Below are positions 1-64,000 of a stretch of DNA of 64,000 nt, piece by piece; positions within the stretch are counted from its first letter, which is position 1; the number at the start of each line of letters is the position of its first letter. The notes beneath the pieces are model-generated. The model did not search any database, was not told where the DNA came from, and was given only the letters and a program-made list of their open reading frames with translations. The stretch is from Hyphochytrium catenoides (taxonomy: Eukaryota; Protista; Hyphochytriomycota). Where the stretch lies: assembly GCA_900088475.1 (NCBI GenBank), contig FLMG01001193.1:1-64000 (forward strand), read 5' to 3'. A program made the translations under genes and the position numbers.

Positions 1-110
1 CCATCAGAAGACTTCACAATGTGATAGAGTGGGTCAATAGCAATGTGATAGAGTGGTATTGGGTCAACACAACCCACATTGGCTTCCCGCGCATTGTTCT
101 GTTTTCGTTA

Positions 111-274
111 GAGAAGTGCGAGAACAGAACCATCGACACCTTGAAGATGGTTACTTCAAAGAAAGGCCCTTTCATCTATTTCTAACCTCAACAATGTCCC
201 TTGGTGCGATTTCGCTGTTCATTTGGAAGGGATTTATCGTGGGCCGCAGTGAAAAGACGGCTGAAGGCTGGTAA
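111..274 (+). CDS. possible last exon of an upstream gene (short hydrophobic segment)
   Basis: Pyrimidine tract plus AG at ~110, followed by an open frame ...FHLFLTSTMSLGAISLFIWKGFIV...EGW*. No recognisable family. Confidence 0.3.
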
Positions 275-334
275 CGTAGCTCATTGATAATTGGGATAAA
301 CAGGTTGCTACCGATGCACAAGGTGACCGGTTAT

Positions 335-3144
335 CTACAGACTTGATTGTAACATTACCCGGACAGTCTCCTCATAGCCCGGACCTGTATGCTTTTGGTT
401 CATTGGATTCTTCTTGGCTAAGGCATATAACCTTCGATAGACATCTCCATCATAAGCTCCAAGTGCTGAGCACAAGTAGTAATCCGAATGGTCGAAGGAG
501 TCTACAAGTGCAACAGCGTTCGGCCGAACCTGTGACAGCAATGTTCGGAAAGATTTCCGAAGCAATCTTCCCTGCGTAGGGGATAGGTACCCATCTTCCA
601 TAAAGTCGCCAAGATTTGCCTCCATCACGGACAAAGCGAAAACGCGATAAAGAAGTAGTAATTGGGTCTACACGTGATGGGGACATCGCGGGAATAAGCG
701 GTTAGAGTGAGGGCAACAGGCCGGAAGGAACACATACGAACTTATCCAAAAAATCTCTTCCTTACCTTGATGCTTCCCGACTCCATGCTGTGCAACCTGG
801 CCCTGAAAGCAAGAAGCATAACCTGATAACAGTGGGCAACAGAGGCCCTAATGAGGTCCATAGCGTTCGCATTCCACGCATCTGCATAAGTGGCCCCTCT
901 CTGAATCATACTCTGGACTTCTTGGTCAGCCTGGCAAACGAGCCTAGTTGCCCAGTGGCTACCGCCGTCGAATATTGTTAGCTTTTGTGGCTCTGTTAGG
1001 CCATACTTATGAACGTACCGAAACGCTTGGAGCAGCCCCTCTGGCTCGACAAGCTCTTCCATCGAAGCAGCATTGAATCGTTCCCTGGTGTAAGAATCGA
1101 AGGCCCCCAGATAGCTTGTGTTTCCCTGAGGAAGTTTGCCCGCCTTAGCTTGAGCCAAAGCCTTGACAAGGTACCGCGCGGTTTGCAAGCTCATGACATT
1201 GTTCTCTCCTATGTCAGTGTTGGTCAGTCATACAAGTCCTCAAAAGCCGTTTGTATGGCAGGGATAGGTGATTCTATTACCTTCGTAAGTACAAGCTGCC
1301 ACTGCATTGGTATACAGCTCAGGTAGACCAGAGAGCGCCGAATAACCATGTCCGCCGCAGCAACGGCGCGATACCTCTATTCCCGCCGCCGTAAGCCAGG
1401 TAGTCAGTGCTTTGAGGCCGGATGAGGTAGCATGCACCGCTGGAAGGCTATCAAAGTTTCCTTGGCCACTGCTTTCCACAAATCCTTGGTAGACATCCAA
1501 CATATAGCTGCAGAGAGGGGGGAAAAACAGCTTTTCAACTTCAAGCCCCTAGCACAGAGACCACTCAGCTATTGACTTACTTTCCAGTGAATCTAAGTGC
1601 ATAGCTCGTCGCGATCAGAGGGAACAGTTCGTACTGAAGGTTCTGATAGTCCCTAACAAGATAAAAGAGAATGAGCGCTTGAGGACACTACAAAGAGGAC
1701 CACATGAAGGCTGAGACCCTACATGATCTGTGTCTCCATGGGCTTCCCTTCTGGTGCAGTCTGACGCCGGACTTTGGATTGAGAGGACAGAGGAAACAGT
1801 GTGTGACAATCTATGTGGCCCAGTCTGAAAAGTATGACGTCGCTCACCTGCCGCATACCGGACAGCAATGGTTACAGCGCGCGAGAGCTGCGTAAAACCT
1901 CCTTGCACTATTGACGCCCTCACCAGTACCATGGTTCCATAGCTCGCCTTCGCCACCGGAGGGCTAATATACTTCCCATCTTCTGTCACCTAGCATAGCA
2001 ACGTTGAGTGGCCAGTTCCCTTAGAGTCACATTCTCCTGCTGTCTTACCTGTGCATACCTCATGAGCATGGCATCTCTGTCAATGATTACATGATTAAAG
2101 CGGAGAAAGCCGTTGTCTACTCCAGTAAAACCAAATTTTGGGCCTATGTCTCCAATCTCGATTCCCTCCAGCGGTAGATGAGTCTTAAGGTCGCGCAACT
2201 GAACCACGAACGGGTGTGGTCCAAAGTCTTCTCCGTCGATGAAGAGTCTGGCCATAACCACAGCGTGCGTTGCAGTCTTTCCTAGTCCCCCTATGGCGTA
2301 GAATAAGACTCTTGAAGATGTGAGTAGCAAAATGCCCTTTCTCTACCTGGCCACCATTTGGTTGCTGACAGCGTTGGGGAGTGGAGCACAAAGTGCTTGA
2401 AGTTCCTATCGTAGGTAGCAGTGGTCTCTAAACCTCTCAGAAAGGTCCCATGGCCAAGCTCTGTCTGAGCATCTTTGACGAAAGAACGGTTACGTTAACG
2501 TGCCAAGTGTTGGACAAACTGTCGAAGGGCCTCACATGTGCCAAGTATTTGACAGGTCACGGACTTCATGAACCATTTTTCACGTTGCTCTGGAGTCCCC
2601 TGGCTTTCGATGGTAGGAAGGAACATTCCCCTAGCAAAGATCAACCATTATGCACTGGATGACGTGAAGTTCGTGCCTCTACTACGTGCATCGGGAGCCT
2701 ACCAGTGCAGATCCATACCATTAGGATCGTCAATGATCCCACGTAAGTAAATCCCCCATTCACGTGGAAGGCCCTCCTCCATTACAAGCTCTCTGATACG
2801 CTTTGAGTATTGAAGCGCTCTAGCTATGCGCTGCTCTCTGGTGAGAAAAACACGATCATCCTTCCTAAGGAGTGGGTCGGATTCTGCCTAGACAAGCAGT
2901 ACGGTCAGTCAATATGAGAAGCGGCGATAGGGTCATATATTTCAGAGACCAGCTTCTCTACGCTGTGCTTCATCTCCACTCGATCTTTTCCTCCATGGAG
3001 CAACTCCGCCATCTCTGCGACATTGAATGTGGCCTTGGATCTCTCATGCTCCAGATCAGCCGGAGGGCTCTTGCTGGTCGAGAGGATGGCTACCGTGGAA
3101 GCCAGCTGTACCTCCTTTGCCGACTCTTCTGCTGTCTGCAACAT
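335..3144 (-). CDS. ACOX1: peroxisomal acyl-CoA oxidase (multi-exon)
   Basis: Spliced exons give [91 protein letters not shown]-terminus SSL (PTS1-like). Start codon uncertain. Confidence 0.93.
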
Positions 3145-3821
3145 ACTTTCTGGTGAAGCAGAACTCTTCAATCAAGGAGATGAGATGACGCCAGGAAAGG
3201 TAGAAACTAACTGGTATATAGCGATGTAATGCGGAGGAGTGTAGTCGGCGATCGCGCTAACGGCTTCGTTAGGTAGAAAGTTTAGATATGTTGAGACAGA
3301 AGGCAAGTGTCAGATAAAGCTTCAGTCACTTTGCACGGGAAAGAGCGACAACGGGGGAAGACGAGGCTGACGAGTAAAAGACGAACAGACTATGTATGAA
3401 CAAGAAGGGTGTCGGGAGAGGAAGATGATGCGGTGCTGAAGCTCGTCAACAGCACCGCCTGGCACTGGAATGGATAGATTTGTGCAGAAGCAGTTCACGT
3501 CAGAGTCCGTAGCAGGATGCCAACGTGAAGGTATCAGATTGAGGGGTCATCCCGAGATTGGCGCTTATTTAGCCAGTGGATCAAATATGCTAAGTAATAA
3601 TGACGATCTCTCCTCTTATAGATGGATGAGAGGTAAAAACGCCCAGCAATAGTAGCTACCAACAGCACATCAGATCCTATAATTAGCGCAAAAAGTATGG
3701 AGTAACGCCCTGGAAGTTCCTCAAAAGCTCCTGAGCTGACGGCACACTATCGTCCATCTCTAAAGCAGGCGCGGCAAAGACTCAATAAGAAAGCTGTCGG
3801 CAGCCACTCTGAAATCTTCGA

Positions 3822-6800
3822 CTAGGAGAGCTTATTGCTTTGAAGAGTGGCAGCTGATTCTTTGCTAAAGAGCCCTTTCATTCTGCTCCGTCTGTGAAGG
3901 AATAATTTGCCAATTCTCTGATCTTGAAGACGCCCCGTGACATCCGCATGGGTAATGACGTTACCTTTGCTTCCCTAGCAGTTCCCACCTTTCTCCGAAT
4001 TGGTCTAGTACCGTCATCACCTTCTTTATTTCCAGCAGTGGTTGGAAGCTACCGCGGAGTGTGCTCTCCGATGTTCCAGCGTTAATTGTGAGAACCCCGC
4101 GGAAATGGCCTAGGTAGGATTGTAGGCGTACAAGCTTCTGACAGAACGCTTGGTACTCAACAGCAGGCCCATCGCCTAGCTTAGTAGCAGTATTTGCGGA
4201 AAGGCTTTGTAGCACCTGGATATCCTCGTTAGATAAAGTAGCAAGCCGGTGAACTTCCTCCCAAACTGCCGCCTAGACAGTATCAGAGAATTAGTTAATA
4301 CAACGTGGCATTATGGCAGCCTGAAAATACTTTCAGACCGCTTTGTACCTTCGTTTTCAGCACCCTTGAAAAATATCGCCCTACCCTGGACGTAGAGGAC
4401 ATCCAACCAGGGAGAAGGTGTCGCGCCACCACCTCCTTTAGAGTGGCGCCCTTGAAGTTTTAAGGCAATCAGAGTTTTACATATCGGGGTTTCCCAAGAG
4501 AGCTATGAGAAAGTCTCCGCCCACCTGAAGCTCAACAAAGATCTCCTTTGACAGAAACCCGATCAGTGACGTAATCTTCAGTCCTCTATCCATATCCAGA
4601 CCCCTGTCGCACCACTGGTCCGCTAAGCGCCTTGCCAAGCAACTTCTAAGCGTGGCAACTACACCGAGCTTCCCAATAAATAAGCTCTCAGGCGAATCTG
4701 AAACAAATCGCTAACGTCATATGTCCCTCCCGGTAGAGGTGATGTCTATCATACCTATCCCCAGAACTCGGAGGTCTGCATGAAGCCCGCCATCAGTCGC
4801 ATATAGGTCTTGAAGGCCCTCTAGTGTTAGAAATCCACTAGAGTCCACCTTGCATCCTAATATTTGATAAGGACAGTGTGCCCACAGTCGCGAACCGTCA
4901 TCCGGAAACCCTTACCGAGTTCTACCATGGCGGCTTTGTAGTCTGCAGGATTAGCGAAGGGATCTCGGCCCAAGTCTGTCTGAAACTGCAAAATCTCCTA
5001 TGTGATCAGAGTTTTGGGTCAGCCCATGGCTCCCACTGCTGGTTATCTGGAGCCCGCTACCTTGTAGGCTAATGCACCGTCGCAGTCCTTGTCATATATA
5101 CTAAATATCTTCTGAACTGCAGCCTCTCCTGTTTTGGTAAGGACTCCGGGTTCGACGTAGAGTTGCTGGCCATCCACTGCCAAAGTTCTAGGCTGAGTGA
5201 ATATATATTGTCGTGATGATGAGGTGCCTTACCAAAGTTTTGCAGCACCTCCTCCAACAACATAGTCCAGGGCTTGAGACTCTCAACAGTAACCGTAAAT
5301 CTTGGGAGAGACGTGGCAAGTTCATCACCCCATACACTCTAGACACTCGCCATGGTAAGCTAGATTAGAGTCCGACAGGGCTGGTAGCGTACCAGGATGC
5401 TTTGAATAAGGTCGTTGTAAGAAAATAGCATAATGCGAAGAAGATGAGAGCTGGTTGACGACGAGCCGTCTTGTTCTGGGTAGATCCGCGCTGTGTCGTT
5501 TTAGGAAGGCAAGACATAGGAAAACCATATAAAAGAGGCAGGGGAGAATGGTGTTAGAGACCCAATTTTGCATTATGTTGAAAGACCCTTCTGGAACCGG
5601 GACGACCACTAACAGAAGCAAAGAAGGGCTCAATCTCTATAGTTAAGAGTACCTCAGAGAGGAGAGAATAGATTGCTGCAGGATGGCAAGGAGCGACCTT
5701 CAATATCCTGGAACAGTGGACCCAGATGTTTTTGAACGTACACATCCCTAAATATTTCATTAAGCAGCGTTTCCGTGTCGTCCACAACTGTGTCTGCATT
5801 AATTTAAGGGGCACAGGAAGAAGCAGCAAGTACATGCCGCCGTTTTAGCACCACCATCCTCCCGCGCATCCTGTCATAAGATCTTGTACAATTGTTCCAA
5901 CTGCGACGCGCTCAACGGCCCTTGCTTACCTTCTAGCGCTTCCTCCAACTCTATGTCTATCCACATCGCAAACCTCGCTCCCTCCGGAAGGATGGTCTGT
6001 GCTAGCACCTGTTTCGATATCCAGAGTAGCAAGTCAAGCTCTAGCCCGGGATAAAGAAATACGAATGCTAAACCTTCTGCCGTCTGTTCCAGCTAGCTAG
6101 TGGTGCTGTTGTGGCGGAGCTATTCCCAGATGGCGAGGTGTGAAGCAGCTCTAATGTAAAGGAGTTGAGCACACTTTCCTTTGGGCTTCCTACGAGGATA
6201 CTCATGACTATTTTCGCCAGGGATTCAGATTCTAGCTCTCCTGACGGTGCAGAAAGGGAATTCGAACCTGGGATGAAACATGATCGCTCAGTCCACATTG
6301 AGCAACATTATGCAACCATCGAACAGTCTTACTCTTAACCTGTGCTAGGTTCCATCCGTTGCGGTGTTTGCGGCAGGTTACCTCTCTATGAACTCTTTCC
6401 ATGGCTTTTAGACACTGTCTCTGAAGCTCCTGTCCAGGAGAGTAGGATTGAGATTAGCAGGCTTGTGCCACATCTTACGGAGCGCGGAGGCATGGTCGTC
6501 ATGCAGACCTGTAGGTGCCTGGTCAGACTGTCCAAATTTTTAACACCCAATAGATCTAGGTTGTGCCGTTCGACTAAGCGTGACCGTAGCCAGATGCACA
6601 ACTCATCTACCGGATAGCTTCCAAACTGGTCCACTGAATACCCCTCAAGTACCCTTCTGGCCTGTTGGAGATGAGTAAGAATGAGGTGGCAGAGACTAGG
6701 TCCAATCGCTCCTCACTTCCAAGTCCGGGAGCGCCAGGACCCCATTAGTAGAGGCTTCTATCAAGTCCTCCAGATCGTAAATCTCCAAAGGGTCCCCTTC

Positions 6801-8233
6801 GTCGTGTCTGCTCCGGAATCGGCCCAAAAGCTCCTTTAACCTCTTGACGGAGCCCTACCACACGCATTAGGTCAGCTCAGACGCACGGTTAGAAGCACCA
6901 CAAGCAAAATGGTGATAGGCACTCACTTCAATCTCCTGCATGGCCTGACGAGCAGCCTCGTCTTTTGTAGTAACTTTCTGACATCGCGTGTCAGGGACGA
7001 GACGTGGTCAAATATTCCGGTAACAATTCCTTCACCTTCTCTCTTTCCTGCCTCTCATAAATCATGATCCCTAGCCGCTTCCGTCGAAGCTTTTTACGCT
7101 GCTGTTCGAGGTCTCTTGCCTTCAACGCTATCCAGAAGTGGTTAATGCAGAGGCCAACAAACTAACTTAGTCAGAATATACCTTGGAGCTCTTGTTCGTC
7201 TTCACTATCCCTGCGCTCAAAGGCTCTCGCTAAACGCTGCTGTGCTAACGCGAGCTCTTCTTTTTGCCTTACTACATTAGCAGGTCAGTCAGAACAAGCT
7301 GAGCATGTTGATAGGAAGACTCACCCAGCTGCTGGATCTGATCCTCCAGAGTTGTGACTGAAGTAAGGCAGTCTCGCCAGCGCTCCAACAGCTTCTTCAC
7401 ATCCTCGCCCTTGGCCTACATACGAAGATAGGAACATTCAGATTTGGATACTGTCTTATGAAGGTGGGAAACATCACTACGAACGGAGATTAGTCCCTCT
7501 AGGTAGTGCCGTAGCTCAGGATTTTCGAGCACATAACGAGCTAGGATGTTGAGAGAAATATCTTCGCTTGGAAGGTCTTGTCCCGTCTTCCTCCCATAGT
7601 GGATAGCCCCTAAAGGTTGTGCATGAGCCAGACAACGACACCCTGGTGACAGACTCGCGAAATCTCCTCACCTCTAGCTAGTCGCGATAAATTGTCTTTT
7701 GGCGGCAAACGAACATCTTTATAAATGCAAACGCCTCGCGATACACCACGGAAGAGCAGCCACAACTCTGATTCATTATAGGTCCGTCTTTTCTCGTGGT
7801 CAAGTAAGCCAACAATAACTGTATGGGCCCAATTTTTCTAGGTGAGAGTTAAGGCTCAGTGTGGGCCTTGGCTAGCACTTTAACTCACATTCTAACTTCT
7901 GGATCAGTTGACCGTCCGATAGGAGTGCCATTGGCCCAAATATATCAATGGCAGACGCTCTCCCTAGAGGTTGATTAGTACTGCTTTTCCTCAACACACT
8001 TCCAAGGTTGACGAATAGCTACCTATTTTTTGCTGGTCAAACCTATCAAATAACTGTTGCATGTCTGGGTCTTGTTCGTCACCTCGGAGACCGAAGGTGC
8101 GACAAAAGTCTTGGCGGTCCAGGAGCATGATGGACATAGGATTACCAGCAAGGAATTTCAGGTAGCGGGACTGGACAACATGGAGAGGCACTGCGCAAAG
8201 TGGAGAGCATGGATGATAATCTGTTGCCCCCAT
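3822..8233 (-). CDS. large multi-exon protein with N-terminal EF-hand-like region and coiled coil; function unknown
   Basis: Hand-spliced N-terminus reads LFDRFDQQKIGRASAIDIFGPMALLS..KLEFIVGLLDHEKRRTYNESELWLLFRGV (calcineurin-B/recoverin-like layout). Regular GT-AG introns continue to a last exon ending ...LQSNKLS* at 3822. Confidence 0.6.
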
Positions 8234-9239
8234 TGAGTAGAGTGAACAGGTTACCTTCCAGTCCTAGAATACCCATCTGGTCCCGCATCGGGCCGATGGA
8301 GCAACTGGCGCCCATACTGTGGTTCCGCAGGAAACTGTCCAGCGAAGGAGCAAGTACTCTCAAAAGGGAAAAGAAGTAAGTCTTGTTGATCTCAGACCCG
8401 CCATCAGCCCAGCCGCTCAGCAAGGCAGGACTTCCTAGCTAACTTTGTCTCTCGTGTGAATGCTAATCACCTCTGAAGCAAGCACTCGTTAGGGTCCTCT
8501 AAGTAGATATGAAGCCCGAGATGGCACATTAAGTAAGAACTGACGATTCCCCAGAGTGTTGGCGATCAAGTGCTCCTGGCCATAGCATATCTATCACGGC
8601 TGGGAACTGCCCCTGCTCTAGTGCAGAGCTGTCGGCTCTGTGCCGCACCGTAGAGGACATGCAGGATTGGCCTCGTAGGAGGGAGAAGAGCTGGAGAGCC
8701 TGACAGGAGTCTGAAGGAAAGGTCAACAGATCAACTGTTCAAAAGTTCCTATGACCGATCAGAAACGCCTTCACACACAGTACCTCCCACCTCGGTCGGA
8801 TGCGGAATATCGTTCTCGCTAATTGGAATTAACCTTATTTAATTCGGAATATAAGTGGTACTGATGGTTCTTGAAAGAACCTTCTGCTGCGAAAGGTAAC
8901 AAGGTAACGTCCGTTATTCCTGACCTAGAGGCTAACTATCTGCCCTATTAGGCATACAGCTGTACCGATTCGTAATTATGGCTGTTGGTCGAGATTTTGA
9001 TGGTGTGGAGGAGTGAATGAATGATGGAACAGACACGGAAAGATGTTGATGTCTTGATCTCCCCTGCCTCCGCTTCAGCCTCGAGGTCCCAAGGGAGCTC
9101 CAGCATCCTTGCTCATCCAGAGCTCAAAAGATAGGAGGCATTCGTACTGGCCTCAGGGTTCTATTGCAAGGCGCAGTTCTGCACTTAACCAGGCCCAGTC
9201 TAGTAAGAGCCGCAGGGTTGTGCTCAAACTATCGTTACC

Positions 9240-12200
9240 ATGCGGCTAACGAGCCCTGTGACGTTCTCTGTATGTGGAATCATATGCACTTTGTGGAGGG
9301 TTGCTCAAGCTGACCGGAAACACTTCACCGAGCTGGGGGATGCACTAGACCATGACCTGGACATCACATTCGGTGGCCTTATTGGTGAGACTCTTACCCC
9401 TCTACTACGTCGCGGTAATGGTAAATCATGGCCAGTAGAGTCTGATGCTGATGGTCCGCTGCCTGCCACGAGTGAGGCGGAAGACGAGGACCCAATGGCA
9501 CGTACTCCGCCCGTCCATGCGAAGGAGGACTCGATCTCTCACCAGGACACTTCCTTCCTGTCGGATATGCATCGAGAGGAGAGGAAAGAGGAAAGCGAGC
9601 GCAAATCTGACGGTTTCCAGCCAGATTTGGAGGACGCCAAAACCAGGCACCCCATAACCTTTGATGCCAATAGTGATGTGGTTCCCTCAAGGAGAGGTAC
9701 CAAGGAGTCCGCAGCAAGGAAACGTAGCATCGACGCCGCCAACATTCAAAAAAACATGCCAGAAAATAACTTGTCTGCAAGTCCAACCATTGCTCCTGCC
9801 CATTCCGCTCTGGCGGACTCTGCTATGGAGGAGAAGAACCCCGTTATCGTCGTCAAGAAGGAGGGCGTTCGGCTAGATGACTGGGAAGAGGAGGGCAGGA
9901 CAAAAGAAGAAGAGGACGACGCTCTACAAGAGATAATTGCTTCGAGAAAAGAAGATAGAGAGCGGCCGTACCTGGCAGAAGCCAAAAAGCCGGTGGACCA
10001 CAGTCCCCCAGTCCCTAGTACAAGTTACGAAGCAGAGACTTCTGCAGCCCTAGGAGATGAGCCGTCTCATTCGCTAAAATACTTACCTTCTGGAAAGCCG
10101 AAGAGACTAGTGCATCTTGCGGTACGATGTCACTTGTTTGTGTTACACCCCTTGCAAGCCTTGATATCCTGATTGTGGTCTTTCTTAGGAAGCAAACTTC
10201 ACACAGGCGATATCTCTTTCCAGGCGCTGGTTGCTTATATTAGATACTTTGAGGTAAGTCGAGGGCTGACTTTTTTTTGGTGCATATCGCCCTAACATGT
10301 TACTCTTGAAACTAGTCCTCGGCCCCTAGATGCTCCTACGGAAGAACAGCTTATGGATCAAGTTACGCCGGGAATTACGGAGTCGATGCCTCTAGCATAC
10401 GTGCACTGCACCGCACAGAAACGGCTCTGCTCTAAGTTTTATTATCAAGACACGGGCAGAAACCTCGTTTTGGTTGTCACTGAACACTTCACTGGCACTG
10501 CTGAGACCAGTGATGGCAACCAACCATTGAACGGCCTCAGGGTTCGATACCGGCAAGTGTCACCTGAGATCCTTACTAAGGAACAGCAAACGCTAGCCAC
10601 AGAGACGGATACCACCAGTTGGGACTTTTTTTTGGAAAGATTGCCGCCGAGGACGAGTTCAGCGGAGGTATCCAACAGCACTCTGATAAGAGGGGTTGAA
10701 GCTACATTTGAGGATGTGGCCAGCTCACAAGAGGTGAAGGCTTTGAATGTCTCATCCTCGCTGGAAGAGGGGGCCACTGATAGAAGAAGTAATCCTGCCT
10801 TATCTAGCATCACTTCTCTGTATACCTCATTGGGCACCGTAATGATGCTAGGTGAGGAAAACTGGAGTCTGACCACTAATGGCAGTCTATGGGTGGTCAG
10901 CTTCTACACCGGACCCTGTCAGAGTTGTCAAAATGTGGCAAAAGAGATCACACTGCTCAGTCGGGATCCATCGTTCCCATCGTCAGTGCGCTTCGGGGCT
11001 GTGAACTGCTTGGTCGAGCCAAATCTCTGCGAAAAGCTCAAAGAGTCTTCGCTACCTTCAATTCTAATATTCCTTGCTTCCCAGACTCCAGAGCGCTATC
11101 CGTGGACAGGTAACAAATTGGTTGATTGTCTCTTCAACCTTCTTGGTCTCAAATTTACCCTTGATACAGATCATGTACCCAGGAAGGACGGGCAGAGCCT
11201 AAGCGTAAATACCGAAGACCTGACCCAATGGATATTGGCAGTCGAGCAGAGACATTTCGTCACGACAGCACCAAGAAAAATGCCAACAGCCTTCGCTTTA
11301 AAGGCTCAGGATGAAGTTGTGGCCATGATGACAAATACAGAAGCCCCAGAAGCAGCTCGGGCCGAAAGCATCTGGTCAGAAGAAGAGCTTCAAGCCTCAA
11401 AGAAGGAACCGCCTGGAATGGACTCTAGCACCAAGATGTCGCACGATGCAATGGGACGGCTTAAAGACAGTGCCCTGGCCTTGATGTACAGTCTTAACGA
11501 CGTGTGGCAGAACTCCACTACTCTGAACAAGCGTGGTCTTCAGGTAGCGCTTGGCTGGCTGGAAGTAACTTCTTCGTACTTTCCGCTAGCAGAGAACCGA
11601 AAGGCATTGCAAGGGCTGTTGGAACTCCTGCGACTAAAGAAGCAAGACGTCTGGACTAAGAATGAGTGGACGGCGGTTCTCAATGACTGGAAGGTACTTG
11701 CTGCTTTGTTGTCTTCCATGCGTCTTGACTGGTGTTGTCGCTAGCGGGCTTTCGCTTTACTTCCATCATCACCTCAAGATGGCTGCTGACGGCGGTTTTC
11801 CTACTAACCTAAAGATGCTATCACCAGGCTCAGTGGGCTTCCGCTACTTATCCACCTAGCTTATTTGTCGGCATCGCTCCTTACTCCACCTGCTCTACGT
11901 ATCCCTGTGCCATGTGGACCCTTCTACACTCGATAACGGCAAACATGGCCCATATCTCCGATGCAAGTAGGCGCAGCAGTTTCTGTCCTAGTGCGGGGGT
12001 CGCTGCTATTTCGCAGTACTTATCAAATGTCTTCGCCTGTGCCGAGTGCCGTCAAGGATTTGCAGCTAGAAATAGAAGAGAGGTTCGTGTTCCACAAAGC
12101 TCAGTCTTTGATCACTTCGTCACTGACATACTGATCTGTGCAGAGCCTTCGCGAAGCCCTAGCATCGAGCTCTAGGGCGAAAGGTAGTTGTGGTATGCGA

Positions 12201-12774
12201 TTAGCTCTCTGGATGTGGGAGGCTCACAACGAGGTAAGGCCTGCATTACGTTAGCGTGGAAGTATCTAGCAAGTCGCCGCTAAGCTTACGAGCGCAGGTC
12301 AATAAGAAGCTTTCTCGGCCATCGTGGCCCTCGAGTGAACAGTGCCCGAAGTGCAGAAACACCGTCATTTCGAAAGACGACAGTTGGGATCTGAAGGCAG
12401 TAATGTTGTCATTATACTCCACATACTCGCATCCCAACGAGACAATCCACTACGAGGTGCGAATACTAATGTCGGGAGAGGAGAGCGCTGGCTAACATCC
12501 ATGTTACCGTAAACATTCTCCTATCCTCCAGCTACCCGAGCCTCTCTCCGTTATACAGGAGAATACAGCGGAAGATAGGATCACCATGGCCTTCATCGCA
12601 GTCATTTCGGCCTGCGGGCTTCTGATGCTGTTCGTCGTCTGGAAAGTCTTGGGAACGACAGGGAACAGATATTGGAGAAGGAGTCTGACTGGTCAAACAG
12701 AGTACCTGCATAGGAAGGCAAAGGTTGCAGGCTACACACAGATCCCTGCACCGGTAGCAGCACCTGCCACGTGA
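9240..12774 (+). CDS. QSOX-like sulfhydryl oxidase, copy 1 (signal peptide, long acidic linker, thioredoxin CxxC, ERV/ALR domain, C-terminal TM)
   Basis: VVSFYTGPCQSC, FGAVNC, YPCAMWTLLH, FACAECR, LWMWEAHNEVN, WPSSEQCPKC, then a hydrophobic TM segment at ~12586-12650. Confidence 0.85.
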
Positions 12775-14162
12775 TGAACCTGATAATGGAGACGAGTCCA
12801 CTGTGAAGCAATATTGCTTGTTTGGGCTCAAGCTTGACGGATGCATATGCAACTTCTAAAAGTCAGTCTCTCGCCCCTCGCTGGGGCTCAAGCCAATGTT
12901 ACTGGTTTGATAGGAGGGCCAGCATTGGTTATGCTCTCCACATCAGTGCCAGTGAGAAGTCAAACCTCTACTATCATATCGACTGTAACATATGAGGAGC
13001 TCTTTCATCAGTCCGCCCTAATCCTGCAGACACCTCTCATGGGCTCCGAGGAGTTTTGCACAAGCGTGAAAGGGTCAACTATGGTTTTCCTAGTGCATGG
13101 ATGATAGTCGTACTATGCGGCCTCCTCTTAGCAGTTGCAGCTGCGGATGGTGGTATGAAAGATATGATAAGTTTCGTGGCCGGAGTGTTAAGCTTGTAAA
13201 CGGCATCGCGTTGAACCGACTTAAGACACATCAACTGTTCTGCGTCTACCTCATGGCATACATCAGCCAGTATATGTCAATCATATAGGATGGTATTAAA
13301 CCCCTAGCACGCACAAATAAAAATGAAATGCTACTGGTTGATTGGAAGGCTTCATTGCTTGCAACCCCAGAGACGCAGAAGCATAATACTGCCATTTCTA
13401 TATAAGATTGACGTTCACTAGCCAGCATATATCACTACCTATGGTCCTTGATTATCAGCAAGCGCGGCCGTGCCGCAGTCAACAGCCGAAGGAAGTAAAC
13501 TTGAGCGCTAATGGCCAAGCTCTTCAAGAACTTCTACGACGCATCGTGTCATCATTCGCATTGCAGCTCACCAGCCTTGGCGCCATCGCGTTCAGCGGTT
13601 GTTGCGCTGCAGGGACCAGCTCCGCCAGGTTTGTCCGTTATTTCTCTGGGTATCTGCAACTTCTTGACTCCTGGGGGAGGACACCATTGGCCGGGATTGT
13701 TGTTACCTGTAACAATACTCATCAGACCCACACATCATAGACGGAGACCTCCTCCAGGAGTTGGAGTGTGTTGAAGGTGTTTGGGGTGGTGGGTTTGCAG
13801 TCTGAAGAAGTGCTATGAAGGTGCACGCGGGGCTGATGAGCGGAGAGACAGAGGAGAGACGGAGGTCCTCGATGACAGCACGGCACTACGGTTCTGTCGT
13901 CCCTGCGCCGCCACCTGCACCCATCTCTTGTTGGCTACATTGCACCACCTTGGGCACAACGAACTCCATTAGACGAGACCCTCTATCTTCTGTCAGGCAT
14001 TCCTTCTGTCGACGTTCCCCCGGCTCCAATCTTTCCATCAAAGCTAGGCTGAATGAAGTGGCCGCTTTAGCTATTATTGGTGAACAGATAGGCGTACGAG
14101 AGTGAACGGGGTTGCCTGCCCTTGCCTACTCTAAGGACTAGATTAGAGGGACGAACCGCGCC

Positions 14163-16595
14163 ATGGGCTCATGGTGGGTCATATTTCTTTTTGCTATTGC
14201 TTCAGTAGCAAGTCTAGCTCATGGGGAAGGATTATTTGATGGAGTGGCTACGGTAAAAGAGATCACCGACGCTAACCTCGAGGAACTCGTTATGAATGAT
14301 AAGGAGCATACCTGGGCTCTGGACTTCTACGCGCCATGGTGAGAACACTAATGTTGCGTCTCCTTTTGGAGACCTGTCTGAGTATCATCGAAACTTGTGA
14401 CGTTAAGCGTCAATACCCATGTGCCCTAACCCTTCCTGAACTTTGCTTGCCTCATGGCTTGGTCCTTTACCTGCCTGTCGGTCTTCCTTGACCATCACAC
14501 ATTGACGCTCCTGGTAGGTGTCCTGCCTGCCAGATGTATGCCTCCACCTGGAAACAAATAGCTGCCCACTACAAGGATGATAATAGGGTTCGGGTAAGTA
14601 CAACGTTAAGCCCACAGAGATGTCTCCGTTCTCACATCTATGTTGACGGCCATATTCATAGATCGGAGCTGTCAACTGTGAAGACTTTCGACGCATGTGT
14701 CAGGACCATGGAGTCAGAGGCTTCCCTACGATAGTGCTTTATAACTTTCCCCCAAAGCCAGAGAATTGGGGCTCACATATTAAAGCCGAAAGAGGTAGGG
14801 AAAGGATCATCGTCTTTTATGTTGTCATCAACCCACTCAGTGAAGATGCAGAGAAGAAGAAGAATAGCGAGGTGTTTATCGCTTTTCTGGAGGATGGATT
14901 GAAGGACGTCAGGGAGGCTGACGGAAGTAAGGGCTTTCCGAGTGTTATTAACGGTACGCAGGACCACGCCTACGTCTACCTTGACTTTACTAGCAATGGG
15001 TCGCCCTGACTAGACCTTCGACAGAGGGAGCGAAGCCAACCCATGCCATTGAGATTACGAAGCTATCAGAACAGGTGATGGGTGGCGACAGTAGGATACT
15101 CGACGCCGGAGTTGCTGTGGCCCATATTCTACAGTTTGATGCGATGATGGGAGTCTCAGAACTAGAGAAGGAGAGGCTTACAGCGCTGAAGGAGGTGATA
15201 AAGATGATCGGGTAAGAAAGAATGCCCTACTTTTAGTTGCTTCAGTGCCAAACGCTCAACGCTCACTTGATGTCAACAGCGCCCTGTTTCCGCTCGAGGC
15301 TAACCGTCTAGCGCTTCGGAAGCTCTACAAGCGCATGAGCGATCGCGAACTCTGGTCATCGGAAGACTGGCTTGAGATGGTAGATAGCTGGGGCCGAGAG
15401 GTGTCACAGACGACACAACCTGCAGAACTGTTCTCGCGAGGCACTGGCCCTTATGCCGCGTGTCGATCCTTCACTTGCGCACTCTGGAGTCTCTTCCACT
15501 TCACCTCTACAGAACTATATGAACGAGAGAAACTATTAGCGAGGGCAAAGAGGTACGTGTGACAGATTGGTGCTTGTTACTATACTGCAGACCCTCTGAC
15601 CAAATTCAGCGTCCGACCGGAGCACCTGAAGGAAATAACTCCGCTAGCCTTTGGCAGAGCTGTACGCTTAGCCGTGGACCACTTCTTCGGATGCATGCAA
15701 TGCAGAGAGCACTTTCTTACGGCCAATCCCGTGTCAAAAATAGATAGTCTATGGTAGGTACACCCATCTCCCTCAACAGATGCTCTTCAGAAGGCTATGA
15801 TGAATAGACATAGGTCCAAAAGCAGAGGCAGTTTGAGCGATATGCAAGTAGAAGAGAGAAGAGCGGTATAGCGAGAAGTGACTTACGAGGAGGAGCGACA
15901 GAGTGGCTTGAAGAAAGAGCACGAGAAACGAAGAGAGACAGCCAAAGAGAGTCTGAGGGCGCCAGAAAGCAAAGAGGATAGCAAGAATGGGCTGCTAATT
16001 GCTGCACGCTGGTGATCCTGTTCGTGCAAGCGAATCCTCACGTCATCCTTACCATAGGGATCCGTCCGACCGAGTTCAGAGTGCTGAGAAGTATGCGCTG
16101 TGGCTCTGGGAGATGCACAACACCGTAAACAAGAGAACAGACAAGGAAGAATGGCCACCTATGATGGACTGCAGCGAGTGCAGAGAACACTCTGGCGAGA
16201 ATGCAGGTTAGACATTTTATAAACCATGGTTTTCTTCCCTTGCTAATGAGCTTTCTCCACCAGTGGTGTGGAGAAAGAAAGATATACTAAAGTTCATGAA
16301 AGGCCAGTATTCCCTGGCAAAATCTTGGACGGCCTTAGCAGGAGATCTGAAGATCGGACTTCTGCAGGATGGCACAGAAGAGCCGATAGATGATCCTGGT
16401 ATCCCAGCTGTTAGGCAGGAGTTAAACGCCGACGCGTCACCGTCAAAGAAGCCACTGGAGAAGCTTGACTTGTCTGGGCTTCCTCCCTCTTGGATTCCTC
16501 TGGCCCTTCTGCTATCAGCCGTCCTCTTCTCGGCCCTGCAGCTTACCCCACTAGGCAGATTGCTTACGGCTAAAGCTATTAGAGCATCGTATTAG
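14163..16595 (+). CDS. QSOX-like sulfhydryl oxidase, copy 2
   Basis: Signal peptide MGSWWVIFLFAIASVASLAHG. DFYAPW|CPAC spans an intron. IGAVNC, GVRGFPT, CRSFTCALWSLFH, FFGCMQCREHF, LWLWEMHNTVN, WPPMMDCSEC, C-terminal TM. Confidence 0.9.
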
Positions 16596-16654
16596 GACTA
16601 AGCTATTTATGAAGACGGAATGCATCCGCCATATCCATCAGGAAGCGGCTGGCT

Positions 16655-18469
16655 TCAGCTAATGGACCCAAGAAGCTGATAGAGTAGAACAGCGGTCGCA
16701 ACATTAACGTTGAGTGAGTCCACCTCATCAGAGCCAATCACCTTGTCTGGTAGACGTTTGCCTACAAAATGATATTTTAGTATAGTACTGCGTCGGAAGG
16801 TCCATGCAAAAGCTAACCAGAGATGGTGACCAAGGTGCTACAGACAGATTTTATATTGGCCCTGAGTCCCCGGCTCTCATTGCCCTGTGAATGATAGGAG
16901 CTTAGCTATCATCGGTCCTGCTTAGTACTGCATCTGTGGTGAATGTCAATGGCTCTTACCACCACGATAATAGTCGGTCTGGTAACTTTAAAGTCACGGC
17001 ATTCAATTGTCCCAGGCCCCAAGCAGCTTCCAACAACATCCCAACCCCGATCAGTCGCTTCAGCTAGAATGTGGTGCATTTTCTCCGCTCGCCATAGCCG
17101 GCCCTACACCACAAACAGCCATGGCAGGCAATGTTCGTAAAGACTCATATCTCATGGACTGAGAGGTGCAAAAGGAGTGGGGGCGTTTAGCTAAACGCGT
17201 CTCTTGAGTCTTTAGCTCACCTCTGCTGCCAAGACTTCTAATGCACCAGCAGAACTACGGCTGACTGTTGGGGTCAGTGGGGCAGAGTTGCGCAAACTGA
17301 TAAGGACCCCTTCGGCATCCTAAGAATATAGAGCGGCATCCACACTGGAGTCAGCGATTGAAAGCACGAGTGAACGCACTCCGCACAGTACCGACCAAGA
17401 AGGCGCAGGTTCTGAGAATTCCTCCCAGGTTCTGAGGGTTGTCGTCAGTTATTGTACATTTAGCTCATGGATTGTCTTTCAATTCACACACCTGCGGATC
17501 CTGAACCTCATCTACCGCGACATATATAGCAGGCTTACTGTTCTCCGTCGCTGAGAGTAAAAATTCTATCAAGCCCACGAAGACGAATTTACTTTTCGTA
17601 CTCGCTAAGGCTGCCTTACCTCTCGTAGAGCGCAGGTCTTCTGGGCTCCGAAGAGATAGTAACGCAAGCGGACTCACGTCTAAAATAACACCCTAAGGCA
17701 AGAGAGATCAAGTTTGGAGAGTCAGTACGTAAAGACAGCACAGCGACCAGGCACGACCGCTATATAGTACCTGATGCGGCCGATTGTCTGTCAGTGCGTT
17801 CATTGCAGCCTTACTTTATAAGAGGTAACTAACAATTAGGAACCCTAGAGGGCGAGGAAAAGCGATTCAGCAAACCTGCAATAAGTGATCTCCAGGCCCG
17901 CCTGTCCAGCTAGTTCAAGGAGTTTGCCCTGCGTCTCCTCCACGCTCTTCTGTTCTTTCTTGTTAAGAGATTTGGCCCTTTCTCCTTGCTAACACATTTC
18001 AGGGTCAAGCGTTAACACATAGCAACGTGTCAGAAGTACAGGTACCTAACACCTAGAATCTCTCTACCTTCTGAAGCAGGATTCTGTGCAATCCGCGGTG
18101 CCGGAGCTTCAGGGCCAAGATAGTGCTGTGCAATCCATAGAGCAGCTCTCCCTAAATTGAGGACAAAGGCAGCGCTTCGTTTTTCAGCAAAATGTAAGAG
18201 TAGACGTGCCCTCGAAGGCTTACCTCTGTCGTGGCCTTCAAATGTCTAACTTCGTCGTGCAGAGTGAGGAGTTTATCATTGGGAATGAAGGAGGAGGGTC
18301 TGCTCGGTCTACGTTGCGAGCTGTGGGATAGTCTAGAATGTATGAGAAGAGAGTAAGGGCGAGTATAAGGAGCAGGAACACACAAGGCCCTGGGTATCAT
18401 CATTGGGCCTCCACCTGTAAACCCGTGAACTATCTATGTATTAATCGCCTTACCGCTTGGCATAGCCAT
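16655..18469 (-). CDS. SpoU/TrmH-family RNA 2'-O-methyltransferase (MRM1/RlmB-like), multi-exon
   Basis: Spliced motifs DEVQDPQNLGGILRTCAFLG, GNESRGLR, DSLNVNVATAVLLY. 5' end uncertain. Confidence 0.85.
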
Positions 18470-19131
18470 TGCAGACCCCGTTCAGGCAAGCTCTCCTATG
18501 AGAGCTTAGTATAGCACATCTCAGGGCCATCCTCTTGTGACTTTCGGACAGCACCGTCAACTGATGGGATCGTCCCGGGGCAATGGGTCAACGGAGCCGG
18601 CCTTTGAGACCGGGGCTCTAGGCTGATGAAAGGCTTATGACGATAGGATCCACAAACATGCTCCTCTTGAATGCAAGCTCTTCTGACTGGGCCTTTGCCA
18701 TTCGATGAGCCCGCATGCCTGGCTGATGTGTGTGTGCCATGATGATGGATGAAGACGGCGGCTGGACTGGCGGCAGCGCCACTGTCCCTGGCAGATTTGT
18801 GCGATGTAGGACGTGAGTCTGTGTGTTCGATTACATAGTTGTACTGCAAGCGTGGCAGATGGGTTTGGGCTCCTATGACCAACAGAAACGACCAGAGACA
18901 TCATCAGAACCAAATGTCCCGATGTCTATTGCCGCGAGCTGACTCCTTCAGTGCCCAGGCTGCGCTGCTTGACTGTTGTCGCTTCTTGCAGACTCAGAAA
19001 CGTCTCTGCTGCCTCCTGACAACGATCAATTTGCCTTGCCTTTTCATAGGCAGAGGTTGTCGTTGTTAGTCTTGCACTTGGAAAGGGGATTATCTGGCGG
19101 AGAGCCCGCGATAGGTCTGGTCGGTAGAGCG

Positions 19132-20380
19132 ATGGAAGATGAAGTCTTCTTTGACCCAGATCTCTTCGTCAACAAGAAGTGAGTCGGTCTTCCACATCTC
19201 TGTACGACGTCGTGATTAATTATGGATGTTTCTTTGGATGTAGTTATTGCAAGAGGAGGTTTGACTTCTGTGACGGCATCTGCCAGGAAGTTGACTGCTC
19301 CGTCGCAGCTTCGGTGAGAGCCTTGAACTTGTCCGCATGGGAAAAAATAGAGCTCTGAAGCAGTAATCTTCATCTAGACTGATCATGACCTTACCGGCCA
19401 AGTAGTATGGCCAGTCTCTATCTTCCTTAGCTGGTGAGAGCTTGACCCCCTAAATTGGCGCTGATTGAACTCGGGATGTTGTTAGTCGTCTTTCTCTTAA
19501 GTTCCGCATTGCCTCCATTGGGCTAAGTACTAACATCCTTAGAGGTTTATTGCGTCCAATAGGGACCAGTTCCAAGGAAAGACAGTTCTGGAAGTTGGAG
19601 CCGGATGCGGGTTGAGCGGATTCGTTGCTAGCCACTTCTGTCGGAGAGTATACATCACAGATGGGAATGATATAGTTCTCGATCTTCTCAGACAAACGTT
19701 TGACCAACACGTGCCCACCGGAAGGAAAGAGACGGTATGAGACCTCTCTTAGAATCCTAAAGACTGAGACTGAGAAGCACTGCGAATCCTAGATCATGAT
19801 TGAAAAGCTTGTCTGGGGTGACGCAGAGACCGTCGGACAACTGGAGAACAAGGCGATTAAAGATGGCGGCTTTGACGTCGTTATTGGCGCAGATGTTTTC
19901 TGTTGGCCGAACCTAGTTGCACCTTTGGTCTCAACTGTCAAGGTGAGAATGAGATTCCTGTCCCCCTTTAGTGTAGGTTATGGGCTACGTGCTTCCCTTT
20001 ACTAGATTGATTGCTCAGGGTATTCGTCAATAGTATTTCTTGCAGCAATCTGCAGCAAGGGACCCTGTCTTCTATTGCGGCTTTGTTTGCAGGGCGCTCT
20101 CGACAGAGGTAAGTTAAAGGTTTTAATGTAGCACAGGAGTATAGGCGATAATTTGCTCTGATGGCATTCACAGAAGCTCCTGCTGGACGAAGCGAGGAAG
20201 GCGGGCCTCACGGTGACTCTTATAGACTCTACCACATTCCTACCTAGTCCCCCTCCCTCAAATGTTGAGTCAAGACGGGAGCTTAAGCTTCTTGTCCTTC
20301 GGCCCGACTCGCTCTCACCCTACTGGAAAGAACAAGTTGCCTTAAGCCAGTTAGCGGATTATCAGGCATCCGCCTGTTAA
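19132..20380 (+). CDS. class I SAM-dependent protein-lysine methyltransferase, family 16 (METTL21/22/23-like)
   Basis: DLTGQVVWP, VLEVGAGCGLSG, YITDG, LVWG, FDVVIGADV. Last exon ends QASAC* at 20380. Confidence 0.88.
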
Positions 20381-20494
20381 GGAGGACAGGAAGAACCATA
20401 TGGAGCCCTACTCCCATATTTATTTACCATACGCAAGCCCTATCCTACAAACTGAATGGTGATGTCCTCTGACGCGTTAGTTGTTGAAATGCAG

Positions 20495-23400
20495 CTATTG
20501 CTGGTTGCATTCGCCAGGTTTGTCTTCATCCCCGTCGAGGTCAATGAGTGGACGAGTCTGGGGGTTACGGCGGGGTGGCTTTCCTACATAGTTGGCCTTC
20601 TCTTGTGCCGAAACCTCATTCAATGGCAGCGTCTGTAGGCAGAGGCATTAGATTAGTTAGGGTTCAGACCCCAGATAAAGAACGTACATTGTTGACGTTC
20701 TCCTTCTCCTGCACAACATCCCCGCCCGCAGGATGTCTTGGTGGTAGAGGTGCCGAAGATGGAATCTTCGCCTCAACTGAAATGGGGTAGCTGACCGCTC
20801 CTGGATTAGGTGTGCTAGAGACTGCTCGGGCACTCTTCAATTCGGCCAGCTCGGACTGATTCATGTAGAGCGACAGATGAAAATGGATTAGAAAGGGTTA
20901 TCAACTCTTTGCTCCTACTTATTTTTTACCTCCAGCTTAGCAATTTTCGTGGCATATTGACGGCGGAGAATGTCAGCATTCTCGACAGACGCAGCTGAAG
21001 GTTGTTCTTTGGCAGTAAGTAAAGCCTTCTCTAGCTTGCGATTATCAACGTGCAGCTGAAGATTCTCGCTCTCAAGATATGAGATCCGCTTCCGCAATTC
21101 TTCAGCCTTATGGGACGATAGATCAGCACTGCTTGCCAGCTCAGACTGCACTTTACCCAACTCCGAGTCAAGTAGCTGGATCTGTTGGTGAAGACTCAGA
21201 CTAGACCATCTCATAAGAATGAATACTCTATAATGACCTGTTTCTCCTGTGCTTCACGCTGCTTCTGTAGATCTTCAACTAGATCCTGTAAACCACTGGC
21301 CGCAGCCACTCTGCTCTCCATTGCGTCAAGCTCAGCCATGAGAACAGCATTCTTTTCGTTTGACGTCTTCAAAATTCGTTGTAGTCGGTCCACTTCTTGA
21401 CTTAAGTTATCTATCTCATCTTGAGGACCCGCGTTGGTACTAAGCACCTCAAGCTCCTTCTTGATGCGCTTCCTGTCATACTGTAACCATAGAAGTTACT
21501 ATTTTCACGTTTGTCAACCAGAAGCTTTCAATGCCACCTGAAGCGACTGGACCGATCGAACTAACGAAGCCACCAATTCTGAAACGGCGGGTCTGGAGCC
21601 ATCTTGGATCTGGAGGACTTTGGATGCCAAAGCTAGGGCACTGTCGTGCTCCTCTTCGCTCTTCCTCAGAGCCTAAAGTTTCATATATCATCACTACGTC
21701 AATCTAAACGACGTTTGAAGTACACTTACCTCTGCGACAAGCCTGGCGTTATCAGGATCGACCGCGGGTGGTACGGATCCAGAACGCTTAGTCAAGTCTT
21801 TTAGCTGTTGCTTCAGCTTCACGTTTTCCTCCTGATACTGCTTCCTCTCTTTCTTCATTTGCATGAGCTGCTGGACCTGCTCCTCTGTCAGCCGCACCTT
21901 TTCCAGCTTTTTCACTCGCTCTCTACTTTCTTCAAGGAGGTCAGCCGTTCTCTTGATTTCAAGCTCAAGCTTTTCATGCTTATCCTTCAAAGCCTGCACA
22001 GTCGTATCTGAGTGATCCTGTTTAGGGAAAGGCTAGTTAACTGTCACTGATTCCACCTGAATCTTTGCGATGTTCTCCTTTTCTGAAGTTTCAAAAGCAG
22101 ACTTTGTCTGATGTAGGGCGGCCTTTGTGTCTGCGAGTTGTTGCTCTATTTGCTTCGTTGCAGTCACTCGGCGTCTAACTTCGCTCTCAGCGGCAGCATT
22201 TGCCTCATTAAGCTCGGCGATCTCTTGTCTGAATCTAAAGGTGGCACTATCCAGCTCAGCCTCCTTCTCCGAAATTGCAGCTGTTAATGAATGAATCTGC
22301 TGGCGCAAGCTCGTGACTGATGTTTGAAGGTCCTCGGTTTGCTTCTGGCGCTACAATGACAAGCAACACGTCAGATACCCTAAACACCCAATAGTAAGAA
22401 AAGTCAAGCACCCTACATTCGCAATCCCTTGTACAGCTTCAGCCCTCTCCTTTTCAAGGAGGAGCCTTTGCCGTTCTAGCTCTGCCTGCTGATCCTGTGC
22501 CGTTGACAACAGAAGAACGAAGTAACCACAGACGATCGGTCACAAATTTCTACGACAAAACTCACAATTAACTCAGCAACATCAGCCTCCAGCTTTTTCT
22601 TCTCCTCTTGCACGAGCTGTGAGTCCGCAAGGGCTGCCCTAAGGTTTGCTTCAAGCTCAGCGCACTGTCCCTGCCCGTTAGGAGTGTATCACATTTCCAC
22701 GTCAAACGCAAAATTAGACTACCTTTGTCTTATACATTTCCATGGTAGAAGCGTCTTCTGGCAGCGAAGCTCGCTCTTGCCGGACAACATCTAATTCCTC
22801 GGTCACATTTGCTAGATGCTCTTGAAGGGTGATGTGCTCTTTTGACATCATCTCTAAGAGATCCTCCTTTGCGGAAAGCTCTTGTTGCAACTGTTCCAAC
22901 CTCAACTTTTCTTCCTCGCTTATCCTGACCTTTGCGCGAAGAACTTCGATCTCTTCACGGGCAGCCGTGAGTTCTGCTTCTGCTCTTGTAAGAGCTTCTC
23001 TTACTTCGATCAGCTCCTTATTCTGGTCTGCAGAGTGGAGGGCGAGATTCAACTGCTCATTTTCGGCCAGGAGTCTTTGCTGTTCCTCAAGCATAGCCGT
23101 GAGTGCAGCTAACTCTTCGTCTTTTGACTGTAGACATTGAACGTTGTTACACTTTTGAAGAACAATGGGTGGGTTCAAAGGAACTTTACCTTCGCAACAT
23201 GAGACGCAAAGTGCTCCTTCTCTTTTTCAACTTCCAAATCTTCGAGGTATTGTTGTGCAAGCCTTTCTGCTTCTCTTATCTTCGAGTCTGATTCTGTAGC
23301 AGGTAAATTTGGACTTAGAGAATCACTTTGCAACTTGGCACTCAACAGACCTACCTTCCAATCTCTCCTGCAGTCTTTCGATATTGTCGTTGGCATCATC

Positions 23401-26400
23401 TAGCATGGTGTTAATGCGCATGATCTCCTGAGTCTTGAATTCTAAAGAATTCTCTAGCTCTTGAATCCGTTCTTCCAGATTTGGCATCTTCTCCTTTTCA
23501 TTCAACTGTTTCTGGAGTTGGTCCTTAGCTGCAGACAGCTCCTGTAACTGCAGTCCATAAGCCTGCCCCTGCTTTTGCAACTCTTCATTCATATTTTCAA
23601 CAGTCTGCTGGCTGCGGGCCAGGCGAGTTTGAACGGCTCTAAGCTCAGAATGTGCTTGCGCCAGAAGGCTTTCCTTCTCCACAACGGCATCCTTCAGCTA
23701 CGAAAAGTATTAGCCCAACAATAATTTGCCATTGATTGTGTAGGAGCACCTTCTCAAGCTCTTCTCCGGAACCCTGTTCACCCTGTGCTCGGTCTTTGAG
23801 GGCCTAGGAAAGACAAATTTCCATTATAACCGCAAAAACTAATAAGGAGATTATTTATCTCGATACCTGCGCGTCGTCCAGCTCCTTGCGGAGCGCTGAA
23901 CACTCATCATGGAGCTGCTGGTACATATTCTTGTACTCGACCAGTTCCTCTCGAGCTGCTTCAAGCTTCTTTTCTAAGGCCTTGATAGAAGCTCTGTACT
24001 GGTCTAATGCTTCAGTTCGATTGGCATGGTCCTGCTGCGCTGTCTCCAGCTTTCATAGTGGACATTAGTCATGCTAGTGCAGCTGTGGAATGCGGGGCTT
24101 ACCTGGGTTAGCTTCTGGGTTAGTTCGGTGTGTCTCTCTGTGAGAGTTAATAACTCTCGACGGGCTTCGTCTTTGGAATACTCTAGCTGTTCCAGAATCC
24201 CTTGTAGTCTTTCCTTCTCCAGTCTCTCCCGGTCAGCTCGCTCCTATGAGATAGATCAATAACTTCAACTTTCTTTTTTGCGGTTGGTCTTTACCTGGAG
24301 CGCTGCTAAATCTCTCTTCACCTTCTCAAGCTCACTGGTGAGCTTTATTGTGTTCGTCTCTAGGTCCCCTACGAGTTCTAAACACAAAAGCGCAATCAGC
24401 AGAAAGTTATTGCCAACCACTCATGTGGACGATCGCTTACTTTTGTTCTCCTTTTCCAATACTTGTACCTTGGATACCGACTTGTCAGCAGTGGACTGAA
24501 GTAAGTCGAACCGCGTCTGCAGCTGCTGATATCGTTTCTTTAGGGCCTCATCTCCTTGACAACTGAGCGAGGCCTCTGTGGCCTGAGGACTAAAGAGTTT
24601 AGCTAAACGAAACCCCTGTCGTATCGAAGGCAGCCGACCTGACGGTTAACTTCGGCTTCAGCATGGCGCAGTCTGCTTAAAATCTCCTCTCTCTCTGATG
24701 TCAACACCTCAATTTCCTGGGTCTTTAGATACACCTGATTTGTGTGGTGTTCAACCTGGCGACAGGTTAGCCTTATACTTCAATCATTAGTAAATGCCAT
24801 CAAGGGGCGACGTGCCTCGGTGTGCATTGTAACTCGAAATGCATCCAACTTCTCATTCGCCTCTGCGGCCCTTGACTCTGCGCTTTGCAGGGCGAGCTTT
24901 ACTTCCCTTAACTCCTCAAGGAGACTATTGGACTTCTTCTGGGCTTCAAGCAACGCGTTGTCATCATTCAGTTTCTCATGATCAGCCCTGGAGTAGAAAG
25001 TGAGTCGACAAGATTTACATCCTGTCGATTGAATATACCTGTCTTTTGACTCTAATACTTCTTCCAGCTTCTTGATCAACCCGTCTCTCTCCGCTGTAAG
25101 CAACCCAATACTCTGCCGTGCTTCAGCGGCCTCAGATTGTGCCTTCTCTTTCTCCATTTGAAGGGCTAGAAGCTGTTGGACAAAAGACTTGTCTCCAAAC
25201 TTGAAACCCTGTTCGATGAGGGCCTAGCAAGAGAAAGGTTGTATGAGACTCAGCCCATTGTCGAAGATTGGTACGATAAAGTACCTCCTTGACAGCGGCA
25301 AGGTCATCTTCTTTAGGAACCTTCAGGGCGTGAACCTCAGACCGTGCATTCTCCAGCTCAGAACGAAGTAACTCCAGCTCCTACGAGGCATTGATTAGAT
25401 AAGTTGTACTTCTCGCCTTCTTGAGACATGAAAGGCGCACAGTACCATGGCTAGTTCACCGTTAGTTTGTTCTGAGTTGGTTAGCTCCATAACCTTCTCT
25501 TGTAAAGCCTTATTATTCGTTGACAAATTGGCAACCTTTTCTTCCAAAGCTGCTAGTTCCTCACTCTTGACTAAAAGTTCATCTGTAACCTCGAGCATTT
25601 CAGCTGACAGCTGAAGGAATATGACAGCTAAGGTTAGAGCGGCAAAACTATTGGACTCGACCACGCACAGACAACAACCCTACCGAGTCATATTTGGATT
25701 GATCTTCCTCATGGGATGCTTGAAGATGCTGTATCTCATTCTGCAACTCTTTGATTTGACGGTCCAGGCCATCATTGCGTGTTAGGCTTGAGGCTAGCTC
25801 TTCTTTCGCTGCGAATAGTTGAATGGTCAGCTGTTCCATCTCGGCCTTAACGCAGGTCCCACTCTGTTGATCGGACTCCAAGGTCTTTACTTTCTCCTCC
25901 AAGGTTTGCAAAAGCGCATCCCGCTCTTGTAGTAGTTGTTGACTCTCCCTAAGATCAGCTGCTTGTACGTTAAGCTTTTCGTTCAGGTTCTCAATGGTGG
26001 CATTCGTCTCTGTAAGAGTCTTGGCGAGCCTCCGCACCTCGTCGTTGGCGCCGTCTCCTATCTTGCGGAGCTCTTCTGATTTCTTCTCCTCCAAGAGAAG
26101 CTTCTCCTTGAGGGTAGTCAGCTCAGCATTTGCTTCATCCATGCCAGCTGCAAGACTTTCCTTTTGTTGTCTGAGAGCTTCCAGGGCGTCTTTCACCGAG
26201 GCAGCGTTAGGGGCCTCAATCTCAAGCACTCCTGTAATACCCTCCAACTTAGCCTTCTCAGCTGTCAAGATATCCAGGCTTTTCTTCATATCCTCGATGA
26301 CGTTTTCCTTCTCGCTGATTACGTCTTCTAGACCTGTTTTGTCTTCCTGAACTCTTTGCATCTGCTCCCTTAAAGATGAAAGCTCCAAGTCCCGCTCATT

Positions 26401-29400
26401 GATGGTTGCCTCCAAGTGAACCTTAACGTCCACTATTGACTCTAATTGACATTTAAGGGCCATTACTGTTGCATCCATGTCTGTCCGAGGGTCTGCATTG
26501 TCTCTCTCAGCGGAGTCCAGCTTCTGCTTCAACTCCAAGATTTCAAAATCTTTCTCTTCTGTAAGATTAGTGATCTGTGACTCTAAGAGAGATATCTGCT
26601 CCTTAGCTTTGGAGGCTTCACTTTCGAGTGCGCCAAGGGCACGAGACTGCTCGTCAACGACCGCTGATTGCTAGAGTTGCCCATGTTGAGAATTGGATTT
26701 CGGAAATTTTCAGCATAGTTACCTACCTGCTCAACTTTATGCAGCTGTTCTTGCAGCTTAGCACTGACCTCTTCCAACTTGATCTCTAGGTCTGCTCTCA
26801 TCTCGTCGGACTGAACAAGCAAATCTCGGAGCTTTGATAACTCTTCCTGACCAGAGTCAGCATGAAGTTCCTGTTCCTCAAATTCAAGGAGCTTCTGCTT
26901 CAAGCTCTCTACCTCTGCCTCAAGCGCTTGAGCTCTAACCAAGTCGAGTTAGTATGCACTTCCCACCTGCGTTGCTTGATTGGCATGGTACCTGTCATGG
27001 TCAGATGATCCTATAAGCTTCCAGTCCTCGAGCTCAGCAGTAGTTTGGTCTAGGAGTTGCCCTTTTTCTTTCAGTTCGGACCTCAGATCTGCAATCTCTT
27101 TTTGCACAATATGGTTATCCTCAGAGGCGTTTGGAGTCTGCTCCGCTTGACGTTGAAGAGTCTCAATTGTAGAGAGACTTTCAAGCAGCCTTTCTTGAGC
27201 CTTGGCTAGTTCTTGCTCATAGCGTTTCTGGATTTCCTGAGGTGTCTCTTCGACTTCAACTGCGCTAACTTGATTGAGGTAAGCCGATGCTGAGCCTGAG
27301 GACTCTGCAAGGGCCTCCTTCAGTTTTTCATTCTCCTCCTGAAGTCCTTGTAGAGACAGCTGGAAACTAGCACTTTAGCCGACTCTTAGTTGTTGGAATG
27401 AGGGCAGCAACCTAACCTGGAGTCCAGACGCTTCATCCAGGGCACCCAAAGCTTTCTCCAGTTCCTGACGTGTTGCAGCTAGCTCTCTCTCACGCTCTTC
27501 TTGATCTCGTTCCTGTGCATTGATTGTTTCCTGCAAGGTGCGCAATCTCTCCTTCAAGTCTTCTGTAGCCTCAGCAGAGCTGTTCGTGTTTGGGTCAACG
27601 TTTTCTAGTGCCCTTTTCTTCTCGAAGCTCCCGTTTGACTTGCTGGTTTATAAGTTTTAACCTTAGGATCAGCGGCTCCCAACTAGGTAGTACAAGCTCA
27701 CCTTCGTTTCTGAATGCGCTGTAAGGAAGGAGATGCAAACTGCCTTGTGAAGGCTGACGCACTGGCTATGCTCATTCTTGACACAAGCTTGTCATCCTCC
27801 TCATCTTCTTCTACCTGCAGAAAAGCTTAGGCTGCAATCGAACCCATCTCAGAATCTTGTTTGCGTACCAATCGTTGAAGTCCAAGCTGGAGCGCTGCCG
27901 AAGAGATCTCACCAGGACACCAGGTTTCTCTGCGATAGGAGCCATCAGTCAACCTTTCCAATACCAACCAATGTAACATTTACCTGTGGCGCTTAGCCTT
28001 GCGCAGTTGGCGCCTTGGTTTAGTCTCATCAATGCACTCATTCATTATTAGTGACGTTAGGCGAGATATCTTCTGAGCATGTTCCTGCCTAGCTCTCTCA
28101 AGTGCTTCTTTTTCTTCCTTTAATTGCTCTTTTTCCGCTTGCAAGTTGACAATGTCATCCTGAAGAGTCACACGGTTAACAGGTAAAGGAAGATGTCAGA
28201 GCACGAGCGAAGTTCACCTGCGTCTCTTTCTCTTGAAGGAGCTTGCGTAGCGCATGGAGCTCGCGCTTCATGCACTTCAGCTGAGCTTCATCGTCCATAA
28301 CCTCGTTCACTGCGACAACTGTGCTGATATTCTTGGCACGGGCGGCAAACTGGAGTGTCATTTTAGTTTCCTACCGTAGCGAAGGAGTCAGCTCAGTCTT
28401 TAAACAGACAGGAACTGGCCTGACGACATTCTCTGAATACCTCGGCATGTCGGTCTGACATCGTAGCACAGCATATCATTGCGGTTCTAGTGTTACCCGC
28501 AAGGCTTGGCTGTAGAATTCTTGTTAGCTTACTGTCCCTAAATGGCGCAGCTTGGCCTCCTGTTCATCAGATATAAGTCAAAGTTGGGTCGAGCAGAGTT
28601 GTCAACTTATTTTGAAGAGCATACCTTGCTGGGATAAGCCAAGGATAACCCTCGAGAGTGTAAGCAGACTCTTATTAATGTTGCTTGCCTCTCTCTGACG
28701 GAGACCCTCCGCAGCAGTATGACGAGCACTTTCACTGCCAGCCAGATCGACTAAACTTAAAGACCCAACCAACACTGCCCCATCAAGGCCTTCAGATTGT
28801 CTTCGTTCATCGATATTCTCCTGTAGAATGCACAAAACATGTCACGGGTATTGGTTGCTCACCCTGTTAAAGCGCCTACCTTGCTCTCAACCACAATCTT
28901 GAAAATGGTGTGAGACCGACTGCTCCGCTCGTTCATAGCAGTTTCGCCGACAGTCCTTCGCTGTTCGCCCAGCTTGAGCAGCTGCGTTATTTTCTCGAAG
29001 TCAGTGATGATTTCTTCATGAGATTCCACATAGACCCCTCTCCGGGGATCTTCTCGAATTTTCAAGGTTTTGGGCTGCTGTGGCATCTGTTAGCAACCTT
29101 CCAATCTGTTTAAGGACGGGTACTTCGAACGAACCTCTGGGGCTAGAAGATCTCGGATGACTTCGTTGTAGATCTCTAGGTATGACACACGTAGAAGAAA
29201 GGAGCGATCCGTAGCTGCTTCAATCTTGGAGAAGATTTCCTCGGAGGCCAACTGAAGGATGCCTGGGGAGGCTTCCGAGCCTAAGACGTAGCGCAGTAAG
29301 GACTTTTTTCCTGGACGGATCCAATGACATAATCTACCTTGCATAGTGAAGGTCTTTCCTGACGAGGTCTGACCGTACGCGAATATGGTTCCGTTGAAAC

Positions 29401-29736
29401 CTTCCACGACGGAGCAGACGATCCTTTTCGCCGATTTCTGATACACATCATAGGTAGAATGCTCTTCGCCAAAGACGTGGTCATACTGGAACACGTTGCT
29501 ATTTCCAGCCAGAGGTTTGCCGGACCCGTCGGTCATCTGGATCGCGTTCATTTGTGGCAAAACTCTCCATACTGCTTTTTCATTGTTCTTGATCTCTCTA
29601 GCGTTAAGCGGGCGCATCCGAATGCAGACCTGTTCATAGAGGAAATCAGAGTTCTGCACCTAATTGCTGGCTGGCATTGGGAGTTTCGTACCGAAATACT
29701 CTCTGCGGAGCTCTGTGAGTCGCTCTTGCTCGTCAT
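20495..29736 (-). CDS. kinesin-7 / CENP-E-like motor with very long coiled-coil stalk (many exons)
   Basis: [73 protein letters not shown]. About 7 kb of E/K/Q/L heptad exons. Ends PGECNQQ*. Confidence 0.92.
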
Positions 29737-30441
29737 GGCTCCGGGTTGTTCCTAGAAGACCTTCTTCCCACCTCTTATTTCGATGTTCTTCCTACCTCTC
29801 TGGCCCAAGATCTGTGCCTCAGCGAGGCTCCACAAAGCGTCGTGGGCCGTCTGCAGATAGAAAAGTGATGCTGACATCGGCTGGGCTGGAAGAGTGTGAA
29901 GCCCCGCTCTCGCGGCGAAATAAAGTCTTGGCGCGCTGCTCGCTCTCTCTATCCGCCTTGTCATGTATATGTGTAACCCCTGGGAATCAGGTAGTAGTCA
30001 GGCGTTAGGTACGGCCCGCGATATGTATGTGCATGGGTGCCCTAAATTACCCCCTGCTTATTGGTAGAAGAAGAAAAACGCAACTTTTGAATTTCGAAGC
30101 TGGTCGGAGGAATACTGGCTAGTTAGCCGGTAACCGTAATAAACTCTTCCAGGTCATGTTTCGTAGGCCTATACAACTACCGTTCTCTCTATCTGCAGCT
30201 TTTTATAGAACTAACTACTGTGGGGAGAACTATCTAGACTGCTTTCTTTCTCTCCTAGAGAATAAATAAGACAGTCTTCCAAAAATAATCACTCATTTGT
30301 GCATGCATAGCTCTACTAGTCATAGAGCGCCTTCCAGCGGTGGTGCACGGAGCCCGGGGCAGTCGAATATGAGTATGATGTTCACAGACTGACTGCGGTG
30401 AAGGAGGACTTTGATGTCAAAAAAAAGTGATGGTTCGTTGA

Positions 30442-32881
30442 TTATGTTATGAGGCGACCCTTAAGTGCGTCACAATGGAGCGATAGAGGTCCTTGGCCTC
30501 CCTCGTGATACAGCTTTCTTCACAATCTCCATGAGACACCAGAAGGCTGCAATGGACATGAAAGCAGCGCCGTATTAGTTACTGTAGTGAAGCGTCATGC
30601 ACTGCCCCATATGCTCTGTGTAGGAAAGATGTAGAGTCTGAAGTTGACGATACCTCTGTATCGCTTCTTGAAGGTAGAGCTCCGCCTCGGCTAAGGTCCT
30701 TTCGGATACAGCAGAGACTTTGGCGGCTTTGTACAGCTGGTAGACGAAAAGAGGAAGTTTCAAGTCAAAGAAGCCACATTGCCATGGCTGACAGTACTAG
30801 TGGCCCACTTACCTGTAAGCTCAACACTGGGTGATTCTTAACATAAGCACGTCGATAGGCAGGCAGTGACATCCAGGCGTACGTTGTCGCTCTAGAAAAG
30901 TCCTGCATTCATAGCAATTCGCATCTTATAAGTCATAAAAAGGTGAAAAAGGTTGTGGAAGGCCTCATCAAGAGACACCTGTTTGTCAATTGCGGCAGTT
31001 AGGAGGTCGTTCGCTTTGCACATGAACTGGTAGTTGATCGGGCTGACGAGGTTCTGCAGGCGAAAGTATCAGAATATCACCTCTAGTGCGCAAAACCAAG
31101 AATCTAGCATCATATACCTCAAGTGCCTTGTATTCTCTCTCTCTCCTGCAAACACATAGAGTTAAGAGGTGATTGGTTTAGTACACACTTCAAATCATAC
31201 CTATTTACCTCGCCCTCAAAGCTAGACAACATCCCTTTTTCCTCCTGCTAGGGTGGTTAGGAGCCAAGTTGAGGGTTTTTTTCCCATCAGACATCAACCT
31301 ACGGCGAGGACAACCAGAGTCTGGAGGTCAAGCTTTGAGACCTCCTGACAATCTCTGCATGACCCGCAATGCTCTGGATATGGCGTTTCCCCTGGACTGT
31401 AAGGAGGGCATGGAGCCTTCTTGCATCTGAAGGACTCCATAAACTCATCCAGTGACTGGGCTCCATATATCTAGCCAAAGTATGGTTAGAAGATCATCTG
31501 AGAGGCCGATAGATACACTGCCGCCGCCAACCTGACACCGTGCGCAAGTGCACTCGAAGTAGTAAGACCTCAATAATTCCCTGAGCAGTCAACGGTGAGA
31601 ACCAAGCTAAGCTTCCTAAAAGATATACCATCCGTACTCTTTCCTGAGGGCTCTTGGCGCCCCAACATCAATATAGCCTAGCTGCGGGAAGACTAGTATG
31701 AGACTACTCACCCAAGGCCTGATCAAATAACTCTGAAGAAGCGGCTCTACCGTTAGCTCTTCACCTGGCTTTATCTCTTTAATTGCGCGTATGCGTTGCT
31801 CCACCGTTTGTTTCTTGAAATCATAGAGCGCGACGCAATTTGGAGCGCAAGAATGGTTGAACATTGAAGTGGGTACGTATATCCCTATTGATATGAAGGT
31901 CAAGAAAGCTGCAGATGCCATACATTAAGAATGCCCCTCACCTAGACCTAGAGGCTGGAGTTCCTCGTCACAGACTGTGAAACCATTGCAGACAATTCGA
32001 GCAAAGAGCTCGGTTGCTGGGTATCCCGCCGTGAACTTATTCAGGGTACTTTGCCGTTCCTCCTTCCGACCTCCAAGCATAGCCCCTAAAACCTACATTT
32101 AGTTAGAAGGTCAGTTTCGACAACGCCTCAATGGATTCAGGCGTACCCATGAGAGCGCAACAAGGTTCTCCAGTTGCTCTTGACTGTGCTTCTCTGAGGA
32201 GCATTTCGATTACAACAGTGAGTGCTTGAAGATCCCCTGCTGGTTGAAGCTCTCGCGTTCCCTTACCAATGTTGCTCGTTAGGGTAAAGAAGTCATCCAC
32301 TAGACCGCCAAGAACTTTCGCTTCCGACTCCGCAAGCCGATGCCGTTTCGTCAGAATTCGGAACAGTAGCCGCACAGTCTTTGTTGGTGTCCGCGGCTGT
32401 GAGAGGCTCCGCTTAGGACTGCTTTCAGGTAGAGGATGAGAGGAGTGAACAACTTACAGTCAATCGCTTCAGTGCGGAGCACTCTTCCTTGTGGTCAGCC
32501 CAGTCCGATTTCTACTCATCAGCAACTGGTCAGCTCCTTATTCTCGGCGCTGCTGTTTAGAGGCGAACCTGACAAGCTCTGCCACAGTAAGATAGTGTCT
32601 TGCATGAAGTGCAGCGCCTCACATCCTTCGCCCGCATGCAGTAGCTGCAATGACTACCTAGTAGGGCATCGTCCAGACACTTGGCAATGGGTATCGTGAT
32701 AGCCACAGTGGAGCCTGGAGGACAAAGTCCAAATAGATGAGACGTCAGCCACACTACTGGCAAAAGAGTAATGTTTTAATGCGCTTGAGTGATGACCTGG
32801 GGAAATATGCTTCGTTGCAATGCAGTGGCGTCCTTTTTGAGCCTCTCTTCGGACTTCATAAGGTACTTCCGATGTAGACAT
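30442..32881 (-). CDS. SET and MYND domain lysine methyltransferase (SMYD-like)
   Basis: KGRHCIATKHISPG, MYND CSYC..CTSC..YCGRACQ..DWADHKEEC, CNGFTV, FNHSCAPNC, post-SET YYFECTCARC, TPR-like tail with HPV and LLVSHG. 3' end approximate. Confidence 0.9.
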
Positions 32882-33891
32882 CGTTATGATGGTGTGCTAT
32901 GAGGTATATATGTGCACTAAAATCGATTGCCAGTCATTATGACGTGAGTTTTGAAACCATTTGGGGAGTGCATCGTCTACTTCTTACAGCTCTTCTCATA
33001 CGTTTCCATACAAACTGACGAGATGTCAGACATCGCATGTTCAGATGCTCTGCTTCCAGAGTGGAGCCGGGCCCACCGAGATGATGGGTGATGGATGATG
33101 GGCGCTGATGATCTGGATGTTGATCTTCAGAAGTTTGGTCCAAGATACTCCGTGCCAGACCTCCCCTGGGTCAGCCGCCACTCCAGTAAACCCCCTTGAC
33201 AGGAGGCGAGTGTTTCAGATCTCCCCTCTGACAGAGGTGGATGTTCCTCCATCTGTAAAAAAATATAACTTGATCTGTGACCTTTCTTCGTCGTCCTGCC
33301 GTTTTTCTATATTCAGAATCACCATCTTATTGTTGGAGATTTATTTTTGTCTGTATTCTGTAGACAGTACAGTACACTATTTTCAGGGAACCTCTTGCCT
33401 CTTGTTAGTTACATCATACCTATTTCTGATCCGGTCTACCTCTATGCGGGATACTCGAGCGGGTCATTGAGCTAAATGCGGGAAGGGAGGAGGTGCGTTA
33501 GTTCTGTCTTCAGGCTGGGAAGCGACACAGAGCTGAAGGATGAATCATGAAGGCACCGCGCCATCACCTCTCTCTTGTACATACATCGTCGCTCGGAGGA
33601 GGTGAAACGATGCGAAGAAGCAGATGAGAGACGCTATGTCTCTTACATTCTTCGCTTTCCCAAGTCCCGATTGAGGACTATCCTCTTGTGTGGATTTGGC
33701 GCTGGTCGTCTCGCGAGCCCAGACAGGTGGACGGAAGTTGTCCGGGTCAAGTAAGGAGGGGTCGCCGCACTAAGTTACACGCTTCGCATTGGCCATCAGG
33801 GATGACTGTCTAGTTGGCAAAATAGCATTCAGTACCGGTCCGGAGGGGAAGTCTGTCCCCATCCCGGTTGCCCAGCACCACCACTCTCATC

Positions 33892-35860
33892 ATGAGGTCG
33901 ATTTTGTTCTCCCTTCTGTATGGCGTCTGGATAGCCCTTCCAGGCGTTCTGGCTGCTCCCAAGAATAACGCAACTGAGATCGTGCGCGTTCCCCTCTACT
34001 GGCATCAGAAGGGACCATTAGTAAACTCCTCCATAGCGCTAGCCAAGAAGTCATTGTCGAAAGGTGACGATGTCGTCAAAGGTAAATCATTCCTTACCCT
34101 TATGTAACTTTTGTTGCTGGGCTTATACCTTGCACCTTGCATGCAGTGCAACTGGCTCAGAGCAATCATAATCGGGCGCTCACTTTTTATGGTTTTATGA
34201 AGATTGGTACTCCACCACAACTCCAGAGTGTGATCTTCGACACTGGGTCGTCAGACACCTGGGTCCAGGGCGATGATTGCCAGAACTGTAATGCGGCTAC
34301 CACTTTCCGTCCATCTGACTCCACTACGTTTCAACGGAAGTGCAAAGGCCTTCGAGCTTGTCTCTTCCAAGACGAATATGGCTCAGGATCGACATCGGGG
34401 ACCATTGTCCAGGACAAGGCGTGCATAGGGGACTGGTGCCTGGAAGATCCTTTGCAACTGGGCATTGCTGAGGAAGAGACGGGAGATATCCCACGAGTCC
34501 TAATGACAAGTGGGGTTTGTGGCCTGGGGTTCTCCTCACTTGCTAGGTATTCAGTTCCCTCACTTGCAGGTAGGTTATATAGGCTGCGACACAAGGAATT
34601 TGAATAACTGACGTTCATTTATGGCGTAGAACGGATGGGAGTGTTCTCCTTTGCACTACGCCCTAATGGAGAGTCCATTATGACGGTGGGAGGAATAGAC
34701 GAAACACTGCTGGGAGAAGGGGAGGTATGGCGGGATATCAAGGTTATAAAGGTGAGTCCGATCATCCCTCAAAGTTAGACAGGAGAACTAGGTCCTCAAA
34801 TTATTGCTTCGTCTCTTTAATCCAGTACAACGGCAAGTTCTCGTATTGGACCGTCTCCTTAACCCAAATGTCCATTGGAAGCTCCACCGTTTGCTCTGGG
34901 GAGTCTCCCTGTGTCGCGATCATGGATACTGGGACCAACCTTATCGCCGCACCTGCCTCCCTCTTTGAAAAGGTGAACCGGACCCTCAGACCCTCAGACA
35001 CACCCTTGCATATGCTAACCGCAAAACCTGCAGACTATGAGGATCTTCCGAGAAGAGTTTGGGTGCCAATTAGCTATGGGAATTGCCTACGTGTGCGATA
35101 AATCTGTAAGGTCGAAGTTGCCGAACCTGTCGTTCTCCCTTGAGGGACTTGATGGACAGTCTTACACCTTCACTATGGGTCCTGACACTTACGTCATCCC
35201 GTTGGAGAGCACAAGCTACATAGAGATTGGGATCATAAGTAATCCATTGGTGGTGAGTCCGTTAGACACGCTTCCTATCTGGACGATATCTTTAAAAAGA
35301 GTCCTGGCTTGCCCTACAGGAATCTCGGGCTTGGATTCTTGGTCAGACATTCTTGATGCAGCACTACGTCGCTTTCGACACAAAGACGCCTGCAGTATCG
35401 ATAGCTTGTCACCCTGACTCCTGCGAGGGGCACACGCTCCCAATTGACCCACAACTCCAGCAAGCCACTGCGAACGATGATACGTCAAGAATTCTGATCA
35501 ACGATATGACGGGCATTATAATGGTAGTACTGGGAGCAGGTAAATCTACCATCGTTAACTTTCTTTGGTACAGCTCTCTTGTCTTTTATCTCACCATCCT
35601 TTCCCTGGGCAGTGTTCCTGGTAGCTTCGATGGCACTTTGCGTTTCGATGATGGTGATGGAGAAGTCTATGTCTACACCGGCAGGTAAGGAAAGTGCCAC
35701 GTCATCCTTGTCTTCAGATGAGTCATCACTTACAGCTCCATCTGCTAGAAGTGGCTGGCGAGGTTTCTGTCAATTCAAGCTTGATGGAAGCTTTCAAGGA
35801 GCCGCTTCTTCATGGCAGTGCTGGCGTCTAAGAGGATGCGCCTGGGCTATCATACAATAG
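33892..35860 (+). CDS. pepsin-like (A1) aspartic protease with signal peptide and C-terminal TM
   Basis: IGTPPQ..VIFDTGSSDTW, YGSG, GVCGLGF, AIMDTGT, WILGQTFL, hydrophobic segment at ~35505-35660. Last exon ambiguous (stop at ~35830 or 35860). Confidence 0.92.
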
Positions 35861-36027
35861 TTAAATATCATTAGGTAGCGCCTGGCTTTAAGCTACCCTA
35901 GAATAAAGGCTGGGATGCTATTATAAGAATAGCTCACAGAGTGATCAATGTGAACCATTCAGACCCCCACAAGAACGCCTTCTCCCTTCTAACATGTACG
36001 ATGCCAACAAGGCAGTCCTAATCGGTC

Positions 36028-38247
36028 CTAATAGCAGAGACAAGCAGTAAGCATGTCCAGATGTGCCACTGGCTCCTCCATCACCGCTTCTAGCAACTCG
36101 GTGGCGAGCGAGCAGGCCCTAGGTAGGTCTTGACTCTCGTCCGCCGGAGTCGCATTGCACGTTCGCTGTAGATCGAAGACCAGGTGTACTAACGTCGTTG
36201 CTGCGCCTTGGGACACTGAGAGCGGATTCCTAATGTTTTCCAGCAGAGTGCACAGGTGAGAACACTTCTCATAGGTGTTCTCAAATCGCTAGTAGGGAAG
36301 AGAAAGAAGGGAAGGAAGCACGATGTTAGACTATCCGGCCACTCAAAGACTAGCTTAAGGCTTGCCGTCCGCTAACCTTTTCTTGGTACGAGACTGCATA
36401 CAAAGAGACCAACCGGCTGATGAGACGCTCTTCTAGATTGACGCCGCGCGCCCTGGATATAACTTGCAAAAAGCAATCGAGAGGGAGGATGGCCACCTCC
36501 TCAGGACATTCCTCAACAAGATCCGAAATCTCGCCAACAAACACTCGAACACAGCGCTCGATTAAGGACTGCCCAGCTAATCCTGCGATGGGACCAAGCC
36601 TGATAGCTGTGCATAGCACTTTTTGGAGAGCCTGACTTTGGAAACTAAAAGCGCCTTATCAGCGTCGATATCCTACCAACGTCTACCTAGAAGGAGAGAA
36701 AAGACCTACCCGGATATAACGGCGCAGGCCGGGGGAAAGACGCGATCCTCCAAAAATTTAGTAGTGGCGAAGACTAAGCTGCCTTCACCGTTCCTGTCCA
36801 TTCCTAAGAAATGCCCAGCGCAATGCAACGCTGATACGTTATTCTCGTCGATGTGCACCATTGTAATATCGTAGTAAAAGGTAACAGCCATTTCAAAGGC
36901 CTCAACGCCCCCTGGGAAGTCGTTGATCTGGATAGTCTGCCGCCCACTTGGGCTATTGCTACCAAGGTTGGCAAACGCCTCTTCTAACAGGCGACTGACG
37001 GGCAAAACAATCGAACTGTGGAGGCGAAACACATGTCCTTGGACCTTAACCGTGAGATTGCAGAACTTCTCATAGGACTTCCAACTGGGGCATTGCAACA
37101 GCAGCTTGCTAGTTTGAGGTCGCCCTTCCTGTTCACGTCCCCCAAACCTGCCGTCATGGCCGTTCCCCGGCCCTGCCTTCAGTTTCTTCGGGCAATTGCT
37201 CGCTACAAGGCAATGAGAGGCCTTAGGGGAAACCCTCAAAGAAAAGGACAGAGACTGACCCAAGGCAAAAGACAGAGTATTCAGAAGAAGCAAACAAACA
37301 TCCGGATAGCTTCTCTCACCTAACTTGCTTTTGTCCATGCTTGAAGTAGGTCCCAGCTTGTGTTTCCGGGTACTGCTCAAACTTAACTTTCCCATCGAAT
37401 TCATCGTCTTCATCACATTCCCCACAGGCCTGTTGGTGCCATTGTCATCCCTGGTAGCGAGTGAACCATTACACGCAACTACATCGGCCGTTGGTTGAGT
37501 CCTGCTGTTAGAATATCCAGGGCCTTGGCTGGGATAGGTGGTACGCCCTCCAGCTTGGTAATACGAGTGTTGATGCGGCGTCTTCGTTAGCGGATGTGTA
37601 CCAGCAGTACCATTGGGCTTCAGTAGCTTTGCCTTAGCCTTACTGTGCCGGATGGAAAAGACGAGATTGCGACATCGACAGCAAGAGGCCCTGGTGCTGT
37701 GCATACATGTGTCATCCTTCGGACAATCGGGAATTTTGCAACTTTTGCCACCGCCCTCTCTCCTAGCCCCGCACATACCCGCCTCGTGCTGCCCACACGA
37801 GCCATCGCAAGTACAGTGCATGCAGTCCCCCAGCTTGCGGGAGCAGCTGGCTAGCTGACAAGCCTTGCGCGCAGTGCTAGACTTGCGCATGCTCTGTTTG
37901 ACTTTCGTGGCGTGAGACTTTGGCCCTGCAGACGGTGGTGGAGGGGCAATACCAGTAGCGTTGGCTGTTGTGCCGGAAGTCAGCGGTCGAGAAGGTTGTC
38001 CACCGAGTGACGGTCTAGTAAGGGCAGTGGATCTATCTGTAACGCTACCTGCGGTAAAGTTGTCCGCTCTAGACTGGTCTATCAGCTCACACAAAGGGCC
38101 TTTCACCTCTGCACCCACTGGCCCCTGATCTTTATCGAGTAAGCGCTTGTCCACTGTATTTGCTGCTGTAGGAGAAGTCCTGCTTTGCTCAACCTTCATC
38201 ATCAAACTAAGATGCTGCTTTTGAGGCTGTTTGCTGGCGATGCCCAT
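36028..38247 (-). CDS. BTB/POZ protein of NPH3/NRL type with N-terminal Cys/His-rich module
   Basis: LTVKVQGHVFRLH..IVLPVSRLL, IQINDFPGGVEAFEMAVTFYY, NVSALHCAGHFLGM, GSLVFATTKFL, then after splicing LIERCV..EEVAILPLDCFLQVI. Confidence 0.75.
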
Positions 38248-38935
38248 CCCTGCTCTCTGCTTGTAACCTTTCGCACAGTATCTATGGAAAGTGCATGCGA
38301 TGTTGGCTTTCTAATCCTAACGTGTCTTGGACCGGCAAGTGTACATGCAGTGATCATAAAGACGGCTCTGGATATCTCAGCGCACTGAAGCAATGATCGC
38401 CTGCAGAGATATAGTCGAGAGCTTGTGGGGTTGGAGTGTGTGTTATAGCCTATGGTACAACGGGTCGTGATGCCTGATTGTGCTTCCGTCTCGGCCGAGG
38501 GTGGTCACGTTCGAAACGGCAACAGATGAGGTAGTAAGCATGCCATACCAGCATGCCTACTACGCAGGTCTAAGGTTCCGGGATGGCGGGTAAGCCAGAA
38601 GAACGCTATCCGTCCCAGTTGTTGACACTGGGGCGGATAGAGAGGTGTCAAACCTACACCTCAGTCTGGATCTTGCCCTGACACTCCAACTATCCAGAAC
38701 CGATGTGAGGAGAAGAATACTCAGAGGGTTCACACCAACAGCTGCTCAAGCTGGGAACAGTCGTTCTGAAAATCTTTGGCAAATATAGCGATGGGAAAAA
38801 AGAGAGATGCTTCCTTTCCCCTATTGCTATTCTGAGCTGCTAGTCTTCCTCAAGTCCAGCTCACACTCCTCACTGATGCTGCTAGCTTTGTCTCCCCCGC
38901 ATCCAAAGAGACGAGGATGTCGGCGACTAGCGGGC

Positions 38936-38963
38936 CTCTCTCTCTCTCTCACTCTCTCTCTCT
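38936..38963. repeat. (TC)n microsatellite
   Basis: ctctctctctctctcactctctctctct. Confidence 0.8.
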
Positions 38964-41053
38964 TTATACCCCATCAATGACAGAGGAGGTAGCAACAGCT
39001 CATTTCTCGGTCGTTCTCGCTCTCTGTCTCCCCTTCCCCTCTGAATAGCAGCGGCTGGTCGTGTGCACGTCTTTATGGCGTTAGCAGGAAAGTCCCATGA
39101 TCCCTTTCATTTACTAGCGTCTTGGTGATGAGGTGACGCATGTCTTTCTGTATCTCTTCGTGCTGATTCAACCCTATTCCCTGCGTAGTTCCGGTTGCTC
39201 TTTCTCCTACTCTGTCTCCTGTATTTCTGGTCCCCTCTGGCCTACCTCCTCCCATCATCTCGCATCTCGGGACTTTTGACCTTTTCTCCCTTGTCATCAG
39301 CCTCGTTTGTGTCACAGGCGGATGGGATGACCACCTTGCCCTCTATTCAATGCCCAGGTTGTCACGCCTACCCACCCTCTAGTAGTTTTGGATGCGGTGG
39401 GTATTGCTAGGAATCTGTATTACTACTGATGAGAACCGCTCCAAGCCGTATTATCAGAATTAGGTTGCTATATCCTGAATAGGCCCTGGAGGTAAAGGTA
39501 ATATCCGAAATGATGAGACTTGAGGAGAGTTTCAGTGGGTTCCCCATGTCCAAGGTCTACAGCTGGCGTGACTCGGGTACGACGAGAAAGTTGAGGCTAC
39601 AATAATACGCCTTCCGGCAATAACGAGTCTACGTTAATCCTATTACAACGAGGCGTAGTAAGCTCTCCACAAGATAAGTGAGGTTGCCCCACCCATCCTC
39701 CTAAAGCAACGGATCAAAGCCTAAACCTGTATCTTCTTGACCTTCGTATTACTAATCCACACTTTATTAGGAAAGAGTGTGGATCTCCGTATATCATCGC
39801 CTACCTATCACTATTCTGAGTGGTCTCTAACGGTCAGGAGATTCAGATGACAGGGAAAGACCTAGAAATCCCATTCTGGTGTGAATCCGTCATAGACAGA
39901 CATCCTCCAACTATAAGACTACGACTACATCTACTTGGAAGTCGTGTTCCTGACTCTGTCTTCAAGAATATTCACTCAGTGATGCTGTAGAACAACGATA
40001 CTGCAAAGAGAGCCGATGAGGTCCAAGTAGGAAAGCTTCATTTTGCATGTTGCTGCAGACTGAACTCTCCGGCTTCTTCTGCCTTTTCTCTTCCCATTCA
40101 GATCACACCTCTCTGCTCCCTCCCTCCCTCTCCGGTCTTCCATGCTTTCCCCGTTTTCCCCCCCATCTTTGCCACTCATCATCATCAACCCTCATCACCC
40201 CCGCAACAGCAGTTCTTCTCATGATTAGTCCTTCTCAATCCTAGGCCGCACAGTATTTCACGCCTAGGACTATCCCAGTTCTGTGGCCTCTGACACCCAA
40301 AGCTTATCCATTGCAGGTGCAGACATCTTTGGTTTCTGATGTGGCTGTATCTCGAACTACAAAAACGCGTACGACGGGATCTTGATCTTGATGATGTGCA
40401 GCGACGAAAGACAGTAGTTGTAGAACTATAGGAATGATCTACTTGTTAGAGACGGGAACTGGGCTTCCCTTTCTATTTCTTGGGATGACAGGTTTGGACA
40501 CAACCCAACAGAACTTCAGCTAAAAGAGGCCTTCCGCCCTCAAACTGCAAGAAAAATTGTTAGGCAAGTTCTTACAGCGGAAGGCCCTCGTACCGACGGC
40601 AGTATCAGGGGAGTATCGGGGGGAGGAGGAGAGGGATAACAAAGATTGGATTGTGCAAAGGACGACGCGGCAAGCCTCCTTTGTCTGGAAAGAAGCTTGG
40701 CTGTCCATGAAACTTGAGCTTCCAGAACTGCTGATCTCTCACGCTGTTGTCATATTGACCGGGGCTCGGTGATCAATGCCTGCTTACAGAATGAAGCCGC
40801 TGCTGCTAAGGGCTTAACGGGACACCCTGCGAGTGTCTTTGAGCTAGAAAAAAGTGGCTGAACTCGTAACGATCATACGCTGCTTCCTAGTCTTTGAAGT
40901 ACACGTGTGATAACATCATTATTTGATCGTAGGCTGCTCTGGCAGATAATGTTGAAAATGCAGCTCAACGCAGAGAGCGTGACCTGGAGATCCTTATATC
41001 TCTAATAACATGGGGCAGAGCATAACCCTTTCATGAAATAGCAGCTTCCCCTC

Positions 41054-43627
41054 CTACTCGTCATCATTTTTTACCTTGGACGAGGAAGAAAAAGAGCCAG
41101 CCTTTGACCTCAACGCGTTCAGAATAGCATCGGCACCAGCAGGTGAGGAACCATCGCTTGTTGCTTGGTGGACAGCTTTGATTGTAGGCTTCCCAAGACT
41201 GAAGGAGCTGCTTTTGCGCTTGCCTCTGCGCGATCTGTCAATAGAGTGTGCGACAGTAGTCGATGATGTGACTACGGTCCGGATAGAATGACTTGAAGTG
41301 AAGTCTTTCTTGACGCTCACAATGTCAGTGCCCATGATCTGCATTGTCTTTGTAGTGATCTTGGCACTGGCTGGCAGCATAGACCTGGCTTGGTCCTCCA
41401 GCTTCTCGTCTCCAAGAATAGTAAGTGCCTTCATGGTTGGAATGGCCGAGAGCTGTTGCTGTGACTCTCTTGCTTCTTTACTATGCAGTATGCGGATCAG
41501 CTCGTCCTGCTCTGCCTTTTTCTGTTGCTCTTCAGCCTTCTTAAGCGCTGCTAGCTGCTCTCCCGTCATTGCATCACCCATCACCTTCCTGGTTTTCTCA
41601 TTGACAACGGCCTCCCCCAATATTGCCGTGATCTTAGTCGTATTCTGAGTGTGGGTGTCCGGAACCGCTTTGCGAACCATGTCGAGGAGCGAGTCGTCTC
41701 CCAGCATGTCAATGGCTTTCATATATTTGGCTAATTCAGCCGCACTGTGGTTCAAGGAGCCATTCCGACCGCGAGATGGAATTGAGGTGGTGGAAAGGGA
41801 TCTTCCAGTTATGTCTGGAGGCTTGATCGCTGTTTCCGAGGTCTTTGTTGGACCCATCAGGCCCTCAAGTTGATCTCTAATAGCTTCCTGGGTGGCTGCA
41901 GCCAACTGGTCAGCGCTGACCTGTGCCCCGAACAGGCTCTGGAGCTTGATACTAAAACGCTGAAGTTCACTTTTCCTTTTTTCTCTCGGCGAAGGAGGAG
42001 CAGGTGTGTTTAGGGTATTGGGGGACACGGGCTCAACAGACGCCGCTGTAGATGGGGGACTGGCAGCTAATGAAGGTGGACAAGAAACTTGGTCACATGG
42101 AGCACTAGGATGCCACAGCTAGTCGGAGATCTTACCTCCAGGAGTTCCGCTTGACACCTCTTCCTTCTGTGTGGTGACTATCCGCTCCACAGTCTCACTG
42201 GTCTGCATTGACACAGAGGCTACGCCAGAGCTGGAGGAGGCATGCATGGTTGCTTGCCGACGCTCCTTCATGAGCTCCTCATCGACAATCATTAGCTTAG
42301 CCGCGCTGATATCTGCTCCGAACATGTTCCTCAGCTTGCTACTCAGCACTTCCGCCGTACCCAAGCGATCCAGCACCTTTGGATTAATCTGGGCATTCTC
42401 TGGAACCATCTTCTTGACAGCCTCAGCATACTCCTCTCCCATCAACGAGACCATCTTCGATCCTGATTCGCCCTTTAGTGATGTGCGGGGCAGTAATCTC
42501 TTTCTCACCGCGACGTTTTTCGATGGACTTTCCAAGATTGCCTTCCACATAGGCTCCAAAGCATCGGTGGGCAGATGGAAGGATGCCTCAAACGTCTCAA
42601 GAAAGGCCTTCCTCTCATCTAATGATGGATGATGTTTTTTCAACGTAGTAATGCTGTGGTCAAAAGCCTACATTGAACACACCGAGAGTTGTACCATTAG
42701 CGATTGCTGGGGAAAGGAGGGGCGGAGAAGGCAGAGCGAGTTGAGAAAATAGGTAGCAACTAGTAGCTAAGGCGTACAGGTCATACAAGATTGAGAGTAG
42801 GCGCCTACCGCTCATGGTAAGTAGAGGAAGAGGTCGTGCAGCTTGCTTACCTCAACCATACTGCCGAAGATGAAGTTTATATCATCCTGAGATAGCTCCG
42901 CTTCGTCCGTTCTCTTATCGCAGGATGATTGAGGGCTTCTGGCCTTAAGAGCCCCTGGGTTCCCACCGGTTACAAACGGCTGAGACTCATGATCCCGTTG
43001 TTGGACACTGTTGGTGGAAGGAGAGCTTGGCTGAGGATGCGCCTGAGAGGCTGCTGACTCGTTAGCGCCTGTGGCGCGCCTGGTCGTCGGACTTTCACCA
43101 TCAATGGGGTCCAAACTCAATGATGGTCCATTGACTGCAAAACTCTTACGGTCAGACTGATTGTGTTCTTCCTTCTTGTCAGGTTCCATAGTAGTTGTGC
43201 CGGACTTGTCCGGTAGAGACAAGCTTTGTTCCCCACCGGAGCCTGAGACCGCTAAGCTTACTGCCAATGGCAGCCCGCTAGTCCTTAATGAAGAGGTCTG
43301 TGATGCTGGCTTCGCTTGTTCCACCAAATCAGCCGTGACCGGTGGTGAAGGCATTGAAGCGATTGGACCATCATCTCCTAGTGAAGACGGCGCAGCTTTC
43401 TTGGTGGCGTTCTGAGGCGATGGAGATTTTGTCCAGATTTTAAAGGGACTGAAACCACCCTCATTGCCCTTCTGGCCCTTGTCATTAGCCTTTTTGTCAA
43501 AAGATCGGCTCTTAAGAGTGATCTTTCCTGGGCTGCTGGCCTGTCCTCCAGGATGTCTATTAGCAGACTCGCTGGTAGTCCGCTGGTCCACTCCCACTCG
43601 GGTCAAGCTACTTTCCTGCGCGCCCAT
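41054..43627 (-). CDS. uncharacterised repeat protein, paralogue A (3 exons; MGAQES N-myristoylation motif)
   Basis: Long ORFs 42812-43627, 42119-42643 and 41054-42028 joined by GT-AG introns. K-x4-[LM]G repeats. Clearly homologous to the gene at 45517-47626. Confidence 0.8.
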
Positions 43628-45516
43628 CTCGTTCTAGGTATAGAACAGCCAGGAATATATGTTCCCTGTAACCTCAAGGTGAGGGCGTCTTGGCTCTTGT
43701 GTTATATCATAGCATCTTTTGCCTGGGGCAGACTTCACAAGGGCATGGAGGTACTTCTCTGCTGCAGTCCCTCCTGTAGGTAAACTGCACCGTCTCAACC
43801 AAGCTTCGCCCAACAGGCGGAACTCTTATCTTAACCCTTGCCGTGTCGTTGTTGCTCTATGCTATTACTTTTGACCCTGAAAGGTGTGAGGCTCAGCCGA
43901 TGACCAGGCTAACTGTTCTTAGGACCGACAGATCAACATGCAGCAGAGCACTGACTAAACTCTTACCGGTCAAGAGGGACTCCTAAGAGAAGAAGAGCAT
44001 TGGAGACTGTAAGAGGAGCATGGTGAGCAGAGCAGAAGCGCCTTGGACGACGACAGAGCTGGAAGACGTGGTGGAAGGAGAAATGCCACTTATATTAACT
44101 GGTTCAATTTACTCTGAGCAAAAAGGTCAAGCGGCCAATAAATCGAACTAAATGAGACAGGACAGCGAGACAGAGTAGGACTAAGATAGAGCAGCCTATC
44201 GACCAGTAGTAGATAGATAGGAATAGCTCCTGAGCAAGAGCCTGGCACAAACTGGGGCCTTTGTATCTGCGGAAAAAGGTGAGAGGAGGGAGGCAGAGGA
44301 GGAGAATGACAGAGGTGAACACCGCCACCTACGCAACCGTGGAGACTGGATTAGGGAGGGTAGAATACGGAGGGACGCAAGAAAGAGTGTCGAAGGTACA
44401 GAGGAGAACACACGTAACACGAAAGTGAGAGACAGAAGAGAAGGAAAGCAGGTGATGTGTGCTAGCCGAGACTAGGTCAGAGAGCACATAATAAGGCAAG
44501 GCCCACAGAACCTCGAGCAGCAGACAAGGCAAGGCATAGGAACGCGAGAGCGTAGACGCTGTTGCCCTTCCTCTCCACCAGACTACAGGGACTAAACTTG
44601 GGGTGAAGGAGATGAGCGAAGTGCCCTTGGGGCCTGGCCCTGGTGCCTCAATGACCGCTGGTGTTGGGCTGGTGAAGCGGACTACTACAAGGGACAGACA
44701 GAAAGTGAGTGCACTTCAGAAACGCGAAACTCCCACATGCCCCATCTGACCCCTATAGGGGTATTCTCTCTTAATAAGACTACATAATAAGGGCCGTTAC
44801 AGTTTTATTGAACCTAATAGAGAGGTTAGGCCGTCTGGAAGAGGAAGGCCGTCTTGGCTGGGCGACTCGGCGGCTCCATCAGGGACCAGGAGGAGGCAGG
44901 ACAGAGGAAGCGGAGGAGGAGAAGACAGACAGACAGGAGGTTGAGAAGAGAAAGGAACCAGCGGACTTACCGTGAGGCTAAGAGAACAGAAGGCAGGACG
45001 GCTGGAGTCTCAGTAGCATCTCTGAATGCCGTCGGTTAGCATCCCTGCTGCTCTCAAGCGATAGCACCTCGAGCAGGACCACCAGTAGACGCTTGAACAT
45101 GCCTACTACTTTCAGCTTCTTGGTGATAGATAACATAATAGGAGTTCTGGCAGTTGGGATACCTATAAGTGCAGGGCCAAGACCAGGAGCATAATGAAGC
45201 CGGGTAGCAAACAGGACGGTGCTCTCTTCCTGGCCACCTCGCCATTTGGTCCTAAGCTAGACATCAGAAGCCAAGGCCAATGATGTTCGCAACGTGCAAT
45301 TCACAAGGCGCCGACCTGATATTGATGGATATAATTCTAACCCTTATCATGTTAGAGCTACGTTTTGTTACTCTCGTTCCTCATAAGCGCTTCAACTCAT
45401 TTGCGTCATCGCTGCTCCACCACCTCGTCGAATAAAGTCTCACAAGACTTCCGCTCCGCCACCACAAAGACCCAACTCGGGCCATCAATGACGCCTAAGT
45501 ACGAGAGGGTACCCAC

Positions 45517-47626
45517 TTAGCGAGTGAAGTCTCGCGGCATCTTAACGATGTCAGCGCCCATCAGCTGTAGCGTCTTCTGCGTGAGCTTTGCGGATGCGGG
45601 GACGATCACTCTGGCTTGTTCTTCCAGCTTTGAGTCTCCGAGCAGAGAGATTACTTTTGGATTAGGCGTTGTGCTGAGCTGCTGCTGTGACTCTCTTGCC
45701 TCTTTGCTTTGAAGTATCTTCTCCAATTCGTCCTGCTCCATCTTCCTCAGAGCGTCCTCTACCATGGACATAGACTTCCGTTGTCTCGTCGACATCCCTT
45801 CACCTAATACCTTACGGGTCTTCGCATTCACCACCGCCTCACCCAAGACAGCCGTGACCTTTGGAGCGTTCATTGCCCCTGGGTTCACCGGAACAGCCAG
45901 CTGGACTCTCTGGAGCAGAGCTTCGTCACCCAACATCTCGACGGCCTTGAAATGTCTGTTGTCGATGATGCTTGTCCCAGTCGTTAGCTGTTCGTCTGTG
46001 GGTTTAGCGTTCAGAACCCGCTCCATTTCTTTTTTTGCCTCCTTCTCCTTTGCTTCCCGCTCCTTGGCCTCTTCTTGTCGAGCATGAGCAATCTGCTCGG
46101 GCGTCATAGCATCACCCAACACCTTCATGGTCTTCTCGCTTACCACCGCCTCACCAAGTATAGAGGCTACTTTCTTTGAGTTCTGATTGCGAGAGCCTGG
46201 AGGGATGCTTTTCCTCAGGGTGTCAATGAGGAAGTCATCCCCTAGAATCTCAACTGCCTTTGCATCTTTCCACTTCACAGGTGTCGCCCTAGTGTTCCGG
46301 TCAGGACTATCAGCTTCACTAGAGCCTTGCTGAGGACTGGCTGGTGGGCTTAGGTCATCCGTCTCATCTAGCATGACAGAGAGCTCGGGGACTATCGCAT
46401 CTCGTGCGGCGGCTAGGTTGCCTCCTGTTATCTTACTGCCAAATAGCGTTTGAAGCTTCACACTGAAAAGGTCGAATTCGGGCAGATGCAGTGTTGTGAG
46501 AGTGGAACCGAGACTTTCCGAAGCGGTTCCTTCGGCAGAGAGCGCTAGGTAAAAACGTTGGATTAGTATGATAGAGTCTTCGCCACATTATCATTATATG
46601 AGTTTTGTTACCTGAAGGTGAAGGAGGCGAGCGTGTTACATTCCTTTCCTTCACATACTCCTCGTTCGCAAGAAGCAACATTGCCGGAGTGATGGCTTCT
46701 CCAAACATTTGCTTCAGCTTTGTACTGAGGATTTCAGCGGTACCCAAGCGATCTAGGGCTTTGCGATTGACCTGGGCACCAGGTGGCACAGTTCTTCGAA
46801 TGGTCTCCGCATATTCTTCTCCAAGCATTGCTATCATCTTCGAGTCAGTGATACTGCCCCTTGGCTTCATGGCTGGAGTTAGCCGAATGCCTGTTTTCCC
46901 ATGTAGACTACTGGGAGTGGATGTCCACACTTTATCTAAAAGCTGTCGTGGGGCATCAATACTCTGCTCGAACACCGCATAAAAAGCCTCTTTCTCGCTG
47001 AGACTTGGGTGCTCTTGCTTCAATTTGCTGATGCTCTCTTCAAAAGCCTGGCACAGAAGCTCTCAGGACAGGTTGACGCGTAGAGGCTTTTCGAGCGAAT
47101 CCAAGACGAAGATGAAAGACAAACCGGAGTGCCTGATTAGATGACAGCACCTACCAGGACAACGCTAGAAAAGATGATCTCGACCTCTCGTTGTGTCAGG
47201 GTATAGCCAGCGGGCCCCTGCTCAGCCTGTGGTACTAGTGGTAGCGTTATAGTATGCCCGAATGGAAGTCTGAAATAAGCTACGAAAGTCGTACGTAGAT
47301 GGGAGCTAACCTTTAGGGAGAAGCGGTGAGACGGAAATAGCATGTTGCTCTGGCGTAGCAGCAGCCACGGTAGGGTTCTCTTTATCAGGCGCTGCATCCC
47401 GCGAAAGGCCTGCTTCAGTGATAGCGTTGTTCGAAGCGCTGGAGTGCGCCTTGTCGCTTGGTCTTTGTCCTGACAAATGTATTAGACTTCTGAAGGGCGA
47501 CAGCGTGAAAATGTTCAAAAGGAAGCATATCAACTAACCGGTGGTCGCTTGCTCTACTACGAGACCAGATTGGCCAGGATTACTCCCATCAGTCACATTG
47601 GCGCTCCGGCTCGTTTTGGCGCCCAT
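45517..47626 (-). CDS. uncharacterised repeat protein, paralogue B (about 5 exons; MGAKTS N-myristoylation motif)
   Basis: ATG at 47626. Shares HPSL.E..AF, K.LDRLGTAE.LS.KL..MFG, KLQ.LFG and SKEARESQQQLS with paralogue A. Confidence 0.8.
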
Positions 47627-48894
47627 AGCTCTTCTTTTCTACCTTTCAAAGAAGATTCTCTGGAATTCTATCGAGGAGCACCGTGATTTAAGCTGCCTAA
47701 CTAACTGCCTTATGTGGGGCTCTACTATTGTTGTGAGGGTATGGTACTCCTGTAAAGGAAGAGTGCGCCCTTCTGGGAGCCAGGCTCGTGCTTATCTGTC
47801 CGAGAGTCTATGCAGTTTTCTTGATTGCTACGCAATTGGTTGGGCTTGCAAGCTGGAGCTGTCGCCACGAGAACACCATGCACCCATTCTTGCGCACTTC
47901 CTTACCTCCAGCAGCTCCTCGTGAGAGATGATGCTCGTGGCCGAGTTGGTTGAATAGGTCCAGGGTATACAGGCCAGGCTCGCCCCAGTAGCCTACACAT
48001 ACAGGGATAACATTGAGCGTTTACACTCTGGGTCAAGCGCAGAGAATGGGGTTAGGGGAAGGACGGTGCTCTGTCCCAGGGAGGAGCTGACCCAGAAGTG
48101 GTAAAACAGTAGTGTGCGGTGAAGATAGGATCCGTCCGTTACAGGAATCCCATTTTGGGGAAAAACCCGAAAATACAACCTCTCCGTCTAACCCTCTATC
48201 CTCTAACTAAAGTGAGACCAGCACGAAGATAAGTCCAGTCGATCGTCATGATCCATAGAGGAGCGGTTATTATAATGTCTGCGCCAGCAAAGCCGGGCCT
48301 TGCTTTCCTCTCCTTTCCATTGTCGGGCTATGCTTCCATCCTTCTTTCGACGCCCTACAAACAGTCAAGCGGGATCTAGAGAGTAGAATGCATCAATAGT
48401 GTGCTATTGGAGAGAAGAAAGAGGTCTCAAGGCCCAAGCAGATTGCACTAAACAAGACTGCGCCTTCCTTGTGACTTATGACAGCGTTCTCTTGGATAAT
48501 TGAGCAGGGCGTGGTCACCCTGAGGTCGGAGTCATACCATCCTTGCCGCAGGCAAGAGACGCACGTCGACATTAGGTCATGATAGGTCAAGAAGTTAAGG
48601 AGGAGAATATGGATTTACGCCAAGAAGAAGTGAGCCTCTGGTATTAGAAAGTTAAGAGGCTGCACCGCGAATCTTTCTTCTTTTCCTAGCTATACAGGTT
48701 TGTCTCTTGCTCAGGATCCTCGGATTACCCTTGCGCTCTGCTACCCATTAATGCCCAATGACCACAGCTTGTCCTAACCTTGACGCCACCAAAGACATTA
48801 TCCCAGAGCACTATCTCATTACAAGCGCTTACCCTATCTCACTTCATTGAATAGAGCAAAAGCTGCCCTCTTTTTCTCTCTCTCCGGAGGATAG

Positions 48895-49804
48895 TCATAA
48901 GACCTTAGTCTCCTTTGAAGTATTAGCAGGTACCGCAGGAACGTATTGCACACTACACACAAAAATGGGTTGTTGGCTAGCGGTCACTCAATCAAATCGA
49001 AAGATCGTACCTGACTGAATTCACGCAGTGCCTTTCGTTAGTCGGTGTCATTCGCTCACCCTCAAATACTGTTCAACGGCGCTCAGTAAGAGGGGATGGG
49101 CCCTATTACAGCTATAAAGAGTTTATATGGTGGGCTTACCGTGGCCCAGATGACCGTCGCACGCAGCACACATTATCTCAACGCGCCTCATTCCAAAAGA
49201 ATTGTCCACTTCTATCTTTACCGCACCTTCATAACACTTATCAAAGGCCTGGGAACAATAGGAAGGGTGATCAATTTCTCATTGCTGGGTAAGCGCACAC
49301 CTGTTTATACGTACCGGCCACCCACAGCCGCTGTTGAACTTCGCCTCTGCAGAGTAGAGGGGCGTCTAATCAGGACGTGTTAGTTACGTAGCGGCTCTCG
49401 ATGCGGAATCTTCAAACGTACACGTGACAATAAGCGATCAAACGAAGCTATACCTTGCAAGCTCTGCATACAAAATGACCTTCCGTCGGGTAAAATTTGT
49501 CATACTCTCCAGTACCAGCGCGTTCAGTACCCTTCTGTCTAAGGATACGATATTCCTCTGCGCTTAGGGCCGCCTTCCAGTCTGCTTCGGTTTTTTCGAC
49601 ACGCTGGATGGACATGACTGCGGACGTGAGACTGAAGAGTCTAAGCGCTCCAAGGCCACTGCCAACAGGCTTTAAGTCGCCAAAGCAATCTGGGCACTGT
49701 TGTCCGCTAAATGCACTTCTGACAGACCTCTTGATTGGTGGAAATCTTGACTCGAGGCCTGCTAGAAGGAGAGGGCGAAGAGCGCGGTAAACGGGGCGGG
49801 CCAT
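48895..49804 (-). CDS. msrB: methionine-R-sulfoxide reductase B (Cys type, Zn-binding), 5 exons
   Basis: YRILRQKGTERAGTGEY, CRAC, KFNSGCGWPAF, RVEIMCAACDGHLGHVF, RHCVNS. Stop TGA at 48895-48897. Confidence 0.95.
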
Positions 49805-50727
49805 CCGATAAGCGTTGAAAGTAAGTACCAGGCGCTCTGACTTGTAAGTCTCGCCAGTAGAAGTGGTCTAGTGGCATTAGAAGAAGAGATAACATAGCAC
49901 CGCCGCTGTCATTCGCGGCCATCGAGGTCTCCAGACGCTCCTATAGATAGACTTTGGATCTAGAACGGAGCACTTCCCTCCCTTATTATCAGAACCTCCC
50001 AGCATCATCAGAACTTCCTGGAACAACGGAGATTTTTTCTGACATCACTGCCCTTCTATAAAATGCTTCAAGGACAAGGTTTTCCTCACCTTTCTACCAC
50101 CCAAAGCTGTGAAATACTGTTTAGAAACACGATCACATTTTCCTTGAATATGGAGAAAGAGCTACCTTGAAGACCCGGTAAAAACCGTGCCAGGGTTTCC
50201 TACTGTAAGATTCCTCCCGACATTACGATTTAGAACCGGATATTTGGCGAAGGGGTGAAGTTTGGTGAAAGGACGCGATCGGCGCACGTGACCTGAGCTC
50301 GCTCGCTCGCTGATGATTCTTTCCTCTTGTGACTCTTCAAGAGCCTCTTCGTCCTTGCCTCCTTGCCTTCCGAGTTCTGAGGGTCGGATGACCCTTGGTT
50401 TTAAACTCTAATGAACTCTGGACCCACAGCGCTACAATAGCAGTAGCTCTTGCTGTCAGCATCTCTTATCCTTAATAAGACTTCAGCGCTTTTTGCCTCA
50501 CCTTTCTGAATTGGGCTCGCTGGTCTTTCATTACCAGAGGTACGGGAGTCTAATGACACCTCAGGGTTCAACTCTCGAACGAATCAGTCTGTCCTGTATC
50601 TGAGCATTCGGCTCTTACTCTTTGAAGGCTTGGATCTGACCAAGACCTTTTAGGTCCATTGACTCAAGATTAGGGATCTCTCAAAAGCAGCACTACGTTG
50701 CGTCGTACAATTTATTCGTCTATCAAG

Positions 50728-52482
50728 ATGGTGAGTCGAGCCTCTCTCAACTGCGGGATGGCGCTGGTGGGGATTGTGTGCCTGGCTGCGGGCACGTCAG
50801 GCGCCGAAAGTAGTGCTCCCTACTCCGGTGCGATCAAGTACTGGGTCGACCCCGACACTCCTGAAAGTGCTCACGCAATGGTAGCCACAGATGGCACCAA
50901 GATGATCCTAGTTGGCAGTGATGAGTTTGATGAAGAAGGAAGAACCTTCGCTTCTGGAGAGGATAAGATGTGGACGGCTTTGGACACTCCTGATATAACA
51001 AACCAAGCGATTGAATACCTGCATCCTTCGATGGTGACTACAGAGAGTGGGAACCTAAAGATGACTCTCTCTAAACAGATGATGGGAGGGAGGGAGTATG
51101 TCGGTGCGTCCATTCAGAGTTGGAATAAGTTTTGCTTCACTGGTGGGATTGTTGTTACTAGGAATTTATGGCCCAACGCTACGGGTACTTGGCCGGGGGC
51201 ATGGATGATAGGCAACCTTGGTCGACCCCAATACGAAGAGTCATGCAGGGGCGTCTGGCCATTCAGCTATAACATCTGTGACAAGAGCCCGGGAGCTAGT
51301 GGTCAGCGCATCAGCGCTTGCAACCCTAACCCTGGAGTTGGGCTGAACCCTAACCAAGGTCGTGGAGCTCCAGAGATTGACATCTTGGAGGCATGGGCCA
51401 GCCCTTCTACATACTTCTTCCCATCCTCTTACCAAGTTGCACCTTCCCTTCCGTTATACTTCAAGCCCTATGACGGACTGAAGCCAACGCAGCCCTATGG
51501 TGGACCACAAGCTAGGTCGTGGTATGGGGACGTCAAGTACGGGACGGACATCAACGACTGGTACGGGCATAACGGCGAGGGCTACTGGTCCAACGCTATT
51601 GCTAGCAAAAAGGTACTTACCTTCGCTGAGAGCTCGCAGTACAATGTGTACGCTGTGGAGTGGAAGCAAGGCGACACAGACGGATATATCAAGTTCCTGC
51701 TTAATGATCAGCTGTTGCTCTCCATACCGGCCTCGGCACTAAAGGGCAGATGCGACCCTGATGGCAACTGCGTTGGAGATAGGGATATTCCGAACGAGCC
51801 TCTCACCTTTATCTTCACCATGGCCCTTGCGCCTAGTTGGGCCGGAGGCGCTGCGGGACTAAGTGAGGTCCCAGCCCATTTCTACGTAGATTACATTCGC
51901 TGGTACCAGGATCCTGAAAAGGTCAGCATCGGATGTGATCCCAAGGACTATCCGACCAGGAAGTATATTGAGGCCAACCAGAAGCTTTACGGACCTCCAG
52001 CCTTGCCGACGCCACCAGAAGAAGCAACCTATTACTTCAGAAGCTCTCTTCCTATCGCAAAGACCCTGCCGTCACCTACCAAGACGTCTCCCTCATCTCC
52101 TGATAGTCCCAATAGCGAGACTCCTTCACCAGATATTGTGAACTCTGATGGAAGTCCGCAGCCGACCACCACGACGACGGATAACCCAGATAAATCATCA
52201 TTTTCCGGGCTCTCCTTAACGGCCAAGATGGGTCTTATTGCCGGAGGGAGTGCTCTATTGCTCGCCCTGGTTGCTGGTCTTATCATTTACGCTGTGCGCA
52301 TGAGCAAGAGAAGGAACCGTCATGATGACGAACATCCTGAAGCTTCTGGCGGAGCCCAACAGTCCCATGAAGAGACTCCCAAACCAGCTGCAACCACCGG
52401 GACCTATAATCGGACGGATTCAGTGAGTGGCCCTACTTCATCGACAGCGGCTACTGATGCCGCTCAGATAAGCAGTGTGTAG
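50728..52482 (+). CDS. KRE6/SKN1-like GH16 beta-glucan transglycosylase, type I membrane protein, no intron in CDS
   Basis: WVDPDTP, LVGSDEF, QSWNKFCFTGG, WPGAWMIGNLGR, WPFSY, GRGAPEIDILE, VDYIRWYQ, GCDPKDYPT. N-terminal signal peptide, S/P/T linker, TM. Confidence 0.92.
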   Translation: MVSRASLNCGMALVGIVCLAAGTSGAESSAPYSGAIKYWVDPDTPESAHAMVATDGTKMILVGSDEFDEEGRTFASGEDKMWTALDTPDITNQAIEYLHPSMVTTESGNLKMTLSKQMMGGREYVGASIQSWNKFCFTGGIVVTRNLWPNATGTWPGAWMIGNLGRPQYEESCRGVWPFSYNICDKSPGASGQRISACNPNPGVGLNPNQGRGAPEIDILEAWASPSTYFFPSSYQVAPSLPLYFKPYDGLKPTQPYGGPQARSWYGDVKYGTDINDWYGHNGEGYWSNAIASKKVLTFAESSQYNVYAVEWKQGDTDGYIKFLLNDQLLLSIPASALKGRCDPDGNCVGDRDIPNEPLTFIFTMALAPSWAGGAAGLSEVPAHFYVDYIRWYQDPEKVSIGCDPKDYPTRKYIEANQKLYGPPALPTPPEEATYYFRSSLPIAKTLPSPTKTSPSSPDSPNSETPSPDIVNSDGSPQPTTTTTDNPDKSSFSGLSLTAKMGLIAGGSALLLALVAGLIIYAVRMSKRRNRHDDEHPEASGGAQQSHEETPKPAATTGTYNRTDSVSGPTSSTAATDAAQISSV

Positions 52483-54106
52483 AGGGATTCCCGCCACTTA
52501 ATCTTAGGCAGCCCTGGTCCTAGAAATGAAGGGACAGTACTATTTCATATTATGAGCCAGGCACTTGTCTGGACAACAATCCTCCTATGATGAAGATAGT
52601 TTTCGGCAGGCCAACAACATATGACCACACAGTCCGATGTGGTAGCTGATGTCTCTACCTTCTAGTAAAGAGTTAAAGCTCATCATCAAGTTCTTGTTGG
52701 TCGTACTTGCGTGCCTGATTAATACTTAGCCTGCGCCATCCCCCCCCTAGTTCGTGGCCCATGCCGACGAAGGAGACCACTTCGCGTTGACCGTTGTCCA
52801 CAAAAAAGGATTCAGAGCGCCGCATTGACAGCGAGAAGTAGTGATAAATCTCATCTTCGCAGCTCCTGAGCCAGGGCCTTGCTTACTTTTTTTGCTACTC
52901 AATCACCAAGAGACCTGTAAAGAACACCACCGCAACCTTTGCCAAATACGACAGCATATGCCACCAGCGTGCTGCTGCCTTAAATGTCTCCATACTGAGA
53001 GCCTCAAAGAATCAAGCGGCTGTGACTCAAGTCGGCATATCCAGCTTCACTCACTATCTAATGGAGCTGCCGCCCTTCCGTGTGTTTTTTTGCCTCCATT
53101 TTCAGCACAGAGAGGAAGAGAAGATTGCGCAAGACGTGACAAACGACGGACCACCACTCCTTTTATAAAATCTACTGGAGATTAGGAAGTGACAACAATA
53201 GTTCCAGTTTCTTTCTTTTTAGGAAAGGCGACTACTATAAGATGATTTCCCTTCACACTTATAGTTAGGGCGGGCATATCTACGAACGGGACTTTATCAT
53301 CTAACCAAGTTCCTCATCAGCAATGGATGAGTGAAGTCACAGCGTTTAAGGATGGAATCAGAAGAGGTTTTATGAAAAGATGCAGAGAATAGGAAAGGCA
53401 AGGCAGCGGAAGCGGCCAGACAACGGATCTAATGAGTGAGATCACTGGCTTTGTTGTCCAATCAGCAAAGCAACAATCCTCCGTAGTCTTGGCAGAGTTC
53501 TTTGGGGAAGGAAGTTTCTTACCTCCTTCAATAGCATCTACTACTAAGATTGGAGATGAAGTGGATGTAGTCAATACTCTGCTATACAAAAAAGGAATCT
53601 TGTCAATTGCTGTGGATAAATCCCCTTGCATCTACTCATCGTGGTGCGGAGATGCGGAGGTGGCTTGTCAGGCCTCATCAACTGAATGAATCGGTTTCCT
53701 CTTATAAAAAAGCAGCCTCCTCAGCATCAACACTGAAGAATCAATGTCGATGTGAGGTACCAAGTTCAGATCGTGTTGGTCCAATGTCTGTAAGTCTGTA
53801 CCCCTTAGCTGTATAATGACTTTAATGACGGAGGAGGATACCATTCATTGATAGGAAAGCGCGCAGCTAAATATGCCAGTAAGCAAAAAGCAGTCATCTT
53901 GGCCAGCCACCCTCCTTCTTCCGACCTCAGTAATTTATGACTGGAGGACAGGTCTGCCGTCCAGTTGGTCGACAGTGCAGAATAAAGCGCTGCAAGTAGC
54001 CCAATAGGAAACAAGGCCAATGGCTAGCTGCCAGAACCTGGCCTCTGCTGCAGCCTGGGCCGCCAGCTGCAGCATCGAGAGTCGAGAGCCTCATCATCAT
54101 TGCCCT

Positions 54107-54518
54107 GAGGAATTCTCAAATCTAATACCATTTTTGAAAAGTTTTGATGAACCAAGTACCAATTGTTTTTTCCAGTACTGATTGAATCTTTCAAGTATAA
54201 TCGGAAATTCATAAAGTTCGCCTTAAAGCACTTTCGACTTTCCTGAGGATATGCCGATGTTCCACAATGGCCGGCAAATGCTAGAGGCTATGTATGACAT
54301 ATCCAAACTTGGCCGGAACTGCCTCGAAATTATTCCCTCCCAAACTCTTCCTAGCAAGAAAAGTCTCTGTCTGTTTGAACAACGGGCAATTTATAGTGCG
54401 CTGATGCTTTAAAGAGGAAACTCTGAAACATTCATCCAGACCGACCAGTACTGAAAAGTAAATTGGTACTTGGTCTAGCAAAACTTTTCAAATATGGTAT
54501 TAGATTTGAGAATTCCTC
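54107..54518. mobile_element. non-autonomous TIR element (MITE, Mutator-like)
   Basis: About 70-bp imperfect terminal inverted repeats: GAGGAATTCTCAAATCTAATACCATTTTTGAAAAGTTTTG... / ...CAAAACTTTTCAAATATGGTATTAGATTTGAGAATTCCTC. Flanks TCATTGCCCT (54097-54106) and TCATTGCCCC (54519-54528). AT-rich interior. Confidence 0.85.
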
Positions 54519-55577
54519 TCATTGCCCCTCATCAACCCTTGAAGTTCTGCTGCCCTGGTCGGTCGACAGCGGCTCATGCATTACAGTATTTTTACCTATG
54601 ACCCAATAGTTCGTCTCCGCCATCCTACTCACCGACCGCAGCTCTACAAGTACAACCTCTGCTAACCCCTACTACCCCAGAGCACCACCCACCCATCCCG
54701 ATAGACAGTTCCCCTAGCACTGTTTACAAGCAAGTTGCCATCTAAATAAAGCGTCTGTAGTGCTTACAGGGTAGAGAGGGGTTTGGAGGGCTAATAATAA
54801 GGCCATAGTTAATGTACCGACACCCCACATCCATCAGAACATTGCGCAAACCCTGGCTATGCAGCCTTTCCCTCCCTCCCTCCCGCTGCCTCACAGACTT
54901 TTCCTGCTTCTATCTATCTTGCTCTTCTGTCTGCAAATTCTCAATCAACTTGTATCCCATTCGAGCCATCTCTTTCAACTCTGTCTCATGGATTACTCCC
55001 TCCCTCATCCACCACTAACCAGCTCACTAACCTATCCCTCACATTCCTGCCCTCCACCCTCCCTCTCACAAGACTTGCAATGCCCAGGTCTGGAACTACT
55101 ACTCGTACGAGTTCTATTGGACTGAACGCCTAAAATGCCAGCCGACAGAGATCTCAGGCCCACACGCCCTGCCCTGTCTGTGTACGCTCCCACCCACTTA
55201 TACGGCCACGAAGCCAATCATACTATAGGGATGGGTGATCCCTTTGGGCAAATGAAGTCCCAGCTGGTACTCGTACTCTCCTTCCTGCAAGAACAAACCT
55301 TCATAAAAGGTCTGTAGAGAGACAGGCGAGGAAAGATTGAAGCACCGAGCAGTAGTAATATACTATCTTATATAGCTCTACCTAAATAAAGCTTTAGTAA
55401 TATTGTTGTTGAAGGTGATACATAAACAGTCCAGGATCCTTGGGGGGCTGTACCGTGGCCAGACGTATTATTGTGGTTTAGATGGGTGATTCCAAGACTA
55501 TGCTAGGCGTAATAATACCCTGGAATATCCTCAGGGCAGCTGGGCGCTTGTGGAGGAATTGACCGACGGGTGGGGAG

Positions 55578-55846
55578 GGAGAGAGAGACAAGCGCAGAGA
55601 GAGAGAGAGGAGGAGAGGAGGGGATGAGGTCAAATGGCAAGGTTACTTCCATAAGATACAAGAAAGAGTGTGAGGGAAGATGTGGACACGACGGCAGACA
55701 GAATAGGAGAGAGATATCCTGCTAGGTTGTCTAATCATCGTCAATAGCGCTAAAGAATAAACAAACATTCGAGGAAGAGGACCGTGAGAGCTAAAAGGTC
55801 TGAGCAAACCAGAGTAGTGACAGACAGAGAGAGAGAGAGAGAGAGG
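55578..55846. repeat. GA-rich simple repeats upstream of the WRKY19-like gene
   Basis: (GA)n runs at ~55580-55620 and ~55826-55845. Confidence 0.7.
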
Positions 55847-56131
55847 GGATCCTGCCAACCCAGCATGTTCCTATAGGAAACTCCACTCTCCTCCCTCTCT
55901 TCCTCCCAATCGACCTCTCTCCTCTCTTCTGGAAAGCCAGGAAGGAGCATCTTCTTTGCGACCAGATTTGCTTTTTCCGTCTCATCCGGAACTGTTATCG
56001 CTAATTCCAGAGCTCCAAGCTCGCCGCGCACTCGATTGATCAGAATCTCTCCATAAAGTCTTAAGCTTCGGCTTGCGGATCAGATATCCAAGAAGGAGAA
56101 TTGCTGAGCGTCACAGCTCAACCCAAGTACA

Positions 56132-57238
56132 ATGTGTAAGCCGGTGATACAAAACACCAAGTTTGCAGCGGCCTCGGCGCCGTTTTTCGTCGGCAAGAAC
56201 CCAGGTCTTGCCGGTCAGCCTTACAATGGCGGATTTGCTGCAGGTTCACCATACACCAATGCGGCACCTTATAACCCCAAGCAGCTCTATGAGTTCAACA
56301 TGGTTCAGACACCAGAGGGAAAAAATGTGAAGCTGGATCTAAATGCGGACCAGCTGTTGAACCTGTGGACAACCGTCAAGGATGTGAACGTTGTCGCACC
56401 CGCTCCAGTCAACTGTGCTCCTGTGCCGGTGGTTCCTGCTCAATCATTTGAAGAGCTCGCGCCTATTGAGGCATCTGCTATGAAGAATGAAGACAACTTA
56501 ACGTTCGATGACCTTTCTCTAGAGTTCCCGGAACTGCAAGATACTGATATCACCCCTCTTTTTGACATCTTGCTGGACGATGATGTCGCTGATATACTCA
56601 GCGAGTTTGTTGAAAGTGACAGCCTCGGACAATCTAGTGGCACGGCAGTCAAAGCCCAGTCATCTCAGGTTCAAGCCATTTCACCCAAAGCCAAGTCTAG
56701 TCATCACAAGATTTGCAGTCATGAGGGCTGCACAAAGTATGTGCGATCTCGTGGACTGTGCAAGGCCCATGGAGGTAGCCTACAATGCGTTGTTCCCGAC
56801 TGTGGCAGACAGAGCCAGGGAAATGGCTTGTGTATTAAGCACGGTGGTGGCCGACGCTGCGAAGTACCGAAATGCAATCGCGCCGCTCAGTCGAATCATA
56901 GATGCAAGAAGCATGGCGGAGGTCAACGATGCACAGTGGAGGGCTGCTATAAGTCTTCTCAGGGAGGCGGCCTCTGCCGGTCACATGGCGGTGGACAACG
57001 CTGCGGAGCCCCAGGGTGCAGTAAGGGGGCACAGCGTGATGGCTATTGTGCAGCTCACGGTGGCATTCGTCTGTGCGCAGTGGAAGGCTGCACAAGAAAT
57101 GACCGCGGTGGTGGACGTTGTGCTTACCACGGTGGCGGTAAGAGATGCAAGGTAGAGGACTGCATGAAGCCATCAAGAAAGCATGGACTCTGCGCCTATC
57201 ACTATAGAGCAATTGAAGGTCCTCAACGCCCAAGATAG
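56132..57238 (+). CDS. WRKY19-like Cys3His (C-x4-C-x9-C-x2-HGG) repeat protein, single exon
   Basis: Seven 24-aa repeats such as CTVEGCYKSSQGGGLCRSHGGGQR, preceded by an acidic-hydrophobic stretch. No WRKYGQK motif. Confidence 0.88.
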   Translation: MCKPVIQNTKFAAASAPFFVGKNPGLAGQPYNGGFAAGSPYTNAAPYNPKQLYEFNMVQTPEGKNVKLDLNADQLLNLWTTVKDVNVVAPAPVNCAPVPVVPAQSFEELAPIEASAMKNEDNLTFDDLSLEFPELQDTDITPLFDILLDDDVADILSEFVESDSLGQSSGTAVKAQSSQVQAISPKAKSSHHKICSHEGCTKYVRSRGLCKAHGGSLQCVVPDCGRQSQGNGLCIKHGGGRRCEVPKCNRAAQSNHRCKKHGGGQRCTVEGCYKSSQGGGLCRSHGGGQRCGAPGCSKGAQRDGYCAAHGGIRLCAVEGCTRNDRGGGRCAYHGGGKRCKVEDCMKPSRKHGLCAYHYRAIEGPQRPR

Positions 57239-57522
57239 AAGCCACCTTGAAATGCTCATTCTCTCCTACTCTCGGACACCCGGTCCGTCTAGCTGACACT
57301 GTTCAGTTCTGTCTCTTTGTGCGCGCTGGGCTGCCCATTGTATGCAGTTTATCTGTAGCCTAGAGGTTGCACAGCAACATAGACACACCTTCTCTGTTGA
57401 TATTACCTATAAATGATATGAAACTTTTCCTCGTAATCTGCTTTTAACTGACTTTTTCTCTGGTTGGGTTTGAGTGTGGATGGTTCTATGCTCAGAGCAG
57501 GAAGCCTGCGTCCTGGCTTGCT

Positions 57523-60500
57523 TTATCGAAGTAACTTTGCCGTGAGGTCACTCTTGATAATTGAGATCGTGCCTGCTTCCTTCAGCTCACGCTCGGTTAC
57601 CATTCCCTTGCTGCGCTTCACATTCGGGTTCCCAGTCAATCTTTGAGTGGTATCCTATGATGTAGGCATGCAGGGAAGTGGGGACCGTCATGAGGTACAT
57701 AGTACTGATGTAAGTACCATAGGGTTGCACTGTGTGCTCACCGGTTTGTTGTTCCCTTGGCCAGTGATTGCTGGCAGGAACCCACGCTCTGGCTCCGGAG
57801 GCTGGGTGTCTTTCTCCTGCTGCTAGAGATCAGCAGCAATGTTAGCAAAGCCTACAAAGCCTTGATGATGTTTACAGAAGAAACGTAACACACCAGCCTG
57901 ATCTTCTCTCCTTCTTTCCCTGTGAGAGCTAGGTCATCTGGCTTAGCCTCCGTTTGTCGAAAGACGCCATGGCCAGTAGTTGCTCCGATGGGTGGTGGAG
58001 GAAGCCGAGTAGGCTCTGCAAGGTGCACATAAGGTCTATCACGTGGCTGCTTACGCTTCCCACTCTCAGGAGAGAGGCGCCCTCCCACGCCACGGCTACT
58101 ATCTGGCTGTTGGTCTTCGGAACGAGCGTGTCCTCCAGAATCAGTGAGCGCCACGTCCCTCGCTCTCTGGAAACATGGGTAGAATGGATGCAGGGCCCGC
58201 GCAAGAGAAATGAGACGTAGAAACACAAAATGGAGGAAGAATCATGGGAAGGAGGGAGAGAGCGGGAGGGAACAGAGAGAGGAGCGAAGACGAGAGAGAC
58301 AGAGAGAGAGGGAGAGGAGGGGAAGGAAGGGAACTGAGGTGAATCCGAACACTGATCTTGAACAGGCATCAATGCTTACGCGGCTGGGGACGCGAGGTGG
58401 GCTCCAAGTTTTGCCGCCAGAATGCTGCTGACCCCAATCGGGGGAATTGATTAGCTCATAGTTCAGATCCTCCGACGCCTGGGCCTGGCCCCTCGTTGCC
58501 TGCGCCCTTCCTCCAGTGAGCCCATCTGACACTTGGCCTGATGACGACGGGGGCCGTCTAGAGGATAAAGGGTGACCAAGATTTGCGAGGTGTTAGCTAG
58601 AGAAACTAGGTAAGGGGGGGAAGATGGCGGAGTGCCATGTGCTCACTTGTTACTTGTCACGGACTGTGGGCTCTTTGGTCGAGGGCTACCTCCACTTCCG
58701 CTGGCACGTACTGTGGTGGTTGTCACTACGGACCCTGTCAGTCCTAAGACAGGCAAACGAGGTTAAGGAGGAGGATTAGAACAGTCTCTTTTCCAGACAC
58801 TTGTCTAAAGCTGAGAAAGAGCTAAATGGTGACTACCTTACCTTTAAGTCCGCTGCCACCTGCCAGGGCAAGCGTGTCTGGCGGTTGATCCTGTACGATG
58901 ATGGACGTAGACAGGGCATTTGTCTCTAGCAGCTTCTGGTGGAGCTAAACGGGAGCGAGAAAAAGAGAGCAGCATTAAATATGTTACGTGCAGACCTATC
59001 ATCATTAGAGCAGAAAGCTGTAAGCTTACCTGAAACTCTTTTTTGCTCATGTGCCTTTGGTCCTCTATCGGCTCTGGACCCTTGCGAACTACATCGCCGT
59101 ATCGAACCTCAACACCGGGAGCTAGCTTAATGGTCGCATCTAACGGCGGCTGATATGAAGCAGGTGCCTGCATTATGTAAGAAGATGAACTCAGTTTAGG
59201 TGTGAGTCACCACGAAGATAAACGTGTTAGGGGACAACCCTGCACCTTAAAGAATTCTTTTTGCGTTGAAGCATTGTCCCCTTGTTGCTGGTTCTTGTTT
59301 CCAGATGTTGACAGTGTCCTCCCGCGCTTTGTGGCTTTCTCGGCTACGACGTCTCTTCCTCCAGATGCCGAACTTATAGGGTCTGCCACCCTCACGTCGA
59401 GTTCGACACTCTGAGGGGGTAAATGATCCAAAAGCTTGGCATCTACCACTACGATGGAGCCATCAGTATCAAGCTGGTACTCTTTTCCCTTCATCTCCCT
59501 AGATAGTTGCTCAAACCTATTAACAGGAAGTCAGGATCTGGGAGGAGGTAGAGCATTAGACTAAAACAGACCTCTCCCGCTCATCTTGCTCTCTTTTCTT
59601 GATCTGGGCCAAAAGCTCCCTGTTGGCCTTGGCGGCTTCCTCTTCCTCTCTTAACTGGGTTTCAAACCATGTCTCTACTTTCTCTCCCTGCTCTTCTTTC
59701 TGTGCGAGAAGGAATAATGGGGAGCATGAGTGCCATCCCTGCCACCTTGATGTCATGAGCCAATGGACACTTACTTGAGCAGGGGAAGCAGCAAACTTTG
59801 GGGTCTTCGGCGTGGTTGGTATCTCCACGATCTGGGTGATATAATGGACCTTGGGAGGGCGGAGATACGAAGCCAGAACGGAGAGAAAGGCCATCGCAGT
59901 TAAGAAGATGGCTTATCCATGGTTGCAGAAAAAAGTAGGAGAGGTGCTCCTAGCTAGGAGGTTGTTTTGCTCACCTTCTCAGCGCCATTAGTAGGGTCTT
60001 CAACCTTCTTCTTGGCATTTGGTGACGTCCTCCGAATGCTGGATTCGGATGTTGATCGAGGACTAACAAGTTCCGCTGTCACATTTCTAGTTAAAGAGTG
60101 GAAGGAGTGCGTTTAGAGAAGATTGGAAGCCCCAGCAGTCGCAGGTTCGGCGGAAACCTTTTGGACCCGTTATTTTCCATCCTAGCCCTTCGCTTTACGG
60201 GTATGACATGCGTAGCCCATGTGTCTAGCTGCGATGGCTCTGGGAGGGTGAGTGTCGAAGGATCTTCTTCTAATTCAACCTATCGGAGTTAGGAAAGTCG
60301 CTTTAGACCATAGAAGCACGTCATGTGAGGCTAGAGCCCCGATCACTGACCTCGCGATCGGGCTCACTAAGCGCAATGCCTAGCGCTTCATACACTTCGG
60401 TGAGAAGCTCAATAGATGTTAGGCGTTCTTCCTGGTTGTGAAGGTAGTGCTCGTAAAAAAGAGCTGATCCGCGCTGAATAATGTCCTCGACCACATAATG

Positions 60501-60593
60501 GGCCGCAGACTCAGCCTCCCAGAAAGAGGACCTCTCTGGCTCCGCATGTACTGCAGGCACAGTCGGGGCGCCTCCACGGTGGGCTGAGCTCAT
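57523..60593 (-). CDS. conserved hypothetical protein, C2orf81/DUF4639-like N-terminus (multi-exon)
   Basis: AAHYVVEDIIQRG..FYEHYL, EEDP...PEPSQLDTWA..VIPV, YQLDTDG, IKLAPGV..KGP..MSKKEF. Family recalled from motif resemblance only. Confidence 0.6.
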
Positions 60594-61652
60594 AATTCTC
60601 TCCTAGGATACACTTGAGAGTAGCATCCCCCTCAACGTAGCTCTTGCGACAGAAGGACTGAGGGAAACAAATAAGTCATATATCCGTGTGCTAGGCGCTG
60701 TCCGGCCTCCAGAAAAGTGGATGGATGTTGATATGGATCTGATCTAATCCAATGACCCTTGACTTCATCGGACTGTTTGACGTCGTCCTCGCCTACTCTT
60801 ACCCTTGCCTCGGGTCCCTACAGCAGCGCAAAACTCAGTCAGCACGAGCTTGAGCTTTCATCAACCACCTTTAGACCCTACATCCAGCTGTTCCCCCGAG
60901 TGGGTTCAGCCGCGTAGCCTGGATGCCTTGATGGCCGGGCCCCTTCCGCCGTCAATCTTAGCACTCTCATGCTCCTCTTCAGCTTCCTCTTCTGTCCTCA
61001 GCTGCCGCTTCAGTAGCCGCCGCTGTTGGCGCTATTGATAACCGTTACCGGCTTTACATTTCCGTTACATTCTTGCACAAAAGGGAAAGCTTCTTGTGGG
61101 AAACGTTTCAATATTTTCTTGTGGGTGACCAAGAATATATATAAAGTCTGGAGTTGAATTCTTTTCAAGGAAAGACTCCGTTTAACAAAATTCTTCTTGA
61201 AAGATTGGTGACCAATTTTGTTGTCTTTTCTTGGTCTTGTTGTTATTTCTTCAGAGATAGTGCTACTGCCGGAGCTCCTGAAGCCCAAGGCGAAGGGAGG
61301 ACAAGCAGAAGGGAAGTGAACAGAAGGGGAAGCCTGTGTGGGCCCGAGCGCGGCCATCTAACGGTGAGACAGGCGAGGCAGAGACCTCACTCTCTTGGCT
61401 ATTCGGTATAGAAAGGGACAATGCCTTGGGCTTGTGGAGATGGACTAAGAGGCCCAGTCATCGACAGCTACTAGGAAGAAGGCCCTGATGGAAGGTGGGG
61501 GATAAGGGCTGCAGGGTAGGGTTAGAAATCGATTGATGTCTGATGGCTGACAGATGTCGAAGGAGAAGTTTGTTAGGGTTTCACGAAAGAGACCACGGTA
61601 TGTAAGATGAGAATGTTCTACCTCACGGCCTGACGTGCCTTGCAGCGGTAGC

Positions 61653-62778
61653 ATGTCATATCATGAGGAGGAATACGCTGTAGCGCAGCAGCAGGACGAG
61701 AGCGAAGCTCCTCCAATCCCGAGGAGGAAGCTGAAGCCAAAGAAGCAATTAGATATGGAAGAGCCTCCTTCAGAAGAGGGCATTCGAGAACCCACCTTAG
61801 TTACTCTCCAGAGGGACAGGCCTTCTCCTGTTAAGGGCATCAAGAAGCCGCCTGTTGATTCGCCACCTGCCATCGTCTCTTCAGAGTTCCCCATCCTGGT
61901 AAAACTGAGCTTGATCCCCTATCTGGGCCCCGTTAAGTCCTGAATTTGTTCCCTGTTAGGAACTAGTCCCAGACACCGTGATAGGCAAGACTGTCGTGTT
62001 AAAGGGAGAGCTGTCATTTGACAAGTTGCTCAGAATTGATGGTCGGTTTGAGGGAGACCTGGTCTCTAATGGAAGTCTCATAGTAGGGCCATCAGGGGTA
62101 GTGATAGGGCACATCGAAGGTAGGAAGACCTGCCTTTATGACTCTAGTTACGAATTCAGTTCGTGCTGACTAAAATCTTGCCTTCCCTCAGACTTTGAGG
62201 AAGTCCTGGTGGATGGCAAGGTCTACGGAGATATTCTGGCGACCTCACTCATTATGAGAAGCAACTCACAAGTGTACGGAAACGTTAACACGAAGAGTCT
62301 TGTCATGCAGTCCAACTGTGTCTTAGTTGGCTACGCCTCTGTTCACCCATATGCTCCACAAGAGGTAAGACTCGCACTTCTGAACCCATCAAGTAACGAC
62401 GACTGAAAAGACCTCGCTATCCCCTCTCGTCTCAATCTGTCATCTATGCAGCCTACCATACCCGCTGATATTGCAAATGCGATCAAGCGGAGGGATGCCG
62501 CTCGCTATCAAGCGCAGGAGGAGACTGATAGACGTACGAAGGAAGAGACAAAGACCAACACAGCTGGGAGCGCTTCAGCTCCCGTCACTCTCCCTAGCCT
62601 TGTGCCTACTAGTGCTCAACCGCCTTCCCAGCCTCCTTCAACTCCGCCTCCTCCTTCAACTCCTGCTACACAGCCACAGCCATCAGCGGCAAAGACAGAG
62701 GTGTCCTATTCGCCATCGCCTCCCACGCTTCCACCCGCTGATGGCAAGGCCAAGAAGTCGTTTTTTGGGAAGAAATGA
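61653..62778 (+). CDS. bactofilin (CcmA-like polymer-forming cytoskeletal protein), 4 exons
   Basis: Spliced core TVIGKTVVLKGELSFDKLLRIDGRFEGDLVSNGSLIVGPSGVVIGHIE|DFEEVLVDGKVYGDILATSLIMRSNSQVYGNVNTKSLVMQSNCVLVG. GT-AG introns at ~61899-61960, 62120-62191 and 62364-62451. Confidence 0.9.
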
Positions 62779-62878
62779 AAAGGGTCTTTCAGCCATCACG
62801 CCGTCTATCTTACTGATACTGTCTACATTAAAAATATTCTCATAAATAGGGTAGGCATGTAGCTCAGTAATGGATATA

Positions 62879-62925
62879 NNNNNNNNNNNNNNNNNNNNNN
62901 NNNNNNNNNNNNNNNNNNNNNNNNN
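62879..62925. other. assembly gap (47 N)
   Basis: Run of N. Confidence 1.
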
Positions 62926-62929
62926 AGCA

Positions 62930-64000
62930 CTAAAACGCTGTAGGTCGTCTTCGGCCGGTGTACTTGCTGTCAGCCTTGACAGCTTTTCCTTTTCGCCGCT
63001 GCTGCTCCTTCTTGTTGGCAATCCAGTCCCTGAGGCGGATCAAAGATGATCAGACCTCCTTAATGAATCGGGCAGCGTGTCCCTCTATCAAGCTATTCAT
63101 GCTTACCTATCTTTGATACCCACCCTCCGGTTCGACTTTGACTGAAGAGGGAACGGAGGGAACAAAAGTTAGTTTTGATGGTACACTCGTACGTGTAACA
63201 GGTTATTCCGACCTTCTGTTTTTGTCTCCGAGCCTCAAACGTCGCTGTTGAGGAAGCTCCTTCAGTTCCCAGCCCACGAGGCAAGGTCTGACTCTCGGCA
63301 TACCCAGCAAACAGACAAAGATAGTATTTCTTGGCTTTGGTACTACGGATAACATTAGATCATGGTCATGTTGCAGATGTACGGAGCTCCCGGCGACCAA
63401 CCTGTTTGGATAATCAATGACCACGCCACCAGAGAAGCCATTCTTCATCGCCACGCCAGAAATGAGCTCAAGTTGCTCGGCATTCTCTGGATAGAGCTGC
63501 AGAACCGCCCTGGTAATAAGAAGTAAGCTAATGTCATGAGATTGTAGGAGCACAGGCTCAGACCCGCACCTGCTGCCGCGTTTGAGGCTGGTATAGAGAC
63601 TCGAGAAAAAGCGATTTAACCGCGTCCTGGAAGAATCATGGGTTAAGGCACTTTGTAGTTGTCAATTCGTAGACTCAAGATTTGATGACCTTGCCGTCTG
63701 TTCTTTCTGAGAGGAATAGCAGAGCCACTGGACGGCTGAGATGCTGATAGCCCCGTCAAATACACCGCTGCGAAAGGGGAGCCCGGTCCCCATGTCCTGT
63801 GAAAGTGACGAGCCGAATTAGTGCTAGGGAGCCTTGCTTCACTGACAAGTCAACCTCCTTACGCTTAGGCATAAATCCCCATCTCTATCTCTGTCAGCAG
63901 CTATTTCCAGCATGTGCTTGCTGATGTCCAGTCCAATCCAAGTGTGGCCAGCTTCCTCTATGGCCACTGCATGGAGGAGTTAGCAGCCTACATCAGCAAC
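62930..64000 (-). CDS. BUD23: 18S rRNA guanine-N7 methyltransferase, 3' portion (5' end outside the window)
   Basis: [89 protein letters not shown]. Confidence 0.95.

Follow-up and report, generated by a model that had tools for sequence, protein, structure and literature searches.

A Hyphochytrium catenoides member of a small pseudofungal protein family related to plant NPH3/RPT2-like BTB proteins, a putative CUL3 adaptor

The present study describes a 649-aa protein of Hyphochytrium catenoides that belongs to a small family. To date, its known members come from pseudofungal stramenopiles, namely, this hyphochytrid, an oomycete, and several organisms represented by metagenomic or SRA data. 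The protein has a BTB domain of the type present in the NPH3/RPT2-like (NRL) proteins of plants, yet it does not belong to the NPH3 family proper. Based on its domain arrangement, we consider it to be an NRL relative with the adaptor chassis and, with some confidence, a putative dimeric substrate adaptor of CUL3. The gene lies in a 64,000-nucleotide stretch of DNA (contig FLMG01001193.1, positions 1 to 64,000; hereafter, the window). The original prediction, which was made from the sequence of the window, placed a plant-type NRL BTB protein in an apparently non-plant genome, with neighbouring genes that point to a stramenopile. The host, H. catenoides, is not a plant, and a further family member was detected in Aphanomyces invadans. 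Therefore, heterotrophic stramenopiles, including an oomycete, also have an NRL-type BTB domain together with the beginning of the helical extension.

Gene structure and the pseudofungal family

The gene is located at 36028..38247 on the minus strand, as are all of its parts given below. A three-frame reading with GT..AG introns resolved four exons and a 649-aa product, with a TAG stop codon at 36028-36030; splice-type loose ends of X6 contigs and collinear intronless relatives support the whole model. The span of the original prediction, 36028-37060, extends from the start of the BTB domain to the stop codon and touches three of the four exons. Exon 1 (37320..38247), which is an open reading frame, encodes a low-complexity N-terminus and a Cys/His module, and exon 2 (36710..37202) encodes the BTB domain. 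Exon 3 (36377..36644) encodes the N-terminal half of the post-BTB helical domain; this part, which contains the stretch ILPLDCFLQVI (36458-36490), can be aligned with the linker of NRLs and the beginning of NPH3. Exon 4 (36031..36288) encodes the second half of this domain to the C-terminus, aligns with the C-termini of the relatives P0151, P0021, and P0152, and is covered by contigs of X6, X8, and X9.

Intron 1 (117 nt, 37203..37319) is in frame and stop-free and, thus, was concealed within a 513-aa open reading frame; the corresponding stretch is absent from the relatives. Retention of this intron would lengthen the product by 39 residues with no other effect. At its donor (G|GTGAGA at 37319), position 37320 is followed directly in an X6 contig by the sequence found at 37202, which joins exon 1 to exon 2. 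Intron 2 (65 nt, GTAGGT..TTTTAG, 36645..36709) was assigned from a frame change accompanied by GT..AG, at a place where the relatives are continuous. Intron 3 (88 nt, GTTAGC..CTACTAG, 36289..36376) is marked by an X6 loose end at 36290 that corresponds to the end of exon 3. The loose ends of X6 join exons 1 and 2 and exons 3 and 4 exactly at the predicted junctions. This contig support comes from a relative with ~92% identity, and the region 36300-37320 is without contig coverage; all three junctions are bridged without a break by intronless relatives. The contigs of X8 and X9, from plant metatranscriptomes, represent the same variant as X6, and pieces of the locus with 100% identity were present in X4, a soil metagenome. 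Single exons or natural intronless relatives were used as queries in all searches and folds.

Six relatives share the BTB domain and the helical C-terminal domain: P0021, P0151 (a longer form of P0017), P0152 (a longer form of P0024), P0061, P0127, and P0025. The original prediction stated that the protein ends early. This was the case, and the distance from the BTB domain to the C-terminus is ~170-175 residues in the window protein (~175 residues) and in all six relatives. Since the six relatives end at the same point, the early end is the native architecture and not the result of truncation of an NRL. A. invadans is an oomycete and a fish pathogen. P0025 is encoded on contig QUSY01000520 (GCA_003546525.1), the QUSY01 prefix of which belongs to A. 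invadans NJM0002 (PMC10270590). With members in both H. catenoides and A. invadans, the family is common to hyphochytrids and oomycetes.

The best-conserved part of the family is not the BTB domain (~35-40% identity), but a Cys/His-dense module of ~65-72 aa (37657..37872; ~77% identity). The module is nearly invariant in the four relatives that carry it (P0021, P0151, P0061, and P0127), whereas P0152 and P0025, as called, begin downstream of it. Stretches rich in Lys/Arg flank the module. Searches of Pfam, the PDB, and the ESM Atlas with the module returned no match, and no paralogue was found in the same genome, in which it is present as a single copy. The module probably binds zinc and does not correspond to any recognised type. 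This highly conserved module of the family is new and uncharacterised.

The gene is convergent with an aspartic protease gene on the plus strand (34197..35493), which was recognised by its DTG motif and by a tblastx comparison of L004 with the window. L004 contains the Pfam Asp domain, and the microsynteny with the window involves a distant relative: the P0021 locus, a metagenome scaffold with a GC content of 41.6%, has the same convergent aspartic protease neighbour. As a separate observation on the neighbourhood, the SKN1/KRE6 neighbour has no close named relative; its best named matches, with ~35% identity, belong to haptophytes, fungi, and oomycetes. A green alga or lichen photobiont was considered as the host, since one relative derives from an environmental metagenome, but was rejected in view of the SKN1/KRE6 gene and the family member in Aphanomyces.

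The BTB domain and the region that follows it

The BTB domain corresponds to residues ~349-465 (36736..37086). The NRL motifs quoted in the original prediction are present at this locus, on the minus strand. A Pfam scan of the whole open reading frame and of each exon, with E values of up to 10, revealed no match to BTB, BACK, NPH3, or Kelch. However, Pfam recovered at least 14 canonical BTB domains in the same genome, which makes the BTB domain of the window an outlier. Its status as a BTB domain is established by profile, transitive, and structural evidence, with Pfam failing on the window's own exons. The relative P0152 scored 30.9 bits in the Pfam BTB model (PF00651), for which the cut-off is 20.5. 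In a phmmer search of PDB sequences, the BTB domain of BACH1 was the best match (E 1.3e-3, residues 29-151 of exon 2); the PDB matches were weak but full-length and were mostly BTB transcription factors (BACH1, NAC1, Kaiso, and ZBTB7A). The AF2 model of P0151 described below also contains the domain.

The 134-aa BTB part was the query of an exhaustive phmmer search of 1.84 billion representatives. We obtained 147 matches at E<=1e-3, and nearly all of the single-domain matches contained the NRL motif. The top three matches and P0005 were spurious: these were ankyrin/TPR giants with scores that were sums of many weak repeat matches. After spurious matches were discarded, every inspected top match with the D/E-x-PGG motif showed the NRL signature around it. 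Pfam identified NPH3 in 70 and BTB in 67 of 129 matches, and BACK or Kelch in none. All 12 full-length NRL matches that were checked by name came from land plants; named matches include the Selaginella 'root phototropism protein 3', Eucalyptus NPY2, and proteins of Ginkgo, Welwitschia, Ceratopteris, and Musa. Furthermore, hhalign matched the BTB domain of the family to that of 28 NRLs with a probability of 99.9% (E 1.1e-31), and the neighbours of the BTB exon in ESM features were streptophyte BTB clusters (score 0.96, 207 shared features), with NPH3 present in several of these clusters. These results agree with the proposed match to the NRL signature, and by sequence the BTB domain is of the NRL (BTB-NPH3) subfamily, with a likeness far beyond chance.

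Other searches with this region were negative. A word-index protein search with the BTB region gave no match, the same search with the family alignment returned only members that were already known, and no paralogue of the BTB domain was found in the same genome. A metagenome scan with a second family alignment produced 64 pattern matches, none of which was confirmed. The single-sequence AF2 model of the BTB exon (pLDDT 34) was unusable.

According to the original prediction, the resemblance to NRLs continues past the BTB domain into the start of the NPH3 domain. We compared a family profile, in which the window exons were separate rows (A6), with a profile of 28 NRLs, 12 of which were checked by name (A5), using hhalign. 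The whole profiles matched with a probability of 99.9% (E 2.5e-31), with family columns 16-250 placed on NRL columns 17-288 of 604. The post-BTB regions also matched each other (P 5.6e-5, score 39.1) over 104 collinear columns in the expected register. In the controls, cross-pairings gave P values of 0.46-0.67 and reversed profiles scored 13-15, while the maximum scores of 150 column shuffles and 150 block shuffles were 22.8 and 24.0, respectively. The linker of the family matched the NRL linker (P 6.9e-5). However, the family tail aligned with NPH3 proper (from the WWFED motif onward) with P 0.002 and a probability of 15% over 61 columns (NPH3 positions 5-74), as against P ~0.3 for off-register control pairs, and the NPH3 core is absent. 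Thus, the likeness does extend beyond the BTB domain and reaches the first part of NPH3, where it is real but thin; membership in the NPH3 family proper was not supported.

Pfam searches were consistent with this limit. PF03000 (NPH3) had no match at E<=10 in exons 3 and 4 or in the intronless relatives P0021, P0151, and P0152, and a PF03000 profile search of the whole genome, run without a positive control, also returned none. Of the BTB and NPH3 profiles that the original prediction had suggested as a check, a match was therefore obtained for BTB, through P0152 and hhalign, but not for NPH3. BACK (PF07707) had no Pfam match in the window exons or in P0021, P0151, and P0152. The conserved C-terminal three-quarters of the NPH3 domain, the coiled coil, and the regulatory tail are absent from the protein and all six relatives. 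A Kelch propeller was likewise not found: the protein stops after the helical domain and has no Kelch match.

The structure of P0151 (residues 150-435) was predicted by AF2 with a pLDDT of 93.5 and a pTM of 0.88, from an alignment that comprised the family, the window exons, and NRL and NRL-like proteins cut to their first ~330 residues. The model consists of a BTB domain followed by nine helices. According to this model, the post-BTB domain is an all-helical, BACK-like domain of ~170 aa. A Foldseek search of the PDB with the model ranked CUL3-bound BTB-BACK adaptors first (KBTBD2, KLHL11, SPOP, and KLHL3), with E values of ~1e-3 and modest TM scores (0.37-0.49) over 250-297 aligned columns across both domains. 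The closest model of the ESM Atlas was that of a 'Root phototropism protein 2' cluster (TM 0.68 over 248 residues, rmsd 4.0), followed by BTB-BACK-Kelch clusters (TM 0.49-0.57). The RPT2 match is not independent of the sequence comparison because NRL sequences were present in the AF2 alignment. This short relative (~290 residues, pLDDT 93) folds well in prediction and may be used for structural work on the BTB-linker unit of NRLs.

Proposed function

The genome encodes an orthologue of CUL3. An exon on C3807 matched residues 52-129 of human Cullin-3 with E 1e-16, whereas the value for CUL4A was 1e-3; introns split the coding sequence of the CUL3 N-terminal domain on C3807 into short exons. A BTB domain with a helical chassis resembling a 3-box and BACK is the arrangement employed by CUL3 adaptors and by NPH3 itself. 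Together with the CUL3 orthologue encoded by the genome, this favours a dimeric CUL3 substrate adaptor. We propose that the protein dimerises through its BTB domain and that the BTB domain and the first post-BTB helices, which may be 3-box-like, bind CUL3. The protein would thereby serve the CUL3 ubiquitin ligase as a substrate adaptor, with the Cys/His module, the helical domain, or both choosing the target. It would represent an NRL relative that kept the adaptor chassis and not an NPH3 protein of phototropin signalling.

The conservation of the Cys/His module, which exceeds that of the BTB domain, and its Lys/Arg-rich flanks may instead point to the main alternative, a BTB-zinc-finger-like protein that regulates transcription or chromatin. 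In such a protein, the module would bind DNA or chromatin, and the BTB domain would dimerise and recruit co-regulators, with no role in a ubiquitin ligase. The dominance of BACH1, NAC1, Kaiso, and ZBTB7A among the PDB sequence matches of the BTB domain is in line with this function; however, the PDB contains many BTB-zinc-finger structures, and these matches carry little weight. Moreover, the post-BTB helices match the BTB-BACK structures of CUL3 adaptors and the NRLs, whereas animal BTB-zinc-finger proteins have no such domain, and the module resembles no known DNA-binding domain in Pfam, the PDB, or the atlas. We regard a purely regulatory function as unlikely, but worth keeping in mind, and note that chromatin and adaptor roles are compatible with each other.

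A second alternative is a generic BTB-BACK protein, namely, an adaptor of the KLHL/KBTBD type minus its Kelch repeats, with a superficial likeness to NRLs. The best solved structures in the fold search are BTB-BACK proteins, and BTB-BACK-Kelch clusters rank second in the atlas. The original prediction linked a grouping with generic BTB-BACK/Kelch proteins to a missing NPH3 profile score. The score is missing, which fits a generic protein; however, the Pfam BACK model is equally without a match, and the grouping was not observed, since BACK or Kelch occurs in none of the 129 phmmer matches as against 70 with NPH3. The close agreement of the BTB profiles of the family and the NRLs (E 1e-31) and the failure of Pfam on this BTB domain, but not on the canonical ones of the genome, are also difficult to reconcile with a generic origin. 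In the BTB tree described below, the family groups with NRL and NRL-like proteins apart from three canonical BTB domains of the same genome, a split that is weakly supported (61/96). We consider a generic BTB-BACK protein to be improbable and retain the NRL-related CUL3 adaptor as the preferred interpretation.

Origin of the family and comparison with known systems

BTB-NPH3 proteins or the NPH3 domain have been described as plant-specific in the literature (PMC1257465, PMC4327156, and PMC11313873). However, the phmmer matches of the BTB part included a Haliotis 'At5g48800-like' protein (NPH3, 65.9 bits; BTB, 50.9 bits) and an uncharacterised protein of Ptychodera flava (NPH3, 53.1 bits). These proteins are 558-605 aa in length, and their genes are located on chromosome-scale scaffolds of 39-60 Mb. 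Since a mollusc and a hemichordate have true BTB-NPH3 proteins, the subfamily is not limited to plants. Several unnamed BTB-NPH3 proteins were also found among the matches, and some of these (for example, P0004) group with the Haliotis protein.

The phylogeny with plant NRLs that the original prediction had suggested was constructed from the BTB domain (47 rows, 155 columns, LG+C20), with three canonical BTB domains of the same genome as the outgroup; it included 28 NRL rows, 12 of which were name-checked. The pseudofungal family formed one clade (96/94) that was sister to the 28 NRLs (92/88). The NRLs formed a clade of their own (81/78), and the animal and unnamed NRL-like proteins were placed outside. 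Since the domain is short and green and red algae were left out, we conclude from the tree only that the family does not fall within land-plant NRLs. This position argues against a recent transfer.

The original prediction left a choice between a deep origin and a gene transfer. The animal BTB-NPH3 proteins and the position of the family outside land-plant NRLs favour an old origin over a recent transfer. A recent transfer from a plant is unlikely because of the introns, the added module, the occurrence in two pseudofungal classes, the local synteny, and the position in the tree; an older transfer may have occurred. A true NRL gained from a plant, functioning like NPH3/RPT2 as a membrane adaptor linked to phototropin or AGC kinases and later truncated, could draw on the placement of the family as sister to land-plant NRLs with the animal and unnamed NRL-like proteins outside (92/88), and on the life of hyphochytrids and oomycetes on or near plants, with transcripts of the relative in plant metatranscriptomes. 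However, it appears very improbable in view of the lack of nesting within land-plant NRLs and an architecture of its own (N-terminal module and short C-terminus) conserved across a family of at least seven sequences. Moreover, the family occurs in Hyphochytrium as well as in Aphanomyces, synteny is retained locally in a relative with a GC content of 41%, and the introns are of the host type. The core of NPH3, the coiled coil, and the regulatory tail at the C-terminus are absent, and phototropin is not mentioned in the paper on the Hyphochytrium genome (PMC5795050).

We tentatively suggest, as an idea more doubtful than the adaptor function itself, that BTB-NPH3 is an old eukaryotic family that was kept patchily in plants, some marine invertebrates, and pseudofungi. 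The pseudofungal branch would preserve, or have been reduced to, a minimal chassis of an NRL-type BTB domain and a BACK-like proto-NPH3 domain, fused to an undescribed zinc module. If this is true, the NPH3 domain began as the BACK-like helical stack of a CUL3 adaptor, which was then elaborated at its C-terminal end.

Similar to the pseudofungal family, the animal BTB-NPH3 proteins of Haliotis and P. flava place an NRL-type BTB domain in a non-plant organism. However, the animal proteins are full length with a clear Pfam NPH3 match, whereas the pseudofungal proteins fail this model and are short after the BTB domain. The BTB-BACK(-Kelch) adaptors of CUL3 (KLHL11, KLHL3, KBTBD2, KBTBD4, and SPOP) likewise consist of a BTB domain followed by a stack of helical hairpins. 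In sequence, the kin of the family are the NRLs and not the KLHL proteins, and the family has no Pfam match to BACK or Kelch. The BTB-BACK adaptors also differ in having a substrate-binding C-terminal propeller or MATH domain, while the candidate recognition module of the family is N-terminal and cysteine-rich.

The NRLs (NPH3, RPT2, NPY/ENP, and NRL5) differ from the family in several respects. The pseudofungal proteins stop after approximately a quarter of the NPH3 domain, with no Pfam NPH3 score, and the coiled coil and the C-terminal tail of NRLs, with its phospho/14-3-3 and membrane-binding functions, are missing. In contrast, the N-terminal Cys/His module is present in the family and in none of the NRLs. 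The host is a heterotrophic stramenopile with no known link to phototropin. Nevertheless, the two groups have the BTB motif D/F-PGG..AFE...FCY...NV..L.CAA..L.M in common, and the linker (L..C..L.P.A....I..RC) and the first NPH3 helices (L..L....F..VI......G........L..YA) of NRLs are collinear with the family. The predicted BTB domain and helical stack of P0151 superpose best on the RPT2 model cluster. The pseudofungal family may therefore serve as an outgroup for separating the conserved CUL3-adaptor chassis of NRLs from the signalling addition that is specific to plants.

Intron and Cys/His module of the BTB gene

The first intron of the BTB gene (window 37203-37319, minus strand) is 117 nt long, keeps the reading frame and contains no stop codon; therefore, a plain ORF reading gains 39 false residues. 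It was exposed solely by a spliced contig from a relative. The gene also encodes a module of approximately 72 aa that is dense in Cys and His (16 residues; window 37657-37872, minus strand). This module stays nearly unchanged across members of the family ranging from Hyphochytrium to sequences that resemble Saprolegniales. Searches of Pfam, PDB and the atlas returned no match to the module, and no second copy was found in the genome. We presume a loose resemblance to CXXC-type zinc fingers, and this likeness is putative.

Gene neighborhood and environmental occurrence

An aspartic protease gene (window 34197-35493, plus strand) is convergent with the BTB gene. The same convergent arrangement is present in a distant metagenomic relative with 41.6% GC (scaffold L004, protease at 5387-6510), and this two-gene microsynteny is retained between the window and L004 at approximately 35-57% protein identity. 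Elsewhere in the window, a SKN1/KRE6 beta-glucan synthesis protein is encoded at 50698-52482 (plus strand). Its closest database relative is just 53% identical, and its named relatives, from haptophytes, fungi and oomycetes, are all approximately 35% identical; the lineage is sparsely sampled. An ORF at 56132-57238 (plus strand) contains the WRKY19-type zinc finger (Pfam PF24906, E 5e-53) in seven copies of 24 residues each.

Three sequencing runs (X4, X8 and X9) were compared with window 35966-37728. Pieces of the BTB gene of 151 nt that were 100% identical were present in a soil metagenome (X4). Pieces with approximately 92% identity occurred in two plant-associated metatranscriptomes (X8 and X9), with the same variants as the close relative organism B, which suggests that a close relative is active on plants.

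Cullins and BTB-NPH3 proteins outside plants

The genome has four cullin loci. The N-terminal exon of the cullin on contig C3807 is CUL3-like in a comparison against PDB. Judged only by eye from their N-terminal exons, the cullin on C1317 looks CUL4-like and those on C3462 and C2453 look CUL1-like.

The numerically best phmmer matches to the BTB part (P0001, P0003 and P0005) are giant proteins with ankyrin or TPR plus STAND-NTPase regions. We rejected them as homologues because each matched query residues 49-99 8-12 times, and their scores are accumulated repeat noise. Proteins from a mollusc (P0046, Haliotis) and a hemichordate (P0075, Ptychodera flava), both encoded on chromosome-scale scaffolds, pass Pfam BTB and Pfam NPH3, as do P0004, P0049, P0111, P0115 and P0145 from several further assemblies. 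Their existence contradicts the statement in the literature that NPH3 is plant-specific.

Follow-up and report, generated by a model that had tools for sequence, protein, structure and literature searches.

The 64,000-nucleotide stretch of Hyphochytrium catenoides DNA that was analysed (the window; positions 1 to 64,000 of contig FLMG01001193.1) carries two genes, A and B, that are very probably genuine members of a conserved family of repeat proteins with a Met-Gly (MG) start. The fuller reading is tentative, at a little short of an even chance when every part of it is counted, family membership and mechanism included: genes A and B arose by an old tandem duplication within an unnamed, stramenopile-wide family, and their products act as membrane-anchored multivalent adaptors built from a new repeat. 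The general plan proposed for a family member would comprise: (i) an N-terminal Met-Gly N-myristoylation signal, (ii) a disordered linker, (iii) an amphipathic helix termed the N-box and (iv) two to seven tandem repeats of ~104 amino acids.

Gene structures, the N-box and the duplication

Genes A and B are both on the minus strand and both encode proteins with an MGAxxS start, as the original prediction had described for two same-strand paralogues. The gene models and the conserved block upstream of the repeats are as follows.

41054-43627, minus strand: gene A, 773 aa, start MGAQESS (manual GT-AG splicing, frames checked)
43627-42851, 42667-42136 and 42066-41054 (including stop), minus strand: gene A CDS exons, 2322 nt
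45517-47626, minus strand: gene B, 596 aa, start MGAKTSR (manual GT-AG splicing)
47626-47539, 47469-47311, 47234-47155, 47047-46612 and 46544-45517 (including stop), minus strand: gene B CDS exons, 1791 nt
42578-42895, minus strand: gene A N-box, a conserved amphipathic helical block, coding 42895-42851 and 42667-42578 with a 183-nt intron (42850-42668) inside
46958-47199, minus strand: gene B N-box, coding 47199-47155 and 47047-46958 with a 107-nt intron (47154-47048) inside

Introns 1 (47538-47470) and 2 (47310-47235) of gene B match a public spliced contig from RNA run X1 (joins 47538|47468 and 47311|47234), which ends 52 nt before reaching the ATG. In-frame stop codons are located upstream of both ATGs, at a distance of three codons in gene A and five in gene B. 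The helical block that had been described as common to the two genes is indeed present in both and is interrupted by a phase-0 intron at the identical place (LSQDDINFIFGSMVE|AFDHSITTLKKHHPSLDERKAF in gene A and LTQREVEIIFSSVVL|AFEESISKLKQEHPSLSEKEAF in gene B). N-box-like blocks (L[ST]..E[IV]..[IL][FY]...) are also noted by eye and regular expression in relatives P0009, P0010, P0014, P0018, P0048 and P0072, and a related block occurs in P0002 and P0003.

A whole-genome search finds A and B to be the sole copies of the family in the 61-Mb genome of this soil pseudofungus. The dN/dS ratio between the two is ~0.2 and dS is saturated; thus, the duplication is old and has been under purifying selection. 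A soil-metagenome fragment, P0007, shares 78% identity with gene B (unit 0 region) and 52% with gene A, which places the A/B duplication before the split from P0007.

The repeat unit

The K-x4-[LMF]-G motif occurs nine times in gene A and 12 times in gene B, compared to means of 0.45 and 0.33, respectively, in shuffled sequences (maximum of three in 2000 shuffles). While the triple Lys/Gly (K/G) motifs of the original prediction are therefore real and far above the shuffled background, its ~60-aa repeat is not the true module: the module is ~104 aa long, and the ~57-aa K/G cluster forms its conserved first half. Family-wide, the median spacing of the units is 104 aa (range 96-113), and behind the triple K/G cluster runs a long charged helix (44% charged, 21% hydrophobic) that finishes in L-x-x-[VI]-L. 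Each K/G helix opens with a near-invariant Lys, has a near-invariant Gly six residues on and is directly followed by Asp, Glu or Ser as helix cap; the conserved columns of the unit are K7 (97%), G13 (93%), K36 (98%), G42 (98%), K49 (90%) and G55 (100%). Gene A has two units with a full cluster and one partial unit, and gene B has three and one (unit profile, E 3e-24 to 1e-6). At least two profile units with the Lys/Gly pairs at 7/13, 36/42 and 49/55, the pattern by which family members were recognised, are found in both proteins. The repeats and the regions that flank them are:

42290-42457, minus strand: gene A unit 0, triple K/G cluster only, no long charged helix (unit profile E 8.9e-14)
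41867-41953, minus strand: gene A lone third-type motif (KLQSLFG and helix)
41441-41728, minus strand: gene A full repeat unit, with K/G triple cluster, charged helix and ELIRIL (unit profile E 4.8e-19)
41291-41440, minus strand: terminal partial unit of gene A, which keeps just the first and the last K/G motif (unit profile E 8.2e-8)
41057-41290, minus strand: gene A Ser-rich C-terminal tail with basic cluster RSRRGKRKSSSFSLGK at 41189-41236, not in gene B
46673-46840, minus strand: gene B unit 0, triple K/G cluster (unit profile E 2.9e-12)
46378-46464, minus strand: gene B lone third-type motif (KLQTLFGS and helix)
45964-46269, minus strand: gene B full repeat unit 1, no gene A counterpart, long helix 55% charged (unit profile E 3.0e-24)
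45667-45957, minus strand: gene B full repeat unit 2, 52-54% identical to the full unit at the matching position in gene A (unit profile E 1.7e-17)
45520-45666, minus strand: gene B terminal partial unit (unit profile E 1.3e-6)

Family distribution and the predicted lipid anchor

An exhaustive profile search returns 61 matches with E up to 1e-3, of which 22 reach E<=1e-10; one match (P0032, 4346 aa) is a bacterial RTX protein and was set aside as a false positive. The named relatives are all stramenopile (Hondaea fermentalgiana, Phaeothamnion confervicola, Chrysoparadoxa australica and Florenciella parvula) and are all annotated as hypothetical. The family had been proposed to be lineage-specific, a claim that does not survive the ~60 relatives spread across at least three major stramenopile clades; the family is older than the divergence of Bigyra, Pseudofungi and Ochrophyta. 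A word-indexed protein search with a 17-row multi-unit profile recovers four members, all already known, while the same type of search with the last exon of gene B gives no match, the length window and low-complexity words making the method blind here. Nothing relevant was found in the literature searched on the family, its Hondaea member, or myristoylation and RGS domains in stramenopiles.

The N-termini were compared to a rule for N-myristoyltransferase (NMT) substrates: Met-Gly at the start, a residue that is small and uncharged at position 3, one of Ser, Thr, Ala, Gly, Cys or Asn at position 6, and any residue but Pro at position 7. Genes A (MGAQESS) and B (MGAKTSR) both satisfy this rule, which is fit by chance at a level of a few per cent at most. 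In 21 relatives the N-terminus is plausibly complete, with at least 90 aa ahead of the first unit; 17 of them begin with MG and 12 satisfy the NMT rule, while an MG start occurs in only 3 of the 38 probable fragments. The lipid-anchor signal, as read from sequence, is thus a family trait. The genome also encodes an NMT (PF01233 exons above cut-off at G000:C625:70733-71508). With the MG start conserved in the family and an NMT gene in the genome, membrane tethering is a sound prediction, and the putative myristoylation of the original prediction stands as such; A and B are predicted to be lipidated and to reside at a membrane.

Predicted fold, alternative readings and proposed role

The view that the proteins contain no named domain is upheld by Pfam, PDB sequence and fold searches that took exons and repeats separately, all of which lack a recurrent match. 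Pfam scans over all exons of A and B, taken singly, and over 95 single units give nothing recurrent; over 60 relatives they detect RGS in two, the remainder being noise. A single sub-threshold match to DUF7101 on P0001 was discarded, as it is not recurrent and DUF7101 is missing from the genome. PDB sequence searches with two profiles (five-row and 95-row unit) have no significant match, Foldseek against the PDB returns 0 chains, and the ESM Atlas has no match by features or by structure. A wide fold search (VIA) has a best Z of 4.0, which equals background and falls on the long helix only. Resemblances to RIIa/AKAP, annexin and tau KXGS motifs were weighed by eye and dropped, with no Pfam or fold match in support.

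AlphaFold2 (AF2) models full unit 2 of gene B at pLDDT 80, with helices at residues 3-12, 15-23, 35-45, 48-54 and 60-86. The long helix of the single unit is at pLDDT 96-98; the short K/G helices are at 73-89 with the 95-row alignment and at 50-73 in the multi-unit model, which is poor overall (pLDDT 64, pTM 0.27). The intermediate confidence of the modelled short helices is compatible with a small domain as well as with motifs that fold conditionally.

The third junction of the unit is R-x-x-S in most relatives, whereas the Hyphochytrium copies carry Asp, Glu or Ala. R-x-x-S has the shape of a basophilic-kinase site. Arg at -3 is present in 45 of the 62 units with Ser at the third junction versus 4 of the 24 units with Asp or Glu (raw counts that ignore relatedness), and the link is weaker inside mixed proteins (10/17 versus 3/11). 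Since Ser, Asp and Thr are ordinary helix N-cap residues, a kinase is not required to explain the third junction.

In the preferred reading of a membrane-anchored multivalent adaptor, the lipid would keep the protein at the cytosolic face of the membrane, the charged helices would serve as stiff spacers, and the Lys/Gly clusters would be repeated docking sites for one partner. The kinase-site shape of the third junction in most relatives suggests that phosphorylation of R-x-x-S may switch docking or folding, in which case the Hyphochytrium copies would be constitutive. A more specific version casts the 104-aa unit as an unrecognised partner-binding module of stramenopile membrane signalling (e.g., a repeat for G-alpha or the G-protein pathway in a GoLoco-like role), with an R-x-x-S cap that is phospho-switched in most lineages and locked 'on' by Asp or Glu in Hyphochytrium; this version is distinctly unlikely. 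An RGS domain (PF00615) is N-terminal of the repeats in relatives P0005 and P0012 (marine/transcriptome), two of ~60 proteins, and the genome has G-alpha genes. The RGS fusions hint at a tie to heterotrimeric G-protein signalling. No exon of gene A or B has an RGS domain at E<=1; GoLoco (PF02188) likewise has no match at E<=1 on the exons and, at E<=0.1, is not in the list of families obtained for the units.

Other readings have to be set against the adaptor. The proteins may form structural rods of a membrane skeleton, in which the charged helices act as coiled coils or spectrin-like stacks of ~104 aa in a lipid-anchored lattice beneath the plasma membrane or that of the flagellum. The regular period of 96-113 aa, near the 106 aa of spectrin, the confidently predicted long helices and the VIA matches, which are solely coiled coils and axonemal helices, favor such a skeleton; yet a long helix that is 21% hydrophobic and 44% charged makes a poor coiled-coil core, the 95 units match neither Spectrin nor another Pfam repeat, four short helices and one long helix are predicted rather than three long ones, and the VIA score does not rise above background, so that the skeleton is considered unlikely. 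The charge pattern can also be read as a MARCKS-like electrostatic switch, in which the invariant Lys residues and a K-A-R-K-R-L-G-S cluster would bind acidic lipids beside the myristate and phosphorylation of the Ser would free the protein, with no protein partner involved. While the MGAQES start resembles that of MARCKS, each unit has three near-invariant Lys and a basic run ahead of the Ser, Arg at -3 is associated with that Ser, and the tail of gene A is basic and rich in Ser (RSRRGKRKSSSFSLGK), the units carry no net basic charge (the most repeat-rich exon has a pI of 5.7, with 47 K+R versus 51 D+E), the Hyphochytrium units are without the Ser, and in the AF2 models the basic residues are scattered over helices instead of forming a single unstructured patch. 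The switch is thus judged quite unlikely.

A further concern is whether the MG start is used at all: the proteins may be soluble, cytosolic or nuclear helical-repeat proteins, with an MG..S start that is unused or unlipidated and stems from the choice of gene model or from functionless shared ancestry. The gene B RNA contig that stops short of the ATG and the 4 of 21 apparently complete relatives without MG leave room for this, but the in-frame stops close upstream of both ATGs, the low chance level of the NMT rule, and the retention of MG at 17 of 21 complete N-termini, in clades that part near the stramenopile base and with an unconserved linker between, make it very unlikely. Even less can be said for UBA-like three-helix bundles, formed from the first K/G motifs and acting as multivalent ubiquitin binders. 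The five-row unit profile aligns to the CBL-B UBA (2jnh, 2ooa) at E 0.7-1, and KMIAMLGEEYAE is similar by eye to the helix-1/loop region of UBA; the CBL-B match, however, is at chance level and is gone with the 95-row profile, the Pfam scans lack UBA and Foldseek lacks any chain, which renders this reading most improbable.

Known systems share some features with the adaptor as proposed. The working analogy for function would be myristoylated scaffolds such as AKAP12/gravin and AKAP7, which combine a lipid anchor with repeated helical docking elements to organise membrane signalling; no homology is apparent, however, the N-box departs by eye from the RII-binding helix pattern and RIIa/AKAP have no Pfam match. 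MARCKS, BASP1 and GAP-43 are alike in their MGA..S start (predicted here to be myristoylated), long disordered N-region, basic and Ser clusters and lack of an enzymatic domain. By contrast, A and B have no sequence similarity to these proteins and consist mostly of helical repeats of ~104 aa, which are conserved and ordered, have invariant Lys/Gly positions and carry no net basic charge. The GoLoco/GPR proteins (RGS12, RGS14, AGS3/LGN) similarly have several short helical motifs per chain, and in two of the relatives the chain with the repeats also bears an RGS domain, whereas A and B have neither the GoLoco consensus nor an RGS domain; binding of G-alpha by the repeats is pure conjecture. Spectrin repeats (PF00435) are likewise tandem, all-helical and about 100-110 aa, but are three-helix bundles with no Pfam or structural match to the four short and one long helix predicted for the unit. 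The modelled long helix resembles the ER/K single alpha-helices of myosin VI/X and caldesmon (~30 residues, 44-55% charged, few hydrophobics, pLDDT above 90 without partners), yet is shorter, has a conserved hydrophobic L-x-x-[VI]-L end and is part of a repeat, not a lone linker.

Diatoms, kelps, oomycete pathogens and thraustochytrids all belong to the stramenopiles, a group in which, to our knowledge, much of the membrane signalling machinery is without an animal or plant counterpart. The family is absent from Pfam and from the literature searched, is old and under purifying selection, and is predicted to be lipid-anchored. As the evidence stands, it adds another well-defined dark family and does not come as a surprise. 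The definition of the repeat provides a profile with which dozens of 'hypothetical proteins' can be annotated, and the family offers a concrete candidate membrane adaptor, with a possible tie to RGS/G-protein signalling.

Gene models of the tandem pair

The two paralogues lie in tandem on one strand, as the original prediction held, and their spliced models both begin with Met-Gly-Ala-x-x-Ser.

Gene models (all introns GT-AG with CTAAC-like branch points)
41054-43627 (-), gene A: exons 43627-42851, 42667-42136 and 42066-41054; 773 aa
45517-47626 (-), gene B: exons 47626-47539, 47469-47311, 47234-47155, 47047-46612 and 46544-45517; 596 aa

An in-frame stop precedes the ATG by 3 codons in gene A and 5 codons in gene B. 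Two introns are common to both genes in position and phase: a phase-0 intron within the conserved N-terminal helix, and a phase-1 intron that precedes the last exon. A 270-nt contig from a public sequencing run (X1) has minus-strand junctions with GT..AG ends at 47538|47468 and 47311|47234, which are exactly introns 1 and 2 of gene B; thus, this gene is transcribed, and its splicing follows the model. The contig covers part of gene B only, without the ATG or 3' exons, and gene A is uncovered. The genome of Hyphochytrium catenoides is described as 4758 scaffolds plus a mitochondrial chromosome, with short introns (PMC5795050); the assembly used here has 4759 contigs. The 1.9-kb spacer between the genes (43628-45516), in which ORFs of either strand do not exceed 75 aa, presumably includes the gene A promoter and the gene B 3' UTR. 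GC and AT skew switch sign in the 44001-46000 bin, at this spacer.

The repeat unit and the age of the duplication

The K-x4-[LMF]-G motif occurs 9 times in gene A and 12 times in gene B, compared to ~0.4 in shuffled sequences, and the motifs are arranged as ordered triplets. In each gene, one triplet (unit 0, which in gene A has no long helix) is encoded by the exon following the N-box, a conserved amphipathic helical block, and is followed by a lone third-type motif, the full units (one in gene A, two in gene B) and a terminal partial unit. Unit-to-unit spacing across the family is 96-113 aa with a median of 104; thus, the repeat is ~104 aa long and not ~60 aa as first proposed. An alignment of 95 units gives the consensus V-x-x-K-A-L-x-[ML]-[LM]-G-D-E-x-L ... 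V-P ... K-A-x-x-x-L-G-[ED], then K-A-R-K-R-L-G-S-x-M-[TS]-x-E-Q, a charged helix and L-x-x-[VI]-L-x-x-x-P-[TS]-x-E-Q-L. Lysine is conserved at 90-98% at unit positions 7, 36 and 49, and glycine at 93-100% at positions 13, 42 and 55. Each conserved glycine is followed by Asp, Glu, Ser or Thr, the third then by [TS]-x-E-Q; by general helix-capping rules, these residues may form helix C-cap and N-cap junctions.

Genes A and B are the sole matching places in the 61-Mb genome by single-sequence and profile searches. They are 44-53% identical across conserved parts, with dN ~0.4-0.5, dS above 2 and dN/dS ~0.2, which points to an old duplication with constraint on each copy. P0007, a 104-aa soil-metagenome fragment (read set SRR5688572), is 78% identical to unit 0 of gene B and 52% to that of gene A. 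The duplication is therefore older than the split from P0007, and the soil sample holds a hyphochytrid relative with a B-type copy. Gene A alone has a Ser-rich C-terminal tail with a basic cluster, RSRRGKRKSSSFSLGK (41189-41236, -), that by eye is similar to a MARCKS-type effector or kinase-substrate patch. Unlike gene A, gene B terminates directly after its last partial unit.

Relatives and predicted structure

Searched exon by exon, genes A and B have no matches in Pfam, a word-indexed protein search or the Atlas, in keeping with the earlier view that no named domain is present; an exhaustive HMMER search was therefore run with a five-row unit profile (one iteration). This search, which had been recommended, yields 61 proteins at E<=1e-3, of which 22 also pass E<=1e-10; one match, a bacterial RTX protein, is a false positive. 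Names were looked up for 30 clusters, half of the total, and all labels are 'hypothetical', 'unnamed' or 'uncharacterized'. Among these, the named members are all stramenopiles: Hondaea fermentalgiana (Labyrinthulomycetes), and Phaeothamnion confervicola, Chrysoparadoxa australica and Florenciella parvula (Ochrophyta). All others come from transcript sets (MMETSP or EukProt) or from metagenome contigs of marine or soil origin. Counting Hyphochytrium (Pseudofungi), the family spans three major stramenopile branches. The Florenciella protein P0072 (901 aa) has the full plan of MGAGAS, N-box and about seven units. Residues 257-311 of the relative P0001 have a sub-threshold match to Pfam DUF7101 (E 1.9e-4, 21.9 bits vs a cut-off of 27); DUF7101 is absent from other members and from the Hyphochytrium genome.

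AlphaFold2 models one unit (95-row alignment) with pLDDT 80 and pTM 0.42, placing helices at 3-12, 15-23, 35-45, 48-54 and 60-86, the long helix attaining a pLDDT of 96-98. The 341-aa exon (27 rows; pLDDT 64, pTM 0.27) has confident long helices and K/G clusters at pLDDT 50-73. Across the family, charged residues make up 44% of the long helix and hydrophobic residues 21%, a composition closer to an ER/K-type single helix than to a coiled coil. Foldseek returns no PDB chain for the unit model, and Atlas structure matches all have TM below 0.5. The best hit of an exhaustive VIA search (Z 4.0) is on the long helix alone; residues 1-55 are barely covered, so the K/G cluster is only provisionally regarded as lacking a known fold.

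Predicted lipid anchor and clues to function

The original prediction of a lineage-specific, membrane-tethered scaffold is partly borne out: a scaffold held by a lipid anchor is the favoured interpretation, and lineage specificity is contradicted by the occurrence of the family in three major stramenopile branches. MG starts 17 of the 21 relatives in which 90 or more residues precede the first unit. The strict N-myristoyltransferase (NMT) rule is satisfied by 12 of these 21, and an MG start is found in only 3 of 38 probable fragments. The genome encodes an NMT, with Pfam NMT exons over cut-off at G000:C625:70733-71508 (+). This gene is on the same contig as genes A and B, ~7 kb past the window end and ~23 kb from both, a proximity that is probably coincidence. 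The marine relative P0012 starts MGCVAQ, which suggests that dual acylation is possible.

An RGS domain is N-terminal to the repeats in P0005 (EukProt) and P0012 (Tara Oceans contigs), and G-alpha genes are present in the Hyphochytrium genome. The P0012 gene, on ENA and Tara Oceans contigs of ~2 kb (L012/L013), appears intronless and encodes RGS at residues 49-176, then three units. At the third junction, directly after the third K/G motif, the residue is Ser/Thr in 62/95 units and Asp/Glu in 24/95. Arg or Lys occupies -3 in 45/62 of the former vs 4/24 of the latter (Fisher 5e-6, for units related by descent), a contrast that shrinks to 10/17 vs 3/11 within mixed proteins. Such a pattern would be expected of an R-x-x-S kinase site replaceable by acidic residues; Ser and Asp are also common helix N-cap residues without a kinase role. 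In all five full clusters of genes A and B, a hydrophobic -3 accompanies Glu, Asp or Ala at the third junction; thus, any putative phospho-switch would be fixed in Hyphochytrium. We propose that genes A and B encode adaptors that are anchored by a lipid and built from an undescribed helical repeat; the mechanism is a prediction.

Follow-up and report, generated by a model that had tools for sequence, protein, structure and literature searches.

The window (the whole stretch of DNA analyzed here, 64,000 nucleotides of Hyphochytrium catenoides) carries on its forward strand a four-exon gene whose translation gives a bactofilin of ~301 residues (the exons sum to 906 nt, i.e., 301 codons plus the stop). 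It is a genuine, intron-bearing nuclear gene belonging to the stramenopile bactofilin (PiBac) family, and we consider it very probable that it has been inherited vertically in a stramenopile lineage, probably one related to the oomycetes. Few bacterial cytoskeletal proteins have been adopted and retained by eukaryotes; bactofilins are one such case, and the locus adds a spliced member from a probable sister lineage of the oomycetes. The family, its occurrence in eukaryotes and its filament formation have been in print since 2019, and the window gene leaves that picture unchanged; a hyphochytrid source would widen the range of the family slightly, inside the bracket to be expected.

Table 1. 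The bactofilin gene and its surroundings in the window (positions counted from the first nucleotide of the window)
Feature	Positions	Strand	Remarks
SKN1/KRE6-type GH16 beta-glucan synthesis protein	50698-52482	+	Intronless; upstream of the bactofilin gene
WRKY19-type zinc-finger protein	56132-57238	+	Intronless 368-aa ORF with seven repeats (PF24906, 177 bits)
Four ORF pieces (90-112 aa)	58844-60593	-	Directly upstream of the bactofilin gene
Bactofilin gene	61653-62778	+	
Exon 1	61653-61898	+	82-aa N-terminal tail, acidic and Pro-rich (translation)
Intron 1	61899-61959	+	61 nt, GTAAAA..TTAG, phase 0
Exon 2	61960-62119	+	Lead-in PDTVIG and first half of the bactofilin beta-helix
Intron 2	62120-62191	+	72 nt, GTAGGA..TCAG, phase 1 in an Asp codon
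Exon 3	62192-62364	+	Second half of the beta-helix, then clade-specific motif SVHPYAP
Intron 3	62365-62451	+	87 nt, GTAAGA..GCAG, phase 0; predicted only
Exon 4	62452-62778	+	108-aa C-terminal tail, TGA stop (translation)
N run (sole one in the window)	62879-62925		100 nt past the stop codon
Bud23-type 18S rRNA methyltransferase	63201-63994	-	Spliced, convergent neighbor; continues beyond the window end

All three introns are bounded by GT..AG with pyrimidine-rich 3′ ends, and when the gene is left unspliced, stops interrupt every frame (ORF list). Translations of the exons were searched piece by piece. Intron 2 cuts the bactofilin domain at about position 49 of the Pfam profile PF04519, and its removal is supported by homology: the exon 2 piece aligns to residues 86-135 of a transcript-derived relative, P0015 (64% identical), and the exon 3 piece, beginning with its third residue, to residues 140-192 (47% identical), so that four P0015 residues lie between the two stretches, as many as are left unaligned where the window pieces meet, and the alignment runs gap-free across the intron. 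The metagenomic contig of the closest relative (P0001, on contig L001) has a 51-nt GT-AG intron (2061-2111) in the same Asp codon and phase. At the site of intron 1 that contig has no intron; its ORF runs on without interruption and lines up colinearly with the window sequence once intron 1 is removed, which likewise supports intron 1 by homology. Intron 3 and with it the entire C-terminal tail are predictions from splice signals and codon usage, including an in-phase open frame of 110 codons. The first-pass annotation had proposed an intron splitting the core and two further introns; of the latter, intron 1 thus stands on homology, and intron 3 on splice signals and codon usage only. A codon-usage score trained on the long ORFs of the window was above zero in the model frame only, for all four exons.

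Both halves of the domain were recognized independently as bactofilin. The exon 2 piece scored 41.9 bits against Pfam Bactofilin (PF04519, DUF583; E 1.2e-10, positions 1-48 of the 98 in the profile) and the exon 3 piece 30.8 bits (E 3.6e-7, positions 50-96), each exceeding the gathering score of 27.9 on its own. No significant family was found for either tail in the Pfam search (exon 1 and exon 4 pieces), and NCBIfam contains no model for these bactofilins. Searched against solved structures, both pieces matched only the bactofilin of Thermus thermophilus (6RIA), colinearly and with their order kept (residues 14-57 for the exon 2 piece and 64-109 for the exon 3 piece). Together with the gap-free alignment to P0015, these matches bear out the original claim of a complete bactofilin core interrupted by an intron; a different beta-helix family was considered as the identity and rejected. 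As a proxy for the fold, clade member P0015 was modeled with AlphaFold using alignment A1, which gave an all-beta helical core (pLDDT 93-98) and tails near 50; the structures most similar to this model were the bactofilins 6RIB, 6RIA and 2N3D (target TM-scores 0.85-0.92). The beta-helix prediction made at the outset is consistent with this model: judged by proxy and alignment, the core of the window protein would be a right-handed beta-helix of about six windings. The Leu of CVLVG in exon 3 aligns with the polymerization residue F105 of TtBac (F130 of BacA), and this interface residue is likewise aliphatic, not aromatic, in most clade members (VVxVG in alignment A1).

Used as the query of an exhaustive phmmer search, the exon 2 piece matched 694 proteins at E <= 0.001, none of them identical to it; the window protein is absent from the collection. 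The best 150 of the 694 matches split into eukaryotic and bacterial groups. P0001, the closest relative (78% identical over exon 2), lies at 1655-2130 of an AT-rich contig of 2.1 kb (L001; ENA ERZ19033097), with intron 2 and without intron 1, and the contig probably derives from an organism related to that of the window and as yet unsequenced. Named members of the eukaryotic group are Chrysoparadoxa, Tetraparma, Triparma, Heterosigma, Ectocarpus, Discosporangium and Tribonema, joined by MMETSP transcripts and by an oomycete-type protein, P0013, which is close to the Pythium and Phytophthora sequences in the supplement of Deng et al. Among the bacteria, the named members are Chlamydia abortus, C. 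psittaci, C. buteonis, C. muridarum, Candidatus Clavichlamydia and MAGs of Chlamydiales and Chlamydiae, as well as MAGs of Verrucomicrobia and Victivallaceae, one of which (P0065) is among the sequences nearest to the eukaryote clade. The idea of a purely chlamydial sister group was dropped when these Verrucomicrobia and Victivallaceae members were found, and the claim was widened to PVC bacteria. Identity of the exon 2 piece to PVC-type bacterial bactofilins is 60-70% (60% to P0030 of Chlamydia abortus).

Trees were computed from 114 hmmalign match columns, with 102 rows in a careful IQ-TREE run and 202 rows in a quick tree; the exon 2 and exon 3 pieces were entered as separate rows, and 13 distant bactofilins, from a scan of genome contigs with P0009, served as the outgroup. 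Over this short alignment, and for a taxon set made up of matches to this query, both window pieces fell into a eukaryote clade of 65 rows (UFBoot 100 / SH-aLRT 97 in the careful tree). Eukaryote and PVC-type sequences together were split from the other bacteria at 99/91 and 100/96, and the eukaryote clade was nested in a paraphyletic PVC-type grade (nodes 96/87 and 93/71). Within the clade, the exon 2 piece grouped with P0001 (98/93) and the exon 3 piece with the oomycete-type P0013 (90/80). The quick tree agreed with the careful one. Introns within the domain lie at other positions than in the window in Chrysoparadoxa and Tribonema, and there are none in Tetraparma or in the bactofilin gene of an oomycete-type contig, L010; since these positions differ among lineages, the introns look like gains made after the gene was acquired and not like a shared old set.

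The eukaryote clade has a motif set of its own in alignment A1, consisting of an N-terminal PxxPx[KR], a P[ED]T[TV]IG lead-in to the core and [NS]V[HN]PxAP after it, and the window protein carries all three (PPIPRRK, PDTVIG and SVHPYAP). Its N-terminus is acidic (MSYHEEE...), and the MF[KR][KR] membrane-targeting start is absent. The motif PPIPRRK, which fits PxxPx[KR], and a basic patch, KLKPKK, occupy residues 19-31, and the motif is kept in P0001 while the flanks diverge. PxxPx[KR] is the class II SH3-ligand consensus, and the motif could therefore be an SH3 ligand, as far as a pattern match can suggest. PxxPx[KR] was found in the N-tail of 65/96 members of the eukaryote clade (median position 6) and in 9/70 PVC-type bacterial proteins, whereas an MF[KR][KR] start was found in 1/96 and 61/70, respectively. 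On these pattern matches, the bacterial start appears to have been lost and replaced by the polyproline-basic motif in the eukaryote clade. C-tails have a median length of 78.5 aa in the clade and 4 aa in the PVC-type bacteria. Both termini of the window protein had been described as Pro-rich from the sequence, and the counts agree (17% Pro in the N-tail and 19% in the C-tail, with few hydrophobic residues). The C-tail consists of a charged stretch followed by a Pro/Ser/Thr-rich low-complexity stretch, with KKSFFGKK just before the stop. The membrane-targeting sequence at the N-terminus of bacterial bactofilins has the consensus MFSKKKK (eLife 2025, PMC12448750), which KKSFFGKK resembles; we hypothesize that it may act as a lineage-specific anchor. 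KKSFFGKK is not conserved in the clade, where P0097 alone has a similar end, and it was dropped as a feature of the family.

Bactofilins are overwhelmingly bacterial, and the Hyphochytrium catenoides assembly consists of short-read scaffolds with N gaps (PMC5795050), one of which begins 100 nt downstream of the stop codon. A bacterial gene arriving as contamination, or stitched into a eukaryotic scaffold as an assembly chimera, would account for such a setting. That gap, however, lies between the bactofilin and Bud23-type genes, and 62.8 kb of gap-free DNA holds the bactofilin gene together with the eukaryotic genes upstream of it. These include the SKN1/KRE6-type ORF, in which a signal-like start is followed by a Ser/Pro/Thr-rich stalk and, at the C-terminus, a membrane span (its best match in the collection is 53% identical and the next about 35%), and the WRKY19-type protein; proteins with CxxHGGGxRC repeats are common in stramenopiles. 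Base composition is that of the neighbors (GC 0.52, GC3 0.52), and contamination is therefore excluded, to near certainty, by gap-free contiguity with eukaryotic genes and matching composition. Also against it are the three GT-AG introns with an unspliced frame broken by stops, nearest relatives that are eukaryotic and in some cases transcript-derived, and the recurrence of the bactofilin-Bud23 join on an independent contig. On that contig, the oomycete-type L010, the gene after an intronless bactofilin is a convergent methyltransferase, the same arrangement as in the window, and the L010 methyltransferase matches window positions 63994-63201 in tblastn with 48-55% identity (E 1.4e-54), interrupted by introns. 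Because this Bud23 microsynteny is common to both, it supports the orthology of the bactofilin genes as well as the scaffold join across the N gap. The first-pass annotation had placed the gene among eukaryotic genes and judged it not to be bacterial contamination; its neighbors on both sides and the evidence from contiguity and composition uphold that judgment. The synteny shared with an oomycete-type locus further argues for inheritance from an ancestor common to this lineage and the oomycetes. Gene content in the window is of stramenopile type, and both the N-gapped short-read scaffold and the oomycete-type synteny are compatible with Hyphochytrium catenoides. A recent transfer from bacteria into this lineage, independent of the oomycete and ochrophyte genes, could explain why the exon 2 piece is nearly as near to PVC-type bactofilins as to many eukaryotic ones, but we consider it highly improbable, given that both exon pieces lie inside the eukaryote clade and outside the bacterial grade, that the three eukaryote-specific motifs and long tails are present and the MF[KR][KR] start is absent, that the locus is syntenic with L010, and that introns are present and codon usage resembles that of the host. 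The four minus-strand ORF pieces listed in Table 1 look like the exons of one gene, and no Pfam match was found for them at E <= 0.01.

Two other explanations accept the gene as native and question its product. It might be a silent or decaying relic from which the filament protein is no longer made: the amino-acid make-up of the exon 3 piece was odd in the tree check, NTK stands where relatives have TCK, and Leu stands in place of Phe105 of TtBac. Nevertheless, no stop interrupts any of the four exons, whose codon scores are positive in the model frame only, the protein retains the conserved glycines and the hydrophobic positions of the core, both halves clear the Pfam cutoff, and the short N-terminal motif has been conserved amid diverged flanks, which makes decay very unlikely. 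Somewhat less improbable, although still unlikely, is that intron 3 stays unspliced, in which case the protein would end 15 residues past the domain without the Pro-rich tail and KKSFFGKK. Exon 4 is without homology support, and a second open frame crosses the region (62471-62845); second open frames are frequent in low-complexity DNA. Splicing is favored by a consensus donor (GTAAGA), by a pyrimidine-rich acceptor before CAG and by the in-phase join to the 110-codon frame; codon usage points the same way, with exon 4 scoring +0.225 in the model frame (vs -0.106 and -0.31 in the others) and read-through of the intron -0.24. Long low-complexity C-tails are, moreover, typical of the relatives.

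Eukaryotic bactofilins were described by Deng et al. in 2019 from stramenopiles (oomycetes, Ectocarpus and Aureococcus) and ascomycetes, in species lists that contain no hyphochytrid (bioRxiv 10.1101/617639), in keeping with the initial remark that such copies are known in stramenopiles and are functionally little understood. [quoted passage not shown] A paper on halofilins repeats the same picture of eukaryotic bactofilins (PMC11459167). PiBac (PITG_07992, UniProt D0N980, Phytophthora infestans) falls into the same eukaryote-only clade as the window protein, and its motifs NPPPKPKR, PETTIG and NVNPQAP (Deng supplement) parallel PPIPRRK, PDTVIG and SVHPYAP. It differs in being 203 aa long with a short C-tail, compared to the 108-aa C-tail of the window protein; the oomycete-type gene of L010 is intronless, compared to the three introns of the window gene; the oomycete signatures RIEGEFEG and an extra Gly in ITGGK are replaced in the window by RIDGRFEG and VDGK. 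Ochrophyte bactofilins (Ectocarpus, Aureococcus, Triparma, Tetraparma, Heterosigma, Tribonema, Chrysoparadoxa and Discosporangium) share the clade, the motifs and long low-complexity tails with the window protein, but their domain introns are elsewhere or absent, and polymerization has been shown for none of them. The closest bacterial relatives, chlamydial BacA_CT (CT276) and other bactofilins of Chlamydiota, Verrucomicrobiota and Lentisphaerota, have the PETT[IL]G lead-in and the LLRIDGxFEG core in common with it; as a type they are without the polyproline motif and without NVxPxAP. TtBac (6RIA/6RIB) and Caulobacter BacA (2N3D) have the same fold, by alignment and proxy model, at about 25% identity, and possess short tails and an N-terminal membrane-targeting sequence, the latter absent in the window protein.

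For the window protein we infer polymerization, tail disorder and binding to partners. Its ~110-residue core would fold as a right-handed beta-helix, and the molecules would join end to end, with no need for nucleotide, to form non-polar filaments, as demonstrated for bacterial bactofilins and, in vitro, for PiBac. Both Pro-rich tails (about 85 and about 105 residues) probably lack an ordered structure and serve as docking arms, and PPIPRRK could link the filament to proteins with SH3-type or other proline-binding domains. Comparison across the family offers, besides, a likely PVC donor, the putative exchange of a membrane anchor for a proline-rich docking motif and a possible re-invention of an anchor at the C-terminus. 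One tentative scenario, which we hold to be possible rather than probable, is that all stramenopile bactofilins go back to a single ancient transfer from a PVC-type donor, after which the MF-basic start gave way to the polyproline-basic motif, long disordered tails were added and KKSFFGKK arose in this lineage. No paper linking stramenopile bactofilins to PVC bacteria was found in the literature searched, and within that literature the PVC affinity and the exchange of N-terminal motifs, as suggested by a short alignment and pattern matches, are apparently not in print.

A second group of stramenopile bactofilin paralogues, of the Ectocarpus D7G0L1 type, was also encountered (P0110, P0144, P0146, P0026, P0066, P0070 and P0115); many of its gene calls break off directly behind GDLKNMQ, suggestive of an intron conserved at that point. 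Two loci from uncultured PVC-type bacteria have their bactofilin gene a short way downstream of dnaA (L002, 4409-6684; L013, 3811-6597, the latter with a proC-like gene between the two). The presence of bactofilins in L002 and L013 contrasts with a 2020 statement that Chlamydia-related bacteria are without a homologue. Chlamydia bacA_CT is likewise found downstream of dnaA (dnaA2-bacA; bioRxiv 10.1101/2020.10.19.346502), making three cases of a PVC-type bactofilin gene 3′ of dnaA, and the linkage seems to be older than the Chlamydiaceae.
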